The notes below the pieces were generated by a model, which was given only the letters and a program-made list of their open reading frames with translations, was not told the DNA's origin and ran no database searches. From positions 640,001-704,000 of the forward strand of contig OY970194.1 in the NCBI GenBank assembly GCA_963708075.1: a stretch of DNA of 64,000 bases, in the 5' to 3' direction. Below are positions 1 to 64,000 of this stretch, piece after piece. Source of the stretch: Sedimentisphaerales bacterium. Its GTDB lineage: Bacteria; Planctomycetota; Phycisphaerae; Sedimentisphaerales; Anaerobacaceae. The stretch's first letter is position 1, and each line of letters begins with the position of its first letter. Made by a program: the position numbers and the translations under genes.

Positions 1-629
1 CCGATCTTCCGATAGTACTCCTGAATCGTCTTCATCTCGACAAGATTCAGAAAGAGGTCCTTGTCCTTGCTGAGCGTCTCCAGCCCGGCGTCGTCGAGGT
101 CGCGAATGGGCCAGGTGGTGATATTCAGCTCGTACGGCTTCAAGTGGGGGCTTGGCGGCTCGGCCTCATCGCCGATCACCACGTCCTCAATGACGTCGTT
201 GGCCAGGATCTTCCTGGCGACGGTGTCGATCTGGCTGGCCTTGATGTCGCCCAGGAGGACGTACTTGCGGGCCGTACGCACCCCGGCCGGCGCGGCGCCC
301 ATATCCGCAATCGCCGCCATCACCGACTCGGCGACCGGGTCGGTGACGCCGCTCTTGAGGTGCACTTCGACCAGCGTTGCCTTGGCCAATCCCGGCGGCG
401 GGCCGCTTCGCCCGATGTGATATTCCTCACAGACGGGATCCGCCAGGAGTTCTTTTGCGACGCGCTCCGCAAAGCTCTGGTCGAAATCGGCTTCGATCAG
501 AAAGACCCTGGCCGACTGGACTACTTCGATGGAGGTGATGCCTAACTCGCGAATATCTTCCAGCACATTGTTGCCCTGTACATCCGGTACGCCGGGCCGG
601 CTGAAAACCTCAACACGCCATTGTCTCAC
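1..629 (-). CDS. purL: Phosphoribosylformylglycinamidine synthase PurL with N-terminal PurS-like domains (runs off window edge)
   Basis: Manual translation from GTG at 629 (GTGA overlap with tyrA stop): RQWRVEVFSRPGVPDVQG...LLADPVCEEY...VEVHLKSGVTDPVAES...LANDVIE...DLFLNLVEMKTIQEYYRK. Two PurS-like repeats are followed by the PurL linker. Not in the ORF track because it is truncated. Confidence 0.88.
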   Translation of the reverse strand, partial: MRQWRVEVFSRPGVPDVQGNNVLEDIRELGITSIEVVQSARVFLIEADFDQSFAERVAKELLADPVCEEYHIGRSGPPPGLAKATLVEVHLKSGVTDPVAESVMAAIADMGAAPAGVRTARKYVLLGDIKASQIDTVARKILANDVIEDVVIGDEAEPPSPHLKPYELNITTWPIRDLDDAGLETLSKDKDLFLNLVEMKTIQEYYRKI

Positions 630-1501
630 GAGAGTAGTTCCTTCCTTCGGATCTTGTACTTGACGAGTGCAGCTCGCTTCTCCTGGGCGGCCGCAAGCAG
701 CCGTTCGATTTCCTCTCTTGCATTGCTTCGGATGGCCTTCTGCAGTCTCTCCAACTCGGCAATAGTCCGCTCTATTCCGCTGGCGATATTCTCGCTGTTG
801 GCCATCAGCACGTCGGTCCAGACGGTGGGGGGGCCCGATGCAATCCGCGTGCTGTCGAGAAACCCCTTGCCGGCGAATTTCATGTCACCGTTATCGCTGG
901 CATTGACGAGCCCCGCAGCTAATACGTGGGGCACATGGCTGATGTTGGCGAAGATCCGATCGTGTTCTACCGGGTCCATGACCTGAATAGAGCAGCCGAG
1001 GGCCGACCAGAAGGCCTTGAGCGGTTTGACCGCAGCGCGATCCGTCGTTTGCGTGGTGGTCAGGATACAGCGTGCCTGGTAGAACAGGTCATCCCTGGCA
1101 AACTCCACCCCTTTCTGCTCGGAGCCGGCCACAGGATGCGAGCCTACGTAGCGGGCCCGTTTGTCCAGTTGACGCTCGGCCCACTGGTGCGGCATGACCT
1201 TTGTAGAGCCTACGTCGGTGACGATGCAGCGGGGGCAAACGTGCTTTGCGATCTCGGCGAAGTACCCCTCGAATGTGAAAATCGGGGTCGCCAGGATCAC
1301 CAGGTCGGCAGTGCCAACGGCGGCCGCCAGATCATCAGCGATCTCGGTCCCGACGCCCAGATCTCTGGCTTTGGCCCGGGTCGAGGCCCGGTGGCTGTAG
1401 CCGATCACTCGTACGCCGGGCAGCCGCTGCCGTGCCGCCAGCGCAATCGAACCGCCCAGCAAACCTAACCCGACGACAGAGATATTTCGTAACTGTTGCA
1501 T
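626..1501 (-). CDS. tyrA: Prephenate/arogenate dehydrogenase
   Basis: GLGLLGGS Rossmann motif, TDVGSTK, GSHPVAGSE, HD...SHVPH, TRIASG motifs. Confidence 0.93.
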   Translation of the reverse strand: MQQLRNISVVGLGLLGGSIALAARQRLPGVRVIGYSHRASTRAKARDLGVGTEIADDLAAAVGTADLVILATPIFTFEGYFAEIAKHVCPRCIVTDVGSTKVMPHQWAERQLDKRARYVGSHPVAGSEQKGVEFARDDLFYQARCILTTTQTTDRAAVKPLKAFWSALGCSIQVMDPVEHDRIFANISHVPHVLAAGLVNASDNGDMKFAGKGFLDSTRIASGPPTVWTDVLMANSENIASGIERTIAELERLQKAIRSNAREEIERLLAAAQEKRAALVKYKIRRKELLS

Positions 1502-1753
1502 TTACAAGGTCTTAGAGAGGAATATGGGCAATCAACCTGCCTGTTAAAGTAAGGCCCGAGCCCCTCGATGTCAATTTTTTTCTTGGATTTGCTGTGCTGA
1601 AATGGTAGCATCTGGCGATTGAAACGAGTGCCGATGGATACGGCGAAAGAGAGCCTGTCCCGCTTACCGCGTGGACAGTTTTTTTGTGAGCAGATAAGGG
1701 TCGATACGCAGGGTCCTGCGACATTCATTCGAACAGGATGATCCGACAGAGGT

Positions 1754-2821
1754 ATGGCGACCGAAGGCAACAGGCTGAACAATGGCGGCTATCTGGATTT
1801 CGAGCAGAAAGTAGCGCATCTGGAGCTGCAGATCGATGAACTCCGGGCGATAAGTGCCCGGAAGGGAATCGATTACTCTACGGAGATTCGCCGCATCGAG
1901 AAGGACCGGATCGCGGAACTGAAGCGTATCTACTCCAGCCTGACGGCCTGGCAGACGGTGCAAGTCGCTCGCCATCCCCAGAGACCTCTTCTTACAGATT
2001 ACCTGAACCTGATGGTGAAGGACTTTCGGGAACTGCACGGGGATCGCTGCTTCGGCGACGATCGCGCTATTCTCACCGGCATCGGCCAGATTGCCCGCAA
2101 CAGGGTGCTCATCATCGGGCAGAACAAGGGCAGGACCATCAAGGAGAAGGTGGCCTGCAACTTCGGTTGCCCGAATCCGGAGGGTTACCGCAAGGCACTG
2201 GCGAAGATGAAGTTCGCCGAGAAGTACGGCCTGCCCGTCGTAACGCTGATTGACACCCCCGGGGCCTATCCGGGCATCGGCGCCGAAGAACGCGGACAGG
2301 CCCAGGCGATCGCAGTCAATCTGGCGGAAATGTCGCGCCTGAGGGTGCCGATCCTGTGCATCTGTATTGGAGAGGGGGGCTCGGGCGGGGCGCTGGGCAT
2401 CGCTGTTGGGGATCGCCTGGCCATGCTGGAGTTCGCCTACTATTCCGTCATCTCCCCCGAGGGCTGCGCTGCCATTCTCTGGCGCGACGGCTCACAGGCC
2501 CCGGATGCGGCGGAGGCGCTCAAGCTGACCAGCAAAGACCTCCAGAAGCTCGGCCTTGTTGACGCTACTATCCCCGAACCTATCGGCGGCGCCCACCGCA
2601 ACGTGCACGATACCATCTACAATGTCGAAACGTATATTGCCAAGGCCCTGGCGGAACTGCAGCGAATGAGCATTGATGATCTGCTGGAGAGCCGGTATCG
2701 CAAGTGGCGCTCGGTTGGCGCCGGGTGCCTCACGAAGGGCCGTAAGAGTGTGAGTCAGCGAATCGCCAGTACAGGCCGGCCTGGAGCCTCTCGCCGCAGC
2801 TCTTCCGTGGCAAAGGTGTAA
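1754..2821 (+). CDS. accA: Acetyl-CoA carboxylase carboxyltransferase alpha subunit
   Basis: ARHPQRP, ELHGDR, PEGYRKA, IDTPGAYPG, GEGGSGGALG, YSVISPEGCAAILW, PEPIGGAHR. Confidence 0.96.
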   Translation: MATEGNRLNNGGYLDFEQKVAHLELQIDELRAISARKGIDYSTEIRRIEKDRIAELKRIYSSLTAWQTVQVARHPQRPLLTDYLNLMVKDFRELHGDRCFGDDRAILTGIGQIARNRVLIIGQNKGRTIKEKVACNFGCPNPEGYRKALAKMKFAEKYGLPVVTLIDTPGAYPGIGAEERGQAQAIAVNLAEMSRLRVPILCICIGEGGSGGALGIAVGDRLAMLEFAYYSVISPEGCAAILWRDGSQAPDAAEALKLTSKDLQKLGLVDATIPEPIGGAHRNVHDTIYNVETYIAKALAELQRMSIDDLLESRYRKWRSVGAGCLTKGRKSVSQRIASTGRPGASRRSSSVAKV

Positions 2822-3053
2822 GTCCCTGTCAATTGCATAGTTGCGCGCGTTTGCTTCATTTCTGTACACCCCATGGAGCTTTCAATCGTGGAAAATGCTT
2901 GACCTGCGGCGGGGGGGTGCTGTATCCTGCCCAGTGGCCGAAGGAGATACCAGAACGAGGGTGCTGGTTTGCCTTGAGCCGGCCGGTTCGGAAACCGGCG
3001 AATGATTCGTCAGGTCATGGTTTGGCTCGGCCAAATCGGAAAGGAGGAGCGGA

Positions 3054-3611
3054 ATGATGAAGGGTAAAGGTACGGCCGGATGGATGGTGGTGGTGAGCGG
3101 TTTCCTGCTTCTCGGCGGCTGCGGTGGAGCGGGCAGCAGCAAGACCGACCTCAACAGCCAGGTCCAGCAACTCAAGACCTCCCTCGATGCGACGAAGAAC
3201 GAGCGAGACCTTCTCCAGCAGGACGTAACGAAACTCAAGCAGGAGCTTGATAAGACGGATTCGGCGCTGGCCGATTCGACGCAGACCAATACCAAGCTCC
3301 AAGGGCAGCTTCAAGACCTTACGAAATCCCGGGACGAGCTGTCGGCGAAGGTCGAGGAGCTTGGCACCGCCCGAAGCGATCTACAGAAGCGAGTGGACGA
3401 ATTGACGACGTCGTGCGGCACACTGGAGAAACAGGTTACGGCCCTGACGAAGGCACGTGATGCGGCTCGCGCAGATGCGGCCACCGCCCAGACCAGGATC
3501 GACCAGCTCACCGAGAAACTCAAGAGCCAGACGCAGCAGATGGTCGAGTTGCAGGACCAGATGGCGTCCATCCGTTCGGTGTTGCAGCAGCTTCAGCAGA
3601 AGCTTGAATAG
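3054..3611 (+). CDS. Coiled-coil lipoprotein, unknown function
   Basis: RBS AGGAGG; lipobox LLLGGC; the rest is an uninterrupted heptad-rich helix. Confidence 0.75.
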   Translation: MMKGKGTAGWMVVVSGFLLLGGCGGAGSSKTDLNSQVQQLKTSLDATKNERDLLQQDVTKLKQELDKTDSALADSTQTNTKLQGQLQDLTKSRDELSAKVEELGTARSDLQKRVDELTTSCGTLEKQVTALTKARDAARADAATAQTRIDQLTEKLKSQTQQMVELQDQMASIRSVLQQLQQKLE

Positions 3612-3712
3612 ACTGACGTGCCTGTTCCACGAGGCGATTCCGGCTCGATCAGGTCGCACGCAGGCTCTTCACGGGAATGACAGTGGGGGTCGTGGTATGG
3701 GGCTCTGAGGGC

Positions 3713-4180
3713 TTATCCGTTCTTCACTTCGCGCGGATCTCGCCCTTCCTCGATCGCTGTGATCTTATTGACGCGCCGTTGATGGCGTCCGCCGCTGAAT
3801 TCGGTGCTGATCCAGGCTTCCACGGTCTTGCGCAGCAGCACCTCTCCGATCTGGTCGCCTGAAAGGCACAGAATATTCGTATCGTTATGATCGCGCGCGA
3901 TCTTTGCGCTCAGCTCATCGTGGCACAAGGCAGCCCGAATCCCCTTGACTTTGTTGGCCGCGATGCTCATGCCCAACCCGGTGGCACAAATGAGAATCGC
4001 CCGGTCCACCTGCTTGGCGGAAACCGCCTTGGCAACCACAAACGCCAGGTCCGGGTAGTCCACGGGGCTTGTTCCGTCCGTCCCGAAGTCAACGCACTCA
4101 TGTCCCATCTGGACGATCAGGGCCTTGACCACCTGTTTCGCATCGAATCCTCGATGATCACTTCCGACTGCTACCTTCAT
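3713..4180 (-). CDS. rpiB: Ribose-5-phosphate isomerase B
   Basis: GSDHRG, VDYPD, ICATGLGMSIAANKVKGIRAA, HNDTN, FSGGRHQRR. Confidence 0.95.
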   Translation of the reverse strand: MKVAVGSDHRGFDAKQVVKALIVQMGHECVDFGTDGTSPVDYPDLAFVVAKAVSAKQVDRAILICATGLGMSIAANKVKGIRAALCHDELSAKIARDHNDTNILCLSGDQIGEVLLRKTVEAWISTEFSGGRHQRRVNKITAIEEGRDPREVKNG

Positions 4181-5294
4181 AATACCAGCTCACGAACTCT
4201 TGCTTTGACGGCGTCCTCAATGAGACTCGCACAATCGTCAAAATACTCCTGAGGCCGCCCGATTGGATCCGGGATCTCGTGATCCCCCGCCAGCAACGAA
4301 CACTTGCTCTCCGCTTCCGGCGAAAGAAAGATGGCATATTCACAATGGGAACGGGCCATGCCAAATATGCGATCGCTCGTTTCCACAAGCGACCGAGTTA
4401 ACCGCCGGCTCCTGTGGTCGGCGAGATCCACTCCTTTGGGTTCACACGCCAAGACGGCCTCGGTGCTGGCCGGCATGCCAGCCATATCCATCGTGCCTGC
4501 GGAAAACACCTTATACCCGAACTGGTCAAGCTCGTCAATGCCGCAGCCGATTTTTTCCGCGAGGTGCTTGCGGAAGAGCCCCTCGGCCATCGGGCTGCGA
4601 CAGGTGTTGCCCGTGCAGAGGAACAGGAAGACTACCTGCGACATAGCCTGCAACTGCTCCTGGGAATAGATGCCCTCGCGAAGCACCTCGACGCCCCGCG
4701 CCGACGGCAGCGACCGTGCTGCTCGTGCCGTACTTGCAGGGACCGCCGTCCAGAATCACATCGACGCGGTCAGACAGCTGGGAAACGACCTGATCGGCAT
4801 TGACGGCCGGTTCCTGTCCGGAGAGATTGGCGCTTGGGGCAACGGCCGGACCGTTCACTGATCGCAGCAGCAATGATGCCACGGGATGATCGGGGCAGCG
4901 AATCCCGATGGAGTTGTTCCTGTAGAGCACCTCAACGGCGTCGGTGTCGAGCCAGTTCTTCCTGTCCACTATATCCGACGGCTCCAGCGTGAACACGAGT
5001 GTCAAAGGCCCCGGCCATGCCTGCCGGGCGAGTTTCTCGGCGCAGACCGGTGTGGGGAACGTACCGGTGGTATTCCTCGACCTGTCCGATGTGCAGCGTG
5101 TAGTGCTTATCTGCGCCTCTGCCTTTGACCTCGTTGAGCCGTGCAAGTGAGTCTGATTTCGCACGGCAGGCAATCCCGTACACAGTCTCCGTAGGAAAAG
5201 CCACCAGGCCACCTGCATCAATAACAGTCGCCGCCTCCCTGATGCGGTCCAAATCTCCCGGCTGGCCATGGATTGTGATGATTTTGGCTGTCAT
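4177..5294 (-). CDS. tsaC: L-threonylcarbamoyladenylate synthase (TsaC/Sua5) fused to a YwlE-like low-MW phosphatase; two apparent frameshifts (~5040, ~4700)
   Basis: Frame 1: VAFPTETVYGI..KGR. Frame 2: WPGPLTLV, IGIRCPDHP, APSANLSG, DGGPC..GTSSTV. Frame 3: VLREG then CTGNTCRSPMAE...DPIG. The pieces join into one collinear protein. Confidence 0.8.
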
Positions 5295-5620
5295 AACCTC
5301 ACAATACACAAACTGGGGGGACGCTGCAAGTCAGTTAGAGATTTGGCGAGTATTCCGGTTGGCGAATCATTGGTTCGGTGGCGGTATGCAAGGCTGCTCA
5401 TGCGATTGACCGACCTCCTCCTGCGTCCGATATAACTGCCGGACGGTGCAGCTTTTCAGGCGAAGGGAGAAAATCAGCGGTCATAGGTGGGAATCGGCCC
5501 ATAAAAGCGAAGCGCATGCGTGTGCCACGGGAGGGGCTCGAAAAATCTCGGATGGGTGAGAATATTCCGGTCCCGCATGTTAAGCCACCCATCGTGTCCG
5601 TGCCGATACTCGCACTGCAT

Positions 5621-5671
5621 AGGAGATCGCAAAAGGAGATCGCAAAAGGAGATCGCAAAAGGAGATGCAAA
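5621..5671 (+). repeat. 13-bp tandem repeat AGGAGATCGCAAA x3 plus one degenerate copy
   Basis: Exact copies at 5621, 5634 and 5647; fourth copy AGGAGATGCAAA at 5660 contains the PilZ gene ATG. Confidence 0.95.
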
Positions 5672-5988
5672 CTATGGAGACAGTAGTAGAGCAACGCAGG
5701 GAACAACGGACGGATCTCGTGTGGCCGGTCAGTGTATGGCTGCCGGAAGCTGGACGCTTCTTCAATGGCCGCAGCGCCAACATCAGCAGGACTGGCGTCT
5801 TTATCACCGTTCCGATCACCATGCCCGTTCGGGCGGGCAGTATCGTGGAACTGAACTTCCCTCGAACCGATACGCTGGCCAGTGAGAAGGGGCAATACGC
5901 CCGCATTAAGAAAGGCCGTGTCGTTCGAGTGGACCGCCAGAGAACACTTCACGATGCCAGTATAGGATTGGGCATCGCGTTCGAATAG
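5665..5988 (+). CDS. Stand-alone PilZ domain protein (start may be the ATG at 5674)
   Basis: RREQR (RxxxR) and NISRTG ((D/N)xSxxG) motifs, C-terminal GRVVRV...GLGIAF. Confidence 0.85.
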   Translation: MQTMETVVEQRREQRTDLVWPVSVWLPEAGRFFNGRSANISRTGVFITVPITMPVRAGSIVELNFPRTDTLASEKGQYARIKKGRVVRVDRQRTLHDASIGLGIAFE

Positions 5989-6068
5989 CTCTCGCTCGGT
6001 CCCGACGGCTCCAGCCGTGATGGTCCGAGTGGGAACACAATGCTCGCACAGGGGCAATGAAAAAGCGC

Positions 6069-6104
6069 AAGGTTGACGGCCTCGGAAGGCCGTCAACCTT
6101 TGTC
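6069..6104. terminator. Probable bidirectional intrinsic terminator
   Basis: 14-bp perfect stem AAGGTTGACGGCCT-cgga-AGGCCGTCAACCTT between convergent genes, with an A-run upstream and T-rich sequence downstream. Confidence 0.8.
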
Positions 6105-6166
6105 ATTTCCGGGCCACACCGATCTTGCACAGGCACGCTCTGCGGTTCCACCACAGCCACAGTCGT

Positions 6167-6787
6167 TCACAACAACTCCACGCACACAGGCTCCTCGGGG
6201 ACCGGCTCCTCGCTGCCGGCGAGCTCGCGTCCCAGCCGGAAGGCTTCCGCCAGGGCCTCCGGACGCTTCAGTACCGCACCCTTTTCGTCCACCTGGCTGA
6301 CGAACAGGCTGCTTGCATGGCTCACTTCGAGGTAGTCGAAGAAGGATTCCGTCGGACGGCGCACGCAATCGAATTGCCGCTTGCTCCCGGACCCTCCTGC
6401 CGCGATGATCATCCCTCGCCGGTCGCGCTTCGGCTCGAAGAGAGGCTTGCCCAGCACGGTCTTCCGTATCCAGAGGCATTGGCCCCGGTCGATCAGGAGC
6501 TTGGCTTGTGCGCATACGGTCATGAAGAACACGGGCGTGGCAAAGATGAGCCGGTCTGCCGCGAGCAACTTCTGCTGGATCTGATTGTAGTCGTCGCTTA
6601 TCTCGCAGGAGCCGGTCGTGTAACAGGCGTAACATTCGCTGCATCCGTCAAGCTTGTAGTCGCAAAGCCGCAGGTATTCGGTCTCTGAGCCTGCATACTC
6701 GGCCCCGAGAAGGGCTCGCCGAAGCAGCAGGTCGGTGTTGCCGTTCGGTCGCGGGCTCGTGGAAATCCCGAGAGTTTTCAAGGCCAT
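6167..6787 (-). CDS. Iron-sulfur flavoprotein / NADPH-dependent FMN reductase family
   Basis: STSPRPNGNT, CSECYAC..TGSC..DD, ATPVFF..V.AQAKLLIDR. Confidence 0.88.
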   Translation of the reverse strand: MALKTLGISTSPRPNGNTDLLLRRALLGAEYAGSETEYLRLCDYKLDGCSECYACYTTGSCEISDDYNQIQQKLLAADRLIFATPVFFMTVCAQAKLLIDRGQCLWIRKTVLGKPLFEPKRDRRGMIIAAGGSGSKRQFDCVRRPTESFFDYLEVSHASSLFVSQVDEKGAVLKRPEALAEAFRLGRELAGSEEPVPEEPVCVELL

Positions 6788-6856
6788 GATGCTTCCCCCC
6801 TGACATAATATCTGAATAGCAGTTGCGCCACCATCTGCCGGAGGCAGGCGCACATC

Positions 6857-7093
6857 TCAGACTATAAATACCAGAAACAGCAGCAGGATGCCAAGGGCTG
6901 CCCCGCTGAGTGTAATACGCAGCCATCTGGTGTACCGTGCGTATCCCGGATGCTGATCCTCAGACTCATAATAGTAGTCGTCCAGTTCGGAGTCGTCCTG
7001 CGGGCGCAAACGGGCTCGCACGTAGACATGTGCGGCCACCGACAGCAGAAACAGAAGACCACCGGCTATATATAGAACCTTCAGCACGATCAT
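6857..7093 (-). CDS. Small two-TM membrane protein
   Basis: Two hydrophobic segments flanking an acidic DDSELDDYYYESED loop; GAGG RBS. Confidence 0.6.
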   Translation of the reverse strand: MIVLKVLYIAGGLLFLLSVAAHVYVRARLRPQDDSELDDYYYESEDQHPGYARYTRWLRITLSGAALGILLLFLVFIV

Positions 7094-7245
7094 ACGACCT
7101 CATGATAGACTCTTCTCGCTCCGGATGGAAGCCGGAATTGGCACGCGGGATTCAACCGTTGACGAGCGGACACAGGTCAATTACCTTAGGACGAGTGCAA
7201 ACGGCGACAGCCGCCGGCGAACTCCCTTCGAACAGGAAATGCAAG

Positions 7246-8286
7246 ATGAGAACGATTGATCTTCGCAGCGATACTGTAACACTTCCCTCGCCGCAGATGC
7301 GGGAGGCGATTCATCACGCCGAGCTTGGGGATGATGTCTTCGGTGAGGACCCCACGGTCAACAGGCTCGAGCAGATGGCCGCGGAGCGGTTTGGCAAGGA
7401 GGCGGCCCTGCTGGTGGTCAGCGGGACGATGGGCAACCTGGTTTCGATCCTGACGCACTGCGGCCGCGGTGACGAGATCATCCTTGGCGACCTCTGCCAC
7501 AGCTTCCTTTACGAGGCGGGTGGAGCGGCCGCGTTGGGCGGCATCCATCCCCGCACTGTCCCTAACCAGCCGGACGGAACCCTGCGCCTGCAGGACATCG
7601 AGGCGGCCATCCGGTCGGACAACGTCCACTTCCCGCGAACCCGCCTGATCTGCCTGGAGAACACGCACAACCGCTGCAGCGGGGCAGTCCTGACTCCCGA
7701 GTACATGACTCAGGTCGGCAATCTGGCGCGGCGTCGCGGCCTCGCCCTGCATCTCGACGGCGCACGCATCTTCCATGCCGCCGTCGCACTGGGCGTCGGC
7801 GTGAGGGAACTGACCCGCGATGCGGATTCGCTCAGTTTCTGTCTGTCCAAGGGTTTGGCTGCACCGGTCGGCTCCGTCATTTGCGGGTCCCGCGAGTTCA
7901 TCGCCGAGGCGCGTCGCACCCGCAAGATCCTAGGAGGCGGCATGCGCCAAGCCGGCATCATCGCCGCCGCGGGCATTGTCGCTCTGACCGAGATGATCGA
8001 CAGACTTCAAGAGGATCACGACAACGCCAGGCGATTGGCTGTGGGGGTCGTCGGCATCGAAGGCCTATCCATCGACCCCGCCCGCGTCCAGACGAATATC
8101 GTCTATTTCGACCTGCTTCGGGACAAGCCGTATGCCGACGAATTTGCGAAGGAAGCCACCCGCCGCGGGCTGAAGATTCTGAGCGTTGGCCCGAACCGCC
8201 TGCGAGCCGTCACGCATTATGGCATAGCGACCGGCGATATCGATGAAGCACTGTCGATCTTGGCGGATACGTGCCGGGCTACGTGA
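7246..8286 (+). CDS. ltaE: Low-specificity L-threonine aldolase
   Basis: IDLRSDTVT, GDDVFGEDPTV, SGTMGN, LENTHN, HLDGARIF, CLSKGL.APVGS, GGGMRQAG. Confidence 0.95.
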   Translation: MRTIDLRSDTVTLPSPQMREAIHHAELGDDVFGEDPTVNRLEQMAAERFGKEAALLVVSGTMGNLVSILTHCGRGDEIILGDLCHSFLYEAGGAAALGGIHPRTVPNQPDGTLRLQDIEAAIRSDNVHFPRTRLICLENTHNRCSGAVLTPEYMTQVGNLARRRGLALHLDGARIFHAAVALGVGVRELTRDADSLSFCLSKGLAAPVGSVICGSREFIAEARRTRKILGGGMRQAGIIAAAGIVALTEMIDRLQEDHDNARRLAVGVVGIEGLSIDPARVQTNIVYFDLLRDKPYADEFAKEATRRGLKILSVGPNRLRAVTHYGIATGDIDEALSILADTCRAT

Positions 8287-8337
8287 TCTCATTGAGTGAG
8301 TGGCATCGCAATAGAACACAGAGAGAGGAGTCATGCC

Positions 8338-9534
8338 ATGAAAGCATCTCGATGGATTGCCGTTTTGATCCCTTCCTTTGCAGCCATAGCGCTTGCAACC
8401 CACCTTCTTGGCGCAACTGATATGAGGCTTCCCGGCGCGGGGCGAGTGATTGACGCGTCCGGGTATCCGAGCCTCCAGGCGGCGATCGATGCACTGCCTG
8501 CAACCGGGGGCGTGGTTCGCCTGCCGCCCGGCACGTTTGAGATCGAGGAGCCTCTGAAGATCACCGTCGGCGACGTGCTCATCGAAGGGGCCGGGACGGC
8601 TACGCACATCAAAAACATCAATACCAGCGGCGCCAGTGCGATCATCGTGCAACATCCGAGCGGCGGGGGTGATCGTAAGGCCGAGCTGTGGCGCGTGCGG
8701 CTGGCGGATTTCCGGCTGACCGGCAACGAGAAGAGCGGCCACGGAATCGAGGCTCGCCGCATCAACGAGGTCTTCATTCAGGGCCTCACGGTCAGCTACC
8801 ATGGCGGCGACGGCATCCACCTGCATCATTGCTATGAAGACCCTCGCATCTGTGATTCCCTGATCACGTACAACAAGAAGAGCGGGCTCTACGCCGTCGG
8901 CTGCCATGATGTCGTGGTCGCGGCCAATCAGTTCGAAGAGAACCTCGACGCGGTCCGCTTTGTCGATGGGTTCAACCTGTGCATGACCGGCAACAACATC
9001 GACGATCACCTCCGCGACGGCGTCGTCATCGAGAACACCTACGGCTCCGTGGTCTCGGGCAACATGATCGAGGAGTGCAACGGCACAGCCATCGTCCTGG
9101 ATCGCAACTGCTACGGCATCACCCTCAGCGCCAACGTCATTGCGCACGAGGTGACCGGCGGCATCGACCTGCGGGGCGCTCACGGGTGCACCGTCAGTGC
9201 GAACACGTTCACGATCGTGCAGAGGGACGCCGTCCGCATCGGCCCCGACAGCGGGCGGATCGTCGTCTGCGGCAACAACTTCTCCGACAGCTACATCGGC
9301 GGAGGACAGATCGTGCGTGCGGCGAATGACAGGTCGGCTTCCGGACTGACCCTCGATGGCGCCGCGGACGTGGCCGTCGTCGGAAACCTGTTTTCCTCTC
9401 TCAGACCCAAGGCGTTTGCCGCGGACGGGAAGCAGAGTTCCCGCATCCTGTTTACAGACAATGTCCTCGTCGATGCGCCGGTGGATCGCGAGCGGCTGAA
9501 TCGCTCTATCACCGAAGGCAACTTGTCGGAGTGA
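8338..9534 (+). CDS. Secreted right-handed parallel beta-helix protein (pectin lyase-like fold)
   Basis: Signal peptide; LQAAIDALP..GGVVRLPPG start motif; repeated vsgNxi beta-helix turns. Confidence 0.82.
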   Translation: MKASRWIAVLIPSFAAIALATHLLGATDMRLPGAGRVIDASGYPSLQAAIDALPATGGVVRLPPGTFEIEEPLKITVGDVLIEGAGTATHIKNINTSGASAIIVQHPSGGGDRKAELWRVRLADFRLTGNEKSGHGIEARRINEVFIQGLTVSYHGGDGIHLHHCYEDPRICDSLITYNKKSGLYAVGCHDVVVAANQFEENLDAVRFVDGFNLCMTGNNIDDHLRDGVVIENTYGSVVSGNMIEECNGTAIVLDRNCYGITLSANVIAHEVTGGIDLRGAHGCTVSANTFTIVQRDAVRIGPDSGRIVVCGNNFSDSYIGGGQIVRAANDRSASGLTLDGAADVAVVGNLFSSLRPKAFAADGKQSSRILFTDNVLVDAPVDRERLNRSITEGNLSE

Positions 9535-9536
9535 AA

Positions 9537-10721
9537 TCACGTTGCCGGGGTGGCGGTGTCGCCTTTTGGGCTTTCATATACGATCTGTCCGCCGACGATG
9601 GTGGCGTGTACAGAGAGGTCGTTGTCGAGCACCACGAGATCGGCGTCTTTGCCGCTCGATATGGCTCCCTTGGTGTCCGCCAGGCCTAGTATCTCTGCGG
9701 GGTTTCGGGTCGCGGTCTTGATGGCCGTCGCGAGCGGGCAGCCGGTGAAGCGGATGAGACGAGCGAGCATCTGGTTCAGGCCGACGGCTGTCCCGATCAG
9801 TGTGCCGTTCTTGTACCGGGCGGCGCCGTCCTTCGCCTCGTACTCGATGCCGTTGTAGACGTATTGGCCGTCGGGAAGTCCCATCGCCTGCATGCCGTCC
9901 GTGATCGTGATGAAACGCCGGGAAGTTAACGCGTCATACGCAAGCCGGACGACGGACGGGTGGATGTGGACGCCATCGGTGATCACCTGGCACGTGACGT
10001 CGGGCCGCTCGAAGATCGCCGCCAGTGGCCCGGGGGCGCGATGGTGCAGCGAGGGCATGGCGTTGAACAGGTGAGTGACGTGCGCGATACCCGCGTCGAA
10101 ACCCTGCATCGCCTGGTCGTATGTCGCGTTCGAATGTCCGAACGAGGGGATCGTTTTGTGGTCCGCGAGGGCCTTGATGATATCCGGGCCGCCGGGCAGC
10201 TCCGGCGCCACGGTCATCATCCTGAGGCTGCCGCCGAGCAGGGCATAAATGTCGCCCAGGGCGAGCAGCGACGGCCCCGTAATGCACGTCGGCAGGATCA
10301 TGCCCCTCTTTTCGAGGGAGATGAACGGCCCCTCCAGATGCACGCCGAGCAGGTGGGCCCCGCCGAGATCATGGCCGGTGCACTCGGCGGCCACCTCAAG
10401 ATGGCGATTGTCCTGTCCCGGCCGATACACCGTCGTGGCCAGGAAACTCGTCACGCCGAACCGTGCACACGTCCGTGAGATCGTCGTCAGGGCCTCCGGC
10501 GTGGCATCGAGCACATCCGCGCCTCCGGCACCCTGGATATGCACATCGATCAGCCCGGGCGCAAGGATGCGTCCCTGTGCATCCAGCACCTTGTCCGCCT
10601 TCATGTTCTTGGTCGCACGCCCGACACGGGCAACCTTCCCGTCGCGGATAAGGACACAAGAGTCCGCGGTGGTTTCCGTTGCGTCATAGAGTCTGCAATT
10701 CGTAATTAAGAGCGAATCCAT
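9537..10721 (-). CDS. nagA: N-acetylglucosamine-6-phosphate deacetylase
   Basis: PGLIDVHIQG, HLEGPFI, TVAPE, GHSNA, THLFNAM, DGVHIHP, ITDGM. Confidence 0.93.
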   Translation of the reverse strand: MDSLLITNCRLYDATETTADSCVLIRDGKVARVGRATKNMKADKVLDAQGRILAPGLIDVHIQGAGGADVLDATPEALTTISRTCARFGVTSFLATTVYRPGQDNRHLEVAAECTGHDLGGAHLLGVHLEGPFISLEKRGMILPTCITGPSLLALGDIYALLGGSLRMMTVAPELPGGPDIIKALADHKTIPSFGHSNATYDQAMQGFDAGIAHVTHLFNAMPSLHHRAPGPLAAIFERPDVTCQVITDGVHIHPSVVRLAYDALTSRRFITITDGMQAMGLPDGQYVYNGIEYEAKDGAARYKNGTLIGTAVGLNQMLARLIRFTGCPLATAIKTATRNPAEILGLADTKGAISSGKDADLVVLDNDLSVHATIVGGQIVYESPKGDTATPAT

Positions 10722-11150
10722 GCACTACCCATCCAATCTAAGATCAATTCCGACCCGCCGATGTGCGGGTCCATCGACCCGCGCAGGATACGCCATCTGC
10801 GCCCGGCAGGCAAGCCTGCTCTGCAATTGACTTTGTTTTTGCCAGGCACACTCCGTAGTCCCCTCCACAACTCTGTCTCCAAACAGCAGTTACTGCTCAT
10901 CCGCCCGCATGCGAATTGGCTTCGTTTTGCACGAGGGACCCTGCCTCTAATGGCTTCATGAATCCTGACATGCGGAAGACTGCCGGGGCGGTCACGACTT
11001 ACAGTCACAACAAGACTATGCGTCTGCTCAAGGCGCAGGGGGTTTTGGTTGACGATGGGAGGGGTTTGGGCTATCGTACGAGTATTACGAGGCGGCAGGG
11101 GTCTGAGAGATGGCAGATGCAGGATGGTTTGTGAAAGGGGAGGTAGTAGT

Positions 11151-12350
11151 GTGCAGAACGGGATACCCATAGTCAAGGATGTCTATTGGGTTGGTGTGAA
11201 TGACCGTCTCACACCATTATTCGAGGCTATCTGGCCCATTCCACGGGGGATTTCCTACAACTCCTATCTCATCCTCGACGAGAAAGTCGCGTTGATCGAT
11301 GCGATCAAGGACCAGTCGGCCTACGGGTATCTAAGGAAGCTCAAGCGTCTGCTCGGGCCGGGGCGGGGAATCGATTATCTCGTGGTCAATCACATCGAGC
11401 CGGACCACTCCGGCACCGTGCCCATCCTGAAGGAGGCCTTTCCGGCGATGCAGGTCGTGGGCAACCGCAAGACGGCCGAGTTCGTCAAGGACTTGTACGG
11501 GACCGGGGACACCCGGGTGGTTCAGGATGGCGAGGAGATCGATCTGGGCCGGCACAAGCTGCGATTCCTCCTGACGCCCATGGTGCACTGGCCGGAAACG
11601 ATGATGACCTTCGAGGCGGCGGACGGCATCCTGTTCTCGGGCGACGCGTTCGGTGGGTTCGGCACGCTCGAAGGCGGCATCTTTGACGACGAGGTGGACA
11701 TCCACTATTTCGAGGACGAAATCCTGCGGTACTTCTCGAACATCATTGGCAAGTACTCGCCGATGGTGCAGAAGGCCATCCAGAAGGTCGGCAGCCTGGA
11801 TATCAAGGTCGTTGCCTCCGCCCATGGTCCTATCTGGCGAAGCCAGCCCCGGCACATCATCGACTATTACGACCGTTGGAGCCGGCAGGAGACCGAGCCG
11901 GGCGTCGTCGTGGCGTTCGGCTCGATGTACGGCGCGACGGCGAGGATGGCGGAAGCGGTCGAGCGTGGCGTCGCCGATGGCGGCGTCAGAACCATCCGCG
12001 CCCACGATGTCTCGAAGAGCCACGCATCCTATATCATTCGTGACGCGTGGCGATACAAGGGCCTCGTTCTGGGCAGCCCGACGTATGACACCGGCGTGTT
12101 CCCGCTGATGGACACGTTGCTCAGGTCGCTCAGCGGCAAGCGGCTCATGAACCGCGTGGTCGGCATCTTCGGCAGCTACGGCTGGTCCGCCGGCGCGGTC
12201 AAAGGCTTGCGGGACTTCGTTGAGCAGAATAAGCTGGAGCTGGTCGAGCCAGTGGTAGAGGCCAAGTTTACCGCGACGCCGGAACAGTTGGAGCAATGTC
12301 ACGCCCTGGGCCGGGCGATGGCCGAACGCGTCCGCCGGGAGAGCCCGTGA
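11151..12350 (+). CDS. fprA: Flavodiiron protein (FprA/ROO family)
   Basis: YNSYLI, NHIEPDHSG, PMVHWPE, FSGDAFG, HG, flavodoxin SMYG.T, GSPT, FGSYGWS; GTG start after GGAGG. Confidence 0.93.
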   Translation: MQNGIPIVKDVYWVGVNDRLTPLFEAIWPIPRGISYNSYLILDEKVALIDAIKDQSAYGYLRKLKRLLGPGRGIDYLVVNHIEPDHSGTVPILKEAFPAMQVVGNRKTAEFVKDLYGTGDTRVVQDGEEIDLGRHKLRFLLTPMVHWPETMMTFEAADGILFSGDAFGGFGTLEGGIFDDEVDIHYFEDEILRYFSNIIGKYSPMVQKAIQKVGSLDIKVVASAHGPIWRSQPRHIIDYYDRWSRQETEPGVVVAFGSMYGATARMAEAVERGVADGGVRTIRAHDVSKSHASYIIRDAWRYKGLVLGSPTYDTGVFPLMDTLLRSLSGKRLMNRVVGIFGSYGWSAGAVKGLRDFVEQNKLELVEPVVEAKFTATPEQLEQCHALGRAMAERVRRESP

Positions 12351-12353
12351 CCA

Positions 12354-12388
12354 TTGATGATTGATAATTGATGATGGATGATTTATGA
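12354..12388 (+). repeat. Degenerate heptamer tandem repeat (TTGATGA/TTGATAA/TGGATGA/TTTATGA) x5
   Basis: Five consecutive 7-mers fill the fprA-argH spacer; the argH ATG lies in the last unit. Confidence 0.85.
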
Positions 12389-13773
12389 CGGATACGCAGA
12401 GAAGCTGGGAGAAACGTCTGGCCGCCAAGCCGGACGAGTTGACGGTCGATTACGTTGAATCCCTGTCCTACGACAAGCGATTGTACAAGTATGACATTGT
12501 CGGCTCCATCGCTCATGCGACGATGCTCGCGGAACAGAAGTTCATCACGCAGCCGGAGCTCAAGGCCATCAAGGATGGGCTCGTCGCAATCAGCGAGGAC
12601 ATCGAGGCGGGGCGATTCGAGTTCGACAAGTCGTGCGAGGATATTCACATGGCCATCGAGGCGGCCCTGATCAAGCGGATCGGCGAGCCGGGACAAAAGT
12701 TGCACACCGCCCGCAGCCGCAATGATCAGGTCGCCACCGACATCCGCCTGTGGCTGCGCGACGAGATCGAGACCATGCAGGCCAAGATCGTCGCCCTGCA
12801 GAATGCCTTCGTGCAACTGGCGGGCAAGCACACGGAGGACCTGATGCCCGCATATACGCACATGCAGCGGGCACAGCCCGTCGTCATCGCCGCTTACCTG
12901 CTGAGCTTCGTCGAGCAGCTCGAGCGTGACTTCATGCGGCTGCGGAACTGCCGCAGCCTCCTGAATGCCTCGCCGCTCGGCGCCGGGGCCATTGCGGGCT
13001 CGACGCTGGCCATCGACAGGGAGAGCACGAGCCGGCAGCTTGGCTTTATCGATATCGTGTACAACAGCATCGATGCCGTTAGTGACCGCGATTTCTGCGC
13101 TGAATTCATCTTCGATTGCGCCCTCATGGCGGCGCACGTGTCACGGTTCGCCGAGGACTGGATCATCTTCTCCACGAACGAGTTCGCGTTCATCCGGATC
13201 GATGATGCGTTCTGCACATCGTCGAGCATGATGCCCCAGAAGCGAAACCCGGACGTGCTGGAGCTCATGCGGGCCAAGACGGGCAGCGTGTACGGGGCAT
13301 TGATGGCTATGCTCACGATCCTCAAAGGCCAGCCTTCCGGCTACAATCGCGACCTGCAGGAGGACAAGATCCACGTCTTCTCGACCGCCGACACGATGGA
13401 GAAATCGCTCGGTATCGCCGCGGCGGTGGTCTCTCATACGACATTCAACACCGGGCAGATTGTCGCCGGCATGGATGATGGCTTCCTCGACGCCACGGCG
13501 TTGGCCGAGTACCTCGTGGGCAGGGGAGTGCCCTTCCGCAAGGCCCACGGCATTGTCGGGACCCTTGTCGCCTGCTGCGAGAAGGAGAATAAGTCGCTGG
13601 CCGAGCTATCCTTGGATCAACTCAAGGAATATTCGCCCGCCATCAACAGTGATGTGTATGACTACCTCGGCGCCCGGAACGTCGTACGGCGCTACGTTTC
13701 CGCCGGCGCGGGTGGGCCAGAGCAAGTACGGCAGCAAATCGAGTTTTGGAAGAAGCACCTGGCAAAGCAATGA
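12385..13773 (+). CDS. argH: Argininosuccinate lyase (canonical)
   Basis: EDIHMAIE, HTARSRNDQ, YTHMQRAQP, SSMMPQKRNPD, YNRDLQEDK, PFRKAHGIVG. Confidence 0.96.
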   Translation: MTDTQRSWEKRLAAKPDELTVDYVESLSYDKRLYKYDIVGSIAHATMLAEQKFITQPELKAIKDGLVAISEDIEAGRFEFDKSCEDIHMAIEAALIKRIGEPGQKLHTARSRNDQVATDIRLWLRDEIETMQAKIVALQNAFVQLAGKHTEDLMPAYTHMQRAQPVVIAAYLLSFVEQLERDFMRLRNCRSLLNASPLGAGAIAGSTLAIDRESTSRQLGFIDIVYNSIDAVSDRDFCAEFIFDCALMAAHVSRFAEDWIIFSTNEFAFIRIDDAFCTSSSMMPQKRNPDVLELMRAKTGSVYGALMAMLTILKGQPSGYNRDLQEDKIHVFSTADTMEKSLGIAAAVVSHTTFNTGQIVAGMDDGFLDATALAEYLVGRGVPFRKAHGIVGTLVACCEKENKSLAELSLDQLKEYSPAINSDVYDYLGARNVVRRYVSAGAGGPEQVRQQIEFWKKHLAKQ

Positions 13774-14699
13774 GTCCCACCGAAGATGAAATCACAGGGT
13801 GGTTCGCCCGGCAGAGGCCTCTCCCGCCTGCGATGTACCCGATTGGCATCGGCGACGACATGGCCCAAATTGCCCTCGCGCATGGGGCTTCGGTCCTCAT
13901 CACGACGGATATGCTCCTCGACGGCACGCATTTCGACCTGCGGACGGCGACGCTGCACCAGGTGGGTTACAAATCCATGGCGGCCAGTCTGAGCGACTGT
14001 GCGGCGATGGCGACGATTCCGCTGGCTGCTGTAGCGGCCGTCGGGTTGCCTCGTGACTTCAGCGAGCGGCAGTTGAAGGAATTGCACGCGGGCATCCTGT
14101 CGGCGGCTGACAAATATGATTGTCCGCTTGTGGGCGGCGACATCACGGCTTGGAAAAACGATGGGCCGTTCGCAATTTGCGTCTCCATGCTGAGCAGGCC
14201 GGGTGAAAATACTCCCGTTCGCCGCAACGGAGCCCGCGTGGGGGACGCCATCTGCGTGACCGGCTCACTGGGCGGCTCAGGCCGACGCAGGCATCTTGAA
14301 TTTGAGCCGCGGGTGCGAGAGGCCTTGAAACTGACCAGCCTGGTTACTCTGAACTCGATGATGGATCTCAGCGACGGGCTCAGCAGCGATCTGAATCGAA
14401 TCTGTCACCAGAGCGGGGTCGGGGCCCTGATCGACGCGGCCTCGGTCCCGATCTCCGACGATGCGAAATTGGAGGTCGATCCGCTGAACGCTGCGCTGAA
14501 CGAGGGGGAGGATTTCGAATTGCTCTTCACGTTGGCGCCGGCACAGTGGGGCAAGCTGCAAAGGGTGTGGGATGAACCCGTGCCGATCACGCAGGTCGGC
14601 ACGACTACGAACACCGGGCGGATGCAGATCCGGATGCCGGATGGGCAAATCAACGACCTTGAGCCGCACGGCTACGAGCATCTGCAGAGGCGGGCATAA
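13770..14699 (+). CDS. thiL: Thiamine-monophosphate kinase
   Basis: GIGDDMA, TTDMLLDGTHF, LSDCAAM, VGGDIT, VTGSLG, MDLSDGL, GEDFELLFT. Confidence 0.93.
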   Translation: MSPTEDEITGWFARQRPLPPAMYPIGIGDDMAQIALAHGASVLITTDMLLDGTHFDLRTATLHQVGYKSMAASLSDCAAMATIPLAAVAAVGLPRDFSERQLKELHAGILSAADKYDCPLVGGDITAWKNDGPFAICVSMLSRPGENTPVRRNGARVGDAICVTGSLGGSGRRRHLEFEPRVREALKLTSLVTLNSMMDLSDGLSSDLNRICHQSGVGALIDAASVPISDDAKLEVDPLNAALNEGEDFELLFTLAPAQWGKLQRVWDEPVPITQVGTTTNTGRMQIRMPDGQINDLEPHGYEHLQRRA

Positions 14700-14725
14700 G
14701 AGAACAGAATCTGGAGGCTTGAATC

Positions 14726-16423
14726 GTGGGAAAGCATGTGATGGCCGCATTCATCGTATTGGTGTGTGTCGCAATCGCGGGCGGTGCGGAGAAGCTGGAT
14801 CGCGGGCTGGTTGCACTGCCGCGCGAGGATGGCTCTGTTTTCCTGAGCTGGCGGTTGCTCAAGGACGACCCGGCGGATATCGCGTTCAAGGTTGCCCGCA
14901 TGGACGGTGAGGGCGCCGGCGCACCTCGTGTCTTTCTGACGGATGAGGAATATCGGCCGACCTGCTTTGTGGATGCGAAGCCCACCGGCAAGCCATGCAC
15001 GTATGCGATCTACGTGTGCACCGGCCAGCAGTGTTCCATCAAGCCTGATGCGATGGTTCGCGTTACGCCGTCAAGCCCCGCGAAGCCGTACCTTCGCATC
15101 CCTCTCGGCGGCGACTATGATTTTCAAAAGGTCGGGGTGGGCGACCTGAATGGCGACGGCTCACTGGAGTACCTGATCAAGCAGCCGGATTTCAACACGG
15201 ACCCGTACCAGCGGCCGGGCTACTGGAAGCCGAGCACGACGACGTACAAGATCGAGGCATACCGGCTCGACGGCACGATGATGTGGCGCTACGACATGGG
15301 CTGGTCCATCGAGGCGGGCATCTGGTATTCGCCGTGGGTGATCTACGACGTCGATGGGGACGGCAAGGCCGAGGTGTACTGCAAGGCGGGGGAGGGCGAC
15401 CCCCGTGACGAGAAGGGGCTCGTGCAGACGGGGCCCGAGTACTTAGTGAAACTGGATGGCCAGACCGGCCACGTCGTCGCCAAAACGCCGTGGCTGAGTA
15501 AGGAGGGGTTCACCGACTACAACTACTATTGCCGCAACTTTCTCGCCGTGGCGTACCTGGACGGCAAGACCCCCTCGCTGATCATGCAGCGGGGGACATA
15601 CCAGATCATCAAGACGCAGGCACTGAACAAGGACCTGAATAATATCTGGTACTGGGACTCGACGCAGGAACAGAAGAAGTATTCCGGGCAGGGCTCTCAC
15701 GGCCTGATCACGGCCGATATCGACCGCGACGGGCGCGATGAGCTGGTCATCGGCGGCGCCGTGCTCGGCGAAACAGGGCATGGGCTCTGGAGCCTGGAGA
15801 AGGGGCACCCGGATATCTGCTATGTAGCTGATATCAATCCAGAAAATCCTGGATTGGAAATCTTCTATGGTTTCGAGTCGAAGCAGAAGACGGACGGCAT
15901 TTGCGTGGTCGATGCGGCGACGGGCCGCAAGCTCTGGGCGAACAAGGAGCCGACGTCTCATCTCCACGGCCAGGGTATGGCGGGCGACATCCTCGCGGAC
16001 CACGCGGGCATGGAGGTCCTCGCGGGTGAGCGCGATTTTCCGAAACGATGGCTGTACAGCGCTTCCGGCGACCTGATTGCGTTTCTGGAGAAGGAATCGC
16101 TGACGCCTCGCCCGGTCTGGTGGGATGCAGACCCGCAAAAGGAAGTAATCACCGGCAAAGCGATTCAGGATTGGGGCGGGCAGGTCATCCAGCCGATCGA
16201 GGGACGCGTGATTGCCGTGATGGACTGCCTGGGCGACTACCGCGAGGAAGTCATCACTTGCGTGCGGGGAGAGCTGCGCATTTATTCGACTACGCTCCCT
16301 GTGCAGGATCGCCGGACTTGTCTTCTGCAGGACCACCAGTACCGCATGGGCGTCGTCGCGCAGACGATGGGCTACTATTATCCGGCCCAACTCGGCGAGC
16401 CGACGCAGAATAGGCCCCGGTGA
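14726..16423 (+). CDS. Secreted rhamnogalacturonan lyase-like protein (PL11, YesW/YesX-like)
   Basis: EKLDRGLVA..FLSWRLL..D N-terminus; Ca-binding repeats GDLNGDG, YDVDGDGKAEV, AYLDG, DIDRDGRDE, GDYREE. Confidence 0.85.
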   Translation: MGKHVMAAFIVLVCVAIAGGAEKLDRGLVALPREDGSVFLSWRLLKDDPADIAFKVARMDGEGAGAPRVFLTDEEYRPTCFVDAKPTGKPCTYAIYVCTGQQCSIKPDAMVRVTPSSPAKPYLRIPLGGDYDFQKVGVGDLNGDGSLEYLIKQPDFNTDPYQRPGYWKPSTTTYKIEAYRLDGTMMWRYDMGWSIEAGIWYSPWVIYDVDGDGKAEVYCKAGEGDPRDEKGLVQTGPEYLVKLDGQTGHVVAKTPWLSKEGFTDYNYYCRNFLAVAYLDGKTPSLIMQRGTYQIIKTQALNKDLNNIWYWDSTQEQKKYSGQGSHGLITADIDRDGRDELVIGGAVLGETGHGLWSLEKGHPDICYVADINPENPGLEIFYGFESKQKTDGICVVDAATGRKLWANKEPTSHLHGQGMAGDILADHAGMEVLAGERDFPKRWLYSASGDLIAFLEKESLTPRPVWWDADPQKEVITGKAIQDWGGQVIQPIEGRVIAVMDCLGDYREEVITCVRGELRIYSTTLPVQDRRTCLLQDHQYRMGVVAQTMGYYYPAQLGEPTQNRPR

Positions 16424-16432
16424 GATGTCGCC

Positions 16433-16882
16433 ATGGAATTGACCCTCACATCGAATTCGCCGGAACAGACCGTGGAGCTGGGCCGCAGGATCGGCAGCCA
16501 GCTCCGGGGCGGGGAGGTGTTTGCCATTTATGGCCCTCTCGGCAGCGGGAAAACGCGCCTGATCAAGGGAATCGCCACGGGGGCCGGCGCGGAAGACCTC
16601 AGAAACGTTACCAGCCCCACATTCGTGCTCGTCAACGAGTACGAAGGGCGATTCGATATCTATCATATCGATGCCTACCGCCTCGATTCCCTCGCGGAAT
16701 TCGAGATGCTCGGCTTCGACGATTTCTGCTACCCGCAATCGGTGGTCTTGATCGAATGGGCGGATAAAATCGAGCCTGCCATCTGTAATATCGACTTCAT
16801 TCGCATCGAGCTGGCCCATGCCGGCGAACATACGCGGACCATCCGCATCCGGAACCTGCCACCCTATATCCGCATGGATTAA
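16433..16882 (+). CDS. tsaE: tRNA t6A biosynthesis ATPase TsaE
   Basis: GPLGSGKT, VTSPTFVLVNEY, HIDAYRL, IEWA. Confidence 0.95.
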   Translation: MELTLTSNSPEQTVELGRRIGSQLRGGEVFAIYGPLGSGKTRLIKGIATGAGAEDLRNVTSPTFVLVNEYEGRFDIYHIDAYRLDSLAEFEMLGFDDFCYPQSVVLIEWADKIEPAICNIDFIRIELAHAGEHTRTIRIRNLPPYIRMD

Positions 16883-17313
16883 GCCTCCACAGGGTGAAAA
16901 AGCGGCGCGCATAACATCGCGTGCAGTTGCGCAAATTCATGTGCCTCGGATGGCCACGCTTCGCTCACTATGACATGTGCGGGATCCACCTGCACATTTT
17001 TTTTGTTGCGCCGTTTTGCATGTGTCATTGCGTTTCATATAGTTTGCTTGGACTGAACAGGAGCCGCAGATAACGTAGTCTGGTCTATATCCGGACTGCA
17101 AATTACAAGGCTCCAGAGTACTGCAAGAAACACAAATTGATGAAGTAGCGTCAGTGGGATTCATGTCATATTTGCGTCATTTTGGAGGACCCGCGGCTCA
17201 CGCAAAAGCAATCAAGTAGCACATCGATTCAGTCGATACTGCGAGTGGTAAAAAGTAGCTCTTTGTCCTAAACCAAATTCACGAATTCATTTCTCACACT
17301 GAGGAGAACACAA

Positions 17314-17772
17314 ATGAGAGCAAACAGAGGCTTCACACTGGTCGAAATTCTGATCGTGGTGGTCATCCTGGGCATCCTGGCCGCCATCGTCATCCCGCAG
17401 TTCACCGAGGCGAGCACCGAGGCCAAGCTGTCCTCGCTGTGCAGCGACCTGCAGACGACTCGTTCGCAGATCGAGCTGTACAAGGTACAGCACAATGACG
17501 CGGTTCCCGCACCGGAAAGCGGCGGGTTGACCTGGGACAGAATGACAAAGTTCACGAGCATTGCCGGCGTTGTCAGCGCCACGAAGGACGCGACCTACAG
17601 CTATGGTCCGTATCTGCAGAAGATCCCAGTCAATCAGTTCAATGACAAGAGCGCCATCGAGGTCGGCACCGGCACCGGCGTCGGCACGCCCGGCGCCACT
17701 TACGGCTGGTTCCTGAACACCGATACGGGTGTGTTCATGGCCAATGACTCTTCGGCCCATGCGGCACTCTAA
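17314..17772 (+). CDS. Major type IV pilin / pseudopilin
   Basis: Class III signal MRANRG|FTLVEILIVVVILGILAAIVIP; strong RBS GAGGAG; long upstream promoter region and downstream hairpin. Confidence 0.9.
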   Translation: MRANRGFTLVEILIVVVILGILAAIVIPQFTEASTEAKLSSLCSDLQTTRSQIELYKVQHNDAVPAPESGGLTWDRMTKFTSIAGVVSATKDATYSYGPYLQKIPVNQFNDKSAIEVGTGTGVGTPGATYGWFLNTDTGVFMANDSSAHAAL

Positions 17773-17857
17773 CGGATCCTACGGCATGAACGCATGCGTA
17801 TGACCTCTGAGGTGTCCATCGCATAGCGCGGCCGAAATGTATGAAAACCGACACCAG

Positions 17858-17904
17858 GGCTGACCGTGCTCCAGGCGAATCGCCAAAGGCCGGTCAGCCT
17901 TTTT
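17858..17904 (+). terminator. Hairpin plus U-tract after the major pilin gene
   Basis: GGCTGACCG (17858-66) pairs with CGGTCAGCC (17891-99), with an inner GGCG/CGCC stem, followed by TTTTT. Confidence 0.6.
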
Positions 17905-17943
17905 GCTGAATGGAAATTCCGCACAACGTAGAAAGGGTCAGAG

Positions 17944-18448
17944 ATGAAATGGGCAAGAGCCTTCACGCTGGTTGAAATCCTGATTGTGGTGGTCTTGCTT
18001 GCGATCCTGGCCGTCATCGTGCTTCCCTCTCTGAGCAAGGGCACGACGATGGCGAAAGAAAGTGCGCTGGCTTCCGAAATAGGAATGCTTCGTCGCTTCA
18101 TCCTCGTTTACGCGAGCCAGCATCTGGAGGTCGCGCCCGGGTACCCGGGCGGCAATGCGTCCGCGACGCCAGTGGGCGATACCTTCAGAGACCAGGCAAT
18201 GCTATCAAGTAATGCCTCGGGCCAGACAGCCGCCGTCGGCACGTCCGGGTTCCCCTATGGGCCTTACTTGTCTCGAATACCCGACAATCCGTTCAATGGG
18301 AAGGACACCATTGAGATGCTTGCCAATGGTCAGGCCTTTCCTGCCGCGGCCGATGATAGCCACGGGTGGATCTGCAAGCCTGAGAACCGGAGAAATCCGG
18401 CCTGATAACACGGGCAATAGCGGTGGGAAACCGTACTATGACTTCTGA
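17944..18448 (+). CDS. Pilin paralog 2 (apparent frameshift at ~18385)
   Basis: MKWARA|FTLVEILIVVVLLAILA; shares YGPYLxxIPxNxFNxK with pilin 1; removing one A in GAGAACC gives C-terminus KPETGEIRPDNTGNSGGKPYYDF*. Confidence 0.85.
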
Positions 18449-18887
18449 CGCAAACAGAACGCATAGACCCTGCCGCGGTGGTTTTACCCTGGTCGAGGCC
18501 ACTCTGGCCATGGTGGTCCTGAGCTTGGCGGCAGCCGGTGTGCTGCTGCCTTTTGCGGATGGGGCCTCCGTACAGGCCGAGGGGTTGCACAGGTCTCTCG
18601 CCGCCAGCCTGGCCAACGACCTGCTGGAACGGGTCATCAGCACGCCGTTCGATCAGGTCGCGCACGACTGGCACGGCTACACGGAGGAGCAGGGGCAGCT
18701 CAAGGACGCAAGCGGCACCACGATCACGGATCCAATCTACGCGAATTACAGCAGAGATGTATCCTGTGACTACAGGTATGTACCCCAACAGGGGGGCGTG
18801 GCAGCCCCCAACTTTGCGCTCGCCTCGGTGCGAGTGTACTATCGGGGAGAGCAAATAGCGGCCGTTCACCGGTTGATCAGCCAGTGA
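18438..18887 (+). CDS. Minor pilin (PilV/GspI-like)
   Basis: RGG|FTLVEATLAMVVLSLAAAG N-methylation motif. Confidence 0.82.
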   Translation: MTSDANRTHRPCRGGFTLVEATLAMVVLSLAAAGVLLPFADGASVQAEGLHRSLAASLANDLLERVISTPFDQVAHDWHGYTEEQGQLKDASGTTITDPIYANYSRDVSCDYRYVPQQGGVAAPNFALASVRVYYRGEQIAAVHRLISQ

Positions 18888-18982
18888 ACGGTTCGGCTCG
18901 ACCAGGGTGAGCCTTGTGTCTCACCCTGTGGATTCCGAATCCGCTTTCGACTTGCGGAACTGGATCGATGGAACCATGGTTG

Positions 18983-19609
18983 ATGAAGACGACGAGAAAC
19001 AAGAAGGCTTTCACCCTGGTCGAGCTTCTGATTACGATGGTGGTCACGGGCATCCTCCTGTCGGCCGTGGCCACCCTGGCATTCGCCATGAGCAGTGCCA
19101 GCCGCTCCAGTGACGACACCATCCTCAACGAGGCGCTACTCCGCCAGACGCGACTGCGAATCGGCGAGTTGATCCGCACCTGCAAGCTGATCTGTGCCGC
19201 TCCAGGAAACGATCTGGCCATCTGGCAGGCCGACACGAATGACGACGGCCAGATCAACGTCAGCGAGCTTGTATACATCGAGAGGGGCGCCGGCCTCAAT
19301 ACGTTGCAGTTGTGCCAGTTCTCTATAGGACAGAACGACCCTGTCGAGCTGTCTGCTTTGGCTTCGGCGGCGACGAAGGCAGACTTGGTATCGACGTATG
19401 CCGAGACCCATGTACGCTTGATTCCGACCTGCCAGAACGTACAGTTTGGTCTGGACACAGCCCCACCGCGTACGCGGCGTGTTACCGTTTCGTTCGACCT
19501 GGGCGAAGAGGGTGCCGCCCATCCGTACGACGTGAGCGTGACTCTTCGGGCCTGGGCCGGCCACCTGCTCAGCGCCGACGGGACCACGCTGGTCAGTGAC
19601 GACGATTAG
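18983..19609 (+). CDS. Minor pilin (PilW/GspJ-like)
   Basis: MKTTRNKKA|FTLVELLITMVVTGILLSAV; EF-hand-like DTNDDGQINVSE. Confidence 0.82.
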   Translation: MKTTRNKKAFTLVELLITMVVTGILLSAVATLAFAMSSASRSSDDTILNEALLRQTRLRIGELIRTCKLICAAPGNDLAIWQADTNDDGQINVSELVYIERGAGLNTLQLCQFSIGQNDPVELSALASAATKADLVSTYAETHVRLIPTCQNVQFGLDTAPPRTRRVTVSFDLGEEGAAHPYDVSVTLRAWAGHLLSADGTTLVSDDD

Positions 19610-19626
19610 GGAGCAGGACATCAGAG

Positions 19627-21354
19627 ATGTCTGCAATCATCCATCATAAATCATCAATCATCCATAGTCGGAGGGGCGTGGCCCTTCTGCTGGTCCTGCT
19701 CATTATCATGGCGATCACGATCCTGTCACTGGGCTTTATCAGCCGCTGTGACACGGAGCTGGCCTGCGGGCAGAACATGCTCCTTCGCACGCAGATGGAC
19801 CAACTGGCGGATTCCGCGCTGGAACACGCCCGGGGCCTCATTCTCAATCCCCAGGACCTTGACACGGAGTACTGGACCGGGGCAGTAGAGCAGCAAATCA
19901 TGGCGGACAGCCCGGACTTCTACGATGTGGGTGTGACGCGCGATGATTCGAACCCGAACGAGCATCGCAACTACTCGATCACCTGTGAGGCGTATCAGTC
20001 GAAGAATGGTCAGAAGGTGGGGAGCAGCCGCCTGTCGGCCCAGCTTCGCCTGGACCCGTGTGTTGCGCTGTGGACAGGCGCTGACACCCTGTTGCGGCCG
20101 GGGCACATTCTTTATGGCGATTTCCGTTGTGCAGGCACGATCGTCAACCTCGGCACCACCAACATCAACGGAGACGTTTTCTCGAACGCTTTGACGGGTG
20201 TCGTGGCCGGCCAGCACAAGGCCGTGGCGGACCTGTCGCTTGCCTGGCCTCCGGTGACGAGGACATACGCCAGTCCTGTCTACGGGAGCTATCCCGTCAG
20301 TCCCGGTACTCTGACGAATACGGACCCGACGTATCAGATTGCGAGAGTGTGGCAGTGTGCGGGTGATTTGACTCTCGGCAACAACGTGGCCATCCAGGGC
20401 ATGCTCCTGGTGGACGGCAATCTTACGATTCGAGGCAACACGAACCTCCTCACGGCCGCCAAGGACCTTCCCGCCCTGTACGTGAGGGGTGATCTGGTCG
20501 TTGAAGACGTTGATAACCTGAGAATTGAGGGGCTGGCGGTTGTCGAAGGCGGTGTTCGTGTCAGTGCAGGCGCATCGAACGTCCATATTCTTGGCGGGCT
20601 GTTCGTCAAAGGCGGCATTCTGGAGACCGCTCCGGATTCGGCAGGGGGCCATTGTGACTGCACCGTGTACGATGCTCCGACATGGCATCCGAGCGGCGGC
20701 CAGCACCTGGGCGCCCTGGAGTTCGATGGTGTGAATGACTATCTGCGCACCGCGGACAGCGCGTCTTTGCAGTTAACGGGCGACTACACCATCTCGGTAT
20801 GGATCAAGCCGGCCGCCTCTCAGAAGGTCTCTGCGGCGATTCTGGCAAAGACCAATGACACGGGCTCCAGTAATCATTGGGCCCTGCAGTTCGATGCCGG
20901 CAGTCTTATCGTACGCCATCCGACCGGAAGCTGGCCAACGGACATCACGATGGCTGATATGGCGGCGCAAGACCGGTGGTACCACGTGGCGGTAGTTCGG
21001 CAGGGCAACACAATGTCCTCCTACTTCGCCGGAGCCTTGCGCAAGCAGGAGACTTGGAACGTCGGGCCTGGCATCGGCAACGGGCATCTGAATATCGCCG
21101 TGGATCGAGCCGCTGATCCCGCATGTCTCTATACCGGCCTGATCGACGATCTTCGCATTTATAACCAGGCGGTGACGATGCCGCCGCCGAACGGTGTGCC
21201 CAGCCTGATCGGGCATTGGAAACTCGATGAGAGTGGCTCTGATGTAAGCATCATTGCAGAACCCGCAAGATCCGCCATTGTCACCTCTGGCTCCCCGGAC
21301 CAATACTGGAGCCAGGCGGCGGGCGCCTTCTATAGAAGTATCCGCAGAGACTGA
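19627..21354 (+). CDS. PilX/GspK-like tip pilin with beta-solenoid and inserted LamG/ConA-like domain
   Basis: RRG|VALLLVLLII (no Glu5, typical of PilX/GspK); vxGdlti repeats; LamG motifs GALEFDGVNDY, TISVWIK, WYHVAVV, GLIDDLRIYN. Confidence 0.82.
   Translation: MSAIIHHKSSIIHSRRGVALLLVLLIIMAITILSLGFISRCDTELACGQNMLLRTQMDQLADSALEHARGLILNPQDLDTEYWTGAVEQQIMADSPDFYDVGVTRDDSNPNEHRNYSITCEAYQSKNGQKVGSSRLSAQLRLDPCVALWTGADTLLRPGHILYGDFRCAGTIVNLGTTNINGDVFSNALTGVVAGQHKAVADLSLAWPPVTRTYASPVYGSYPVSPGTLTNTDPTYQIARVWQCAGDLTLGNNVAIQGMLLVDGNLTIRGNTNLLTAAKDLPALYVRGDLVVEDVDNLRIEGLAVVEGGVRVSAGASNVHILGGLFVKGGILETAPDSAGGHCDCTVYDAPTWHPSGGQHLGALEFDGVNDYLRTADSASLQLTGDYTISVWIKPAASQKVSAAILAKTNDTGSSNHWALQFDAGSLIVRHPTGSWPTDITMADMAAQDRWYHVAVVRQGNTMSSYFAGALRKQETWNVGPGIGNGHLNIAVDRAADPACLYTGLIDDLRIYNQAVTMPPPNGVPSLIGHWKLDESGSDVSIIAEPARSAIVTSGSPDQYWSQAAGAFYRSIRRD
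19637..19664 (+). repeat. Heptamer repeat x4 (TCATCCA/TCATAAA/TCATCAA), reverse complement of the 12354 repeat family
   Basis: Four tandem 7-mers inside the prepilin leader (encode IIHHKSSIIH). Confidence 0.8.
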
Positions 21355-21741
21355 TCTCAGTCGAAAGTCACCAGGTACGTCCGGAAACATTTCCCTGTTT
21401 ATTGGTCATATGGGTCCGCGCCGGGAAAAACGTGGCGGTCCCGGAAGGGCGGCGCGCGTGCGCCGCTCCCACAATGTTTGCCGGGTTTTCGGCTGTGGCA
21501 GGGGAACCGACGGGCGATTGTAGCAGTCATAACGACTTTGATTCGAGACTATAGAACCTTTGAGGATTGTATCGCCTGCGGAACGGCCCTGTCGGGGTGT
21601 TATTCGATCAGGATGCCGCGCCCGTCAGATTCCTTTTGTATCCTTTGGATTAGGCGCTGCCAGTTCGCGCTGTTGCGGGTAAAGACGCGTCCCGGATGGG
21701 CCGAATAAAGAACGGAGGTAGAGTGTGCAATGTGTGGAAAC

Positions 21742-22275
21742 ATGAAAAAACGAATTCAGCAAAGAGCCGCGGTACGGGACACGCTTGGGAGCGGATTCAC
21801 GATCATTGAAGTGATCCTGGTCGTGGTCATCATCGGCATTGCGGCCGCGGTGGTCGTGCCCATGGCCTCTTCCGCCGGTGGCATGCAACTCCGCGCCGCG
21901 GTGAACATGGTCGCTGCCGATCTCGAGTATGCCAAGAGCATGGCGATCAGCAGGGGACAGCCCTACTCGGTCGTGTTCGATAAAACCACCGAGACGTATC
22001 GCGTCGTGAACCAGGCCGGCACCGTGATTCAGCACCCGGTCAAGAAAGGGTTCAACTACGTGATCGATTTTCGGAGTGAAGGCCGGCTCGACCGGGTGGA
22101 GATTCTCGATGCAAGCTTCGACGCCACGAACAAGGTGACGTTCGATTACCTGGGAAGTCCGTACAACGGCACCCCGGGCCCACTGAACAGCGGGGTGGTC
22201 ACATTGCGGTCGGGAACTACGACGAGAACGGTGAGCGTGGAACCCGTCACTGGATTCATTTCCGTATCGAATTGA
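21742..22275 (+). CDS. FimT/GspH-like minor pilin
   Basis: GSG|FTIIEVILVVVIIGIAAAVVVP; ADLEYAKSMAI; VTFDYLGSP; C-terminal VSVEPVTG. Confidence 0.85.
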   Translation: MKKRIQQRAAVRDTLGSGFTIIEVILVVVIIGIAAAVVVPMASSAGGMQLRAAVNMVAADLEYAKSMAISRGQPYSVVFDKTTETYRVVNQAGTVIQHPVKKGFNYVIDFRSEGRLDRVEILDASFDATNKVTFDYLGSPYNGTPGPLNSGVVTLRSGTTTRTVSVEPVTGFISVSN

Positions 22276-22285
22276 GCGGCTTGAG

Positions 22286-23437
22286 ATGTTGATGTCAAAG
22301 TGGATAGTTCGGAACCACAAGATCCTGCCCATCGGGGTGGACATCGGTCACAGTTGCATCAAGATGATTCAACTGGCCGAGTCGGATGGCAATCTGCAGG
22401 TCCTGGCCGCAGGACAGGCTCCGATGCCCGCGTCCGCCGCACTGGATGAGGCGCAGCGACGTCGCTGTGTGGTCTCCGCGATCAGGCAACTGCTGTCGCA
22501 CGGCCGCTTCAGGGGACGCAACGCCGTCTCGGCGCTGTCGGCGGACGAGCTGCAGATCACCTCCGTTCGCCTCGCGGAGGCGGAATCCCTTCAGGTGGAC
22601 AAGGCACTACGCAAAGAAGCCGCCCAGAGATTCAATCTTGATGCGGACGTAGACGCCATCGATTATCTACTCGCCGGCAGCGTTCGCCAGGACGACGAAG
22701 TGAAGAATGAGTTCATTGTCCTGGCCGCCAAGGCAGGAACGATTGAAAGCCACATCTGCCTCCTGGAGGAGGCCGGTCTTCAACCCGTAGGAATCGATGC
22801 GGCTCCCTGTGCCCTGTTCCGGAGCTTCGAGAGAGCCTTGCGTCGCGAGGAGGATAAACAGCGAACGGTCATTTTTGTGGATGTTGGGTATCGGTACACG
22901 ACCGTGGTCTTCGCTCGCAACGGCGAGATCTGTCTGGCCAAGCAAATGCCGTTCGGAACAGCCCGGTTCGATGAGGAGATTGCCTCGAAGCTGGAGGTAG
23001 CCGCCGGCGATGCGGAGTCTCTGCGTCTGCGGCTGCAACGAGAGGAATCGATGGAAGAAGGCACTCGCCAGCTTGTCACGGATGCGGTTGTCTCCGCGGC
23101 CGAACAGCTTGCCAGGGAGTTGTCTTTGTGTCTTCGGTATCATACGGTCACGTTTCGTGGCAAACGCGTGGAGCGAGCGGTGGTCGCCGGCGGAGGCGCG
23201 AAGGAGAAGCTGCTGCTGGACGTCCTGCAGCGACATTTGTCCATCGCGGTGGAGTCTGCCGAGCCATTGCGAGGTCTGGACCTCGCGGATACGAAGTGCG
23301 GCGATGAATGCAGCCATTCCCCGGCAGGCCTGGCTCTGGCCATCGGACTCAGCCTCAAAGGACGCAGTCCCTCTGCCGAGGCGTGTGAGCCATCAGAGGT
23401 TGCGCTCGAGCCGGTGCTGGAAGGGGAGCCATCATGA
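22286..23437 (+). CDS. pilM: Type IV pilus assembly protein PilM (actin-like)
   Basis: IGVDIGHSCIKMIQL, VDVGYRYTTV, VVAGGGA, ALAIGLSL. Confidence 0.88.
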   Translation: MLMSKWIVRNHKILPIGVDIGHSCIKMIQLAESDGNLQVLAAGQAPMPASAALDEAQRRRCVVSAIRQLLSHGRFRGRNAVSALSADELQITSVRLAEAESLQVDKALRKEAAQRFNLDADVDAIDYLLAGSVRQDDEVKNEFIVLAAKAGTIESHICLLEEAGLQPVGIDAAPCALFRSFERALRREEDKQRTVIFVDVGYRYTTVVFARNGEICLAKQMPFGTARFDEEIASKLEVAAGDAESLRLRLQREESMEEGTRQLVTDAVVSAAEQLARELSLCLRYHTVTFRGKRVERAVVAGGGAKEKLLLDVLQRHLSIAVESAEPLRGLDLADTKCGDECSHSPAGLALAIGLSLKGRSPSAEACEPSEVALEPVLEGEPS

Positions 23438-24165
23438 AGGACATCGACTTTCTTCCAGAGTGGTACAAAGAAAGCAAGCGCCGACGGCAGCACGTGCGCA
23501 GACAGTATGTGGTTTTGGCGGTCGCTTTCATTGCGATGATCAGCTACAACACGACAGCGACCCATAGAATCACGCGAGCCAGTGCCGAATTGGCCCGGCT
23601 CGAAGGCAAGCGGGTCCAGGCGGAGATCGCCTCCCAGGAGTTCAACACCGTTACGGGTAATCTGAACCAGGTGCGCGAGAAGGCAGCGCTGATCGAGCGG
23701 ATCGACTCGAAGATCAATCTGGCGGCGGTGCTGGCGGAGATGAGTCACATCCTTGGCGAGACGGTGGTCCTGAGCCGGGTCGAGGTCGTCGCAGAGCCTT
23801 TCGCAAACGACGAGAAGGACCCGCGCACGAGTGATACAGGCGTGCGCATCGCGGATGGTAAGAAGGATACCTCCCGAGGGACTCTGGTGGGCAGCGTCCG
23901 TTTTCATATCGTTCTGACCGGCGTGGCGGTCAGTCCCGCCGACGTGGCGGCGCTGGTCCGACGGTTGGATGATTCGTCCTATTTTCATCGCGTACATGCT
24001 TCGTTTTGGCGCAGTGGCAAGGTTCAGGTCTCCGGCCAGCCTGTGCAGGGCGCATCGAAAACGCAGGGTGGCGCTGTCCCGGCCGGACAGCCGGAGACCC
24101 TTGACGTGACCGAGTTCGAGGTTGCCTGTTACCTCGCCAACTATAAGGAAACCGACAATCGATGA
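23434..24165 (+). CDS. pilN: PilN-like alignment protein
   Basis: IDFLP N-terminal motif (INLLP-like), one TM, coiled coil, LTGVA...RLDDSSYF; ATGA overlap with pilM. Confidence 0.8.
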   Translation: MKDIDFLPEWYKESKRRRQHVRRQYVVLAVAFIAMISYNTTATHRITRASAELARLEGKRVQAEIASQEFNTVTGNLNQVREKAALIERIDSKINLAAVLAEMSHILGETVVLSRVEVVAEPFANDEKDPRTSDTGVRIADGKKDTSRGTLVGSVRFHIVLTGVAVSPADVAALVRRLDDSSYFHRVHASFWRSGKVQVSGQPVQGASKTQGGAVPAGQPETLDVTEFEVACYLANYKETDNR

Positions 24166-24749
24166 GTAATATGGCGCCCAAGAGATCAAGTCGCAAGCAG
24201 CAGGCATGGCTGTATGCCATCGCGGTGCTGTTCTGCGCGGATTTCGTCTTCTACGGCTATCTGCCGTCCTATAAACGGCTGCAGTCCCTGCGAGAGACGG
24301 GAAGCCAGCAGCGGCGCCTGATTGAGACCGCCGCAGCCCAGAGCGAGGAATTGCCCGCGCTCAAGGTCCGTCTCGCGAACGTCGAGCAGATCGTCGAGCA
24401 CTATGAAAGTTATATCCCTGCGGAAGTGTCATTGGGATCGTTCCTGCAGGAGATCGCACGGACCATGACCGAGCACCGTCTGACCGATCAGGTGGTTGTG
24501 CCGGGCAAGGAAGTGGAATTGGAGGGCGTTGGATGTGCTCCCGTGCACGTCAACTGCAAGGGAAGCCTCAAGGACATCTTCAGCTTCTTCCATGACCTTC
24601 AGGCGATGGACAGGCTGGTGCGCATCGAGAAGGTGACCTTGCAGAATGATCGTGGTTTCACGGGTTGCGTCAGCATGGATACGGACGCCGTCATTTTCTA
24701 CCGACCGCAGGCGGCGCGGGATGCGACGAGCGTTGCGGTGGGCTTGTAG
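24162..24749 (+). CDS. pilO: PilO-like protein
   Basis: One TM, coiled coil, C-terminal P.HV..KGS...F.FF..L..MDRLVRIEKV. Confidence 0.8.
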   Translation: MSNMAPKRSSRKQQAWLYAIAVLFCADFVFYGYLPSYKRLQSLRETGSQQRRLIETAAAQSEELPALKVRLANVEQIVEHYESYIPAEVSLGSFLQEIARTMTEHRLTDQVVVPGKEVELEGVGCAPVHVNCKGSLKDIFSFFHDLQAMDRLVRIEKVTLQNDRGFTGCVSMDTDAVIFYRPQAARDATSVAVGL

Positions 24750-24760
24750 GGTCGTGAGCG

Positions 24761-25369
24761 ATGACGCACAGCAGAAACAGCAGGATCTCGCAGGCACAGC
24801 AGGTGCTGGACCGTCTGGCCGCCGACAAGAAGAAGACGGTGTTTGCCGTGTCCCTGTTTGCCATCATGGGCTTCATGTGGTTCCGCGTGCTGACGGGCCA
24901 TCGACCCGGCCCCGTAGCGGCCGAGACAGTCACGGGACAGGAGCAGGCCGAGCCGCAGAAGCCCCCGCGGAACGTCCGCTATCTGGAATTGCCCAATCTT
25001 CCGGGCCGAAATGATTATATCAACAGGGATTTCTTCGCCTCGCGGGACTGGGAGTGTTTTCGCCAGAATTCGACCTTGATGCAGAACCCGGAAGTAAAGG
25101 TGCAGGTGGTTGCTTCCGATCACAATTATGAAGTGGCTGCCCGTTTGGGGCAGAAATTGAAGTTGGAGGCCGTTTTGAAGGACGGGAATCCCCGGGCCTT
25201 CATCAATGACCAGTTGTTGCGCCTTGGGGATCGACTCACCGTCCGCGACGGCCCGGATACATGCGAATTTGAAGTGCTGCGTATCTATGAGGATTCGGTG
25301 CTTGTTGGATGTAACGGAACACAATTGACGCTGAAGCTGATACAGCATCTGGATGTAGACAAACAATAG
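24761..25369 (+). CDS. PilP/GspC-position membrane protein
   Basis: One TM, RDFF motif, C-terminal LKLEAVL..RAFINDQLLRLGD..VLRI; lies between pilO and the secretin. Confidence 0.65.
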   Translation: MTHSRNSRISQAQQVLDRLAADKKKTVFAVSLFAIMGFMWFRVLTGHRPGPVAAETVTGQEQAEPQKPPRNVRYLELPNLPGRNDYINRDFFASRDWECFRQNSTLMQNPEVKVQVVASDHNYEVAARLGQKLKLEAVLKDGNPRAFINDQLLRLGDRLTVRDGPDTCEFEVLRIYEDSVLVGCNGTQLTLKLIQHLDVDKQ

Positions 25370-25436
25370 ATCGATTTGAGACAGAATCGTGTTCGTAGTT
25401 TTCGAAAGTGTGTCTTTGAAGAGCAGGAGTATGACT

Positions 25437-27216
25437 ATGTGTTGTGAGAATAAAATGAATGAACTAGGCTTTCGATGGGGGCGGCTGTGCGCCGTGCTGC
25501 TGGTTCTCGCAGTCGGTTCCACACTGCTGGCCCAACCCAACGCCCTGGCGCCGAATCCGGATCCGGGGACAAACGAAGAAGTGATCGATCCCAATGATGC
25601 GCAGGTGGACTTGTCGAACGGCTGTTTCATCAAGTTCATCGCGTTCCGCAAGGATGGGACCATTCGCGATGGACTGCGGCTGCTTGCTGCCCTGTGCAAG
25701 AAGAACATCGTGCCTTCTGCCGGGGTCGAAGGTCTGCTGACCATCAGCAGGCTTTACAACGTCACATTCGAGCAGGCGCTCGCTGCCGTCCTGGGCAATG
25801 GTTTCAAGTATGAGCAGGATGGTGATTTCGTGCGGGTGTACACGGCCGACGAACTCAAGAAGATCAAGGAAGATCCGACACGGATGGTCCATAAAGTGCT
25901 TACGCTGTACTACATCACGGCCGTAGAGGCCAGCAAGCTGATTCAGCCGGTTCTGAGCGGTTCTCCGGAGGCGAAGATCCAGATGACCTCGGCTGCCCAA
26001 AAGACGATCTCGTCCGGGGGCAGTGGGGGCGGCGGTGGCAGCAGCGGTGGCGCCGGCGGCGGATTGACTTCCTCCGGTGGAGGTGGTGACGATTTGGCGC
26101 TCAATGACATGATCGTCATCTACGATTACCCGGAGAACGTGGCCAAGGCAGAAGCCGTGATCCGCGAGGTCGATGTTCGACCGAGACAGGTCCTGGTCGA
26201 AGCGACAGTCATGTCCGTGAAACTGACCGAAGACATGGAGTTCGGAATCGATTGGAACCTGCTCAGCGGTATCCAGGTCGACACGGATAGAATCGTCACC
26301 GGCGACGGCTATGGCACTCCGATCCAGACCGTTGGTTTTACAGGGGAGCGTGGCGGCCGCGGGTTGACCGTAGGTTTCTCTGCGGGCAACGTCCGCGCGG
26401 CCCTCACGGCCCTGGAGGAAATCACCGATACGACCGTGCTCGCCAATCCGAAGATCCTCGCCGTCAATAAGCAGGAAGGTCAGGTCCTGATCGGCAACAA
26501 GATCGGTTATATCAACGCGACGACGCAGAACCAGACCTCGACCACGCAATCGGTGTCCTTCCTGGAGACCGGTACCCGCCTGGTGTTCCGGCCCTACATC
26601 TGCAGCGACGGCTATATCCGCCTGGATATCTATCCGAAGGACAGCGACGGGTTGTTGAAGCCGAATGACATCCCGGATGAGAAGACGACGGAGCTGAAGA
26701 CGAACGTCCTTGTCAAAGACGGGGAAACGGTCATCATCGGCGGTCTGTTCCGCGACAAGGTGGTCGCAAGCAAGGGACAGGTGCCGGTGTTGGGGAATCT
26801 GCCCATCCTCGGCGTTCTGTTCCGCGGCACGAAGGACACGGTGTCACGGGAAGAGGTGGTGGTCATGTTGACGCCTCACATCATCGATGACCCGGCTCAG
26901 ACGGATGCCAAAGATCGCATGGACGATGTGCGTCTCAAACGCGAAGGAGCGAAGCAGTCATTGCTGGGCATCGACACCGGCCGTCTGGCCGAGGACGCCT
27001 ATGCCAGGGCGGCCAAGAACTATCTCGAGGGGAATACGGAGCAGGCGTTGTTTGACGTCAGCTTCGCCCTCATGAATCGGCCGACTTACCTGGAGGCTCT
27101 GCGGCTTCGTGAACGGATTGTGGCCGAGAACCGACCCGGAGGAACTCAAACGCATGAATAGCGTCGTGGTCGAGAAGCTCGATCAGCAGGAGGCTCCTAA
27201 CTGGCGCCGGTATTGA
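25437..27216 (+). CDS. Secretin (PilQ/GspD family); apparent frameshift at ~27129
   Basis: DVRPRQVLVEATV, FGIDW, ANPKILAVNKQEG, ETGTRL, VKDGETVIIGGL, VPVLGNLPILGVLF, VVMLTPHII; the corrected frame ends ..EAPNWRRY* at 27216; start approximate. Confidence 0.9.
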
Positions 27217-27276
27217 TACCGTTGCCGGTGATTAACGGACAGTGAACCTGCAGAAAATGGGTTCGGAGGAGCAGCT

Positions 27277-28725
27277 TTGAAAACCCAGAAAGGCTTGGTC
27301 GGGGTCGCGGTGACTGTCACGGTTGCCTCCATGTTTGTGGCGGTCCTGGCTGAACTGCAGGTCTTTAGCATTGCAGCAGGGGTGCGCAGCCCGGTTTCCG
27401 GGCTGCGCCTTGCCCTGTATGCCGTCGGGGCTGTGGGCGTGATCATCCTCGGCGCGGCCCACTTCCGGCTAGCTGGAGTGGTCACGTCCATAGCCAGACA
27501 GCTTGCCCGGCAGGGATCCGGGCCGTCCGGTGAGGTGAAACTCGCCGGAACAGATGCGTTGTCGGCGGCGATCAGTACCTATGCTGCCGGCCGGGAAGCG
27601 TTTGTCCGCCAGCTCTGTGCGGAACTGGATGATCTTCGGATTCGCACCCGGCTTTCCGAGCGGCAAAAGCGGCACACCGAAGCCATCATTTATAGTCTCC
27701 GGGACGCTGTGGTTGTCGTCGATGAGCAGGATCGCCTGGTCATGGCGAACGAGCCGGCAGCCGGGCTCCTGGGATTCAACGCCGACGGTCGCGGCAAGCC
27801 GATCTCCGACGTTTGCGGCGAAAAGCATCAGGAATTCGTCGAGTTCCTCCGTCAGAGTGCGCAAAGCGGTGTCGAAGGCACTCGCCGGGAGATGGCGTTT
27901 GCCCTGGGGGAACAGCCTCACGTGTTTGACACCATCGTATCCTGTGTGTACGAGGGTCCGAAGGTCTCCGGCGTGGTCGCTGTGCTGCACGACATCACGC
28001 GTGAAAAAGAAATCTCGCAGATGAAGAACGACTTCGTCAGCCACGTCTCCCACGAGCTGAAGACGCCCCTGGCGTCCATCACGGCCTATTCGGAGATGCT
28101 CGTGGACGGCGAGGCGAACGATGAGGAGACCCGCAAGGAATTCTATGGGATTATCCAGACCCAGGCCCAGCGGCTCAACCGGCTCATCGAGGACATCCTG
28201 AACATCTCGCGGATTGAGTCGGGGCTGATCAAGGTCGCCAAAGAGCCCATGAGCCTGGCCATCCTGATCGAGCAGCAGATGAGTATGATCCAAAAATACG
28301 CCGAGGAGAAGAATATCACGGTGACTCGGCAAACGCCTATCATTTTCGACCAGGTATATGCCGACAAGGACATGATTTCCCAGGTGATTGTGAACCTGCT
28401 GAGCAACGCCGTCAAGTACACACCGCCCGGCGGCTCTGTGCAGGTCGTCACGGAAGTGGATGAGGCGGCCGGCCGGGTCAAGGTCACAGTGACCGATACA
28501 GGAGTCGGCATCCCCGAGGAAGAGCTGGAGCACCTCTTCCAAAAGTTCTATCGTGTCGCCGCGAACAACAAACATGCGAAGGGCACGGGCCTGGGCCTAA
28601 ACCTGGTCAAGCAAATCGTCGAAAAAGTGCACAATGGGCGGGTGTTCGTCACCAGCAAGGTGGGAGCAGGCAGCACGTTTGGCTTCGAGCTGCCGCTGGC
28701 TGCCGTCGAAATGGCACCCGCGTAG
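27277..28725 (+). CDS. Membrane PAS-domain sensor histidine kinase
   Basis: Two TMs, PAS ending HDIT, H-box SHELKTPL, NLLSNAVKY, DTGVGI, FQKFYR, GTGLGL. Confidence 0.93.
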   Translation: MKTQKGLVGVAVTVTVASMFVAVLAELQVFSIAAGVRSPVSGLRLALYAVGAVGVIILGAAHFRLAGVVTSIARQLARQGSGPSGEVKLAGTDALSAAISTYAAGREAFVRQLCAELDDLRIRTRLSERQKRHTEAIIYSLRDAVVVVDEQDRLVMANEPAAGLLGFNADGRGKPISDVCGEKHQEFVEFLRQSAQSGVEGTRREMAFALGEQPHVFDTIVSCVYEGPKVSGVVAVLHDITREKEISQMKNDFVSHVSHELKTPLASITAYSEMLVDGEANDEETRKEFYGIIQTQAQRLNRLIEDILNISRIESGLIKVAKEPMSLAILIEQQMSMIQKYAEEKNITVTRQTPIIFDQVYADKDMISQVIVNLLSNAVKYTPPGGSVQVVTEVDEAAGRVKVTVTDTGVGIPEEELEHLFQKFYRVAANNKHAKGTGLGLNLVKQIVEKVHNGRVFVTSKVGAGSTFGFELPLAAVEMAPA

Positions 28726-28798
28726 AATTGTAATTGTACGGACTATTCTGAGGCTGTGGAAGAGAAGAGACCCGAAAGGTGATTTGGGGAGTGAATAC

Positions 28799-29191
28799 AT
28801 GGCGGGCAACAAGGTCCTTATTGCAGACGACGAAATTCACATCATTCATGTGGTCGCGATAAAGTTGCGGAACAACGGCTATGACGTCGTGTCCGCCAAC
28901 AACGGAGCGGAGGCATACGACATGGTCTGCGCCGAGCACCCCGACATCATCGTGACCGACTATCAGATGCCTCTGATGACGGGCGTCGAGATGATCGAGA
29001 AGCTGCGGGCCAACGAGGCCACCAGGCAGATCCCGGTCATTCTGCTGACTGCCCGGAGCTTCGCCATTTCGCAGGAGCAGCAGGAATCACTCGGCGTCTC
29101 CGCGTGCCTGAGCAAACCCTTCAGCCCGAAGGAGCTGCTCAAGAGCATTCAGGACATTCTGTACCAGCGGGAGCTTGCGGTCACGCAGTAG
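28799..29191 (+). CDS. Single-domain response regulator
   Basis: LIADDE, DYQMP..TG, LLTA, KPF; no output domain. Confidence 0.93.
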   Translation: MAGNKVLIADDEIHIIHVVAIKLRNNGYDVVSANNGAEAYDMVCAEHPDIIVTDYQMPLMTGVEMIEKLRANEATRQIPVILLTARSFAISQEQQESLGVSACLSKPFSPKELLKSIQDILYQRELAVTQ

Positions 29192-29254
29192 CCGTGATTG
29201 CGGGCACGGATCACTCGATATGTACGCAATCGACAGGAATTGGTGGAACGGGTT

Positions 29255-30964
29255 ATGCCGAGTGGGATGACGCCAAAGCTGCCTTCGATGCAACTGCGGG
29301 AATTGCAGGCGTTGGGAGAGCGCATCCTCCAGTTCCGCGTCAACTTCGCGGTTGTGGACGCAGGGGGTCAGATTGCCATACTCCTGAACGCGGGAGTGTT
29401 CGACAGCGACGCTCAGGAGATCATCGGTGTGGCCCGGCGCGTGCTCGGGGACACCGCGGATCGCTCCGGCCAGAGCAGTGAGATGCCGGTCTGGCAGTTC
29501 ATGGAAGGCCATCTGTTTCTGGCGGTATCCCTGGCTGCACCGCCGCCGGCGGCGGGTTCTCGCGAGCCGCTGGGCGTGGCCATCGTCGACATGGGTGATC
29601 CATCGCCCTCGCCGGCCAGTCCTGTGCCACTGTCGCAGAGTGGAGTGAACTGTCCTGCAACCGACGCACAGTACCTTGGTGAAATGCTGAGATTGATCGC
29701 CCGGGATTTCCAGACGGCGGCGCGGACAGACGAGCAGATTGAGATGATCGGCACGGAGCTTGCCCGGGTCTATGAGGAGCTGGTGCTGCTCCACAAGGTC
29801 GGCATGAACATGCGGGTCACGGAATCCGATACGAACTTCCTGCAGCTCGCGTGTGACAGCCTGACGGATATCGTGCTCGTCGAGGGGATTGCCATTCTCC
29901 TGGAGAGATACATCGAGGGCGAGAGGAAGCTGGTGATCGCGGCGGGCTCGGGCCTGATTGATATCGACGAGCGGATGGCGGCCGTTCTGCACAGCCGGCT
30001 GATCGACGAGGTGGCCAAGGGCCGGGAAGCCCTGCTCGACAGCGAGGTGGACGCTCCCTTCAAGTTCCACTGGCCGGAGAACATCCGAAACGTCATTGCC
30101 GTGCCGCTGTGTACGAAGGAGAAAAGCGATTCCGGCTTGAGCCATCGAGCCCGCAGCGACGTTGCCGTCATCGGCCTGATGGTCGCCGTGAACCGCATCG
30201 ATAAACCGGACTTCGATAGTACGGACATCAAGCTGTTTACCTCTGTCGCCAGCGGCTGCGCGGTCTTCATCGATAACGGCCGGCTGTTCCGCGACCTCAA
30301 GGAGCTGTTCGTCGGCTCGCTCAAAGCCCTGACCAGCAGCATCGATGCCAAGGACCAGTACACCCGTGGTCATTCGGAGCGCGTTGCGCTGATCTCCCGG
30401 TGGATTGCCGAGAGGATGGCCGAGCGACAGCCGCTGGATGAGGAGCAAATCCACAGGATCTACCTCGCCGGCCTGCTCCACGACATCGGGAAGATCGGGA
30501 TCGATGAGCAGGTGCTGCGCAAGAACGGCAAGCTGACGCCCGAGGAGCGCGAGTGCATTCAGCGCCATCCATGCATCGGGGCCAGCATTCTGCGTGGAAT
30601 CAAGCAGATGCGCGACATTGTCTCGGGTGTCCTGTGCCACCACGAGCGGGTGGACGGGACAGGGTACCCGGACGGACTGCACGGCGACGAGATTCCGCTG
30701 ACCGGCAAGATCGTCGGTCTGGCGGACAGCTTCGATGCCATGACGTCCCGGCGAGTCTACCGCGATGCCTTGAGCATTGAGCACGCGCTCGAGGAGATCC
30801 GGCGGGGACTGGGCACCCAGTTTGACGAGACGGTGGGGACCGTGTTCCTCGAAAGCGATGTCCACAGCCTGTGGGAGCTGATCCAGGACGGCAGCGCTCA
30901 GATCTACGGAGCGGCGGACCTCGCCGATTATGGGGCGGACGCCGTGGGGACCCTCCTGCGATGA
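29255..30964 (+). CDS. GAF + HD-GYP cyclic di-nucleotide phosphodiesterase (start uncertain)
   Basis: AVPL..VN...FDSTD GAF; DQYTRGHSERV, LHDIGKIG, HHERVDGTGYPDGL, ADSFDAMTS.R.YR, GTQFD. Confidence 0.92.
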   Translation: MPSGMTPKLPSMQLRELQALGERILQFRVNFAVVDAGGQIAILLNAGVFDSDAQEIIGVARRVLGDTADRSGQSSEMPVWQFMEGHLFLAVSLAAPPPAAGSREPLGVAIVDMGDPSPSPASPVPLSQSGVNCPATDAQYLGEMLRLIARDFQTAARTDEQIEMIGTELARVYEELVLLHKVGMNMRVTESDTNFLQLACDSLTDIVLVEGIAILLERYIEGERKLVIAAGSGLIDIDERMAAVLHSRLIDEVAKGREALLDSEVDAPFKFHWPENIRNVIAVPLCTKEKSDSGLSHRARSDVAVIGLMVAVNRIDKPDFDSTDIKLFTSVASGCAVFIDNGRLFRDLKELFVGSLKALTSSIDAKDQYTRGHSERVALISRWIAERMAERQPLDEEQIHRIYLAGLLHDIGKIGIDEQVLRKNGKLTPEERECIQRHPCIGASILRGIKQMRDIVSGVLCHHERVDGTGYPDGLHGDEIPLTGKIVGLADSFDAMTSRRVYRDALSIEHALEEIRRGLGTQFDETVGTVFLESDVHSLWELIQDGSAQIYGAADLADYGADAVGTLLR

Positions 30965-31296
30965 GAATCAATACACAGAACTACAATGCCGTGACGGTCA
31001 TCGATCTCCAGGGCGAGATTGATGGGGACCTTGCCGACTCCCTGAAGAATACCGTGTGCGAGATCGTCTCGAAACGGCGGACAGGTGTTGTTCTGAACAT
31101 GAGTGACGTTGGCTTCATCGACAGCCTGGGCCTTGAGTTGCTGCTCTGGGTGCGTGATTACTGCCGGCGGAACAAGACTCAGCTCCGGCTCGCAGCACTC
31201 AACGAGAACTGCGAGAAGATCCTGGAAATCACGCGCCTGGAGAACGAATTCGACCGCCATACAGAACTGGCGGAGGCGGTCAAGAGCTTTGCATGA
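30961..31296 (+). CDS. STAS domain / anti-sigma factor antagonist
   Basis: LQGEID, VGFIDSLGL (conserved phosphorylatable Ser), ILEITRL; ATGA overlap with HD-GYP. Confidence 0.9.
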   Translation: MRINTQNYNAVTVIDLQGEIDGDLADSLKNTVCEIVSKRRTGVVLNMSDVGFIDSLGLELLLWVRDYCRRNKTQLRLAALNENCEKILEITRLENEFDRHTELAEAVKSFA

Positions 31297-31330
31297 TGCC
31301 GGAAAACGATCGGGCTCGGTGAGGTAGGGT

Positions 31331-33069
31331 ATGAGTCAGGTTCTGCTCGAAACCAAGATGCAGCTCGGCCAGTTACTACTGGCCCGGGGCGTCGTCACTC
31401 AGGAGCAGATCGATAAGGCCCTGGCTGAGCAGCGGGACAAGGGCCATCGCAAGCTGCTTGGTGAGCTGCTCATCGAGATGGGCTACTGCACCGAGAACCA
31501 GATCGCCTCGGCGCTGGCGGAAGCCTACGGCGTACCGTATGCCCAGGTGAGCCCGAAAATCTGCGATGCGAAGGTCGTGGAGATCCTGCCTCGCGAGTTC
31601 GTCGAAGCGCACATCGTTTTGCCCCTGTTCAGAGTGCACAGCACGCTGACCGTGGCCGTCAGCGAGCCGTCCAACGTCTTCCTGATCGATGAGATCGAGC
31701 GAATCAGCGGATGCAAGGTCCAGGTCGTTTGCTCGACGACGAAGGACATCAGGGCCACGCTCCAGACGCACCTGCCGGCGGCGAACGTCTTCGTGATCGA
31801 CGATATCCTCGATGAGGAGGGACTCGAAGAATTCACGCTCATCGAGAACATCACACAGGACATCAGCAATCTGGAGGAGGTGGCGGGTCAGTCGCCGGTG
31901 GTCAAGCTGGTCAACTACCTGCTCTACAATGCCGTGCGGGAGAACGCCAGCGACATCCACATCGAGCCGGACGACAAGAAGCTTCGCGTCCGTTACCGCG
32001 TGGATGGCAAGCTGTACGAGAAGATGCGGCCGCCGTACCAGATGCACCCGGCGATCGTCTCCCGCGTCAAGATCATGGCGGAACTCGATATCGCCCAGCG
32101 ACGGCTCCCGCAGGACGGCGGCATCCACGTGCTCGTCGAAGGCCGCCCCATCGATCTGCGAGTCTCGGTCATGCCGGGCAATTTCGGCGAGAAGGTCGTC
32201 ATCCGCGTGATCGATCCGCACAAGATCCTCTACAATCTCGAAGCGCTCGGCTTCACGTACGACAATCTGCTGCGCTTCCGCCAGGTGATTCAGATCCCGA
32301 ACGGCATCGTCCTGGTTACCGGGCCCACCGGCTCCGGCAAGAATACGACCCTCTACGCGGCACTGTCCGAGTTGAACGGCGAGGAAGTGAACATCTGCAC
32401 GGTCGAGGACCCGGTGGAGTGCAACATCTCCGGCATCAACCAGTTCCAGGTCAATGCCGCGGCGGGATTCGAGTTCTCGACGGCCCTGCGGCATCTGTTG
32501 AGACAGGACCCGGACATCGTCATGGTCGGCGAAATCCGTGACATGGACACGGCCAGCATTGCCGTGCAGGCGGCGCTGACAGGGCACCTGGTGCTGTCCA
32601 CCCTGCACACGAATGATGCTCCGGGCGCTGTGACCCGCCTGCTGGACTTGGGCGTCGCGCCTATCTGGTCAGTGCCTCGCTGCGAGGCGTGCTTGCCCAG
32701 CGGCTGGTCCGCAAAATCTGCACGAACTGCAAAACGGAGTATGAGCCGCCTTCCAGCATTCGCAAGATGGTGGAGGGCGACGCGGGTTGGGTCGGCAAAT
32801 TCTACCGGGGCGTCGGGTGCAAGAAATGCCGCAACACGGGATATACCGGCAGAATTGCCATCCAGGAGCTGTTTGTGCCCGACGATGAGGTCATGGAGAT
32901 GATCAACGATCACGTGAGCACGAAGAAGCTGCGGAGCAAGGCGCTCGAGAAAGGGATGGTGCCGTTGTATGCGGACGGCATCGAAAAAGTGAAAGCCGGC
33001 ATCGTGTCGATCGAGGAGATCCTGCGAACCGCCGCTGTGGATAACCAGGGCGTAATCAGAGAGTTATGA
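31331..33069 (+). CDS. pilB: PilB/GspE assembly ATPase with MshEN-like N-terminus; apparent frameshift at ~32660
   Basis: ASDIHIEP, RRLPQDG, GPTGSGKNTT, TVEDPVE, LRQDPD..VGEIRD, TGHLVLSTLHTND, then in the next frame AQRLVRKICxxC...GCxxC..TGYTGR. Confidence 0.92.
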
Positions 33070-34253
33070 GCCAGTTGCTGACAGAGACACAGGACAGGCA
33101 GGTGGAGACGCTCACAGAGCCGGTCGGATCCGGTCCGCGCCGACGCGCCCATGCCTGCGCCGTCCGACCCGTCCGGTGGTCCCCACGCCTCTACAAGGCC
33201 AGGATCAAAAGCGGAGACCTCATTCTTTTCACGACACAGTTGGCCGTCATGCTCGACAGCGGAGTAGTGCTCAGCGATGCGCTGGACGCCATTTCCGAGC
33301 AGGCGGGCGACGCGAGGTTCAAGGCCATCACTCTCAGTATCTCCGAGCGGGTCAAAGGCGGCGAGAACTTCTCGAAAGCCCTCTCGGTTTATCCTCACAT
33401 TTTCAACCCGATGTTCATCAGTATGGTCAAGGCGTCGGAGGCCTCCGGCACGATGGTCGATATGCTCAACGTGCTCACGGGGTATCTGAACTTCGAGGCC
33501 CAGACCCGAAAACAGATCAGGGGCGCCATGACGTATCCAATCATCATGGTTCTCATGGCCATCGCCGCCACGGGCACCCTGATGTTCTTCGTCCTGCCCC
33601 GGTTCATGAGGATTTACGAGGCCAGGGGAGCGGAGCTGCCGAAGCTCACCCAAGTGCTGGTCGCCGGCAGCAAGATTCTGGGCAATCTGGAGATCATGAC
33701 CGGCATCATCACGAGCGTCGTTGTGCTTGGCGTATTCTTCCACTATTGGTCCGCCACGGTCACCGGCCGGCGGGTGATCGACCGTGTCAAGGTTCGCATC
33801 CCCATCATCGGCACCATGTTCGTGGACATGGTGATCACTCGCAGCATGCGAATCATGGCCACGATGGTCAACACGGGGGTCAAACTGCTGGATGCCATTC
33901 AGGTGATTGAAGGGTCGGTGGACAATTACTACTTCCAGCGGCTCTGGGCCCAGGTGCGTCAGAGAATCCAGGACGGCTACCAATTGTCCGAATCTATCCT
34001 GATTGCGGAAGGGTCGGAGTTGATCGCTCCGGGCATCATCCAGATGCTCCGGGCCGGCGAGAAAAGCGGGCGGCTCGGCGAGGTCTGTGACAAGGTCTCG
34101 GTCTTCTACGAAAAGAAGCTGGAGGCGTCGATCCGGAACGTCATGACGATGATCGAGCCGCTCATGATTACCATCCTTGGCTCCATCATCGGTACCGTCG
34201 CCATCGCGCTGCTGATGCCGGTCTTCCGCATCTCCAGCGTCATCGCGCATTGA
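33066..34253 (+). CDS. pilC: PilC/GspF inner-membrane platform protein
   Basis: FTTQLAVMLDSGV, ASEASG, AMTYP, LPKLTQ, GEKSGRL, IEPLMI..G..VAIALLMP. Confidence 0.93.
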   Translation: MSQLLTETQDRQVETLTEPVGSGPRRRAHACAVRPVRWSPRLYKARIKSGDLILFTTQLAVMLDSGVVLSDALDAISEQAGDARFKAITLSISERVKGGENFSKALSVYPHIFNPMFISMVKASEASGTMVDMLNVLTGYLNFEAQTRKQIRGAMTYPIIMVLMAIAATGTLMFFVLPRFMRIYEARGAELPKLTQVLVAGSKILGNLEIMTGIITSVVVLGVFFHYWSATVTGRRVIDRVKVRIPIIGTMFVDMVITRSMRIMATMVNTGVKLLDAIQVIEGSVDNYYFQRLWAQVRQRIQDGYQLSESILIAEGSELIAPGIIQMLRAGEKSGRLGEVCDKVSVFYEKKLEASIRNVMTMIEPLMITILGSIIGTVAIALLMPVFRISSVIAH

Positions 34254-34269
34254 GATGATCCGAGGACCA

Positions 34270-34869
34270 TCACAGGTTCACGGAGACCAGGACCTTGCGG
34301 CAGGTGCCGTGATTCCCCACGTGGCACAGTGCAAGCTGCGAGGCCGTGAATGGAATTGGGAAAGCGGTATCCGTCTTTGCCTTGCCGTGCCCGAGCGTAA
34401 TATGGGGTGAGAATCGCTCGAATGCAGCCTTCTGCGGGTAATCCCGAATCCACTCCAGTGTCGAGCCTGCAACGGTGTCGTCGGCAATCATCGCCTCAGT
34501 CACATCGTGGCTGAAGAGCGGCTCAAACTCCCGCATCACGGCCTCGTGCAAAGCCTGGAGCTTGTCCGTCCTCTCGATTTCGAGCCATGATGTATGCTCG
34601 CCACGCGAGTCAGTGGAGACAAGGATCCCGGTGGCGCTGAGTTGTCTCACAGGCATTTCCTCCGCGAGTCTTTGCAGCACCTCGCGGATGGAATCGATAT
34701 CGCGTCCATCAATGCATCCCATCGCCAGCGAAATATGCGGTAGACAGGCCTGCTCACTCAGTACGATCTCTGAGCCGTGTTGTCCGACCAACTCCCTGTT
34801 GATCTCTACGACCAGTCGGATCATGTCTCGATCCGGCAAAAGCGCCACATCTGTGGCAATCCGGCCCAT
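34270..34869 (-). CDS. 2H phosphoesterase (2'-5' RNA ligase-like) family
   Basis: Two HxS/T motifs, PHISL and PHITL. Confidence 0.8.
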   Translation of the reverse strand: MGRIATDVALLPDRDMIRLVVEINRELVGQHGSEIVLSEQACLPHISLAMGCIDGRDIDSIREVLQRLAEEMPVRQLSATGILVSTDSRGEHTSWLEIERTDKLQALHEAVMREFEPLFSHDVTEAMIADDTVAGSTLEWIRDYPQKAAFERFSPHITLGHGKAKTDTAFPIPFTASQLALCHVGNHGTCRKVLVSVNL

Positions 34870-35029
34870 GTCATTTTGCCTCACTGGCGGAAGTCCTCTC
34901 GTTTGGTGTACCGGGCACAGGCCCTGCAGCGCTTATCCTTGTAACCTGGAACTCTCCTGCGACGAAATATACTATGAATGTGATGATCGTTGCTGTCGTC
35001 ATGGGAGCCGTCCGCAAGGCAGTGTCAGG

Positions 35030-35401
35030 CTAGTGGTTTTCGAGGACCTCCTCGTCCGCCTCCCGCCACGCAGGGTCCACGATGCACAGAAAAACCAAGT
35101 CATCCTTGCCCGTATTCAGGATATGTTGGACGGAGCCGGGAGGAATGTAGATCGCACAGTCCGGCTCGACGTCGGCTGCTTCCGCGTCGATGTGCATCCT
35201 GCCGCGGCCGCTGAGAATGTAGTATACTTCCGCCGTCTTGAGCTGATGGGCTTTCGTTTTCTCACCGGCTGCGACTCTCGCATGGGCGAGACTGTACCGA
35301 ATCGCGAGGTCTGCCTTGTCCGGGTGAAGGAACTCTCGCAGAATGGAGCCATCGCCCGCCACGAATTGCTCACAGTCTCTCAGCCGGCGTACCCGCATCA
35401 T
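35030..35401 (-). CDS. Cupin domain protein
   Basis: H.L..AEVYYILSGRG, IYIPPG..QHI.NTG; ATGA overlap with nupC stop. Confidence 0.85.
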   Translation of the reverse strand: MMRVRRLRDCEQFVAGDGSILREFLHPDKADLAIRYSLAHARVAAGEKTKAHQLKTAEVYYILSGRGRMHIDAEAADVEPDCAIYIPPGSVQHILNTGKDDLVFLCIVDPAWREADEEVLENH

Positions 35402-36712
35402 GAGCCTCCCAGCAGGATCGAGCCCTCGGTGAAGAACGTCCCCGCCACGGCGGCGGTCATCAGGCAGGCGAGGGTGGCGGCGATCAGCGCTCGCACGGCG
35501 ATTGGCCCGACGTTCTTTGTGAGCGACGGGGCCAGGGCGCAGGCGCTTCCGACGAAAATGGCCATGGACGCGATGTGGGCAAATCCGCACAGTGCGTACG
35601 TTGTGATGACGACTGACCGGGGATCGTGCAGCAAGCCCTGCTTCATCGCCTCCGCGAGGTCACTGTAGGAGACTACTTCCGTGACGATCAACCGCTCGCC
35701 GATGATGCGGGAAACCTCGCCGGCGTCACTGGGCGGCACACCCAGCGCCAGCGTCAGCGGGTAGAAGAGATAGGCGAACAGGCCTCGCAGTGACCACTGG
35801 CCTTCGAGAACCGAGCAATGGGTTGATGAGATTGCCGAGACTTGACAATCCCAAGTCCACAAGGGCGACCAGGCCCAACACCGCGATCAGCAGGGCGACG
35901 ATACCGGCAATCATCCGCACGCCGGCATTGGCACCGTTGATGATGGCCTCAAACAGGCTGCTGTCCTTCTCATAATAAGGCTCTACGTGCACGCCGAGCG
36001 TTTCCGGCTTCTGTCCCTCGGGTAGCATGACCTTGGACATGACCAGGGCGGCGGGGGCCGACAGTAACGATGCTGAGATCAGGTGTCCCGCGATCGTGGG
36101 GAACTGGTCCTGCAGGGTCAGCACGTAGAGCGCCAGCACGTTTGATGCAACGGTCGCCATCCCCGCCGTGAGAACGGTGCAGACCTCCGAGCGTGTCATA
36201 CGCGGCAGATAGGGCTTGATAGTCAGCATCGATTCGACGCCCACGAAGATGTTGCTGGCTGTCACGAGCGACTCCGCTCCGGACACCCGCATCAGGCGAG
36301 TGAAGACCCACGCAAAGCCCTTGATCAGCAGCGGCATGATTCGCACATAGTACAGAATCGCAATCAGAGCCGAAAAGAAGATGATCGTCGGGAATGCCTG
36401 GAAGGCCAGCATGAAGCCGAGTGATTCCGCTCCATCCGTGCCGACCTGTCCCGGCCCGAGCGCCAGCCGGCCGAAGACGAACCGGGCCCCTTCCCCCGCG
36501 GAGTCGAGAATCTTGACGACCACGTCGTTGACGACGAGGAAGACCTTTGTCCCAGCCGGAACTCTGAAGATGAAGCCTGCCAGCAGCAACTGCAGGCCGA
36601 TCGCCCAGCCGATCAGCCGCCAGTTCATGTTCCGCCGATCCGACGACAGAACCCATGCCACCCCCAGCAAGATGAAGATCCCGATGAAGCTGACGAAGTT
36701 ATAGATACCCAT
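35398..36712 (-). CDS. CNT/NupC nucleoside transporter; apparent frameshift at ~35809
   Basis: AFPTIIFFSAL, NIFVG.ES, GMATVA, ASLLSAPAAL, then in the next frame YALCGFAHIAS, LACLMTAAVAG. Confidence 0.9.
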
Positions 36713-36769
36713 ACGCCCGCATTCTACCCGCCACCAGATGCTCTGGCTATCGTCTTGCCCGCCGCCGGC

Positions 36770-39310
36770 CTACTGCGCCCACTTGACCATCTCAGGATAG
36801 AGGTCCTGCAGGATCGGCGAGGCGGGCTTGATGCGGGCATTCATGCTGAACAGTCCGCGGCCTGCCATCTCTAACTCACACTCGAAGACGATGGCGACCG
36901 TTCCCACGTTCCTGGGTCGCATCGGGATGATCTTGTGCTCGTTCTGATCATGCAGCAGGCAGAACAGCTCGACCGTGAACAAGTCCGGCGGGGCCCCATG
37001 CAGACGCAGCTCGCATGTGATCTTGACTCGCTCGCCCTCTGTGACGACTTCCTTCTTGTCCACGCTCGTGGCAAGTCCCCCGATGGCGATTCGATCCCAA
37101 TATGTCTGCACCTCCTGCATGCTGCGCAGGGCATGCCGCAGCGAAGCGTAGTTCTCACGAGTAAGGGCATCGAGGGCGGTCGTGGCCGGCATGTACAGTT
37201 TGTCGGTGTACTCTGCAAAGACCCGACCCATGTTGAATCGGCAGCCGACGGAGGAGATGGATTCCTTCATCATCTCGGTCCACCGGACGGGGACGCCGGC
37301 CTCGTTGCGGTCGTAAAACGACTCCGTGATGCTCTCCTCGATCAGGTCGTAAATCTGCGCGGCCTCCGCTGCTTCCTGCATCTCCAACTGGCTGTGGTAT
37401 CCGGCCCCTGTGATGGCCCAGCCGTTCTTGCCGTTGTACGCCTCGGGCCACCAGCCATCCAGGACGCTCATGTTCAGCACCCCGTTCAATGCCGCCTTCA
37501 TGCCCGAGGTCCCGCTTGCCTCATTCTCACGGATGGGATTGTTGAGCCACACATCCGCGCCCCAGACCAGGTGCCTGGCGACGTTGATGTCGTAATTCTC
37601 GACAAAGACGACGCGATCCTCCAGTTGGTACGTCTTCGCAAAGTCGACAATCTCCTTGATCATGCTCTTGCCCAATTCGTCCGCCGGATGCGCCTTGCCG
37701 GCAAAAATGAGCTGCACGGGCTTCGTGGAGTTGCTCAGGATCTTCGCCAGGCGGTCCTTGTCTTTCAGGATGAGCGTCGGTCTCTTGTATCGGGCGAACC
37801 GTCTCGCAAAGACGATCGTCAGGTACTCCGGGTTGAGCGCCCGCGTCAGCTTCAGAATCTTGGGCTCGACGTACCCTCTGGCCGCAAGGTCGTCCGCGAG
37901 TTTCTTGCGGATGAAGGTGATCAGGCTCTGCTTATTGCGGTGGTGGGCCTGCCACATCTCCTCATCGTCCACCCCGAGCACGTCCGCCCATCGTTCAGGC
38001 CTGTCGGGGCAGCGGATGTAATCCGGGCCGATATGCCGTTCGAGCAACTGGTTGATCGGTTCGCTCACCCACGAGTAATGGACGCCATTGGTGACATATC
38101 CCACCGGGATTTCCGTCTCCGGGCGCTCGGGGAACAGGCTCGACCACATCCGCCGGGACACGTCCCGATGCAGTTTCGATACGGCATTGACATGGCTGGA
38201 GAATCGCATCGCAAACGCCGGCAGCCAGAAGACTCTCTTCTCGGCATTGATGAATCCGTGAGCCACCAGATCATCCCAGGAAACATCCAGCGACTCCACC
38301 TCCCGTTCGAGGTACTGGCGGACCAGATCGACATCGAAGCTTTCGTTGCCGGCGACCACAGGCGTGTGGGTGGTGAACACGGTGGAAGCGCGGATGACGG
38401 CCTTGGCCTCCTGGAAGCTGAGGTGGTCCCGGTTCATCAATCTCTGCAGCCGCGCGACGATCAGAAAGGTGGAGTGGCCTTCATTGATGTGATAGATCCT
38501 CGGCTTGATGCCCAGGCGTTCGAGCGCGGTGATGCCGCCGATTCCGAGGACGAGTTCCTGCTGCAGCCGCTTGGCCCGGTCCCCAACATACAGCTCGTGG
38601 GTAATGTCCCTCAGGTGCGGGGGGTTCTCCTCAATGTCCGTGTCAAGCAGGACCAGCCGGGTCTTGCCGACGTCCATCTCCCACAACTTGATCTTCAGAG
38701 GCTGATCGAGGATCCGCATCTCGAGATAGGCCGTCTCACCTTCCGGCGACCGCAGCTCCCGCATCGGGATGAAATGATTGTCGAACTCGAGGAACAACTC
38801 CTCCTGCTCGCCGTTGATGCCGATCCGCTGAGTGAAGTACCCGTATTTGTAGATCAAGCCGATGCCGACCAGGGGTACGTTCAGGTCCGAGGCGGCCTTG
38901 AGAAAATCGCCGGACAGAACGCCCAGACCCCCGCCGTAGATCGGAATGCACTCGTGCAGCCCGAATTCCATGGCAAAGTAGGCGACGACGTCATCAGGCT
39001 CCAATGTCCCGCCACGGGCGGTGTGGAACTGCTCGCTGTACCGCATATACTCTTCGTATCGCTGACACACCTTGTCCAATTCGAATAAGAAGCCTCGATC
39101 CTTGGACAGTTGTGCAATGCGTTCGGTAGGCAGGCTGAGCAGGAACTGGACAGGATTATGGTTGACCGCCCGGAAGAGTTGCCCGTCGATCCGGTAGAAC
39201 AGGCGGATCGCGTCATAATTCCAGGTGCACCAGAGGTTGTAGGCGAGTGCGTGGAGCTTCTTCAGATTGTCCGGAAGCTTGGGATAGACAAAGATATTCT
39301 TCTGGATCAT
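36770..39310 (-). CDS. glgP: Alpha-glucan (glycogen) phosphorylase
   Basis: AYFAMEFG, GGLGVLSGD, HINEGH, FTTHTP, VTNGVH, ARRFARYKR, GKAHP, EASGTSGMKA. Confidence 0.96.
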   Translation of the reverse strand: MIQKNIFVYPKLPDNLKKLHALAYNLWCTWNYDAIRLFYRIDGQLFRAVNHNPVQFLLSLPTERIAQLSKDRGFLFELDKVCQRYEEYMRYSEQFHTARGGTLEPDDVVAYFAMEFGLHECIPIYGGGLGVLSGDFLKAASDLNVPLVGIGLIYKYGYFTQRIGINGEQEELFLEFDNHFIPMRELRSPEGETAYLEMRILDQPLKIKLWEMDVGKTRLVLLDTDIEENPPHLRDITHELYVGDRAKRLQQELVLGIGGITALERLGIKPRIYHINEGHSTFLIVARLQRLMNRDHLSFQEAKAVIRASTVFTTHTPVVAGNESFDVDLVRQYLEREVESLDVSWDDLVAHGFINAEKRVFWLPAFAMRFSSHVNAVSKLHRDVSRRMWSSLFPERPETEIPVGYVTNGVHYSWVSEPINQLLERHIGPDYIRCPDRPERWADVLGVDDEEMWQAHHRNKQSLITFIRKKLADDLAARGYVEPKILKLTRALNPEYLTIVFARRFARYKRPTLILKDKDRLAKILSNSTKPVQLIFAGKAHPADELGKSMIKEIVDFAKTYQLEDRVVFVENYDINVARHLVWGADVWLNNPIRENEASGTSGMKAALNGVLNMSVLDGWWPEAYNGKNGWAITGAGYHSQLEMQEAAEAAQIYDLIEESITESFYDRNEAGVPVRWTEMMKESISSVGCRFNMGRVFAEYTDKLYMPATTALDALTRENYASLRHALRSMQEVQTYWDRIAIGGLATSVDKKEVVTEGERVKITCELRLHGAPPDLFTVELFCLLHDQNEHKIIPMRPRNVGTVAIVFECELEMAGRGLFSMNARIKPASPILQDLYPEMVKWAQ

Positions 39311-39703
39311 TTCCTTATGTCTCCAATTTGAGCTCGTGCGTCGTTCGGTTGCGGCAGCATCCTGTTCTGCCCTCAGACTATCGCTTCAGTCTGTGTTCAA
39401 CGAGGTCCGGCGGAGCGGACACGTTTCACTCACAGGTTCTCCTGTTTTGGATGCATTTTACCTGTTGGTCCTGCACCGAGTCCACAAGGAAACATCGGAA
39501 CCGTAAGATTGCAGGATTCCACATCGCAGGGGCCGGTAAAATGGCGTGTGAAGTCGTGGGACAGGTGAATCCCGCCGGCCGGTGGCTTGACCGACCAGCG
39601 CAGGGGGAGTATTCTGTGAATCTCGCCGTTCGGGAGTAACCAGACCGACGGCACTGGGCGGCTCTTGTTAGGATCAGCGTGAGATCTTGCAGAAAGGTGG
39701 GAC

Positions 39704-41719
39704 GTGCAGCGTGGCCTGACGAAGAACTCCGGAGGCGGTGTTGGCGTGCAGGCGGTTTTGGCCGTGCTGAGTGCCGCCGGTGTTGTCCTCGTGCTCGTGT
39801 GTACGTCGCGATACGGCGTGGGCTTGTCCCCGGACTCCGCCAACTATCTGTCCGCCGCGAGGAGCTTGCTGGCGGGAACAGGATTCCACTATTGTGATGG
39901 TGGAATCTATACCCATTGGCCACCGCTGTTTCCGAGTCTGCTGGCCATGTTCGGCCTGGTGGGGGTGGAACCTCAGACGGGTGCTCGGTTTCTCAACGCG
40001 TTTGCGTTCGGGGCGATCGTATTCGTTTCGGGGAGATTGTTCCTGACGTGCACGACGTCCAACGCCTTTGCGGTGCTGGGCACATTGTCCATCGTACTGT
40101 CGGCGCCGCTGCTGACGATCTCGACCATGGCCTTGTCGGAACCGGTGTTCATCCTGCTGGCGGCTCTGTTCGTTCTGTGTATCGCGAGCTTTCTGGGCAC
40201 GGGGCGGTGGTCGTTGCTCCTGGTGACCTCCATCCTGGCGGCGCTTGCCTGCTTGCAGAGGTACGCGGGCGTCACATTGATCATGACAGGCGGTCTTCTT
40301 CTGACATTGTGTCCGGTCGGGACATCCCTCTGGAGAAGAATGGGATACCTGGCGGTGTTCGGTGCGATCTCAAGCTCGCCGCTGGCCGCTTGGATAATCC
40401 GCAACCGGATTGTGACGGGGGAAACGGCAGGCGCGCATCACTTTCACCTTGGTTCCGGCCGCGAGCTTGGCCGGTCCATGATGTCGGCGGTGGATGTCGT
40501 GGCGCCGTGGCTCTTTCCCAAATTGTCTTCCGTGACAATGGAGCTGGTGGGTCTGGGGCTGATTCTGCTCGCCGCCGGGATTGTGGTGGTCGTTGCCCGC
40601 CGCACTTTCAGAGATCCCGATGTTGCCGTGGCATCGATGCAGATCGGGTCGGTGGCTGTTTTCGGATTGGTCTACTGTACCTTTCTAGTCGTCTCCGGTG
40701 CCGGGCTCTCGTGGAACCCCAACGAGCGGGTCATGCTGCCGGCATACGTGTTCATCATGGTGCTGGTATTTACCGGCGTCAGGGACGCGTCCATGCTGCT
40801 CGCTGCGCTGCCGACAGGCGGGCGATGCGGGGAATGGGCCGGCCTTCTCCTCTGTATTCTCTGGCTTCTGTATCCTCTTTCCCAGGCGGACAAATGCGTC
40901 GAATCCTGCATCCGGGAAGGCGCCGGCGATTACCGCTGGCCCTTGTGGCAAGGGTCGCCTCTGATCCGGTGGCTGCGGGAGAACCCCTTGCAGGGCGACG
41001 CCTACAGCAACGTTCCCGGTGAGGTGTACCTTCTTGCAGGAGTGCCCGCGAAGACCACGCCGCACTACTACTGGGACACGACGCAATTTGCCGCCAACAT
41101 GTCCTCATCACAGGTGAACTACATCATCTGGTCGGAGAACCTGCACCTGGATTTCCTGTACGACCTGCGGGAGCTTGCTTCGCGGTGGCGGATGACTGAG
41201 ATTGCGACGTTTTCCGATGGTGCGATCTACCGGTTTGTGAGTGATGGTGGTCCCGGCGTATTCGGGGTGCACCGCTTTTGGAACCCGCAGAAAGACAGAC
41301 ATTACTATACGTTGAACAAACGGGAAATCGAGATGATCAATCTCCATCAGGGGCGTCAGTGGAAAGACGAAGGGGCCGTCTTCTACGTGTATTCCTGCGA
41401 TCAACGTCCCGCGGATACACTGCCGGTCTACCAGTTCTCGTCGCAAGCCCTGGAGAGTCGGTTCTACACGATGCAGGAGGCGGAGAAGGACAAGTTGATC
41501 CGCGAGTACCCACAGGTCTGGACGTATGAAGGCGCTGCCTGGTATGCCTACCCGGAGGGGCGGCAGCCGGCGGAGGCGCGGCCGGTCTTTCGGCTCTGGT
41601 CCGATACTCTCCAGACCCATTTCTACACGATCGATGAACGCGAGAAGGACTGGCTCATTCGGGAGTACCCCCAGGTATGGAGGTGTGAGGGTATTGTGTG
41701 GTATGCCTATGGTAAGTAA
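39704..41719 (+). CDS. GT-C-like polytopic membrane glycosyltransferase fused to three C-terminal repeats (DUF5648-like)
   Basis: SPDSANYL, WPPLFP, LSEPVF, QRYAG with many TMs; C-terminal repeats of the form PVxRxW...HFYT...E...WxxEG.AWY; start uncertain. Confidence 0.75.
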   Translation: MQRGLTKNSGGGVGVQAVLAVLSAAGVVLVLVCTSRYGVGLSPDSANYLSAARSLLAGTGFHYCDGGIYTHWPPLFPSLLAMFGLVGVEPQTGARFLNAFAFGAIVFVSGRLFLTCTTSNAFAVLGTLSIVLSAPLLTISTMALSEPVFILLAALFVLCIASFLGTGRWSLLLVTSILAALACLQRYAGVTLIMTGGLLLTLCPVGTSLWRRMGYLAVFGAISSSPLAAWIIRNRIVTGETAGAHHFHLGSGRELGRSMMSAVDVVAPWLFPKLSSVTMELVGLGLILLAAGIVVVVARRTFRDPDVAVASMQIGSVAVFGLVYCTFLVVSGAGLSWNPNERVMLPAYVFIMVLVFTGVRDASMLLAALPTGGRCGEWAGLLLCILWLLYPLSQADKCVESCIREGAGDYRWPLWQGSPLIRWLRENPLQGDAYSNVPGEVYLLAGVPAKTTPHYYWDTTQFAANMSSSQVNYIIWSENLHLDFLYDLRELASRWRMTEIATFSDGAIYRFVSDGGPGVFGVHRFWNPQKDRHYYTLNKREIEMINLHQGRQWKDEGAVFYVYSCDQRPADTLPVYQFSSQALESRFYTMQEAEKDKLIREYPQVWTYEGAAWYAYPEGRQPAEARPVFRLWSDTLQTHFYTIDEREKDWLIREYPQVWRCEGIVWYAYGK

Positions 41720-41764
41720 TGGTGATCTTCGGCCACGGTGGACCGTCTTCGGCGGGGGGCTGTG

Positions 41765-43349
41765 ATGTCGCACAAAACGGCGATCATCGTCGGAGCGGGA
41801 CCCGGTGGACTTACCGCTGCCTACGAGCTGCAGACACGAACGGATATACGCCCCGTGGTCTATGAAATGGCGGACATGGTGGGCGGCATCTCGAAGACCT
41901 TCAACTACAAGGGCAACCGGATCGATATCGGGGGGCACCGTTTCTACTCCAAATCGAGCAGGGTGGTGGACTGGTGGTCGCATATCCTGCCCGTGCAGGG
42001 GCCATCATCAAGAGATGGGCAGGCGGCGGACGGCGCCGTGTCGAATCTGATCGACCCCAACGGACCGGATCCGGAGCAGACCGACCGCGTCATGCTCGTC
42101 CGCGAACGCCGGTCGCGAATCCTGTTCGCCGGGAAGCTCTTCAATTATCCCTTGTCCGCGAGTCTTGAGAACCCTCCTGAAACTCGGCTGCCGGCGCACG
42201 ACCCGGATCCTGGCCAGTTACCTCCGGGCCCGGGCCTTCCCCATCCGGAGCGAGAAATCCCTGGAGGACTTCTTTGTCAATCGTTTCGGCCGGGCCCTCT
42301 ACGGGACGTTTTTCAAGGACTACACGGAGAAACTCTGGGGCGTTCCCTGCAGCCAGATCAGCCCGGAGTGGGGCGCCCAGCGGGTGAAGGGACTGTCGAT
42401 CTCCAAGGCGTTGCTGGACGCGTGGAGACGTGCCTTCCCGAAGGATATTCAGGATGCAGTCACGGAGACCAGTCTGATCCGGCACTTTCTGTATCCGAAG
42501 CTTGGGCCGGGCCAAATGTGGTCGGAGGTGGCTCGCATCATCGAAGAGAGAGGCGGGGCTGTTCACCTGGGCCGGAAGATCGTGGGCCTCAGGCACGACG
42601 GGTTCAGGATTACGGGGGTGACCGTGAGGGATGAAAAGAGCGGCCGGACCACCGACGTGGAAGCAGATTACTTCTTCTCCACCATGCCGGTCAAAGAGCT
42701 GATCGCGGGGCTTGGCTCATCGGTGCCCCGTGAGGTCGGAGAAGTCGCCCAGGGCCTTGTGTATCGCGATTTCATTACCGTCGGTCTCCTGCTGAAGAAA
42801 TGGGGCGCAGGAACCGATCCAAACGGTAAGGGGCCTCCCGGGCTGATTCCGGATTGCTGGTTGTACATCCACGATCCGTCTGTGAAAATGGGACGCGTCC
42901 AGGTGTTCAACAACTGGAGTCCTTATCTGCTGAACGATGAAGCGACGATCTGGGTAGGCGTGGAATACTTCTGCAATGAGAGCGATCAGCTATGGAGCAT
43001 GCAAGACCGCGATCTTGCGGCGATGGCGATAGAAGAGATGGCGAGAATCCATTTTCTTTCCAAGGCGGATGTGCTGGACAGCACCATCATTCGAATGCCC
43101 AAGGCATATCCGGCCTACACCGGCACATACGGTGGTTTTGACCGGGTCCGCGACTATACCGACCGCTTTGAGAATCTGTTCCTTATCGGCCGAAACGGGA
43201 TGCACAAGTACAACAACATGGATCACTCCATGTTGTCGGCTATGGTCGCTGTGGACAACATCGTTCACAACGTGAAGTCGAAGGAGAGTATCTGGCTGGT
43301 CAACACGGAACGGGATTACCAGGAGAGCGCCTGCCGGAAGCCGTGCTGA
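41765..43349 (+). CDS. FAD/NAD(P)-dependent oxidoreductase (UDP-galactopyranose mutase/HemY-like superfamily); apparent frameshift at ~42170
   Basis: [61 protein letters not shown]. Confidence 0.88.
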
Positions 43350-43492
43350 GCGGGCGGCGGCAGGTCCCCTCGCGTTGCCCATCACACCCCGTCCGCATGG
43401 AAACAAAGAGTCTTGACGGGACATTGACGCGGGCCTATGATGAACCCGCTTGCGAAAACTCGGATATCAGGACAACTATCGAGGCTTGGGCT

Positions 43493-43927
43493 ATGGCGTC
43501 TCTCATCGTGACAAGCGGAAAGCAGGAAGGCGACTACTATCCGTTGGGCCGGCGAACCAACGTAATCGGGCGTGATGAAGCGCTGTTCATACAGATCCTG
43601 GACCACATGGTTTCCAGGAAGCACTTGCAGATCCGATTCGATCCGAACGCGAACGTGTACTTCGCCTACGACATGAAGAGCCGCAACGGGGTCTATCTCA
43701 ACAATCGCAAGATCGAGGACGAGGCACCCTTGAAGGATGGCGACGTCATCCTGGTTGGTCTGACCAGTTTGTTGTTCACCGACAAGGACTTCAAGGACAA
43801 GGAAAGCGCCCTGCAGCACTACAAGAAGGTCGGCGAGCGGATGCGGGTGACCAGCTATGGCCCACATGAGATCGAGCCGGTCCCCTTCGGTCCGGGCGAA
43901 ACCGGCCAGCCCATCCCACGGGAGTAA
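43493..43927 (+). CDS. FHA domain protein
   Basis: IGR, VSRKH, DMKSRNGVYLN, LKDGDVI. Confidence 0.9.
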   Translation: MASLIVTSGKQEGDYYPLGRRTNVIGRDEALFIQILDHMVSRKHLQIRFDPNANVYFAYDMKSRNGVYLNNRKIEDEAPLKDGDVILVGLTSLLFTDKDFKDKESALQHYKKVGERMRVTSYGPHEIEPVPFGPGETGQPIPRE

Positions 43928-43968
43928 GGCTGTCCGGAGGCCGTGCGCCGCCAGGCCGGAGTGCTTTG

Positions 43969-44880
43969 TCAGCGATGCCGCAGCGCGACAGACACCTGTG
44001 CTTCGAGGAAGCCCCAGCCGATCCCAAGGCCGAAACCGACGGCGTGCACCGTGTTGGCGACAGGGCCGGCCATACCGGTCAGGCACACGAAGAACCAGAC
44101 GATCATCATCGTGACGGTCTGCGGCTGTAGCGACAGACCGGAGGCAGGATTGAATCTGCCCTGCATCCAGACGTAGCCGAGCAGCCCATACACCACGCCG
44201 GACATGCCCCCGAACGCCGGGTCCTTGTACACGTATTGGGCGACATTCGACGTGCTCGCCAGAATGAGAACCAGGAGCAGAAGCATCCAGGAGCCTTTGC
44301 GGGCCTCAATCATGCTGCCCAGGTCCCGCAGCCAGAGCATGTTGAATAGCAGGTGGAGGATGCTAAAGTGCAGAAACATGGGAGTGAAGAGCCGCCAGAC
44401 TTGGCCGTGGCGAACCTCGGGCAGGCTCTTGTCCCAGTAGATATACTTGCCATCCTCCCGATATTGGCTGATGGACAGGGGCTGAACAAACTGCTTGCTG
44501 TCGCCGAGCTTCGTGAGGATTGCCGCCATCACGCTGATAGAGATCAGGGCGATCGACAAGATGCCGACGGGGACGGGGGGGGAATAGAAGAGGGTCCTCG
44601 CGTCCACGACGCTCGCCCGTTTTGGAGCCTGTGCTTTCTCGGCCCGCTCCCTCATCTGTTCGGCGACCTTGGCGGCCTCTTCGAACACAGGGTCGGCCGG
44701 CGACTGGCGGAACTGGGCGAGCAGAGACGTGGCGGCTTCAAGATTCGTGTCGTCGATTACCCAGACTTGCCAGCGTCCGTCCTTGACCGGGTCCGTGTGG
44801 CTTTCAATGCCCCGGCTATAGAGCACGCTGCCGAAACGCCTGGTCAATGCTTCATCCTCAAAGTGGCCGATGAGCCGCAT
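43969..44880 (-). CDS. Rhomboid intramembrane serine protease (GlpG-like, with N-terminal soluble domain)
   Basis: WRLFTPMFLH, HLLFNM, GMSGVVYG (catalytic Ser), C-terminal NTVH. Confidence 0.9.
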   Translation of the reverse strand: MRLIGHFEDEALTRRFGSVLYSRGIESHTDPVKDGRWQVWVIDDTNLEAATSLLAQFRQSPADPVFEEAAKVAEQMRERAEKAQAPKRASVVDARTLFYSPPVPVGILSIALISISVMAAILTKLGDSKQFVQPLSISQYREDGKYIYWDKSLPEVRHGQVWRLFTPMFLHFSILHLLFNMLWLRDLGSMIEARKGSWMLLLLVLILASTSNVAQYVYKDPAFGGMSGVVYGLLGYVWMQGRFNPASGLSLQPQTVTMMIVWFFVCLTGMAGPVANTVHAVGFGLGIGWGFLEAQVSVALRHR

Positions 44881-44913
44881 GTCGTCTCTCCATATGCTGA
44901 CGCCCGCAGGCGA

Positions 44914-45732
44914 TCAGCCGGTAATTTCCTTGCCGCAATGCGGGCATCGCGGGGCCTTCTTCCGCTGCTCCAGGTCTTCCAGGAACCCCGCGCCGAGGAT
45001 GGCAGTCGGCAGGGCGAACATGGCGATCCCCAGCATCGCGGCCATGGCGCCCATGACTTTGCCGAGGACAGTTACAGGATAGATATCGCCGTATCCGACC
45101 GTCGTGAGCGTTACGGCGGCCCACCACATGGCAGCGGGAATGCTCGAAAAGGCCTTGGGCTGAGTGCCATTTTCTGCATAGTACACCAAAGTCGCCGCCA
45201 CCACAAGCATGATCAGGAGGAGGAACACGGCACTGATGAGTTGTTCTCTTTTGGCCCGGAGCACGCGCATCAGCATCTGGAGCGATTCGGAGTAGCGCGC
45301 CAGCTTGGCGACGCGCATGAGCCGCATGATCCGCAGCAGACGGAACATCCTCAGGACCCGCAGGTCCACGCTGAGGAACGGCAGGTAGAATGGCAGCACG
45401 GCCAGCACGTCCACGATGGCCAGCGGCGTCAATGCAAATCGAATGCGCCCGAGCACGGGATGCTTGTACTGAGGGTCCTCGACGCAGGACCAGATGCGCG
45501 CGGCATACTCCGCCGTGAAGATCGCCACCGAAAAGTATTCGAAGGCGAGAAACCATCCCGGGATGGTTTCGTGGACACGCTTGACCGACTCGACGATCAT
45601 AGCGGCAACGTTGAGCAGGATGAGCGCGACGATGAACGCATCAAATATCCTGCTCGTCCTGTCGCCGGCCTTGGGATGCGCCACGATCTCGCGGACGCGC
45701 CTGCGCATGCCCAGGTACGACCATCGCGGCAT
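44914..45732 (-). CDS. Voltage-gated-type potassium channel
   Basis: S4 RVLRMFRLLRIMRLMR; selectivity filter TTVGYGD; C-terminal CPHCG. Confidence 0.93.
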   Translation of the reverse strand: MPRWSYLGMRRRVREIVAHPKAGDRTSRIFDAFIVALILLNVAAMIVESVKRVHETIPGWFLAFEYFSVAIFTAEYAARIWSCVEDPQYKHPVLGRIRFALTPLAIVDVLAVLPFYLPFLSVDLRVLRMFRLLRIMRLMRVAKLARYSESLQMLMRVLRAKREQLISAVFLLLIMLVVAATLVYYAENGTQPKAFSSIPAAMWWAAVTLTTVGYGDIYPVTVLGKVMGAMAAMLGIAMFALPTAILGAGFLEDLEQRKKAPRCPHCGKEITG

Positions 45733-45854
45733 GTCATTCACTTCTTGCGCCTGATTCACAGAAAGCACACTTAGCCCTTTCGAATTCCAATGGGGGATTC
45801 TACCGCATTCGTGCGATGGATTCCAGCCTTACACAGATGTTGACTGCTTATGAG

Positions 45855-46973
45855 CTATTTGCCCCGGGGCGATGGCTCGATAAGGCCTTTGTATTTCGTT
45901 GTGCCGCCACTGCCCTTCCCGGTCAGCTCCTTGTGCGCGCTCTGGAGGATGTTCTGCTCGAGCGGGCACGACAGGTCCGCACCTTTGACAATCCTCAGGA
46001 AACGATTCTTCCTGGGCTCGGTGAAGTCCTTGCCGGTGGATAGCGTCGCGTACACTTCGTAAAGCGCTGCGATATATATGGCGGACAGTTTCACGGCTTG
46101 TTCGTAATACGTGACGTAGCCCGGCTCCGCAATGTATTCGCGGTACATCGGGGAGTCCTCGTGGTACTGCTCGTATTCATCGGCGGCATCCCGGTAGGGG
46201 CCGCGCATCCGGGCGATCAGCAGCACGGCCAGGAGATTGTCCACGGAATTCTCGATATCGCCCTCGGATGGACAGCTTCCGTAGGTCTCCACGAAGCCGC
46301 GTTGCAGGAAGTACCGGAACCAATCCTCCGTGTTGCGGGTCGTCAGGCCGGGGATGCAATCCACCCAGTCGCGAAAATCCTGGCGGAAGAAATCGTAGGC
46401 AACCTTGTCCGGGCCGCTTGCCGCTTCCCGCCTGGCGCGATAGACCTCCTCGTACAGGAAGTAGTCCTGGAACACCTCGCACTCGCGGTGCTTCTTGCGG
46501 TTTTGACCGCTGCGATAGTAGGGCTTGGCAATCCTGTTGACCAGCGGATGGATGATCTGGTCGGCTGCGATGTGGCTCAGATGCCCCGCAATATAGGCGA
46601 GCTTGCGCTTGTCATCCGCGTCCATTTCGATCCCGTCGTCCGTTCGTACCACATCGCTGAACAGCACCCTGCACAAAGTGAGAGGAAACTCGTTGGGGAT
46701 GGAGGAGTGCAGATGGTAGGACCACGGCATGACGCCCGCGGCCTTGACGAAGCCCTCCATGAGCATATCCCAGCCGGACTGGGCCATACTCACGTAGTAG
46801 TACAGATCCGGGCCGATGCTGCCGAGGTTCATGTATTTCCAGTAGTCGTTTTCCCGCCTCTGGCCGGGGTCATCGATCATGCGTGCGAATTCCTGCAGTT
46901 CCTCGGGCCCTCTGGTTCTCAGCAGTTCGAATGCTTTATGGACGATCACCATATGAGCAATATTCGCCGGCAT
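45855..46973 (-). CDS. Zinc-dependent phospholipase C / S1-P1 nuclease-like protein
   Basis: N-terminal PANIAH, GSIGPD, GHLSHIAADQIIHP, HRECE; no signal peptide. Confidence 0.75.
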   Translation of the reverse strand: MPANIAHMVIVHKAFELLRTRGPEELQEFARMIDDPGQRRENDYWKYMNLGSIGPDLYYYVSMAQSGWDMLMEGFVKAAGVMPWSYHLHSSIPNEFPLTLCRVLFSDVVRTDDGIEMDADDKRKLAYIAGHLSHIAADQIIHPLVNRIAKPYYRSGQNRKKHRECEVFQDYFLYEEVYRARREAASGPDKVAYDFFRQDFRDWVDCIPGLTTRNTEDWFRYFLQRGFVETYGSCPSEGDIENSVDNLLAVLLIARMRGPYRDAADEYEQYHEDSPMYREYIAEPGYVTYYEQAVKLSAIYIAALYEVYATLSTGKDFTEPRKNRFLRIVKGADLSCPLEQNILQSAHKELTGKGSGGTTKYKGLIEPSPRGK

Positions 46974-47309
46974 CTTATCTCTCCTTATGAATTCGCACTG
47001 ATCGTGCATGTCCGGATTCCACGGCAGTTTCGGACCATACTATGGTTATCGGATTTTCGCGTCCGTTTCTGCAACGCCCCCGGGCCCGGGTTAGGCTGAT
47101 GTCGGACTCCTGCTCACCGGCTATCCATCCGCGAATGGCATTATGCCCATGTACAATGGGCTTTTTGCTGACGAGCACGGACACGGCTATCTCCATATAG
47201 GACTTAGAATGGATTTGAAGGTGATTCCATGTTACATGGCTTGAGTCTGAATCGACGACCATTTGGCTGTCGGCTCGGTCATGGTAGTTTCTCGTTGGGA
47301 GGTAAGAAC

Positions 47310-48746
47310 ATGTCCACGGTACGACAATCATCAAGAGCAATTCTGGTGCTCAGCCTCATAGGCGTATTATCAGGTTACGCCTGGGCAGGCGGGCAATCAA
47401 ACACTCCACGAAGTCATGATGAATTCAGTGCAAATCAAAGCCGGATGAGCAGCCCGCGGGACCTCAGCACAGAGGGATCTGATGTGACGCTGCATAGAGC
47501 CAGCAAACTGATTGGCAGCACCGTCAAGAGCTCCGATGGCGAGAACCTCGGTACGATCTATGATATCGTGCTGACGCCGGACCTCGATTCCGTCTCGTAC
47601 ATCGCCTTGTCGAGGGGCGGAGCCTTCGGGCTCGGCCGCAGTCTGTACGCAGTGCCCTGGTCTGCCCTCAAGACAGGTGTCGGCAACAACTATTATCTGC
47701 CGATCACGGTGAGTCATCTTGAGGCGACAGAGGGATTCAAAGAGGCGTATTGGCCAAGCAGCCCCACCAGAGGCTGGCTGACAGCAGCCTCGACAACAGA
47801 AGGAATGGGGCCGGTCTATCGGGGTCCGACACGCGAAGAGAGTCGCGAAGTCCAGAACCGACGTGTCAGTAAGATCATTGGCACGAATGTGACCTATACG
47901 GATGGCAACAAGGGCGGTAACGTCAAGGATATGGTCATCTCTCGGGACAGCGGCCAGGTCGTCTATACGATCGTCTCGGATGGCGGCACTTTTGGCTTTG
48001 GCGCCAAGTTTGCTGCTGTGCCGTCGTCCGCAATCGATCTGCAGATGGAGCGAGGAGTCGCCATCGTGAGCGCGAGTCGCAATACGGTGATTGCCAACTC
48101 GTTTTCTCCGAGGCAGTGGCCGGACCTGTCAGACCCCGCTTTTGAGCAGCGTGTAGCCGTTCTGTATGGCACCCAGCCGAGCGGAACGATCCTCGGATTC
48201 GTGCCTCCGGAAAGCGACGTGAAGACGGAGCCGAAGGCGAAGATCCATGAATCTACGAAGGCGTGTCCGTCCGCGAAGCAGCATGAAGGGTCCGCGCTGG
48301 GATATCAGCCGCCCATGGAAAGCTCTGATGCGTCCGGGGCAGCCGCGCACTTTGATCCTGCGAAAGTACGCACCATTGAAGGAACAGTCATAGACATCGG
48401 CAAGTCCGCTACCCGAGCCGCGGGTGCTGACATGCTGGCTCTGCGGCTGAAGACTGCCGACGATAAGATCGTCATCGTCAATCTCGGCCCACGCGACTAC
48501 ATCAGCAAGCAGAATTTCTATGTAGTCAACGGCGATCGTATCACGGTCACTGGCTCTGAGGTGACTGTTGGCGAGCGGCCTGCATTCCTTGCGACCGAGA
48601 TCCGAAGCGATGGTCAAATCCTGCGGCTGCGGAACCCGAGCGGTCATCCGCTGTGGCTGCAACCCGCCCCCACGCATGTCGATGAAAATGAGGGGGTAGG
48701 CGAGGCGACCCACATGCCTGAAGAGCCGGGCTACGGAACATATTGA
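47310..48746 (+). CDS. Secreted protein with two PRC-barrel domains and a C-terminal OB-like domain
   Basis: Signal peptide; RASKLIG..V...GE.LG.I.DIV..GG.FGLG..AVPW and RVSKIIG..V.DMVI..GG.FGFG..AVP; C-terminal TIEGTV..VNLGP..GDRITVTGS..LRLR..G.PLW. Confidence 0.8.
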   Translation: MSTVRQSSRAILVLSLIGVLSGYAWAGGQSNTPRSHDEFSANQSRMSSPRDLSTEGSDVTLHRASKLIGSTVKSSDGENLGTIYDIVLTPDLDSVSYIALSRGGAFGLGRSLYAVPWSALKTGVGNNYYLPITVSHLEATEGFKEAYWPSSPTRGWLTAASTTEGMGPVYRGPTREESREVQNRRVSKIIGTNVTYTDGNKGGNVKDMVISRDSGQVVYTIVSDGGTFGFGAKFAAVPSSAIDLQMERGVAIVSASRNTVIANSFSPRQWPDLSDPAFEQRVAVLYGTQPSGTILGFVPPESDVKTEPKAKIHESTKACPSAKQHEGSALGYQPPMESSDASGAAAHFDPAKVRTIEGTVIDIGKSATRAAGADMLALRLKTADDKIVIVNLGPRDYISKQNFYVVNGDRITVTGSEVTVGERPAFLATEIRSDGQILRLRNPSGHPLWLQPAPTHVDENEGVGEATHMPEEPGYGTY

Positions 48747-48838
48747 GAGGTGTCCATCATGGACTCTGGAGGAGTAGATACCGGGCAGTAAGGTCCGCCA
48801 GTACGAAACTGGCTTTACCATCTGCCGGGTGATATCGT

Positions 48839-48871
48839 CTGCAGCCCCGGAAAGCAGGTCCGGGGCTGCAG
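48839..48871. repeat. Perfect 13-bp inverted repeat (possible terminator or stability hairpin)
   Basis: CTGCAGCCCCGGA-aagcagg-TCCGGGGCTGCAG; no clear U-tract. Confidence 0.6.
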
Positions 48872-49139
48872 GCATGCTCATTTCAGGAGGGAGAAATCAA
48901 AAAGCCAGTCTTCCCTGTTGAAGCGAGCCTGACCTTCATCCCGCAGAACTCCACCTCATGGATTCCGGATGGCAGAAGCCCGGTGGAGATCCCTGTCAAA
49001 ACAGTCGAACTCCAGCCTGTATCAGTCTGGCCCTGGCGGGTAGAATTGGTTTGAGGCCCGAGGTTGGACTGCTAAGCCGGTATCGGCGGGCCGGGTAGTC
49101 AATCGCTGATGAATGGGTATTCTTGCTGAGGAACTGACG

Positions 49140-49904
49140 ATGATCGTGGATGCCGATTGTCACATCTCGCCCTTTCGGGAGGGCGTGCATATCAGCGCTG
49201 ATGAATTGCTGCGGCGGATGGACCGTTCGGGTGTGGACAAGGCGATTGTCTGGTTGACCCCGCCGTACAAGCGGGAGATCGACGAGTCCAACGCTTACGT
49301 GTGCCAGGCGGTCAGGGCGCACGCGGACCGCCTCCTGGGATTCGGTTGGGCCGACCCGCGGCTGGGCGTGCAGAAGGCCAGGGAGATGGCACGCAAATGC
49401 ATGCACCAGTACGGCTTCCATGGCGTCAAGATCAACGGGGCACAGAACGATTTCTACATCGACGATCCCGAGGTGTCTATGCCCCTTGTAGAAGAAATCG
49501 CCAAGGCGGGCAAGCTTCTCGCCTTTCATTGTGGCGTGGACGCCTTTGAGCGGACGCACCCGCAGCGGATCGCCAGAATCGCCCGGCGGTTTCCCGAGAC
49601 ACAGATTCTCTGCGTGCACATGGGCGGTGTGGGTTTTCCCGACATGAGCAGGGCGATGATCGAGGCGGCGCAGGAGTGTCCCAACCTGCACCTGATCGGC
49701 AGCATGGTCCAGCATACCTCCGTGCTGAATGCCGTCAAAACGCTCGGGGCCGATCGGGTCTCGTTCGGCAGCGACACGCCGTTTTCCTTGATGCACGTCT
49801 GTGTCGCCATGTACAATGCACTGCTCGACGGCGAAGTCACGCCGGAACAGAAAGCCCAGATCATGGGTGGCAATATCCTGCGCCTTCTCGGCCGTCGCGC
49901 GTGA
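49140..49904 (+). CDS. Amidohydrolase family 2 protein
   Basis: IVDADCH, GVKI, AFHCG, VHMGG, SFGSDTPF. Confidence 0.85.
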   Translation: MIVDADCHISPFREGVHISADELLRRMDRSGVDKAIVWLTPPYKREIDESNAYVCQAVRAHADRLLGFGWADPRLGVQKAREMARKCMHQYGFHGVKINGAQNDFYIDDPEVSMPLVEEIAKAGKLLAFHCGVDAFERTHPQRIARIARRFPETQILCVHMGGVGFPDMSRAMIEAAQECPNLHLIGSMVQHTSVLNAVKTLGADRVSFGSDTPFSLMHVCVAMYNALLDGEVTPEQKAQIMGGNILRLLGRRA

Positions 49905-49936
49905 ACCGACAAGGACCTGCAAGGAAAGGACCAGAG

Positions 49937-50761
49937 ATGAGAGATTTGGCTCGTAAGCACAGCCGTTGTATGGCGGTTCTAATCGCGGCGCTCTGTCTGC
50001 CGTGCCTGATATGTGGCTGCAATACAGCCGGGCAGGCCGCTGCACAGAAGTGGAATCTGGTCTGGTCGGATGAGTTCAAGACGCCGGGACTGCCCGATTC
50101 GAGCAAGTGGAGCTACGAGGAAGGGTACAGGCGCAATAAGGAATTGCAGTATTACACGAAGGCCCGGCCGGAAAACGCCCGCGTCGAGGCCGGCTGCCTC
50201 GTCATTGAGACGCGAAAGGACGACTTCGAAGGCCATCCGATCACCTCGGCGAGCCTGCACACGCGCGACAAGGCCTCGTGGTGCTGCGGCCGGGTCGAGG
50301 TTCGGGCGAAGCTGCCAACCGGACGGGGCATGTGGCCCGCGATCTGGATGCTCGGAATCAACCCTGGCCATCGCTGGCCCGCCTGCGGCGAGATCGACAT
50401 CATGGAGAACGTCGGCTTCGACCCGCTCACGATCCACGCCAACATTCACACCAAGGCGTACAATCACGTAATCGGCACGAACAAAGGCAACAAGATCGAG
50501 GTCTCCGACCCTTCGAAGGATTTCCACGTGTACGCCATCGAGTGGTTCGAAGACCATATGGATTTCTTCGTGGACGAGACCAGGTACTTCACCTTCAAGA
50601 ACGAAGGCACAGGCAATGACACGTGGCCGTTCGACAAGCCGCACTACCTGATCCTCAACGCGGCCTACGGCGGCTCTTGGGGCGGCCAGAAGGGCGTCGA
50701 TGATTCCATTCTGCCCCAGAAATATTTCATCGACTATGTTCGCGTGTACAAGAGCAAGTGA
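49937..50761 (+). CDS. Glycoside hydrolase family 16 (laminarinase-like), exported
   Basis: WSDEF, NKELQYY, GMWPAIWML, catalytic EIDIME, FHVYAIEW, IDYVRVY. Confidence 0.93.
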   Translation: MRDLARKHSRCMAVLIAALCLPCLICGCNTAGQAAAQKWNLVWSDEFKTPGLPDSSKWSYEEGYRRNKELQYYTKARPENARVEAGCLVIETRKDDFEGHPITSASLHTRDKASWCCGRVEVRAKLPTGRGMWPAIWMLGINPGHRWPACGEIDIMENVGFDPLTIHANIHTKAYNHVIGTNKGNKIEVSDPSKDFHVYAIEWFEDHMDFFVDETRYFTFKNEGTGNDTWPFDKPHYLILNAAYGGSWGGQKGVDDSILPQKYFIDYVRVYKSK

Positions 50762-50860
50762 AACCTGCGCAGATGGTTGTCGACTCCCGGGTATCCAAGA
50801 AACACAGCTCTCCGGATTCCGGGTGGCAGGAGCGCACGACACTGTTCTGGCTCGCTCAGC

Positions 50861-51988
50861 TCATCTATCGGGGATCTGATTCACACGGGAGCTGCTGAAT
50901 ACGCCATGGAGCACATCGAGCTTCATGGTTTCTTCGCCTTGCGTTGGGGCGACGATGCCCCCCTCGCCAAACTCATTCCATGCGTAGATGGTGAAAGCTT
51001 TCTGTCCGGGGAAGCCTAATGGGCCTGTAGTCTGCAGGTCTTCACGCATCCTTTTGAGCACTTGGCCCCACTCCTGCCGCGTCGGGAAGGCGAAGTAGGC
51101 TCGCCGATCCGGCCATGGCCGTGGATTCCAGCCCGCGGCGACGTGAGGCAGGTAGGGGATCGCATCTTGCGCGTGCTTCTTTCGTCCCTCTTCCGTGAAC
51201 GCCGCCAACGTCGCGTAGGGGTAGTCATCCTGTCGCTGGTCCAGAGGCGGCACATCCATGTAGGTGGACGTGAAATCGAACAACTTCATAGCCCAGTGGC
51301 CTGTCGGGATTGGCTCGTGTCCCCCTACGCCACATCCGATCATCATCTCGCCTACGCCGGCTTGCCTGGCGGCTTCTCTGAGTCTGTCCAAACGCTGTCG
51401 GCACACGTCGAGGTTCTTTCCGCTCTGCACCAGGAAGTTGTGTCCGCCATGCACCTTGAACACGGCTTTGCCGCCGATTCGCAGATAGCTTGGGTGGGCC
51501 ATGCACTTGAGCCACACGGAGATGCATCTCTCCCAATCCTCGTCGCGCGTGACCTCATACCGCGGGGAGTTGCAGAAATCGATCATGAAGCGAAGCCGAT
51601 GCGCTTGTGGCGAATTCATGAAATCTGTGATGCCACGCTCAAGGTAGCGTGAATTCGGCTCCTTCTCCACACCGGGCGGATTGTAGTACCAGAGAATCAC
51701 GAAGAAATCGACGCCATGTTCTGCCGCGGCGACGATCTCGCGATTCATGGTTTCCTCGCAGTTGTATTGCCCCAACAGCGGAATCCGCTCGGGAAACTCC
51801 GGTCGCCAGTCCTCGCCCGAGCGGCTGTGCCATTTGTTCGGCATCGCCTCCCACCACCCGGGAAAATACGCGACGCCGACCAACACGTCGTCAGTTGGCG
51901 CACTCCTTACCGGTTCCGCGTCGCCGTATCCTCGCTCACACAGGCACAGCGAAAGCGCGGCAAGTGTCATTACCACCCGGTGCCACAT
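50861..51988 (-). CDS. Secreted GH99/GH71-like (beta/alpha)8 glycoside hydrolase-like protein
   Basis: Signal peptide; AYFPGW, PLLGQY, HGVDFF..WY, HPSYLRIGGK, GWNPRPW, YAWNEFGEG; starts 22 bp after the lyase stop. Confidence 0.75.
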   Translation of the reverse strand: MWHRVVMTLAALSLCLCERGYGDAEPVRSAPTDDVLVGVAYFPGWWEAMPNKWHSRSGEDWRPEFPERIPLLGQYNCEETMNREIVAAAEHGVDFFVILWYYNPPGVEKEPNSRYLERGITDFMNSPQAHRLRFMIDFCNSPRYEVTRDEDWERCISVWLKCMAHPSYLRIGGKAVFKVHGGHNFLVQSGKNLDVCRQRLDRLREAARQAGVGEMMIGCGVGGHEPIPTGHWAMKLFDFTSTYMDVPPLDQRQDDYPYATLAAFTEEGRKKHAQDAIPYLPHVAAGWNPRPWPDRRAYFAFPTRQEWGQVLKRMREDLQTTGPLGFPGQKAFTIYAWNEFGEGGIVAPTQGEETMKLDVLHGVFSSSRVNQIPDR

Positions 51989-52010
51989 GCCTATTGCCCT
52001 TGCTTGCGTC

Positions 52011-53522
52011 TTATCCGCCGATCAACTTCTTTACGGCCTCTTCCAGGCTCTGGTCTGCTGCTTTGAGAGCCTCGCATCGTTTGGCGTGACGATCCTGCGC
52101 CTTCTGGAGGTTCTGTCTTCGCCGTGTGACCATTCTGTGGACTTCCTTCGGCGCCACGGCGCCCTGGGACTTGTGCGCCTCTACGAAATGCATGGCGTCG
52201 AGAGCCTGCGCCAGGCCTTTGGGGTCCAGGTTCAGAGGCTTTCCGATGATTTTCACCGCCGCCCGGTCCACCACGTCCGTGTTGATGTCGGTGGCTGTGC
52301 CGCCTTTTTCCCACACCTCGTGGACGGACTCTCCGACAATGGCATGGGCAACGCGCAGGGGCAGATGAGTTTCACGGAACAGGAATGCGGCAAGCTCCGT
52401 CGCCGTGGAGAAGCCTCGCTGGGCGTGGCGGAGCATGATGTCCTTCTTGACAATCAGGTTGTTCAGCACCTTGTTGAAGGTGTTGATGGCCTTGATGACG
52501 TCAGCGACGGTGTTGGGGACGTACTCGCTGGCTTCGTAGACCTCGATCGTGTCTCCGTAGAGGGTGTTCTGAGCGCGGCAGACGATATCGCTGTAGCAGC
52601 CAAGCACCTTGCCGAGCGTGCAGCGGATCTCCTCGAAAACGCAGGGACTTTTCTTCTGAGGCATCATGCTCGACGCTTCACAAATGGCGTCGGTCAGCTC
52701 GATCATGTTGAATTCGAACGTTGCCCACCAGTGCATTTCGTTCGCAACCCGGCTCATGGGGATGGCCAGGTTGATCATCGCCGCGACCACATTCGTGGCC
52801 TGGTCCGTCGAGGCCACGCAATCATTCGTATGCTCCATCACGCGATCGAAACCGAGGAACCGGGCGGGCTTTTCCCGATCGACGTTGAAACTGGTCCCGG
52901 CAAGGGCCCCGCAGCCCAGATCGCATATGTTGATGACATCGTAGGCTTGCTCAAGCTGGACAGCGGCCCGGTCAACGGCCTCATACAGGCCCAGCAGATA
53001 ATGGCCGAACGTCATCGGCTGAGCATGCTGGTTATGGGTATATCCGGGCATCACGGCGTCACGGTATTCGTCCGCCCGGTCGAGCAGGTTCTGGCGGAAT
53101 TCCAGGGTGGCCTGGACCAGGGGCACGACCGCCTCCCGCAGTTTCATCCGGTACAGTGGCGGCGGGAGCGTGCGGCCGATATTGATATTGCCGGCGATGG
53201 ATCCAACCTTATCCATCAGATAGCGTTCAAACTGGACCCTCCACTTATAGAAATGCGGGTCGTAGCTTTGGATCATTTCCTCGATCGCCTTGTCGTCGAT
53301 GCGGCTCAGGGTCTTGAGGATCTCGTGCCCCTCGCCTTTGTCGATGATGCCCCGCTCGATGAGCATCACTGTCCAGGCTTTGTGGACCTTGGTGGCCCGG
53401 GGGATCTCGTCGTATGCCAGGGCGGCGAACGCCTTGCGACCCTCCTCCAAAGACGGTATTTCTTTCCCCCGCAGCCGGGAGTGTGTGTCGGGCTTGATGT
53501 CTCTGTAGTTTTGCACGTGCAT
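52011..53522 (-). CDS. Divergent argininosuccinate-lyase-like enzyme (aspartase/fumarase superfamily)
   Basis: MPGYTHNQHAQP, LGCGALAGTS, SSMMPQKKSP, STATELA, PLRVAHAIVG; lacks the ArgH HTARSRNDQ and YNRD motifs; RBS GGAG. Confidence 0.88.
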   Translation of the reverse strand: MHVQNYRDIKPDTHSRLRGKEIPSLEEGRKAFAALAYDEIPRATKVHKAWTVMLIERGIIDKGEGHEILKTLSRIDDKAIEEMIQSYDPHFYKWRVQFERYLMDKVGSIAGNINIGRTLPPPLYRMKLREAVVPLVQATLEFRQNLLDRADEYRDAVMPGYTHNQHAQPMTFGHYLLGLYEAVDRAAVQLEQAYDVINICDLGCGALAGTSFNVDREKPARFLGFDRVMEHTNDCVASTDQATNVVAAMINLAIPMSRVANEMHWWATFEFNMIELTDAICEASSMMPQKKSPCVFEEIRCTLGKVLGCYSDIVCRAQNTLYGDTIEVYEASEYVPNTVADVIKAINTFNKVLNNLIVKKDIMLRHAQRGFSTATELAAFLFRETHLPLRVAHAIVGESVHEVWEKGGTATDINTDVVDRAAVKIIGKPLNLDPKGLAQALDAMHFVEAHKSQGAVAPKEVHRMVTRRRQNLQKAQDRHAKRCEALKAADQSLEEAVKKLIGG

Positions 53523-53582
53523 CTTCTCCAAAATAAAAAATGGCTGTTTCAGCCATCGTAGTGAAACCAGAAATCCAGGAGC

Positions 53583-53646
53583 AGTCTATGGGTTATGTAA
53601 ACATGTCGAAACGCCATTTTGCGCCTTTCGACCCCCATTTTGCGCA
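53583..53646 (-). promoter_or_regulatory. Tandem-repeat operator plus -10 hexamer (copy A) upstream of the lyase
   Basis: CCATTTTGCGC at 53614 and 53635 (21-bp period); TAGACT 21 nt downstream on the minus strand. Confidence 0.75.
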
Positions 53647-53809
53647 CGGCATCCCCTTCAGGGGGCCAGAAAGCCATTCCGCATGGACGGACGGCGCGCC
53701 CTCGCCATTTGTCGGCTAATCTCACTTATACTCTACGGATGAGATTGCAGGCAAAAGTCCTGTTGGATGCAGCAGGGTCCAAAAGTGTGGTAGATGAGAG
53801 GTCGTGCGG

Positions 53810-54907
53810 ATGAACTCCAAGGAGCGAACGAGGATTGCCCTGACTCGCAGCGGCATCCCCGATCGCATCCCTGTGCAATTCGATTTGTGCAAATCCCTCA
53901 TCGAGTACTTTGCAGAAGAACTCGGAGTGCGGCCGGAGTACGCCTACTCCTATTATGAGGACCTCACCTATCGCATCTCGGCCAATGCCATTCGCACGCG
54001 GCTCGGCAGTGACGTGGTTGTCGTAGGCGGAACAGTGGCGGCCGGTTTTCACGCTGTGGAGCTGGAGGACGGGACTTCGCTCAACGAGTTCGGGATGAAG
54101 ATGCGGCCCACGCAGCTCTATGTGGAGGTGGTGGAGCCTCCGCTGAGGGACGTGTCCTCCATCGAGGACATCGAACGATATGCCTTTCCAGACCCGTATG
54201 CGCCCGGCCGATTCGACATCGCCAAGAAGGAGATTGCCAGATTCGGGAAAAAGTTCTTTGTCATCGGGGATTGCGAGCTCAGCCTCTTCGAGCTGGCCTG
54301 GCAACTGGTGGGGCTGGAGAGGTACATGATGGCTCTGGCCACAGAGGAAAAATGGCTGGAGGCATTGTCCGATAGAGTGGAGTACTGGACGACTCACATT
54401 GCGCTGCAGTTGGTGAAACTCGGTGTCGACGCCCTCTGGTTTGGGGAGGATTTAGGGACACAGACCTCGGTCCTGATGTCGCCGGCGATGTGGAGAGCCC
54501 GATTCAAGCCCCGCTACGTGCGCATGTTCCGCATGCTCAAACAGGTGAATCCCGATGTGATCCTCATCATGCATTCGGATGGGGCGGTGGCTCCGCTGTT
54601 GACGGATTTCATCGAGATGGGGGTACAGGTGTACAACCCTGTTCAACCGAACGTTCCCGGCTCCGGTCCGCTGGAGCTGAAACAGAAATACGGCGATTCC
54701 ATCGCGTTCTTCGGCGGGGTCGATCAGCAGCAGTTGCTGCCCAGCGGGGATGCCATCAAAACGTCGTTGGAGATCAGACGACTGTGCAGAATTATGGGCC
54801 AGAACGGCGGCTACCTGCTGGCGCCGGCCCACATCATCCAGGCCGATGTCAAGCCGGACATGGTCCGGCTGATGATCGATGCCGCAAAGGGGTTTGGGCA
54901 GTATTAG
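53810..54907 (+). CDS. Uroporphyrinogen decarboxylase-like (UroD/MtaA superfamily) protein
   Basis: PDRIP, GEDLGTQ..MSP..WR..FKP, MHSDG, NPVQP, GGVDQQ, APAH.IQ. Confidence 0.85.
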   Translation: MNSKERTRIALTRSGIPDRIPVQFDLCKSLIEYFAEELGVRPEYAYSYYEDLTYRISANAIRTRLGSDVVVVGGTVAAGFHAVELEDGTSLNEFGMKMRPTQLYVEVVEPPLRDVSSIEDIERYAFPDPYAPGRFDIAKKEIARFGKKFFVIGDCELSLFELAWQLVGLERYMMALATEEKWLEALSDRVEYWTTHIALQLVKLGVDALWFGEDLGTQTSVLMSPAMWRARFKPRYVRMFRMLKQVNPDVILIMHSDGAVAPLLTDFIEMGVQVYNPVQPNVPGSGPLELKQKYGDSIAFFGGVDQQQLLPSGDAIKTSLEIRRLCRIMGQNGGYLLAPAHIIQADVKPDMVRLMIDAAKGFGQY

Positions 54908-54947
54908 ACATCTCCGATTCTCTGGAGTCTTTAAGGGTGACACGAAG

Positions 54948-55262
54948 ATGAAACGAAGAGCATTCAAGATGAAGTTGAAGCCGGGTTGTGCGGCGGAGTA
55001 CAAGAAACGACACGACGAGATCTGGCCGGAGGTGAAGGCTTCCATAGCTAAATCCGGCATCTCCGACTATTCGATCTTCCTTGACGAAGAAACGATGACG
55101 CTATTCGCCGTTCAGAAGCTTAGCGAGAACAACACAGTCGAGGGGTTGCCGCGGAGCGCGGTCACCCGCAAGTGGTGGGACTATATGAAGGACATCATGG
55201 AGTGCAATCCCGACAACTCGCCCGTTCGCACCCCCCTGAAAGAGATGTTTCACATTGACTGA
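54948..55262 (+). CDS. rhaM: L-rhamnose mutarotase
   Basis: RAFKMKL, EYKKRHDEIWPE, YSIFLD, KWW.YM.DIM, NPDNSP, EMFHID. Confidence 0.92.
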   Translation: MKRRAFKMKLKPGCAAEYKKRHDEIWPEVKASIAKSGISDYSIFLDEETMTLFAVQKLSENNTVEGLPRSAVTRKWWDYMKDIMECNPDNSPVRTPLKEMFHID

Positions 55263-55275
55263 TCGCGCTCTCGTC

Positions 55276-55878
55276 TCACAGTTCTGCCTGGCGTATGCCG
55301 AGTTGCCTGTAGATCGTCGGCAGCTTTTGCCTGACGGCTTGTCGCACGTCCTCGTACAGACTCACGCCATGTGAATCCATCGCCACGATCAGCGGGCCGA
55401 AGTTTTTCACTCTGAACTTGTAGATCGCCTCGGGATGAAGCTGCGGCCAATAAACGTCTTCCACGGCTTCGATCTGCTTCGTCTCGATCGCAGCGGCGCC
55501 TCCGACGATGGCGAAGTAACACGCCCCGAATCGCATCATGGCATCGAGACTGCCCTGGTAGAGCCCGGATTTGCCGATGATGGCCCGCACGCCGTATTCC
55601 TCCAGCAGCGGGGCCGTGAACCTGTCCATGCGGGTGCTGGTCGTTGTGCCGACAATGATCGTTTCCCAGCCTTTGTCCGTCTTCTTGAGACTCGGGGCGG
55701 TATGCAGGACGGGATAACCGGCCAAATCGACAGGAGGGGCATTGTGCCCGTCGAACATGTGGATCAGAGTTTTGTCCCTCATGCCGAATATGTGGCCGCT
55801 GATTGTGACCACATCTCCGGCACGAAGAGAACGCATGAGTGCTTCGTCAAAGGGCGTGTTAAGAACGTACGACGCCAT
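55276..55878 (-). CDS. Fe-S hydro-lyase beta subunit (fumarate hydratase/tartrate dehydratase C-terminal type)
   Basis: LRAGDVV.ISG..RD, GTTTSTRMD, IIGKSG, GGAA, FGPLIVAMDSHG.SLY. Confidence 0.9.
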   Translation of the reverse strand: MASYVLNTPFDEALMRSLRAGDVVTISGHIFGMRDKTLIHMFDGHNAPPVDLAGYPVLHTAPSLKKTDKGWETIIVGTTTSTRMDRFTAPLLEEYGVRAIIGKSGLYQGSLDAMMRFGACYFAIVGGAAAIETKQIEAVEDVYWPQLHPEAIYKFRVKNFGPLIVAMDSHGVSLYEDVRQAVRQKLPTIYRQLGIRQAEL

Positions 55879-55889
55879 AGCCGCGGCCC

Positions 55890-56769
55890 CTAAAAACCGT
55901 ATTCCACTCTGCCGTCAGCCCAAATTCTGCGCGGCGCGTCGTGCCGCCCAGCATTGCGTGTTGACGGCCACCGGATTCTGCGTGATGTGCGTGTATGCCC
56001 ACTCGATGTGAACGGCCAGCGTCGAAACATCGCCCCCAAGACCCATGGGACCACTGCCCGTGGCGTTAATAGCTTGCTCCAACTGTTCTTCCAGCTCTGC
56101 AAACAGGGGGTCCGGGTTCCTCGTGCCGACCGGACGGGCAATCGCCTTCTTGGCCAGTACGCCCACCAGGTCGAATGTTCCGCCGATACCGACGCCGATG
56201 ATTCCCGGCGGACACGGATTGCCCCCAGCGCCTGTGACGGTGTCAATGATGAACTTCTTGACGGCACCCAGCCCCTCGGCGGGGGTGAACATCCTTACAG
56301 CACTCACGTTCTCGGAGCCCGAGCCCTTGGGGATCATGAGGATGTCGAGGCAGTCGGCCTGCGGGTCGAAATCCCAGTGGATCACGGGCAACCCGGCACC
56401 GACGCTCGTCTGCGGATTCTCCCGGGTCACAGGATGCAGCGAACTGCCCCGGAAGGGATATTCGAGAGTGGCCCGCTGTGCCCCCTCGGCGAGAGCGGCC
56501 CTGAGTTTCGACCCATCGACGGCGATCCGTCCCCCGATTTTCACCATGTAGACAGGCAACCCCGTATCCTGGCAGATCAGCATGTCCTGCGTGTCGGAGA
56601 CTTCGATGCTCTTGAGAATGGTCTCCAGAATGGTCTTTGCGGTGGGTTTTGTCTCCCGCGCATGGGCCTTGCGAATGGCCTCCTTGACGTCGGGCGGCAG
56701 AACCTTGAGCGCCCTGATATAGAGTTCCTTCGCAACCTCCTGCACAAGCTGGTAATTCAGTCCGGTCAT
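55890..56769 (-). CDS. Fe-S hydro-lyase alpha subunit; apparent frameshift at ~55930
   Basis: ICQDTG, KGSGSEN, GNPCPP..GVGIGG, GPMGLGG, VAVNTQCWAARR; likely C-terminus RIWADGRVEYGF* in the adjacent frame. Confidence 0.9.
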
Positions 56770-56781
56770 CCCCAGGATGCT

Positions 56782-57915
56782 CTAAAACTTCAAGTAAGAT
56801 CCTAAACTTGTTACCAATAGCCAGGACACCACGCCGACGGAAACAGCCGCGATCAGCCCGCAGACGAAAGGTTTATAACCCAGCTTCGTCAGCTTGCGAA
56901 TGTTCGTATTCAGGCCGATGCAACTGACGGCGATGGCTATCAGATACGTCGCTGATGTTTTAACAAAATCGCAGGTGCCCGTCCAGCTGGCGTTTGCACT
57001 GCCGAAAGCGTAGTCGCCTAATGATCGCAGCAGGACGACAACGATATAGCCAAGCACGAACAGAGGAATGTACTTGGCGATCTGCCAACCTTTTGCAGAG
57101 GCGTTGCGGGCGTTCTTTCTGGCGAACAAGTATCCCAGGACCGGAATGACGAACACCATGAAGGTGTTTCGCACGAGTTTCGTCGTGATCGCAATATCCG
57201 CCCCGGTCAGCCCCGTTGCTGTCTTGTGCGCCCAGAGTTGGTCGTAGATCAGCGACGACGCGGTGACTTGAGATGTATCATGGACGGCGGTGCCCAGAAA
57301 GAACCCTGCCGCCGCCGGGCTCAGGTGCAGGAAGGATTCGGCCATGTAAGGATATACCATTGTGGCCAGAATTCCGAAGATGGTGATGGTCCCCACGGCG
57401 TAGGCGATCTCCTCTTCTTCGGCCTCGATGGTTGGCGCACTGGCCAGGATGGCGCTGACGCCGCAGATGCTTGTGCCGGCCGCCACCAGCGTCGCCAGCT
57501 TCTCGCTGATCCCCAGCCTCTTGGCCACGAACGCCGTGATGGCAAGACCTGCCACGATGCAGACAAAAACCATGCCTACCGCTACGGCTCCGATCTTGAG
57601 CACGGAAAGGATGCTCAGACGGATACCCATCAGGATGATTCCCAGCCGCAGGAGTTTGCTGAGCCCGAACTTGATCCCCGGCTCCAGCTTCGCCGGCAGA
57701 GGAATCGTGTTCCTGACGAGCAGGCCGAGAATGATCGCAACAAGGATGGGGCTCAGGAGACTCTCCTTCCAACCCATGGCCTTGCCAATCGCGTTGGCGG
57801 CGACGGTGCCTGCGAGCATCACCAGGACCGCTACAACCACTCCGGGCAGCAAAACGAGAACATTCTGATTGCCGAACAACACATCCTTCAGTACGGCGGA
57901 CACTCCACGCTTCAT
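56782..57915 (-). CDS. YeiH / putative sulfate exporter family membrane protein
   Basis: LLRLGIILMG, GTSICGVSAI, GTAVHDTSQV, TKLVRN; about 10 TMs. Confidence 0.9.
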   Translation of the reverse strand: MKRGVSAVLKDVLFGNQNVLVLLPGVVVAVLVMLAGTVAANAIGKAMGWKESLLSPILVAIILGLLVRNTIPLPAKLEPGIKFGLSKLLRLGIILMGIRLSILSVLKIGAVAVGMVFVCIVAGLAITAFVAKRLGISEKLATLVAAGTSICGVSAILASAPTIEAEEEEIAYAVGTITIFGILATMVYPYMAESFLHLSPAAAGFFLGTAVHDTSQVTASSLIYDQLWAHKTATGLTGADIAITTKLVRNTFMVFVIPVLGYLFARKNARNASAKGWQIAKYIPLFVLGYIVVVLLRSLGDYAFGSANASWTGTCDFVKTSATYLIAIAVSCIGLNTNIRKLTKLGYKPFVCGLIAAVSVGVVSWLLVTSLGSYLKF

Positions 57916-57936
57916 GATATCCTCAAATTGACTTGG

Positions 57937-58776
57937 CTATATCGTGTAATCCTGCGGCGCCCCAACGGCATCGTGGTACTTCTTCCAGTGTTCTTTCCTC
58001 AGGACGCCTATCGTGTCGCCCCGAAGGCCGGCTCGCAGCGCGGCCGCCGCCAGGATATCCTTCGGCTGGACGTTGCCAATGCTGGCGCCAGGTCCATATT
58101 TCATGTAGATCGACTGCTGCTGGTCCTTGTTCGGGGCTTCGATCATCGTGTTCTCCAGCCCCACAGCCTGGATGATCGTGCCCAGTTCCTCGAAGTTGAC
58201 TTCGCCGCTCTTGCTCATGACACCGATGCCCTTGCCGGATTCCCTGGCCTCGATGATCACCATGGCCGCGCCGCTTCGGAGGTCCTTGGTCATGAGCTCG
58301 ATCCGCCTGTCCAGCGTAATGGCCGCGTCTTTTGCCGCGTCTTTTTTGCCCACTTCCGAAATGACCGTGAATCCCGCCTGAATGCACATCTGGATAATGT
58401 CGGCCCGGCGTTCGTCGGGGATGTAGATCGTGCCGTCGGAGAACTCCAGGTGCGTGAATCCCAGTGACTTGGCGTACTTGAGGTATGGCCCAAGACACTT
58501 CTTTGTGTAGCCGCCGGCACAGAGGATCGCTACCTCCGTCAGGGTCCCCCCGATCATGGGGCTGATCCCGGATTTCTGGTAGATCTCGACTTTCTCCTGC
58601 AGAATTTCTTCGTTGTACAGGCTCGCCGTTCCAAACGTGCACTTGACGATATCCGCCAGCCCGGCGGCGATGTTGACCCAGTCGTCTGCGCCGACCGGCC
58701 CGAATTCCTTCTCGATCACCATGATCGCACCGTTCTTCTGCGGAACGGGGATGAACTTCTCGAATGCTCTGGCCAT
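57937..58776 (-). CDS. comA: Phosphosulfolactate synthase (ComA family)
   Basis: GT.SLY..L.EK, GGTL.E, EFSDG, SEVGKK, IEARESG, EAP, GNV, LRAGLRGDT; RBS AGGAG. Confidence 0.88.
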   Translation of the reverse strand: MARAFEKFIPVPQKNGAIMVIEKEFGPVGADDWVNIAAGLADIVKCTFGTASLYNEEILQEKVEIYQKSGISPMIGGTLTEVAILCAGGYTKKCLGPYLKYAKSLGFTHLEFSDGTIYIPDERRADIIQMCIQAGFTVISEVGKKDAAKDAAITLDRRIELMTKDLRSGAAMVIIEARESGKGIGVMSKSGEVNFEELGTIIQAVGLENTMIEAPNKDQQQSIYMKYGPGASIGNVQPKDILAAAALRAGLRGDTIGVLRKEHWKKYHDAVGAPQDYTI

Positions 58777-58848
58777 GTGTTTCTCCTGCTCCTTTATCAT
58801 TTGAATCGAGCGATGTAGAAGGCGCTTGCGCCCATGAGGTGGTTCTCT

Positions 58849-59892
58849 TTAACCTGTCAGTCCTTCCCAGCAGTTGTCCGAGCCCGCAACGACTTTGACT
58901 GCACGATCGACGTAGTTGAGCAAGCCATCGACGGCCTGGTATCTGCCTCGCATGAGGGCGGGATTATCCAGCCCTGCGGTGGGGATGTTGTCATACAGCA
59001 AGATGTTGGACGCGATCTTCTCGCTGATGTTGTCGAAAAGGGCCTTTTGTGTAACTCGTTTGTCCTTCAGATGGCTGATGAAGTTCTTATGCCGTCCTTC
59101 CTCCACGCGGGGCAGAATCAGGGTGATCCTGGGAGAATGGATCGTGTCCGACGCGGTCTGCATCTCCCCCAGATCGACGGCCACTTTCCTGCCCCACTCG
59201 TCGTCCGTCTCGGGCAGTTGCTCTTTCAGTTTCTCCAGGAGAAACGGGTAGCTGTACTTCAGGTTGCCGATCCGGATGTTGTCGACGACGGCGCCTTTGT
59301 AGAAGATGGGGCCGTGATCGAGGTAGAAGTGCGTCATCTCGGCGGAAAACAGCTTCAGGCCCAGTTCCAGTCCTCTGGCCAGCAGGCAGCTCTTGCCGCT
59401 GCCGGTGGTGCCGGCGGCGATATAGAGATGGTTCGCCTGCTCATTGTAGAGCGAACAGGCGTGAAGGCTGTAGATGCTGTGCTTTTTCTCCAGCATCATG
59501 AGGATATACCGGAAGACGAGGCCTTCGTTGCCGAAGAGGGTATATCGCAGATCCGAGGCCTGCTCGGTGGCCTGGAGAATCGACCCGGTCAGTTGAATCT
59601 GCCCGTCGGATACCTTGACTTCAATGGGCTGATCCGCCACATCGGTCATGGTGATGTAGAAGTCCAGCCCTTTGTCGCGGTACTCGATGGGCTCGATCTC
59701 GTGAAAGTCGGTCAGCAGGGATTCGAAACTGGCGGAGAAAAAGAGCTTGGGAAGCAACTGTTCGTTGTTGGCCGTAATCCCAAACGTGACCTTGAGCACC
59801 CGGAAGGCTTTCTTCACGGCGGAGTGAGTGCTCGTGATCGAACTCAGATCTTTATGGCTCGCACTTGCACTGTGCGATGAAATCCGACGCAT
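58849..59892 (-). CDS. HPr-kinase-like P-loop protein, unknown function (start uncertain)
   Basis: LHACSL...AGTTGSGKS...LFSAE arrangement of the HPrK/PEPCK-like P-loop family. Confidence 0.65.
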   Translation of the reverse strand: MRRISSHSASASHKDLSSITSTHSAVKKAFRVLKVTFGITANNEQLLPKLFFSASFESLLTDFHEIEPIEYRDKGLDFYITMTDVADQPIEVKVSDGQIQLTGSILQATEQASDLRYTLFGNEGLVFRYILMMLEKKHSIYSLHACSLYNEQANHLYIAAGTTGSGKSCLLARGLELGLKLFSAEMTHFYLDHGPIFYKGAVVDNIRIGNLKYSYPFLLEKLKEQLPETDDEWGRKVAVDLGEMQTASDTIHSPRITLILPRVEEGRHKNFISHLKDKRVTQKALFDNISEKIASNILLYDNIPTAGLDNPALMRGRYQAVDGLLNYVDRAVKVVAGSDNCWEGLTG

Positions 59893-61276
59893 GATCCAAT
59901 GTCTCCAATTCCTGTATGGATGTGATGATTGCCTCTGCCTTATCAGCGGGGCAGATTCCGGAGAATTCCGCGCACCCTCGAAATTTGGCGATCGTATCGG
60001 CCATCGTCATGGCCTTGGGACTGAGGATTTCACGGATTGTATAGGTCTTACTCAACTCTCTGCCGTCCCTGGTCGTCACTGTCACTGTGTGAGGCTTGTC
60101 CACGTGGGGAGGGAAATCATCCTCGATCCGGACGTATCCTCCGGGCACTTCGCGGTTGGCCACAATGCGGATTCTCGTCGCCAGCTCCGCGACCTCCGTA
60201 TCCTTGCTCACCTGTCGATCCGTGAACTCCGCCAGGCCTGCTCGTCGGCGCAGCAATGCCACCGCCACTCCGTAGGCGGCGGAGAACTGGGCATTCACCT
60301 GGGGGGTGTCTCCCATCTCGAAAGGCTGGCCGACCAGGTTCTCGCCGTCGGGACCTCCATGAATGTAGATGGTGACATCTTTCAGGTCGTCCTTTCGAAG
60401 ATCGTACTGCTGAGCCAGATCCAGCGCCGCCTGGGTCACAGGGTGGGCCAGGCCGCAACTGGTGAAGCGTTTGATCGTGTTGCGCTCAATCTCAAAGAAG
60501 CCGCGGCTGCGACGTATCTCCTCCTCGGAGGGAGGGGCCACGTTGATGTAGACCCTGAACAGCCCGGCGTCCCCTTCTGCCGCGTGCTCCGGTCCCGTGA
60601 GTCCTCGTCCCGCCAGAGCTGCCGACCAGACCGCATTTCTGGCGGCAAACGCCGGCTGCAGCCGCTTCGTCAGCGTTTTCTCGAACAGGGCTTGTCGGTT
60701 GCCGCTGGCCTGTGCGTAGTTGATTCCCATGGCATTGACTGTCTGGTCCACGCTGTAGCCCAGCAGCCGACAGGCCGCCGCGGTCGCGCCGAAACCACCC
60801 ACGACACTGCTGGGCAGAAAACCTCTTCCCTGCGGCCCTTTGCGTAACCTGTTGTATGGCATTCCCAGCCTGCAAGCGGTCTCCACGCCTAAGATGATGC
60901 CGTCGAGGAGTTCCCCGCCGGTGGCATCCGTCATCTCTGCTGCGGCCAGGACGGTCGGCATGACAATGCTCGTGATGTGAAGAGCAGAAGGGTCGTGCAG
61001 GTCGTCGTAGTCGAGGGCGTGGGCCATCACGCTGTTCACGAATGCGGCATTGGGCGCCGGCACCTTGGACCCATACACCAGAATCGTCGATTCCTCTTTC
61101 CCGCTCCATTCGCGTATCTGCTCGAACAGCTCACGAATCCCAGGAGCATTCCAAGCGGCGACGCTTACACCGACCGTATCGAGAATCAACTTCCTGCACG
61201 CATCACGCGCGCTGGTGGTGATTGCATCTGAGCTCGTCTTAACGGCCATCTCGGCCAGTATTCTTGTCAGCGACAT
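59852..61276 (-). CDS. MmgE/PrpD family protein
   Basis: ILDTVGV..A, AAFVN..AHALDYDDLH, GVE..CRL, KRLQP..AAR, IKRFTSC..AH, AQFS..Y, KF. Confidence 0.92.
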   Translation of the reverse strand: MSLTRILAEMAVKTSSDAITTSARDACRKLILDTVGVSVAAWNAPGIRELFEQIREWSGKEESTILVYGSKVPAPNAAFVNSVMAHALDYDDLHDPSALHITSIVMPTVLAAAEMTDATGGELLDGIILGVETACRLGMPYNRLRKGPQGRGFLPSSVVGGFGATAAACRLLGYSVDQTVNAMGINYAQASGNRQALFEKTLTKRLQPAFAARNAVWSAALAGRGLTGPEHAAEGDAGLFRVYINVAPPSEEEIRRSRGFFEIERNTIKRFTSCGLAHPVTQAALDLAQQYDLRKDDLKDVTIYIHGGPDGENLVGQPFEMGDTPQVNAQFSAAYGVAVALLRRRAGLAEFTDRQVSKDTEVAELATRIRIVANREVPGGYVRIEDDFPPHVDKPHTVTVTTRDGRELSKTYTIREILSPKAMTMADTIAKFRGCAEFSGICPADKAEAIITSIQELETLDHASDFIAQCKCEP

Positions 61277-61413
61277 AGCAACGTCAACTCGGTTGAAGGA
61301 TGCAGCAACGCAGAGATCCCGCAGCGTCGCGGCGTCGGTCCAGATTGACAGACACCGGCTTCGGCATAACTGATTGTCATCCGGGATAAATCTTCGATCA
61401 GGCACATATCTCC

Positions 61414-61477
61414 CTTGTACGGCATCCCGGGACCGGAACCAACACCAATTCGCGCTATTCTCCCCCCGTTTTGCGCA
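61414..61477 (-). promoter_or_regulatory. Operator copy B plus -10 hexamer upstream of the prpD-comA operon
   Basis: 61441-61477 matches copy A at 29/37 positions; TACAAG 21 nt downstream on the minus strand. Confidence 0.7.
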
Positions 61478-61657
61478 TCAGCCCTGGAACGATTGCAGGC
61501 TCTCCGTTGAAACCGGAGCATGGGAACAGGAGCGCTGGCGGACCGCACATACTGCCTGCGCCGTGCACTCTGTGACGGGCCAGAGGACCCATTCCGTTCT
61601 CCCGGCGAATTCGATACGGCCCGTATATCCGGCACAGACGGCACACCGAAGCCTTGA

Positions 61658-61722
61658 TGCGCAAAATGGGGGCGGAAAAGGCGCAAAGTGGCGTTGGGGT
61701 ATCCGGGCGGGACAGCTACAAT
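61658..61722 (+). promoter_or_regulatory. Operator copy C plus -10 hexamer upstream of uroD2-SSS
   Basis: TGCGCAAAATGGGGGCGGAAAAGGCGCAAAGTGGCGTT (61658-95) then TACAAT at 61717, 21 nt downstream. Confidence 0.75.
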
Positions 61723-61810
61723 CCCTTCCGAAGGATGATTCCGGGTTTCGCAGGCGATGCCCGGGGATCGCCCGTGTTCGTCTCAGGTCGGCTGATCGTC
61801 AAAAGCAGGT

Positions 61811-62791
61811 GTGAATGGGATGGCAGGCACCGACATGACAGGACCCTCCGAGAATCGGTTCGTGAAGACGCTGCGGCGCACGCCTACGGACCGAGTTCCA
61901 ATCTTTGAGCACGTAATCGATGCGCGTTTTGTCAATCACGCGATTGGCCTGGACCAGCGGAGCCTGGATCTGGCCGCTGAGCCGTTTGCGCGGCTGGCCC
62001 GATATATGCACATGGATATCGTGACGATGGGCTATCGTTCCCGGGTGCCCGGCACGCGCACACGGGAGGATCTGGCCGCGATGCGATTGGCGGACCACGC
62101 GGAATTCCTCCGCCGCGTGGACGATTTCCTGCGGATACAAAAGGAAACGGGGCTCGGTGTAAATGTGTACGTGCACGGCCCCTTTGACTCTACCTACTTG
62201 TCAATGGGGTACGAGACGTTCTTTCTCAACCTTGCCGACGATATGGGCTTCATCGAAGCCATGATGGAGGTTTTCACGGAGGACGCTGTCGCCATGGTCA
62301 AAGCGCTGATCGCCAAAGGGGTGACCACGATCGAGCTCGTTGACGACATTGCCTATGCCAAGGGACTCTTCATCAGGCCGGACATCTTTCGCAGGCTGTG
62401 GATGACGCGTATGGAGAAGATCCTCGAACCCATCCACAGTTCCAACACTCCGGTTTTCTTTCATAGCGATGGTGACGCCCGTCAGTTCATCGACATGGTG
62501 CTCGACCTTGGCTTTCTCGGGCTCAATCCGGTCGAGCCACAGTGCAACGATATCGTCGCATTGAAGAAGGAGTACGGCGAGCGCATCACGCTGATGGGCA
62601 ATCTGGAAATCGGCGGAGTGCTCGCGTCGGGGACGTGCGACGAGGTCCGAAGGGAAATGAAACGATTGTTGGAGCAGATGATGCCGGGGTATGGCTACGT
62701 CGCCATGTCGTCGAACTCCCTGGCCAATTGCGTCGTGCCGGAGAACTATGTGGCTATGGTGGAGACGGTGCTGGAATTCGGCAATTATTGA
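61811..62791 (+). CDS. Second UroD-like superfamily protein (start may be 61820 or 61835)
   Basis: TDRVP, MGYETF, DDIAY..GLFIRP, FHSDG, NPVEP, GN, SSNSL. Confidence 0.85.
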   Translation: MNGMAGTDMTGPSENRFVKTLRRTPTDRVPIFEHVIDARFVNHAIGLDQRSLDLAAEPFARLARYMHMDIVTMGYRSRVPGTRTREDLAAMRLADHAEFLRRVDDFLRIQKETGLGVNVYVHGPFDSTYLSMGYETFFLNLADDMGFIEAMMEVFTEDAVAMVKALIAKGVTTIELVDDIAYAKGLFIRPDIFRRLWMTRMEKILEPIHSSNTPVFFHSDGDARQFIDMVLDLGFLGLNPVEPQCNDIVALKKEYGERITLMGNLEIGGVLASGTCDEVRREMKRLLEQMMPGYGYVAMSSNSLANCVVPENYVAMVETVLEFGNY

Positions 62792-62832
62792 CCATTAGAA
62801 GTTCGATGCCCGCAGGGTCTGGAGCGTATTAG

Positions 62833-64000
62833 ATGCAGTCAGGGTTGAGCCTTCTGGACATCATCGTCCTCGTCGCGTACTTTGCAGTCATCATTGGAAT
62901 CGGCGTATGGTCGTCCCGCCACGTCAGGAACCAGGAGGACTATTTCCTCGCGGGACGGCGATTCGGCAAGCTCGTCCAAACGTTCACCTCTTTTGGAACA
63001 GGAACCAACGTTGAGAGTATCGTAGGGGTCGCCGCCACGACGTTCACGAATGGGGCCGCGGGGATTTGGAGCTCGCTCGTCTATCTCTTCGTCACTCCGG
63101 TTTACTGGCTGGTTGCCCCGTGGATGCGGCGTCTTCGCGTCCTGACCATGGCGGATTACTTAGAGGAACGGTATGGCTCTAAAGCTATCGCGGGCCTTTA
63201 CACGTTGGTGGCGACCCTGGTCACAATCGCGCACTTGTCCGTAGGCTTCAACGCAGGTTCCAAGACGGTGATGGCGCTGTATCCTAAGGGCATCGAACAA
63301 CTGACGGTTGCCGAGACGGAGGAGCTATCACGGGCGCAGGAATTGGAGCGGCTCCAAAAATCGGACTATGGGATCCTGTCCGACCAGGAAAAGGACCGCC
63401 TTGACCAACTGCAGCGCGAAGCGCCCCGAAAGGCGTTCTCTCATATCGACAAGAACATATTCATCTGGATCATCTGTATCATCACGCTGATCTATGGCAT
63501 CTCCGGCGGCATGGAGGCGGCTGCACTGGCGGATGTTCTGCAGGGCATGTGCATCATCTTCATTACCCTCATCGTCTTTCCCTTCTGCTGGGCTCAGATC
63601 AACGAGGTCTATGGCGGCAGCGGCGTGATGGACGCCCTGCAGACAATGCACACGCGGCTGCCTGAGTCGTTTTTCGATATCCTTGGCTCGCCCGCTCTGA
63701 TGGATTTCACATGGTTCTACATTGCCGCTCTTTCGATGATGACGATCAGCAACACGCCGGCCCAGGGCCACTTTTTGACGGGCAATGCATCGGCAAAGAA
63801 CGAGTTCGCCTGCCGATTCGGATCGATATGTGGAGGCTACATCAAGCGATTCTGTGCCGTCTTGTGGGGATTCTTCGCGCTCTGCGCCCTGGCCATCTTT
63901 CACGATAAGATCAATGACCCTGACCTGATGTGGGGATATGCCTCCCGCGAGCTGCTCGGTTCCGCCGGCTTCGGCCTGCTTGGACTCATGGTCGCGGGCT
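62833..64000 (+). CDS. Sodium:solute symporter (SSS) family (runs off window edge)
   Basis: Manual translation: MQSGLSLLDIIVLVAYF...EDYFLAGRRFG..FGTGT...TMADYLEERYG...YGISGGMEAAALADVLQG...GLLGLMVA. Confidence 0.9.
   Translation, partial: MQSGLSLLDIIVLVAYFAVIIGIGVWSSRHVRNQEDYFLAGRRFGKLVQTFTSFGTGTNVESIVGVAATTFTNGAAGIWSSLVYLFVTPVYWLVAPWMRRLRVLTMADYLEERYGSKAIAGLYTLVATLVTIAHLSVGFNAGSKTVMALYPKGIEQLTVAETEELSRAQELERLQKSDYGILSDQEKDRLDQLQREAPRKAFSHIDKNIFIWIICIITLIYGISGGMEAAALADVLQGMCIIFITLIVFPFCWAQINEVYGGSGVMDALQTMHTRLPESFFDILGSPALMDFTWFYIAALSMMTISNTPAQGHFLTGNASAKNEFACRFGSICGGYIKRFCAVLWGFFALCALAIFHDKINDPDLMWGYASRELLGSAGFGLLGLMVAG

Follow-up and report, generated by a model that had tools for sequence, protein, structure and literature searches.

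A candidate route for sulfite release from small sulfonated acids, centred on an orphan P-loop protein and ComA, in a Sedimentisphaerales bacterium

Gene content and regulation of the locus

What is a gene of the phosphosulfolactate synthase family (comA) doing in a Sedimentisphaerales genome, in one run with genes for an MmgE/PrpD protein, a P-loop protein, a YeiH-family exporter and an Fe-S hydro-lyase, and close to a divergent ArgH-like lyase? The gene set is best read as a sulfonate pathway, one that likely strips sulfur from small sulfonated acids in a way not described before. The pathway that we propose, with a probability of roughly 0.55, leads from sulfoacrylate via (R)-sulfolactate and phosphosulfolactate to PEP and sulfite, with a kinase and a reversed ComA replacing SuyAB. 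The evidence is genomic, and includes gene content, linkage, a shared operator and conserved residues. The window (the whole stretch of 64,000 nucleotides that was analysed) belongs to a 7.5 Mb genome that is 92.8% complete, and contains the following features:

50861..51988, minus strand: GH99/WbsX-like protein, N-terminus signal-like; encoded downstream of the lyase (PF14307, E 8e-8)
52011..53531, minus strand: ArgH-like lyase of a distinct RT-x-P clade; may act as a C-X lyase or hydratase that forms sulfoacrylate (PF00206 + PF14698; accessory)
53610..53645, plus strand: two-box operator upstream of the lyase (motif match)
53804..54907, plus strand: UroD-like protein 1 (PF01208)
54948..55262, plus strand: L-rhamnose mutarotase-like gene, RhaM (PF05336; TIGR02625 above cut-off)
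55276..55878, minus strand: Fe-S hydro-lyase beta (PF05683)
55915..56769, minus strand: Fe-S hydro-lyase alpha, candidate sulfoacrylate hydratase (PF05681)
56782..57915, minus strand: YeiH-family exporter (PF03601)
57937..58776, minus strand: ComA, phosphosulfolactate synthase family, predicted sulfite-releasing lyase (PF02679, E 7.6e-67; core)
58849..59892, minus strand: orphan P-loop protein, candidate sulfolactate kinase (predicted mini-PEPCK fold; core)
59852-61405 (ORF; likely start 61273), minus strand: prpD, MmgE/PrpD family (PF03972 + PF19305; accessory)
61441..61476, plus strand: two-box operator upstream of the prpD-fumB operon (motif match)
61659..61695, minus strand: two-box operator upstream of uroD2-SSS (motif match)
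61811..62791, plus strand: UroD-like protein 2, operator-linked (PF01208)
62833..64000, plus strand: sodium:solute symporter (SSS), 729 aa, extending beyond the window end; candidate substrate importer (PF00474)

Positions and strands of the named genes, checked against open reading frames and Pfam matches in the window, agree with an earlier note on this DNA. The tightly spaced minus-strand run that it described was recovered as well, in the order prpD, P-loop gene, comA, yeiH, hydro-lyase alpha and hydro-lyase beta, with intergenic gaps of -41, 72, 21, 12 and 36 bp. The GH99/WbsX-like gene follows the lyase gene at 22 bp, and the SSS gene follows uroD2 at 41 bp.

As also noted earlier, the lyase, the prpD operon and the SSS are linked by one operator here. 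Three copies of the two-box pattern lie at the locus, and the pattern occurs at eight sites in the 7.5 Mb genome versus none in 6 Mb of base-shuffled sequence. It recurs upstream of the lyase and of prpD in another locus (L027), where a 74% ortholog of UroD-like protein 2 lies directly 3' of the lyase, and where 66% and 63% orthologs of the symporter and the RhaM-like gene lie within the cluster. The plus-strand uroD1-rhaM unit sits within the cluster span, with no operator copy oriented toward it. The RhaM-like gene is probably associated with the cluster; membership of UroD-like protein 1, with no ortholog in L027 (24% best), is doubtful.

The P-loop protein and its partner ComA

The P-loop protein matched no Pfam family and only TIGR04352 (E 0.0097). 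Its family is compact, with 198 representatives, none of them named. The predicted model (pLDDT 89) resembles PEPCK (Foldseek E 1.3e-9; VIA Z 13.2 over 261 residues, rmsd 4.5), and a PEPCK entry bound to beta-sulfopyruvate, according to its title, is among the Foldseek matches. H144, G161 and K167 are conserved in all 135 rows of the family alignment, E185 in 133 and R207 in 129. The model and this alignment match PEPCK in fold and nucleotide-binding residues, sharing two domains, a Walker A motif, His and acidic metal ligands and the Arg of an N-x-R motif. In contrast, the protein has about 325 aa versus 520-620 in PEPCK, identity is 9-13%, and the K212/K213 motif has no evident counterpart, with no Lys pair at positions 125-126, placed by eye (hhalign spanned only 34 columns). 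The earlier note labelled the protein HPrK-like; the predicted structure is a two-domain mini-PEPCK fold rather than HPrK alone. We regard this protein as a candidate sulfolactate kinase. A second copy, 98.7% identical, is located elsewhere in the genome (C1:2929948-2931011).

Among 106 P-loop loci, of which 80 share one Aminicenantes-type context and are not independent, comA follows the P-loop gene in 97; in the other nine the contig stops either right at the P-loop match or some 50-130 bp from it at most. The two genes directly adjoin in 94 of 96 ORF pairs. By record title these loci come from Planctomycetota, Aminicenantes, Armatimonadota, Chloroflexota and others, and the P-loop genes pair with two different ComA clades. 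In contrast, prpD and the lyase accompany the pair in only one of the 106 loci, and the GH99/WbsX-like gene in none. These counts do not support the view that the whole gene set is one conserved unit, and the conserved core of P-loop gene and comA is smaller than the set first described.

The comA product scored 249 bits against TIGR03849 (cut-off 280). Its E119, E149 and K153 align with E103, E133 and K137 of M. jannaschii, which we take to be metal-site glutamates and the catalytic Lys137. It falls in a divergent six-row clade with D30E and E253A. This divergence, the presence of rhamnosidase-like genes and of RhaM within or close to the regulon, and the lack of a sulfur gene in most Aminicenantes-type loci would suit a ComA that no longer acts on sulfite. 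The pair would then join a kinase to an enolase-like lyase, both acting on some other 3-substituted lactate of L configuration (e.g., L-glycerate derived from L-sugars), with the other genes forming a loose sugar regulon. We consider this improbable, since most pair ComAs retain the standard motifs, YeiH or TauE occurs in 12 of the 106 loci, including all five other loci of this ComA clade, and relatives of the hydro-lyase and lyase are linked to SuyAB-like genes (see below).

By a rough estimate, the sulfite-adding direction of the ComA reaction is favoured, so that reversal would depend on PEP being consumed and sulfite being exported. According to the available text of PMC9457059, ComA has been characterised only in the sulfite-adding direction. 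In the proposed pathway, the PEPCK-fold protein would use ATP to phosphorylate (R)-sulfolactate, the phosphosulfolactate would be split into PEP and sulfite by ComA working backwards, and YeiH would export the sulfite. Kinase and ComA would thus do the job of SuyAB, with PEP in place of pyruvate as product. YeiH likely exports sulfite or sulfate; it is reported to drive sulfite resistance in Salmonella.

Neighbouring genes were compared across the 106 pair loci. YeiH occurs in ten, LarA in five and TauE in two; two loci contain an Ldh_2 gene with L-sulfolactate dehydrogenase as best match (below cut-off), two a D-2-hydroxyacid dehydrogenase with aldehyde dehydrogenase and transaldolase, and one succinate dehydrogenase (SDH)-like and TAXI genes. 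Such neighbours might serve either to provide (R)-sulfolactate or to dispose of sulfite. In the 80 Aminicenantes-type loci, none of the recurring neighbours was an exporter or a racemase. UxaA/SuyB-family genes are present in only 4 of the 24 pair-carrying genomes. In this genome, PF04295 (the UxaA/SuyB family) gave no matches (controls matched in 5/14), and haloarchaeal SuyAB-like proteins had no tblastn match.

ComA might instead work forward, adding sulfite to PEP, while the P-loop protein replaces ComB by passing the phosphate to ADP or Pi, the sulfolactate leaves the cell or becomes part of a sulfosugar or solute, and the lyase is XcbC-like. This agrees with the known direction of ComA and, in the portion of PMC11489063 available, with the ability of TauE to export sulfonates too. 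ComB is missing from 21 of the 24 pair-carrying genomes, which suits a ComB-replacing role equally well. The earlier note saw no comB in the window; a ComB-family gene does lie elsewhere in the genome, unlinked, at C1:6333840-6334325. Some pair loci contain reversible GAPDH and PGK genes, and those with comB (L072), an APS kinase fragment (L074) or a nucleotidyltransferase (L026, L032) look biosynthetic from their gene content. However, this APS kinase is the sole sulfate-activation gene among the annotated loci, two loci (L046, L063) combine an irreversible-type aldehyde dehydrogenase with transaldolase, and importers (SSS, DASS, TAXI) occur in several. Furthermore, the hydro-lyase and lyase relatives are tied to SuyAB-like genes, and the lyase is only 26% identical to XcbC, outside whose group it falls in a quick tree. 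Forward use therefore appears unlikely. The earlier note had offered a catabolic route in which ComA consumes sulfite; the comparative evidence points instead to ComA releasing sulfite, in the slot that SuyAB fills elsewhere.

Supply of sulfoacrylate and sulfolactate

The Fe-S pair would hydrate sulfoacrylate to (R)-sulfolactate. Its alpha subunit is 49% identical to a Methylobacterium plasmid paralog versus 38% to the other alpha subunit of this genome, which has a second hydro-lyase pair elsewhere; for beta these values are 46% and 35%. The Methylobacterium pair adjoins SDH-like genes, TauE and a SuyAB-like pair, where SuyAB-like, here and for other relatives, denotes a two-subunit UxaA architecture plus context and not a family model. 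A Rhodococcus hydro-lyase locus has SDH-like genes and only a weak SuyA-like match, with no SuyB. A one-base frameshift near 55930 replaces the last ~15 residues of alpha; this end is normal in all six close relatives listed, so the frameshift is probably an assembly error.

The lyase scored 292 against TIGR00838 (cut-off 279.5) despite altered motifs, SRN reading TLP and KxN reading KxS (KKS within the SSxMPxKxN signature). In ArgH-like lyases, SRN is presumably the carboxylate-binding motif. An ordinary argH at 12385-13773 of the window, separate from the lyase, keeps both motifs. The nearest solved structures of the lyase are 6RX8/6G3D (E 1e-56), which we take to be EDDS-lyase-type entries. 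Haloarchaeal lyases are 37% identical to it, and the two top plasmid relatives, from two haloarchaea, lie near SuyAB-like pairs, TauE and SDH paralogs; a third plasmid relative (34%) has no sulfur genes nearby. PrpD has IDS epimerase as its nearest solved structure (E 6e-25). In pairwise alignment, the equivalents of H85, D88, H99, K198 and K266 are kept, while Y145 and H150 are apparently F and S. PrpD is a candidate C2 epimerase or dehydratase. In L149, L194 and L198, a prpD gene adjoins a gene for a lyase of this type.

We tentatively suggest that PrpD and the lyase act as epimerase and lyase of the IDS type, taking up an imported 2-substituted 3-sulfopropanoate and releasing sulfoacrylate. 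A glycoside substrate is hinted at by the rhamnosidase-like and mutarotase genes, which lie under or near the same two-box operator. More speculative still is a complete, separately regulated route that would break down a sulfonated glycoside or amine occurring in nature, in which glycosidases and the SSS would yield the 2-substituted 3-sulfopropanoate, PrpD and the new lyase clade sulfoacrylate, the Fe-S hydratase (R)-sulfolactate, and the mini-PEPCK kinase with reversed ComA PEP and sulfite.

Every enzyme of the locus is also a homolog of a dicarboxylate enzyme. PrpD and lyase could free fumarate from a compound resembling IDS, with the hydro-lyase as fumarase, the P-loop protein as a small PEPCK and ComA trapping sulfite with PEP. 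Characterised MmgE/PrpD substrates all share a 1,4-dicarboxylate backbone (PMC12290011), the genome has no match to E. coli-type PEPCK, and among the pair loci L029 has a malate dehydrogenase above cut-off and L032 a LarA nearest to malate racemases. Yet the lyase has no SRN motif, the P-loop protein no evident KK motif at the positions compared, and the genome a second hydro-lyase pair, and the strict tie of the P-loop family to comA would be left unexplained. A role in ordinary C4 dicarboxylate metabolism is therefore improbable.

The breakdown of sulfosugars, DHPS and cysteate converges on sulfolactate, for whose cleavage SuyAB is the enzyme named in the literature consulted. If the proposed pathway is correct, kinase and reversed ComA would represent a different C-S cleavage chemistry, and a function could be assigned for the first time to an orphan P-loop enzyme family. 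Uncultured anaerobes would then carry many comA genes that have been misread as coenzyme M (CoM) synthesis. The locus also suggests a further natural sulfonate substrate.

Comparison with known pathways

The claim that the gene set matches neither bacterial CoM synthesis nor the IDS/EDDS pathway was borne out. The Xanthobacter XcbA-E pathway (PMC9457059, text available in part) shares a ComA homolog (37.6% identity to XcbB), an argininosuccinate-lyase-like protein and, likely, phosphosulfolactate and sulfoacrylate as intermediates. In contrast, our cluster adds a kinase, PrpD, Fe-S hydro-lyase, exporter and importer, its lyase motifs differ, and flux is predicted to be opposite. The lyase is no XcbC ortholog (NF052535, 243 bits versus a cut-off of 575; XcbC forms a long branch in the tree). 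XcbA, XcbE and the CoM-using hydroxypropyl-CoM lyase had no tblastn match in the 92.8% complete genome, and XcbD had a single match (25%) at a distant locus, not an ortholog. For archaeal ComABCDE, no Ldh_2/ComC-like match was found in the genome, TIGR03846 was below cut-off, and the ComB family is present though unlinked. IDS epimerase with its C-N lyase, and EDDS lyase, resemble the MmgE/PrpD protein and the ArgH-like lyase, which here share an operator. However, similarity is low, SRN is replaced by TLP, the Y145 equivalent is apparently Phe, and the predicted product is sulfoacrylate, not fumarate.

Proteins of sulfoglycolysis (sulfo-EMP, the E. coli yih genes), with sulfoquinovosidase, SQ isomerase and sulfofructose-phosphate aldolase among them, were also searched for in this genome: YihQ, YihR, YihS, YihT and YihO gave no match at E 1e-8 with single-protein queries. 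ComC-like and TauE proteins had no match either. These results weigh against the proposed pathway.

A route from 3-sulfopropionate via sulfoacrylate to sulfolactate is described in a Roseovarius nubinhibens thesis cited in PMC11489063. Within the accessible part of that paper, sulfoacrylate formation and hydration were found mentioned only via this thesis, and our locus adds candidate enzymes for both; hydration is the step assigned here to the Fe-S hydro-lyase. Unlike that route, the cluster has no SDH paralog, so sulfoacrylate must come from another source, and it ends in kinase and ComA, not SuyAB. The supply and exporter genes of the pair loci mirror the SlcC/ComC-SuyAB-TauE module of Chromohalobacter and Paracoccus (PMC12421959, as far as its text was available), which likewise has an exporter in the cluster, racemising enzymes upstream in related loci, (R)-sulfolactate as the substrate we predict here, and sulfite as product. 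Where that module uses SuyAB to yield pyruvate, our cluster would use ATP-dependent phosphorylation and a TIM-barrel ComA to yield PEP.

Gene content and shared operator of the cluster

An ORF map confirmed the positions of the open reading frames proposed in the earlier note, and a domain search upheld their family labels (MmgE/PrpD, an unassigned P-loop protein, ComA, YeiH and two Fe-S hydro-lyase subunits). In the minus-strand run from prpD to the hydro-lyase beta gene, intergenic gaps ranged from -41 to 72 bp. A GH99/WbsX-like gene directly follows the ArgH-like lyase gene, uroD1-rhaM lies on the plus strand between the lyase unit and the prpD run, and uroD2-SSS is divergent from prpD. The whole genome (G000) has, apart from these genes, an ordinary argH, another pair of hydro-lyase genes and a comB-family gene that is not linked to the cluster. 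Promoter and terminator scans gave results at chance level only.

The hydro-lyase alpha gene carries a one-base frameshift near window position 55930. The alpha subunit ends normally in six close relatives, one of which matches 98% of the query at 100% identity. The following genes of G000 are likewise frameshifted and split over two ORFs:

C1:705097-706270, AraC regulator, neighbour of the cluster
C1:711936-715015, GH106 gene 1
C1:2922042-2925081, GH106 gene 2

Since these genes are split in the same way, the frameshift in the alpha gene, like theirs, is probably a long-read assembly error.

Alignment of intergenic regions yielded a two-box motif, with 8 sites in the 7.5 Mb genome and 0 in 6 Mb of base-shuffled sequence. 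Seven of the eight sites fall at two loci. At the window locus, the motif precedes the lyase gene, prpD and uroD2-SSS, so that the operator thought to be shared by these units is real, and also a prepilin-type > LamG > GH106 unit just past the window. At C1:2.93 Mb, it stands ahead of a third uroD and of a further prepilin-type > LamG > GH106 unit, and also of a P-loop gene copy, the second in this genome. Weight-matrix scores, which are circular for the training sites, were 40.9-47.5 for seven sites, 33.5 for the next and then 19.4. The eighth, weaker operator-like site (C1:4419410-4419445) lies upstream of a gene that we take to be GH51 arabinofuranosidase-like.

In L027, a locus from a second genome, the same genes form a single block with 50-75% identity. 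Within it, uroD2, the third uroD, rhaM, the SSS gene and the AraC regulator all have orthologs, that of the AraC regulator apparently intact, and the motif again precedes the lyase gene and prpD. Because operator and gene block are common to both genomes, the lyase and the prpD operon are regulated as a single system in at least two genomes. Elsewhere, G643 has one site with two mismatches, and the motif was absent from G550, G596 and G007.

The second P-loop copy has its own operator:

C1:2929948-2931011, second P-loop gene (L003), 98.7% DNA identity, two residue changes

It is divergent from the uroD whose ortholog sits inside the L027 cluster, and is followed by a rhamnosidase-like BNR gene (below cut-off) in the place of comA. 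This arrangement suggests that the cluster split or was duplicated in the recent past.

G000 contains 19 URO-D matches. UroD-like neighbours were rejected as cross-phylum pathway orthologs, being only 23-34% alike except for the L027/G000 pairs. Furthermore, a larA/yihU-like/transaldolase-like locus at C1:3.685-3.694 Mb was rejected as the upper pathway because the operator is absent there; from its ORF starts, it reads like a glyoxylate/glycerate-like locus.

The P-loop gene and comA as a conserved core

With 50 aligned P-loop proteins as query, we listed the best 80 of 114 loci from species genomes and at least 26 from metagenomes. In total, comA followed the P-loop gene in 97 of the 106 loci listed, and the two were adjacent in 94 of 96 ORF pairs. 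In the nine loci without comA, the sequence stops at or just past the P-loop match; the sole P-loop gene seen without adjacent comA in uncut DNA was the second G000 copy. One Aminicenantes-type context accounts for 80 of the 106 loci, which are not independent of each other, while the remaining 26 represent several phyla and two ComA clades. The converse linkage fails: only one of 16 other ComA matches in a phylum sample had a P-loop gene within 1.5 kb.

The whole cluster had been proposed as one conserved unit, and this did not hold. Among the 106 loci listed, YeiH occurred in 10, the hydro-lyase pair in five (one a distant 38% copy), and prpD with the lyase in a single one. Moreover, in four of five genomes checked, PrpD had no match and the lyase matched only at the level of an ordinary ArgH (28-30%). 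The P-loop family was found in 4 of 251 genomes of the order, and at E <= 1e-70 the lyase was found in G000 alone among 401 genomes of the class. The two-gene core is very tightly linked, and the upstream module is rare.

Several other genes recur near the pair in Aminicenantes-type loci such as L107, L080, L097 and L101: a GH63 mannosylglycerate-hydrolase-like gene (63 of the 106 loci; where mapped, its orientation is convergent with comA), a UbiE-type methyltransferase (55 loci) and a glycosyltransferase-like gene (five loci). A distant ComA, about 24% identical to that of the window, has a PrpD gene as its neighbour in seven loci of the phylum (L012, L015, L016, L018-L021), and the ComA-PrpD pairing recurs at L200:5025-7916 and L201. 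This was set aside as a separate association, the P-loop gene being absent. In L202:3761-9937 (G008), an ArgH-like lyase gene and then an NRPS/PKS-like gene (AMP-binding, KR, carrier, thioesterase) come after comA, possibly a sulfonate natural-product cluster using sulfoacrylate.

The P-loop family is compact (198 representatives) and matches only unnamed clusters in the Atlas. It had no match among plasmids, and its profile retrieved only Walker A noise from PDB sequences. The predicted structure (pLDDT 89) matched ATP-dependent PEP carboxykinases in Foldseek (E 1.3e-9), and the modelled fold aligned with PEPCK over 261 residues (Z 13.2, rmsd 4.5); predicted similarity to HPr kinase was limited to about 120 C-terminal residues (Z 9-10). 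In the alignment with PEPCK, H144 pairs with H232 and K167 with K254, and by motif position, compared by eye, E185 and R207 correspond to D269 and R333; the same comparison revealed no evident counterpart of the PEPCK KK motif. A shared fold alone does not establish function, and from the model a small hydroxy-acid phosphotransferase is the natural inference.

Predicted direction of the pathway and its possible feeder

We consider a catabolic mechanism somewhat favoured (probability roughly 0.55), in which the hydro-lyase would convert sulfoacrylate to (R)-sulfolactate, the P-loop protein would act as kinase to give phosphosulfolactate, and reversed ComA would release PEP and sulfite. The ComA equilibrium, by a rough estimate, favours sulfite addition, so that reversal needs a push from the kinase plus removal of PEP and sulfite. 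PMC9457059 presents ComA as sulfite-adding. In an alternative reading, the P-loop protein would replace ComB, with ComA working forward. The absence of ComB from 21 of 24 pair genomes is compatible with that role too. Also against the catabolic reading, some pair clusters contain comB (L072), an APS kinase fragment (L074) or a nucleotidyltransferase (L026 and L032). Aminicenantes-type loci give no clue to direction.

Neighbours of the pair vary by genome yet occupy two slots, (R)-sulfolactate supply and sulfite handling.

Candidate genes for the two slots beside the pair
Possible supplier, LarA racemases: L032, L036, L072, L105, L106
Possible supplier, Ldh_2, best model L-sulfolactate dehydrogenase (below cut-off): L038, L063
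Possible supplier, D-2-hydroxyacid dehydrogenase + aldehyde dehydrogenase + transaldolase: L046, L063
Possible supplier, type II GAPDH and/or PGK: L025, L032, L105, L106
Possible supplier, hydro-lyase pair: L023, L024, L027, L119
Possible supplier, SDH-like flavoprotein + TAXI transporter: L053
Sulfite handling candidates: YeiH; TauE (L026, L029); molybdopterin oxidoreductase (L119)

The archaeal-type (type II) GAPDH/PGK paralogs could possibly provide an ATP-yielding step from sulfolactaldehyde to sulfolactate. YeiH gives Salmonella sulfite resistance, according to published work. In PMC12421959, S-sulfolactate is followed by racemisation, SuyAB and TauE; the pair loci have the same arrangement, with kinase and comA in the place of suyAB. 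A UxaA-family gene was absent from G000 and from 20 of 24 pair genomes (mostly incomplete MAGs, picked for diversity). PMC11489063 cites a thesis in which 3-sulfopropionate is degraded via sulfoacrylate and sulfolactate.

Among the top plasmid matches of the hydro-lyase, a Methylobacterium relative (49% identity, versus 38% for the genome's other copy) has SDH-like genes, TauE and a UxaA pair of two subunits around it. For the lyase, the two best plasmid relatives (37%) are haloarchaeal, and the cluster of each contains an SDH-like pair, TauE, a UxaA pair and TAXI, that of one of them additionally Ldh_2. These named-record neighbourhoods agree with the SuyAB-like layout and thereby support the catabolic direction. 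The clusters concerned, L151 and L152 (haloarchaeal plasmids) and L213 (Methylobacterium pMRAD01), thus combine SDH-like genes with SuyAB-like pairs and TauE. Because the haloarchaeal ArgH-like lyase takes the slot of the Methylobacterium Fe-S fumarase paralog, it may represent another type of sulfoacrylate hydratase. Against the catabolic reading, no sulfur genes surround the lyase's third plasmid relative, and no SuyB match was found at a Rhodococcus hydro-lyase locus.

A feeder of PrpD and lyase is a tentative, rather doubtful proposal. If the two enzymes work as in IDS catabolism, PrpD would invert the configuration at C2, after which the lyase would eliminate the C2 substituent, giving sulfoacrylate, a sulfonate mimic of fumarate. 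In a variant of the same model, PrpD would dehydrate or racemise (S)-sulfolactate and the lyase would be a second hydratase. Of the seven residues listed in PMC12290011, PrpD, which is nearest to IDS epimerase, retains five; in the lyase clade, RT-x-P replaces SRN. In L149 (62% and 51%) and L198 (51% and 30%), both from genomes carrying the pair, a related prpD adjoins a related lyase gene, and a more distant couple occurs in L194. In a search of 251 genomes of G973's phylum for the lyase clade, the loci inspected had ordinary ArgH motifs except L166, whose genome gave no P-loop match. The GH106 genes, rhamnosidase-like gene, RhaM and SSS gene suggest a glycoside source for the feeder substrate; E. 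coli-type sulfoglycolysis genes were not found in G000.

At a contig end (L149:1-6745, G486 C1), a gene of polysaccharide lyase family 8 precedes uroD, a further RT-x-P lyase gene and a further prpD, each the second of its kind. Several pairs of RT-x-P lyase homologs come from equally long longest contigs (52339, 11207, 10587, 27975, 187911 and 56493 bp), and hydro-lyase homologs match three lyase-homolog sizes (102683, 22340 and 8612). The equal sizes among the lyase homologs hint at two RT-x-P paralogs per cluster.

Comparison with known systems

The cluster is real and co-regulated, and probably represents an undescribed route of sulfonate desulfonation. The literature covered, with most subscription journals outside it, contained no description of a sulfolactate kinase or of reversed ComA. 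The cluster is neither archaeal nor bacterial CoM synthesis, nor an IDS/EDDS pathway. The lyase is 26% identical to XcbC and separates from it in a quick tree with XcbC on a long branch, and searches of G000 gave no hit for XcbA, XcbE or a ComC-like protein and only a 25% match for XcbD at a distant locus. The cluster is predicted to work like the SuyAB module; it has no SuyAB and is not a member of that system.

Follow-up and report, generated by a model that had tools for sequence, protein, structure and literature searches.

Tandem-repeat operators of a predicted XylR-type switch and the putative sulfonate genes behind them in a Sedimentisphaerales bacterium

The closest described switch is that of E. 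coli XylR, whose sites of about 37 bp, each made of two direct repeats, lie at the -35 elements of a divergent pair of weak promoters, according to the available part of the report (PMC3561964). The same part of the report names Tyr18, Asp65, Trp135, Arg139, Asp219 and Gln237 as the contacts of this protein with xylose. Among the enzymes considered below, ComA homologues catalyse the addition of sulfite to PEP during the synthesis of coenzyme M (available text of PMC9457059), and YeiH drives sulfite resistance in Salmonella (available text of PMC12880088).

The window analysed here is a stretch of 64,000 nucleotides from a Sedimentisphaerales bacterium (GCA_963708075.1, OY970194.1:640001-704000), and positions are counted from its first letter unless given for the genome. 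A planctomycete origin is also suggested by the DUF1559 genes and by how the homologues are labelled. The stretch had been called an island, but the GC content is 0.56-0.62 across the window and gives no compositional sign of one.

Operators A, B and C and the genes behind them

Operators A (53610..53646, minus strand), B (61441..61477, minus strand) and C (61658..61695, plus strand, divergent from B) are 37-38 bp long and consist of two direct repeats with a period of 21-22 bp. They lie exactly where the first-pass annotation had placed them, with periods of 21, 21 and 22 bp, respectively. The -10-like hexamers of the three predicted promoters, TAGACT (53583..53588, minus strand), TACAAG (61414..61419, minus strand) and TACAAT (61717..61722, plus strand), do follow the final TT of each repeat after 21 nt, as had been claimed. 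The 14-mer half-site matches three times in the window, where 0.11 would be expected, and none of 100 shuffles reaches three, figures that are descriptive for a pattern derived from the sites themselves. Operators B and C, together with a fourth copy (D) outside the window, show no differences in the contigs of public run X1, and the 22-bp period of operator C is therefore not an assembly slip. In a contig of run X3, from a related strain, the region of operator A has five differences in 186 nt, and the four listed ones are all outside the 37-mer.

Judged by sequence, the operators abut the -35 of predicted weak sigma-70 promoters, none of which passes a consensus scan. The -35 positions, TTTCGA for A (53606-53611), TTGGTT for B and TTGGGG for C, are all poor, and the repeat overlaps their first bases. 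In promoter B, the hexamer TACAAG does not end in the T of a -10 and is a poor one; it is conserved in the relatives L126 and L127 and at site H of this genome. The leader of the gene behind operator A contains a terminator-like hairpin with a U tract (53539..53557, minus strand), which folds no better than its shuffles (z -1.43).

Operator A is followed by a gene for a lyase of the argininosuccinate-lyase superfamily (52011..53522, minus strand), with best PDB hits to 6rx8 and 6g3d; we take 6g3d to be an EDDS lyase. It is a separate paralogue of the housekeeping argH, at 26% identity, and its assignment as argH itself was rejected, as was that as an XcbC equivalog (243 bits, cut-off 575). A gene for a WbsX/glycoside-hydrolase-like protein (50861..51988, minus strand) starts 23 bp downstream and is probably co-transcribed with the lyase gene. 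The gene at 49113-49904 and a GH16 gene are convergent with this operon and lie outside it.

Behind operator B, 46 codons remain of a first copy of prpD (61267..61407, minus strand), with the ATG 6 nt after the -10. The full prpD genes of L126 and L127 have the same arrangement, at 6 and 7 nt, respectively. Leaderless transcription was rejected as a general trait, since the ATG is found 6-8 nt past the -10 in only 5 of 52 sites, and it is confined to promoters of the B type. The relic is followed on the minus strand by genes for an MmgE/PrpD-family protein (59852..61276; best PDB hit the IDS epimerase 2hp0), a P-loop protein (58849..59892), a ComA-family phosphosulfolactate synthase homologue (57937..58800; PF02679; 1qwg, E 4e-44), an exporter assigned to the YeiH family (56782..57915), and a two-subunit Fe-S hydro-lyase, with the alpha and beta parts of a fumarate hydratase/tartrate dehydratase (fumAB, 55276..56769). 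On the plus strand, operator C precedes uroD2, for a protein of the URO-D/MtaA fold (61820..62791), and a gene for a sodium:solute symporter of 729 aa (62833..64000), which runs past the window end. No operator was found for the uroD1-rhaM operon inside the cluster.

The P-loop protein has a confident fold prediction (pLDDT 90). The predicted fold can be matched to PEP carboxykinase with a Z score of 13.3 (rmsd 4.6, 272 aligned) and to HPr kinase with a Z score of 10.2 (rmsd 2.5, 120 aligned). The model thus assigns it to the PEPCK/HPr-kinase fold, which alone shows no function, and searches of Pfam, PDB sequences and the ESM Atlas gave no name for the family. Among 400 genomes searched, the four others that hold the gene have it next to comA or at most two genes away, followed by yeiH. 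In G047, too, the gene and comA are neighbors, and in G791 a TauE sulfite exporter is added.

XylR1 and the distribution of the sites

An AraC-family activator had been predicted outside the window, and a candidate is located just beyond it. The gene xylR1 (genome 705097-706270, L001:4097-5270, minus strand) lies about 1.1 kb past the window end, between operators C and D. Operator D (genome 706407-706444, L001:5407-5444, plus strand) is the near-identical fourth copy; it is 137 bp from the start of the divergent xylR1 and ahead of DUF1559, LamG and GH106 genes. XylR1 has an N-terminal LacI/GalR-like periplasmic-binding domain as its sensor (Pfam PF00532/PF13377) and a C-terminal AraC helix-turn-helix domain (PF12833, PF00165). 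The family proposed earlier, AraC, is refined to the XylR subtype, with a LacI-like sensor. The intact orthologue from L126 aligns with E. coli XylR (4fe4) over residues 6-382 at E 1e-46.

In this assembly xylR1 is split by a one-base frameshift. The extra base is absent from the contigs of three of four public runs, the fourth having no coverage there, and the orthologues in L126, L127 and L212 are intact, including those at 91% identity. The frameshift is therefore most likely an assembly error; a real pseudogenisation was rejected because the three runs do not contain it.

At the six positions of the xylose contacts, the L126 protein has Phe, Asp, Trp, Arg, Leu and Leu. The Leu at the position of Asp219 is found in five of 123 alignment rows, all of them XylR1 orthologues. 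Since two of the six contacts are replaced by Leu, the inducer is probably not xylose. An anionic metabolite is probable instead, with a sulfonate or carboxylate released from a glycan as the most likely candidate. The genes behind operators A-D belong to families other than the xylose isomerase, kinase and transporter genes that would mark a true xylose regulon.

The 7.5-Mb genome was scanned with an operator-only model, which left out the -10 and was iterated from A-D against column-shuffled controls. It retained 15 sites that score at least 23.5 bits. One of these (6319562), inside a ribosomal-protein gene (presumably rplM) and with no -10, was dropped, and two lower-scoring sites (6786712 and 3968393) were added by context. 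The genome thus has about 16 sites of the XylR family type, all pointing at genes. A long open reading frame starts 40-318 nt downstream of 15 of them and about 450 nt downstream of the last one. The hexamers are TAnnnT at +20 or +21 in nine cases, [GC]ATAAT in five and TACAAG in two.

The sites fall into subtypes. Subtype I consists of A-D and of E, G and H at 2.93 Mb, so that there are seven copies in the genome and not the three first reported. Subtype II is a single site beside XylR2 at 3.97 Mb. Subtype III has six sites, including one at 12 kb and one at 30 kb from XylR3. Two further sites are intermediate. At the 2.93-Mb locus there is also a second P-loop gene, 99% identical (2929978-2931018, behind site H), and the DUF1559, LamG and GH106 genes behind operator D have paralogues there. 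The subtype I pattern has seven matches in this genome (G000) and none in 40 relatives, a comparison that is partly circular as the patterns were drawn from G000. These 40 sampled relatives also have no comA and no XylR1 hit above 57%, and for these reasons the system is taken to be accessory.

Sites and XylR genes are found together in other genomes as well. Starting from the genes, a site of at least 16 bits is present in 14 of 29 XylR loci of relatives, compared to 2 of 290 shuffles. In an enlarged set of loci, a site is within 450 bp of 35 of 90 XylR genes, and the remaining 55 have no strong adjacent site. Starting from the motif, a relaxed pattern finds 88 GTDB loci, and 71 of the 80 with titles are from Planctomycetota or Verrucomicrobiota. 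A full XylR-type gene is within 5 kb in 24 of the 88, compared to about 0.4 expected, a rough figure based on 118 XylR-type genes in about 213 Mb of other genomes. TAnnnT occurs at +20 to +22 in 52 of 81 distinct sites and in 0-7 at each of ten control offsets.

With these 88 loci, the core motif reads as a generic XylR site of the PVC bacteria. The generic operator, CGCAAAATGG twice at a distance of 21-22 bp and then GTT, with variants specific to each paralogue, can be used for rebuilding XylR regulons across Planctomycetota and Verrucomicrobiota. When 120 XylR proteins are placed in a tree, three of the four rows of the XylR1 clade carry the label of subtype I and seven of the nine rows of the XylR2 clade that of subtype II; kin share labels, and this is hence an association and not co-evolution. 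One row of the tree (L007) has an out-of-frame front part and an inflated branch length, and L212 was left out.

Candidate switch, its regulon and alternative readings

The repeats are very probably operators of XylR1, acting as an XylR-type activator at weak sigma-70 promoters. XylR1 would contact one face of the helix at both half-sites, which are spaced by 21-22 bp and run into the -35 box, and would thereby switch on the weak promoters. By analogy with E. coli XylR, binding would depend on the effector, and effector-bound XylR1 would recruit sigma-70 polymerase at a poor -35. The same analogy would allow for a loop between the divergent sites B and C. The predicted regulon comprises the lyase (A), the prpD-kinase-comA-yeiH-fumAB operon (B), uroD2 and the symporter (C), the DUF1559-LamG-GH106 genes (D), and the second locus at 2.93 Mb (E, G and H).

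The arrangement in relatives is consistent with such a regulon. In L126 and L127, xylR1 is directly upstream of operator B, followed by prpD-kinase-comA-yeiH. Operator B itself is unchanged there; the 21-nt spacer has diverged at constant length, and the flanks are not conserved. G510, from another family, has in one cluster, with a different order, the orthologues of xylR1 (63%), the lyase (68%) and uroD2 (74%), together with those of fumAB, yeiH, comA, the kinase, prpD, the symporter, rhaM and the uroD of the 2.93-Mb locus. One operator precedes prpD in this cluster and one precedes lyase-uroD2; none was found ahead of uroD-rhaM-symporter. The earlier proposal that one regulator co-induces the lyase, the prpD-comA operon and uroD2-symporter is thus backed by G510 for the first two and uroD2, and the symporter has no detected site there. 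The predicted regulon links the genes that had been named, and with site D and the three sites at 2.93 Mb it is larger than proposed. The subtype pattern has no match in four other genomes: G572 and G618, which have the operon and no XylR hit; G791, which has the operon, an adjacent truncated XylR (56%) and two other XylR hits; and G047.

Some observations speak against the XylR1 reading: the -10 TACAAG is poor, the leader of A has a terminator-like hairpin, and the core is common to many XylR paralogues, so that XylR3 could bind the same sites. The 55 of 90 XylR genes with no strong site beside them, the lack of a site at uroD1-rhaM here and at uroD-rhaM-symporter in G510, the missing match in G791 in spite of its operon and XylR hits, and the departure from the E. 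coli consensus also weigh against it. Several paralogues, including XylR1 and XylR3, may then read the sites as a shared network, with the GGGGG subtype reflecting recent promoter copying rather than specificity. Subtypes I and III hardly differ in the core of the half-site, and XylR1 and XylR3 have similar second helices. Sites C and D moreover have a common downstream leader sequence, and the kinase gene has been duplicated at 99%. G510, however, has ten XylR hits and only two matches to the subtype pattern, both inside the cluster of the XylR1 orthologue, and subtype III sites accompany other XylR genes, at a distance of about 2-3 kb, on G019:C135 and G007:C298 (both of the XylR3 clade) and on G021:C78. 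A shared network is therefore considered unlikely.

It is less likely still that a repressor, or a regulator of another family, binds the sites and blocks the -35. The overlap of the repeat with the first bases of the -35 position would fit this, but the promoters are already weak unaided (none of A, B and C passes the consensus scan), the sites are linked to XylR-type genes, and E. coli XylR, with the same geometry, is an activator in the available part of its report (PMC3561964). About 16 related copies might suggest a dispersed repeat, or the end of a mobile element, without any role in regulation. This reading has a negligible chance of being correct: each of the 16 is directed at a gene whose start is 40-450 nt downstream, a -10-like hexamer accompanies it although the model did not include one, and only the operator and its spacing are conserved, not the flanks; the genome scan thus answers the earlier concern that the motif might be a dispersed repeat. 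XylR1 as activator is the reading kept below.

Sulfonate reading and comparison with described systems

With a modest chance of being right, we tentatively propose that the regulon encodes an undescribed route of organosulfonate desulfonation. The protein of the PEPCK/HPr-kinase fold would phosphorylate a C3 sulfonate (sulfolactate) to phosphosulfolactate, which ComA, run backwards, would split into PEP and sulfite, the latter being exported by YeiH/TauE. The sulfonate would be sensed by XylR1, which has Leu in place of the acidic residue that binds xylose, and the PrpD-like epimerase, the lyase and the fumarase would remove a C4-dicarboxylate from the parent compound of the sulfonate. A rival is forward sulfite fixation to sulfolactate, and the forward reaction of ComA is the known one.

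Among the openly accessible papers listed on XylR regulons of Planctomycetes/Verrucomicrobia and on the operator motif, no description of this operator was found. Those listed on ComA with YeiH and on desulfonation by a sulfolactate kinase likewise gave no description of the kinase-ComA module. The regulon may serve as a map, since one inducer would connect a kinase-fold family that has no name, a ComA that is not part of coenzyme M synthesis, and URO-D-like, DUF1559, LamG and glycoside hydrolase proteins. Should the kinase-ComA pair indeed free the sulfite of sulfolactate, the organosulfur pool of sediments would have an exit that is new.

The enzymes of iminodisuccinate and EDDS breakdown (2HP0; 6G3D) are the nearest relatives of solved structure for the PrpD-like protein and the lyase, and a fumarase-type enzyme is in the same predicted regulon. 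The similarity is distant, however (E 5e-25 for the PrpD-like protein and 1e-56 for the lyase). The bacterial coenzyme M pathway with XcbB and XcbC (available text of PMC9457059) shares with this locus a ComA homologue and an argininosuccinate-lyase-like protein, here under one predicted control. In comparison to that pathway, the lyase is far below the XcbC cut-off (243 versus 575 bits) and nearest to 6rx8/6g3d, none of the 13 cluster proteins scanned is an XcbD, XcbE or XcbA, and comA is flanked by the PEPCK-fold protein and the YeiH/TauE exporters.

The switch itself is closest to E. coli XylR at IA/IF (PDB 4FE4/4FE7; available part of PMC3561964), in domain order, in similarity over the full length, and in a site of about 37 bp with two repeats at a weak -35, the divergent pair having the layout of B and C. 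There are several differences. The operator core here, CGCAAAATGG, is off the E. coli consensus, the xylose contacts Asp219 and Gln237 are Leu in XylR1, and the targets are not xylose genes. Moreover, there are at least seven sites here in two loci, and several paralogues with their own motif variants. Because its geometry equals that of E. coli XylR IA/IF, the design of the switch is an ordinary and known one; the genes under its predicted control include an undescribed set of enzymes with a predicted role in sulfonate handling.

A second subtype I locus

A second locus with predicted XylR1 operators of subtype I is located at 2.925-2.931 Mb of the genome (L002:5121-11021), with the divergent sites G and H as well as site E. 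It carries a copy of the P-loop gene (99%), and the DUF1559, LamG and GH106 genes each have paralogues there. The GH106 genes beyond the window end (L001:10936-14015, forward strand) and in L002 (3000-5081, reverse strand) are apparently frameshifted, probably by further assembly indels. Also beyond the window end, a ModE/LysR-like helix-turn-helix is joined to a prepilin/DUF1559 domain in an apparent single ORF (L001:14675-15826, forward strand), either a fusion or an assembly slip.

A fourth XylR gene is represented by a truncated 5' fragment (genome 5907602-5907724, reverse strand, in L006). The operator core is also present in Deefgea, Iodobacter and one further Pseudomonadota genome (L081, L101, L110, L043), where no XylR match was found in the DNA examined around it.

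prpD and the P-loop protein

At operator B of relatives, prpD is present as two tandem copies in L126 (1497-4458) and as an apparent chimera in L127 (4588-6054). The window retains only the second copy and a 46-codon relic of the first (61267-61407, reverse strand). The ATG of the first copy coincides with the predicted start site, a leaderless-like arrangement.

The P-loop protein (58849-59892, reverse strand), with a predicted PEPCK/HPr-kinase fold, belongs to an unnamed family of about 98 proteins that has comA as its gene partner. Homologues are labeled Aminicenantes, Armatimonadetes and Spirochaetota.

The lyase gene and its neighbors

The ribosome-binding site of the lyase gene directly follows a terminator-like hairpin with a U tract (53539-53557, reverse strand). 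The regulated lyase shares 26% identity with the product of 12511-13767 (forward strand), the probable housekeeping argH gene. Divergent from site A, the uroD1-rhaM operon (53804-55262, forward strand) has no operator; the orthologous cluster in a genome of another family (G510) likewise includes rhaM.
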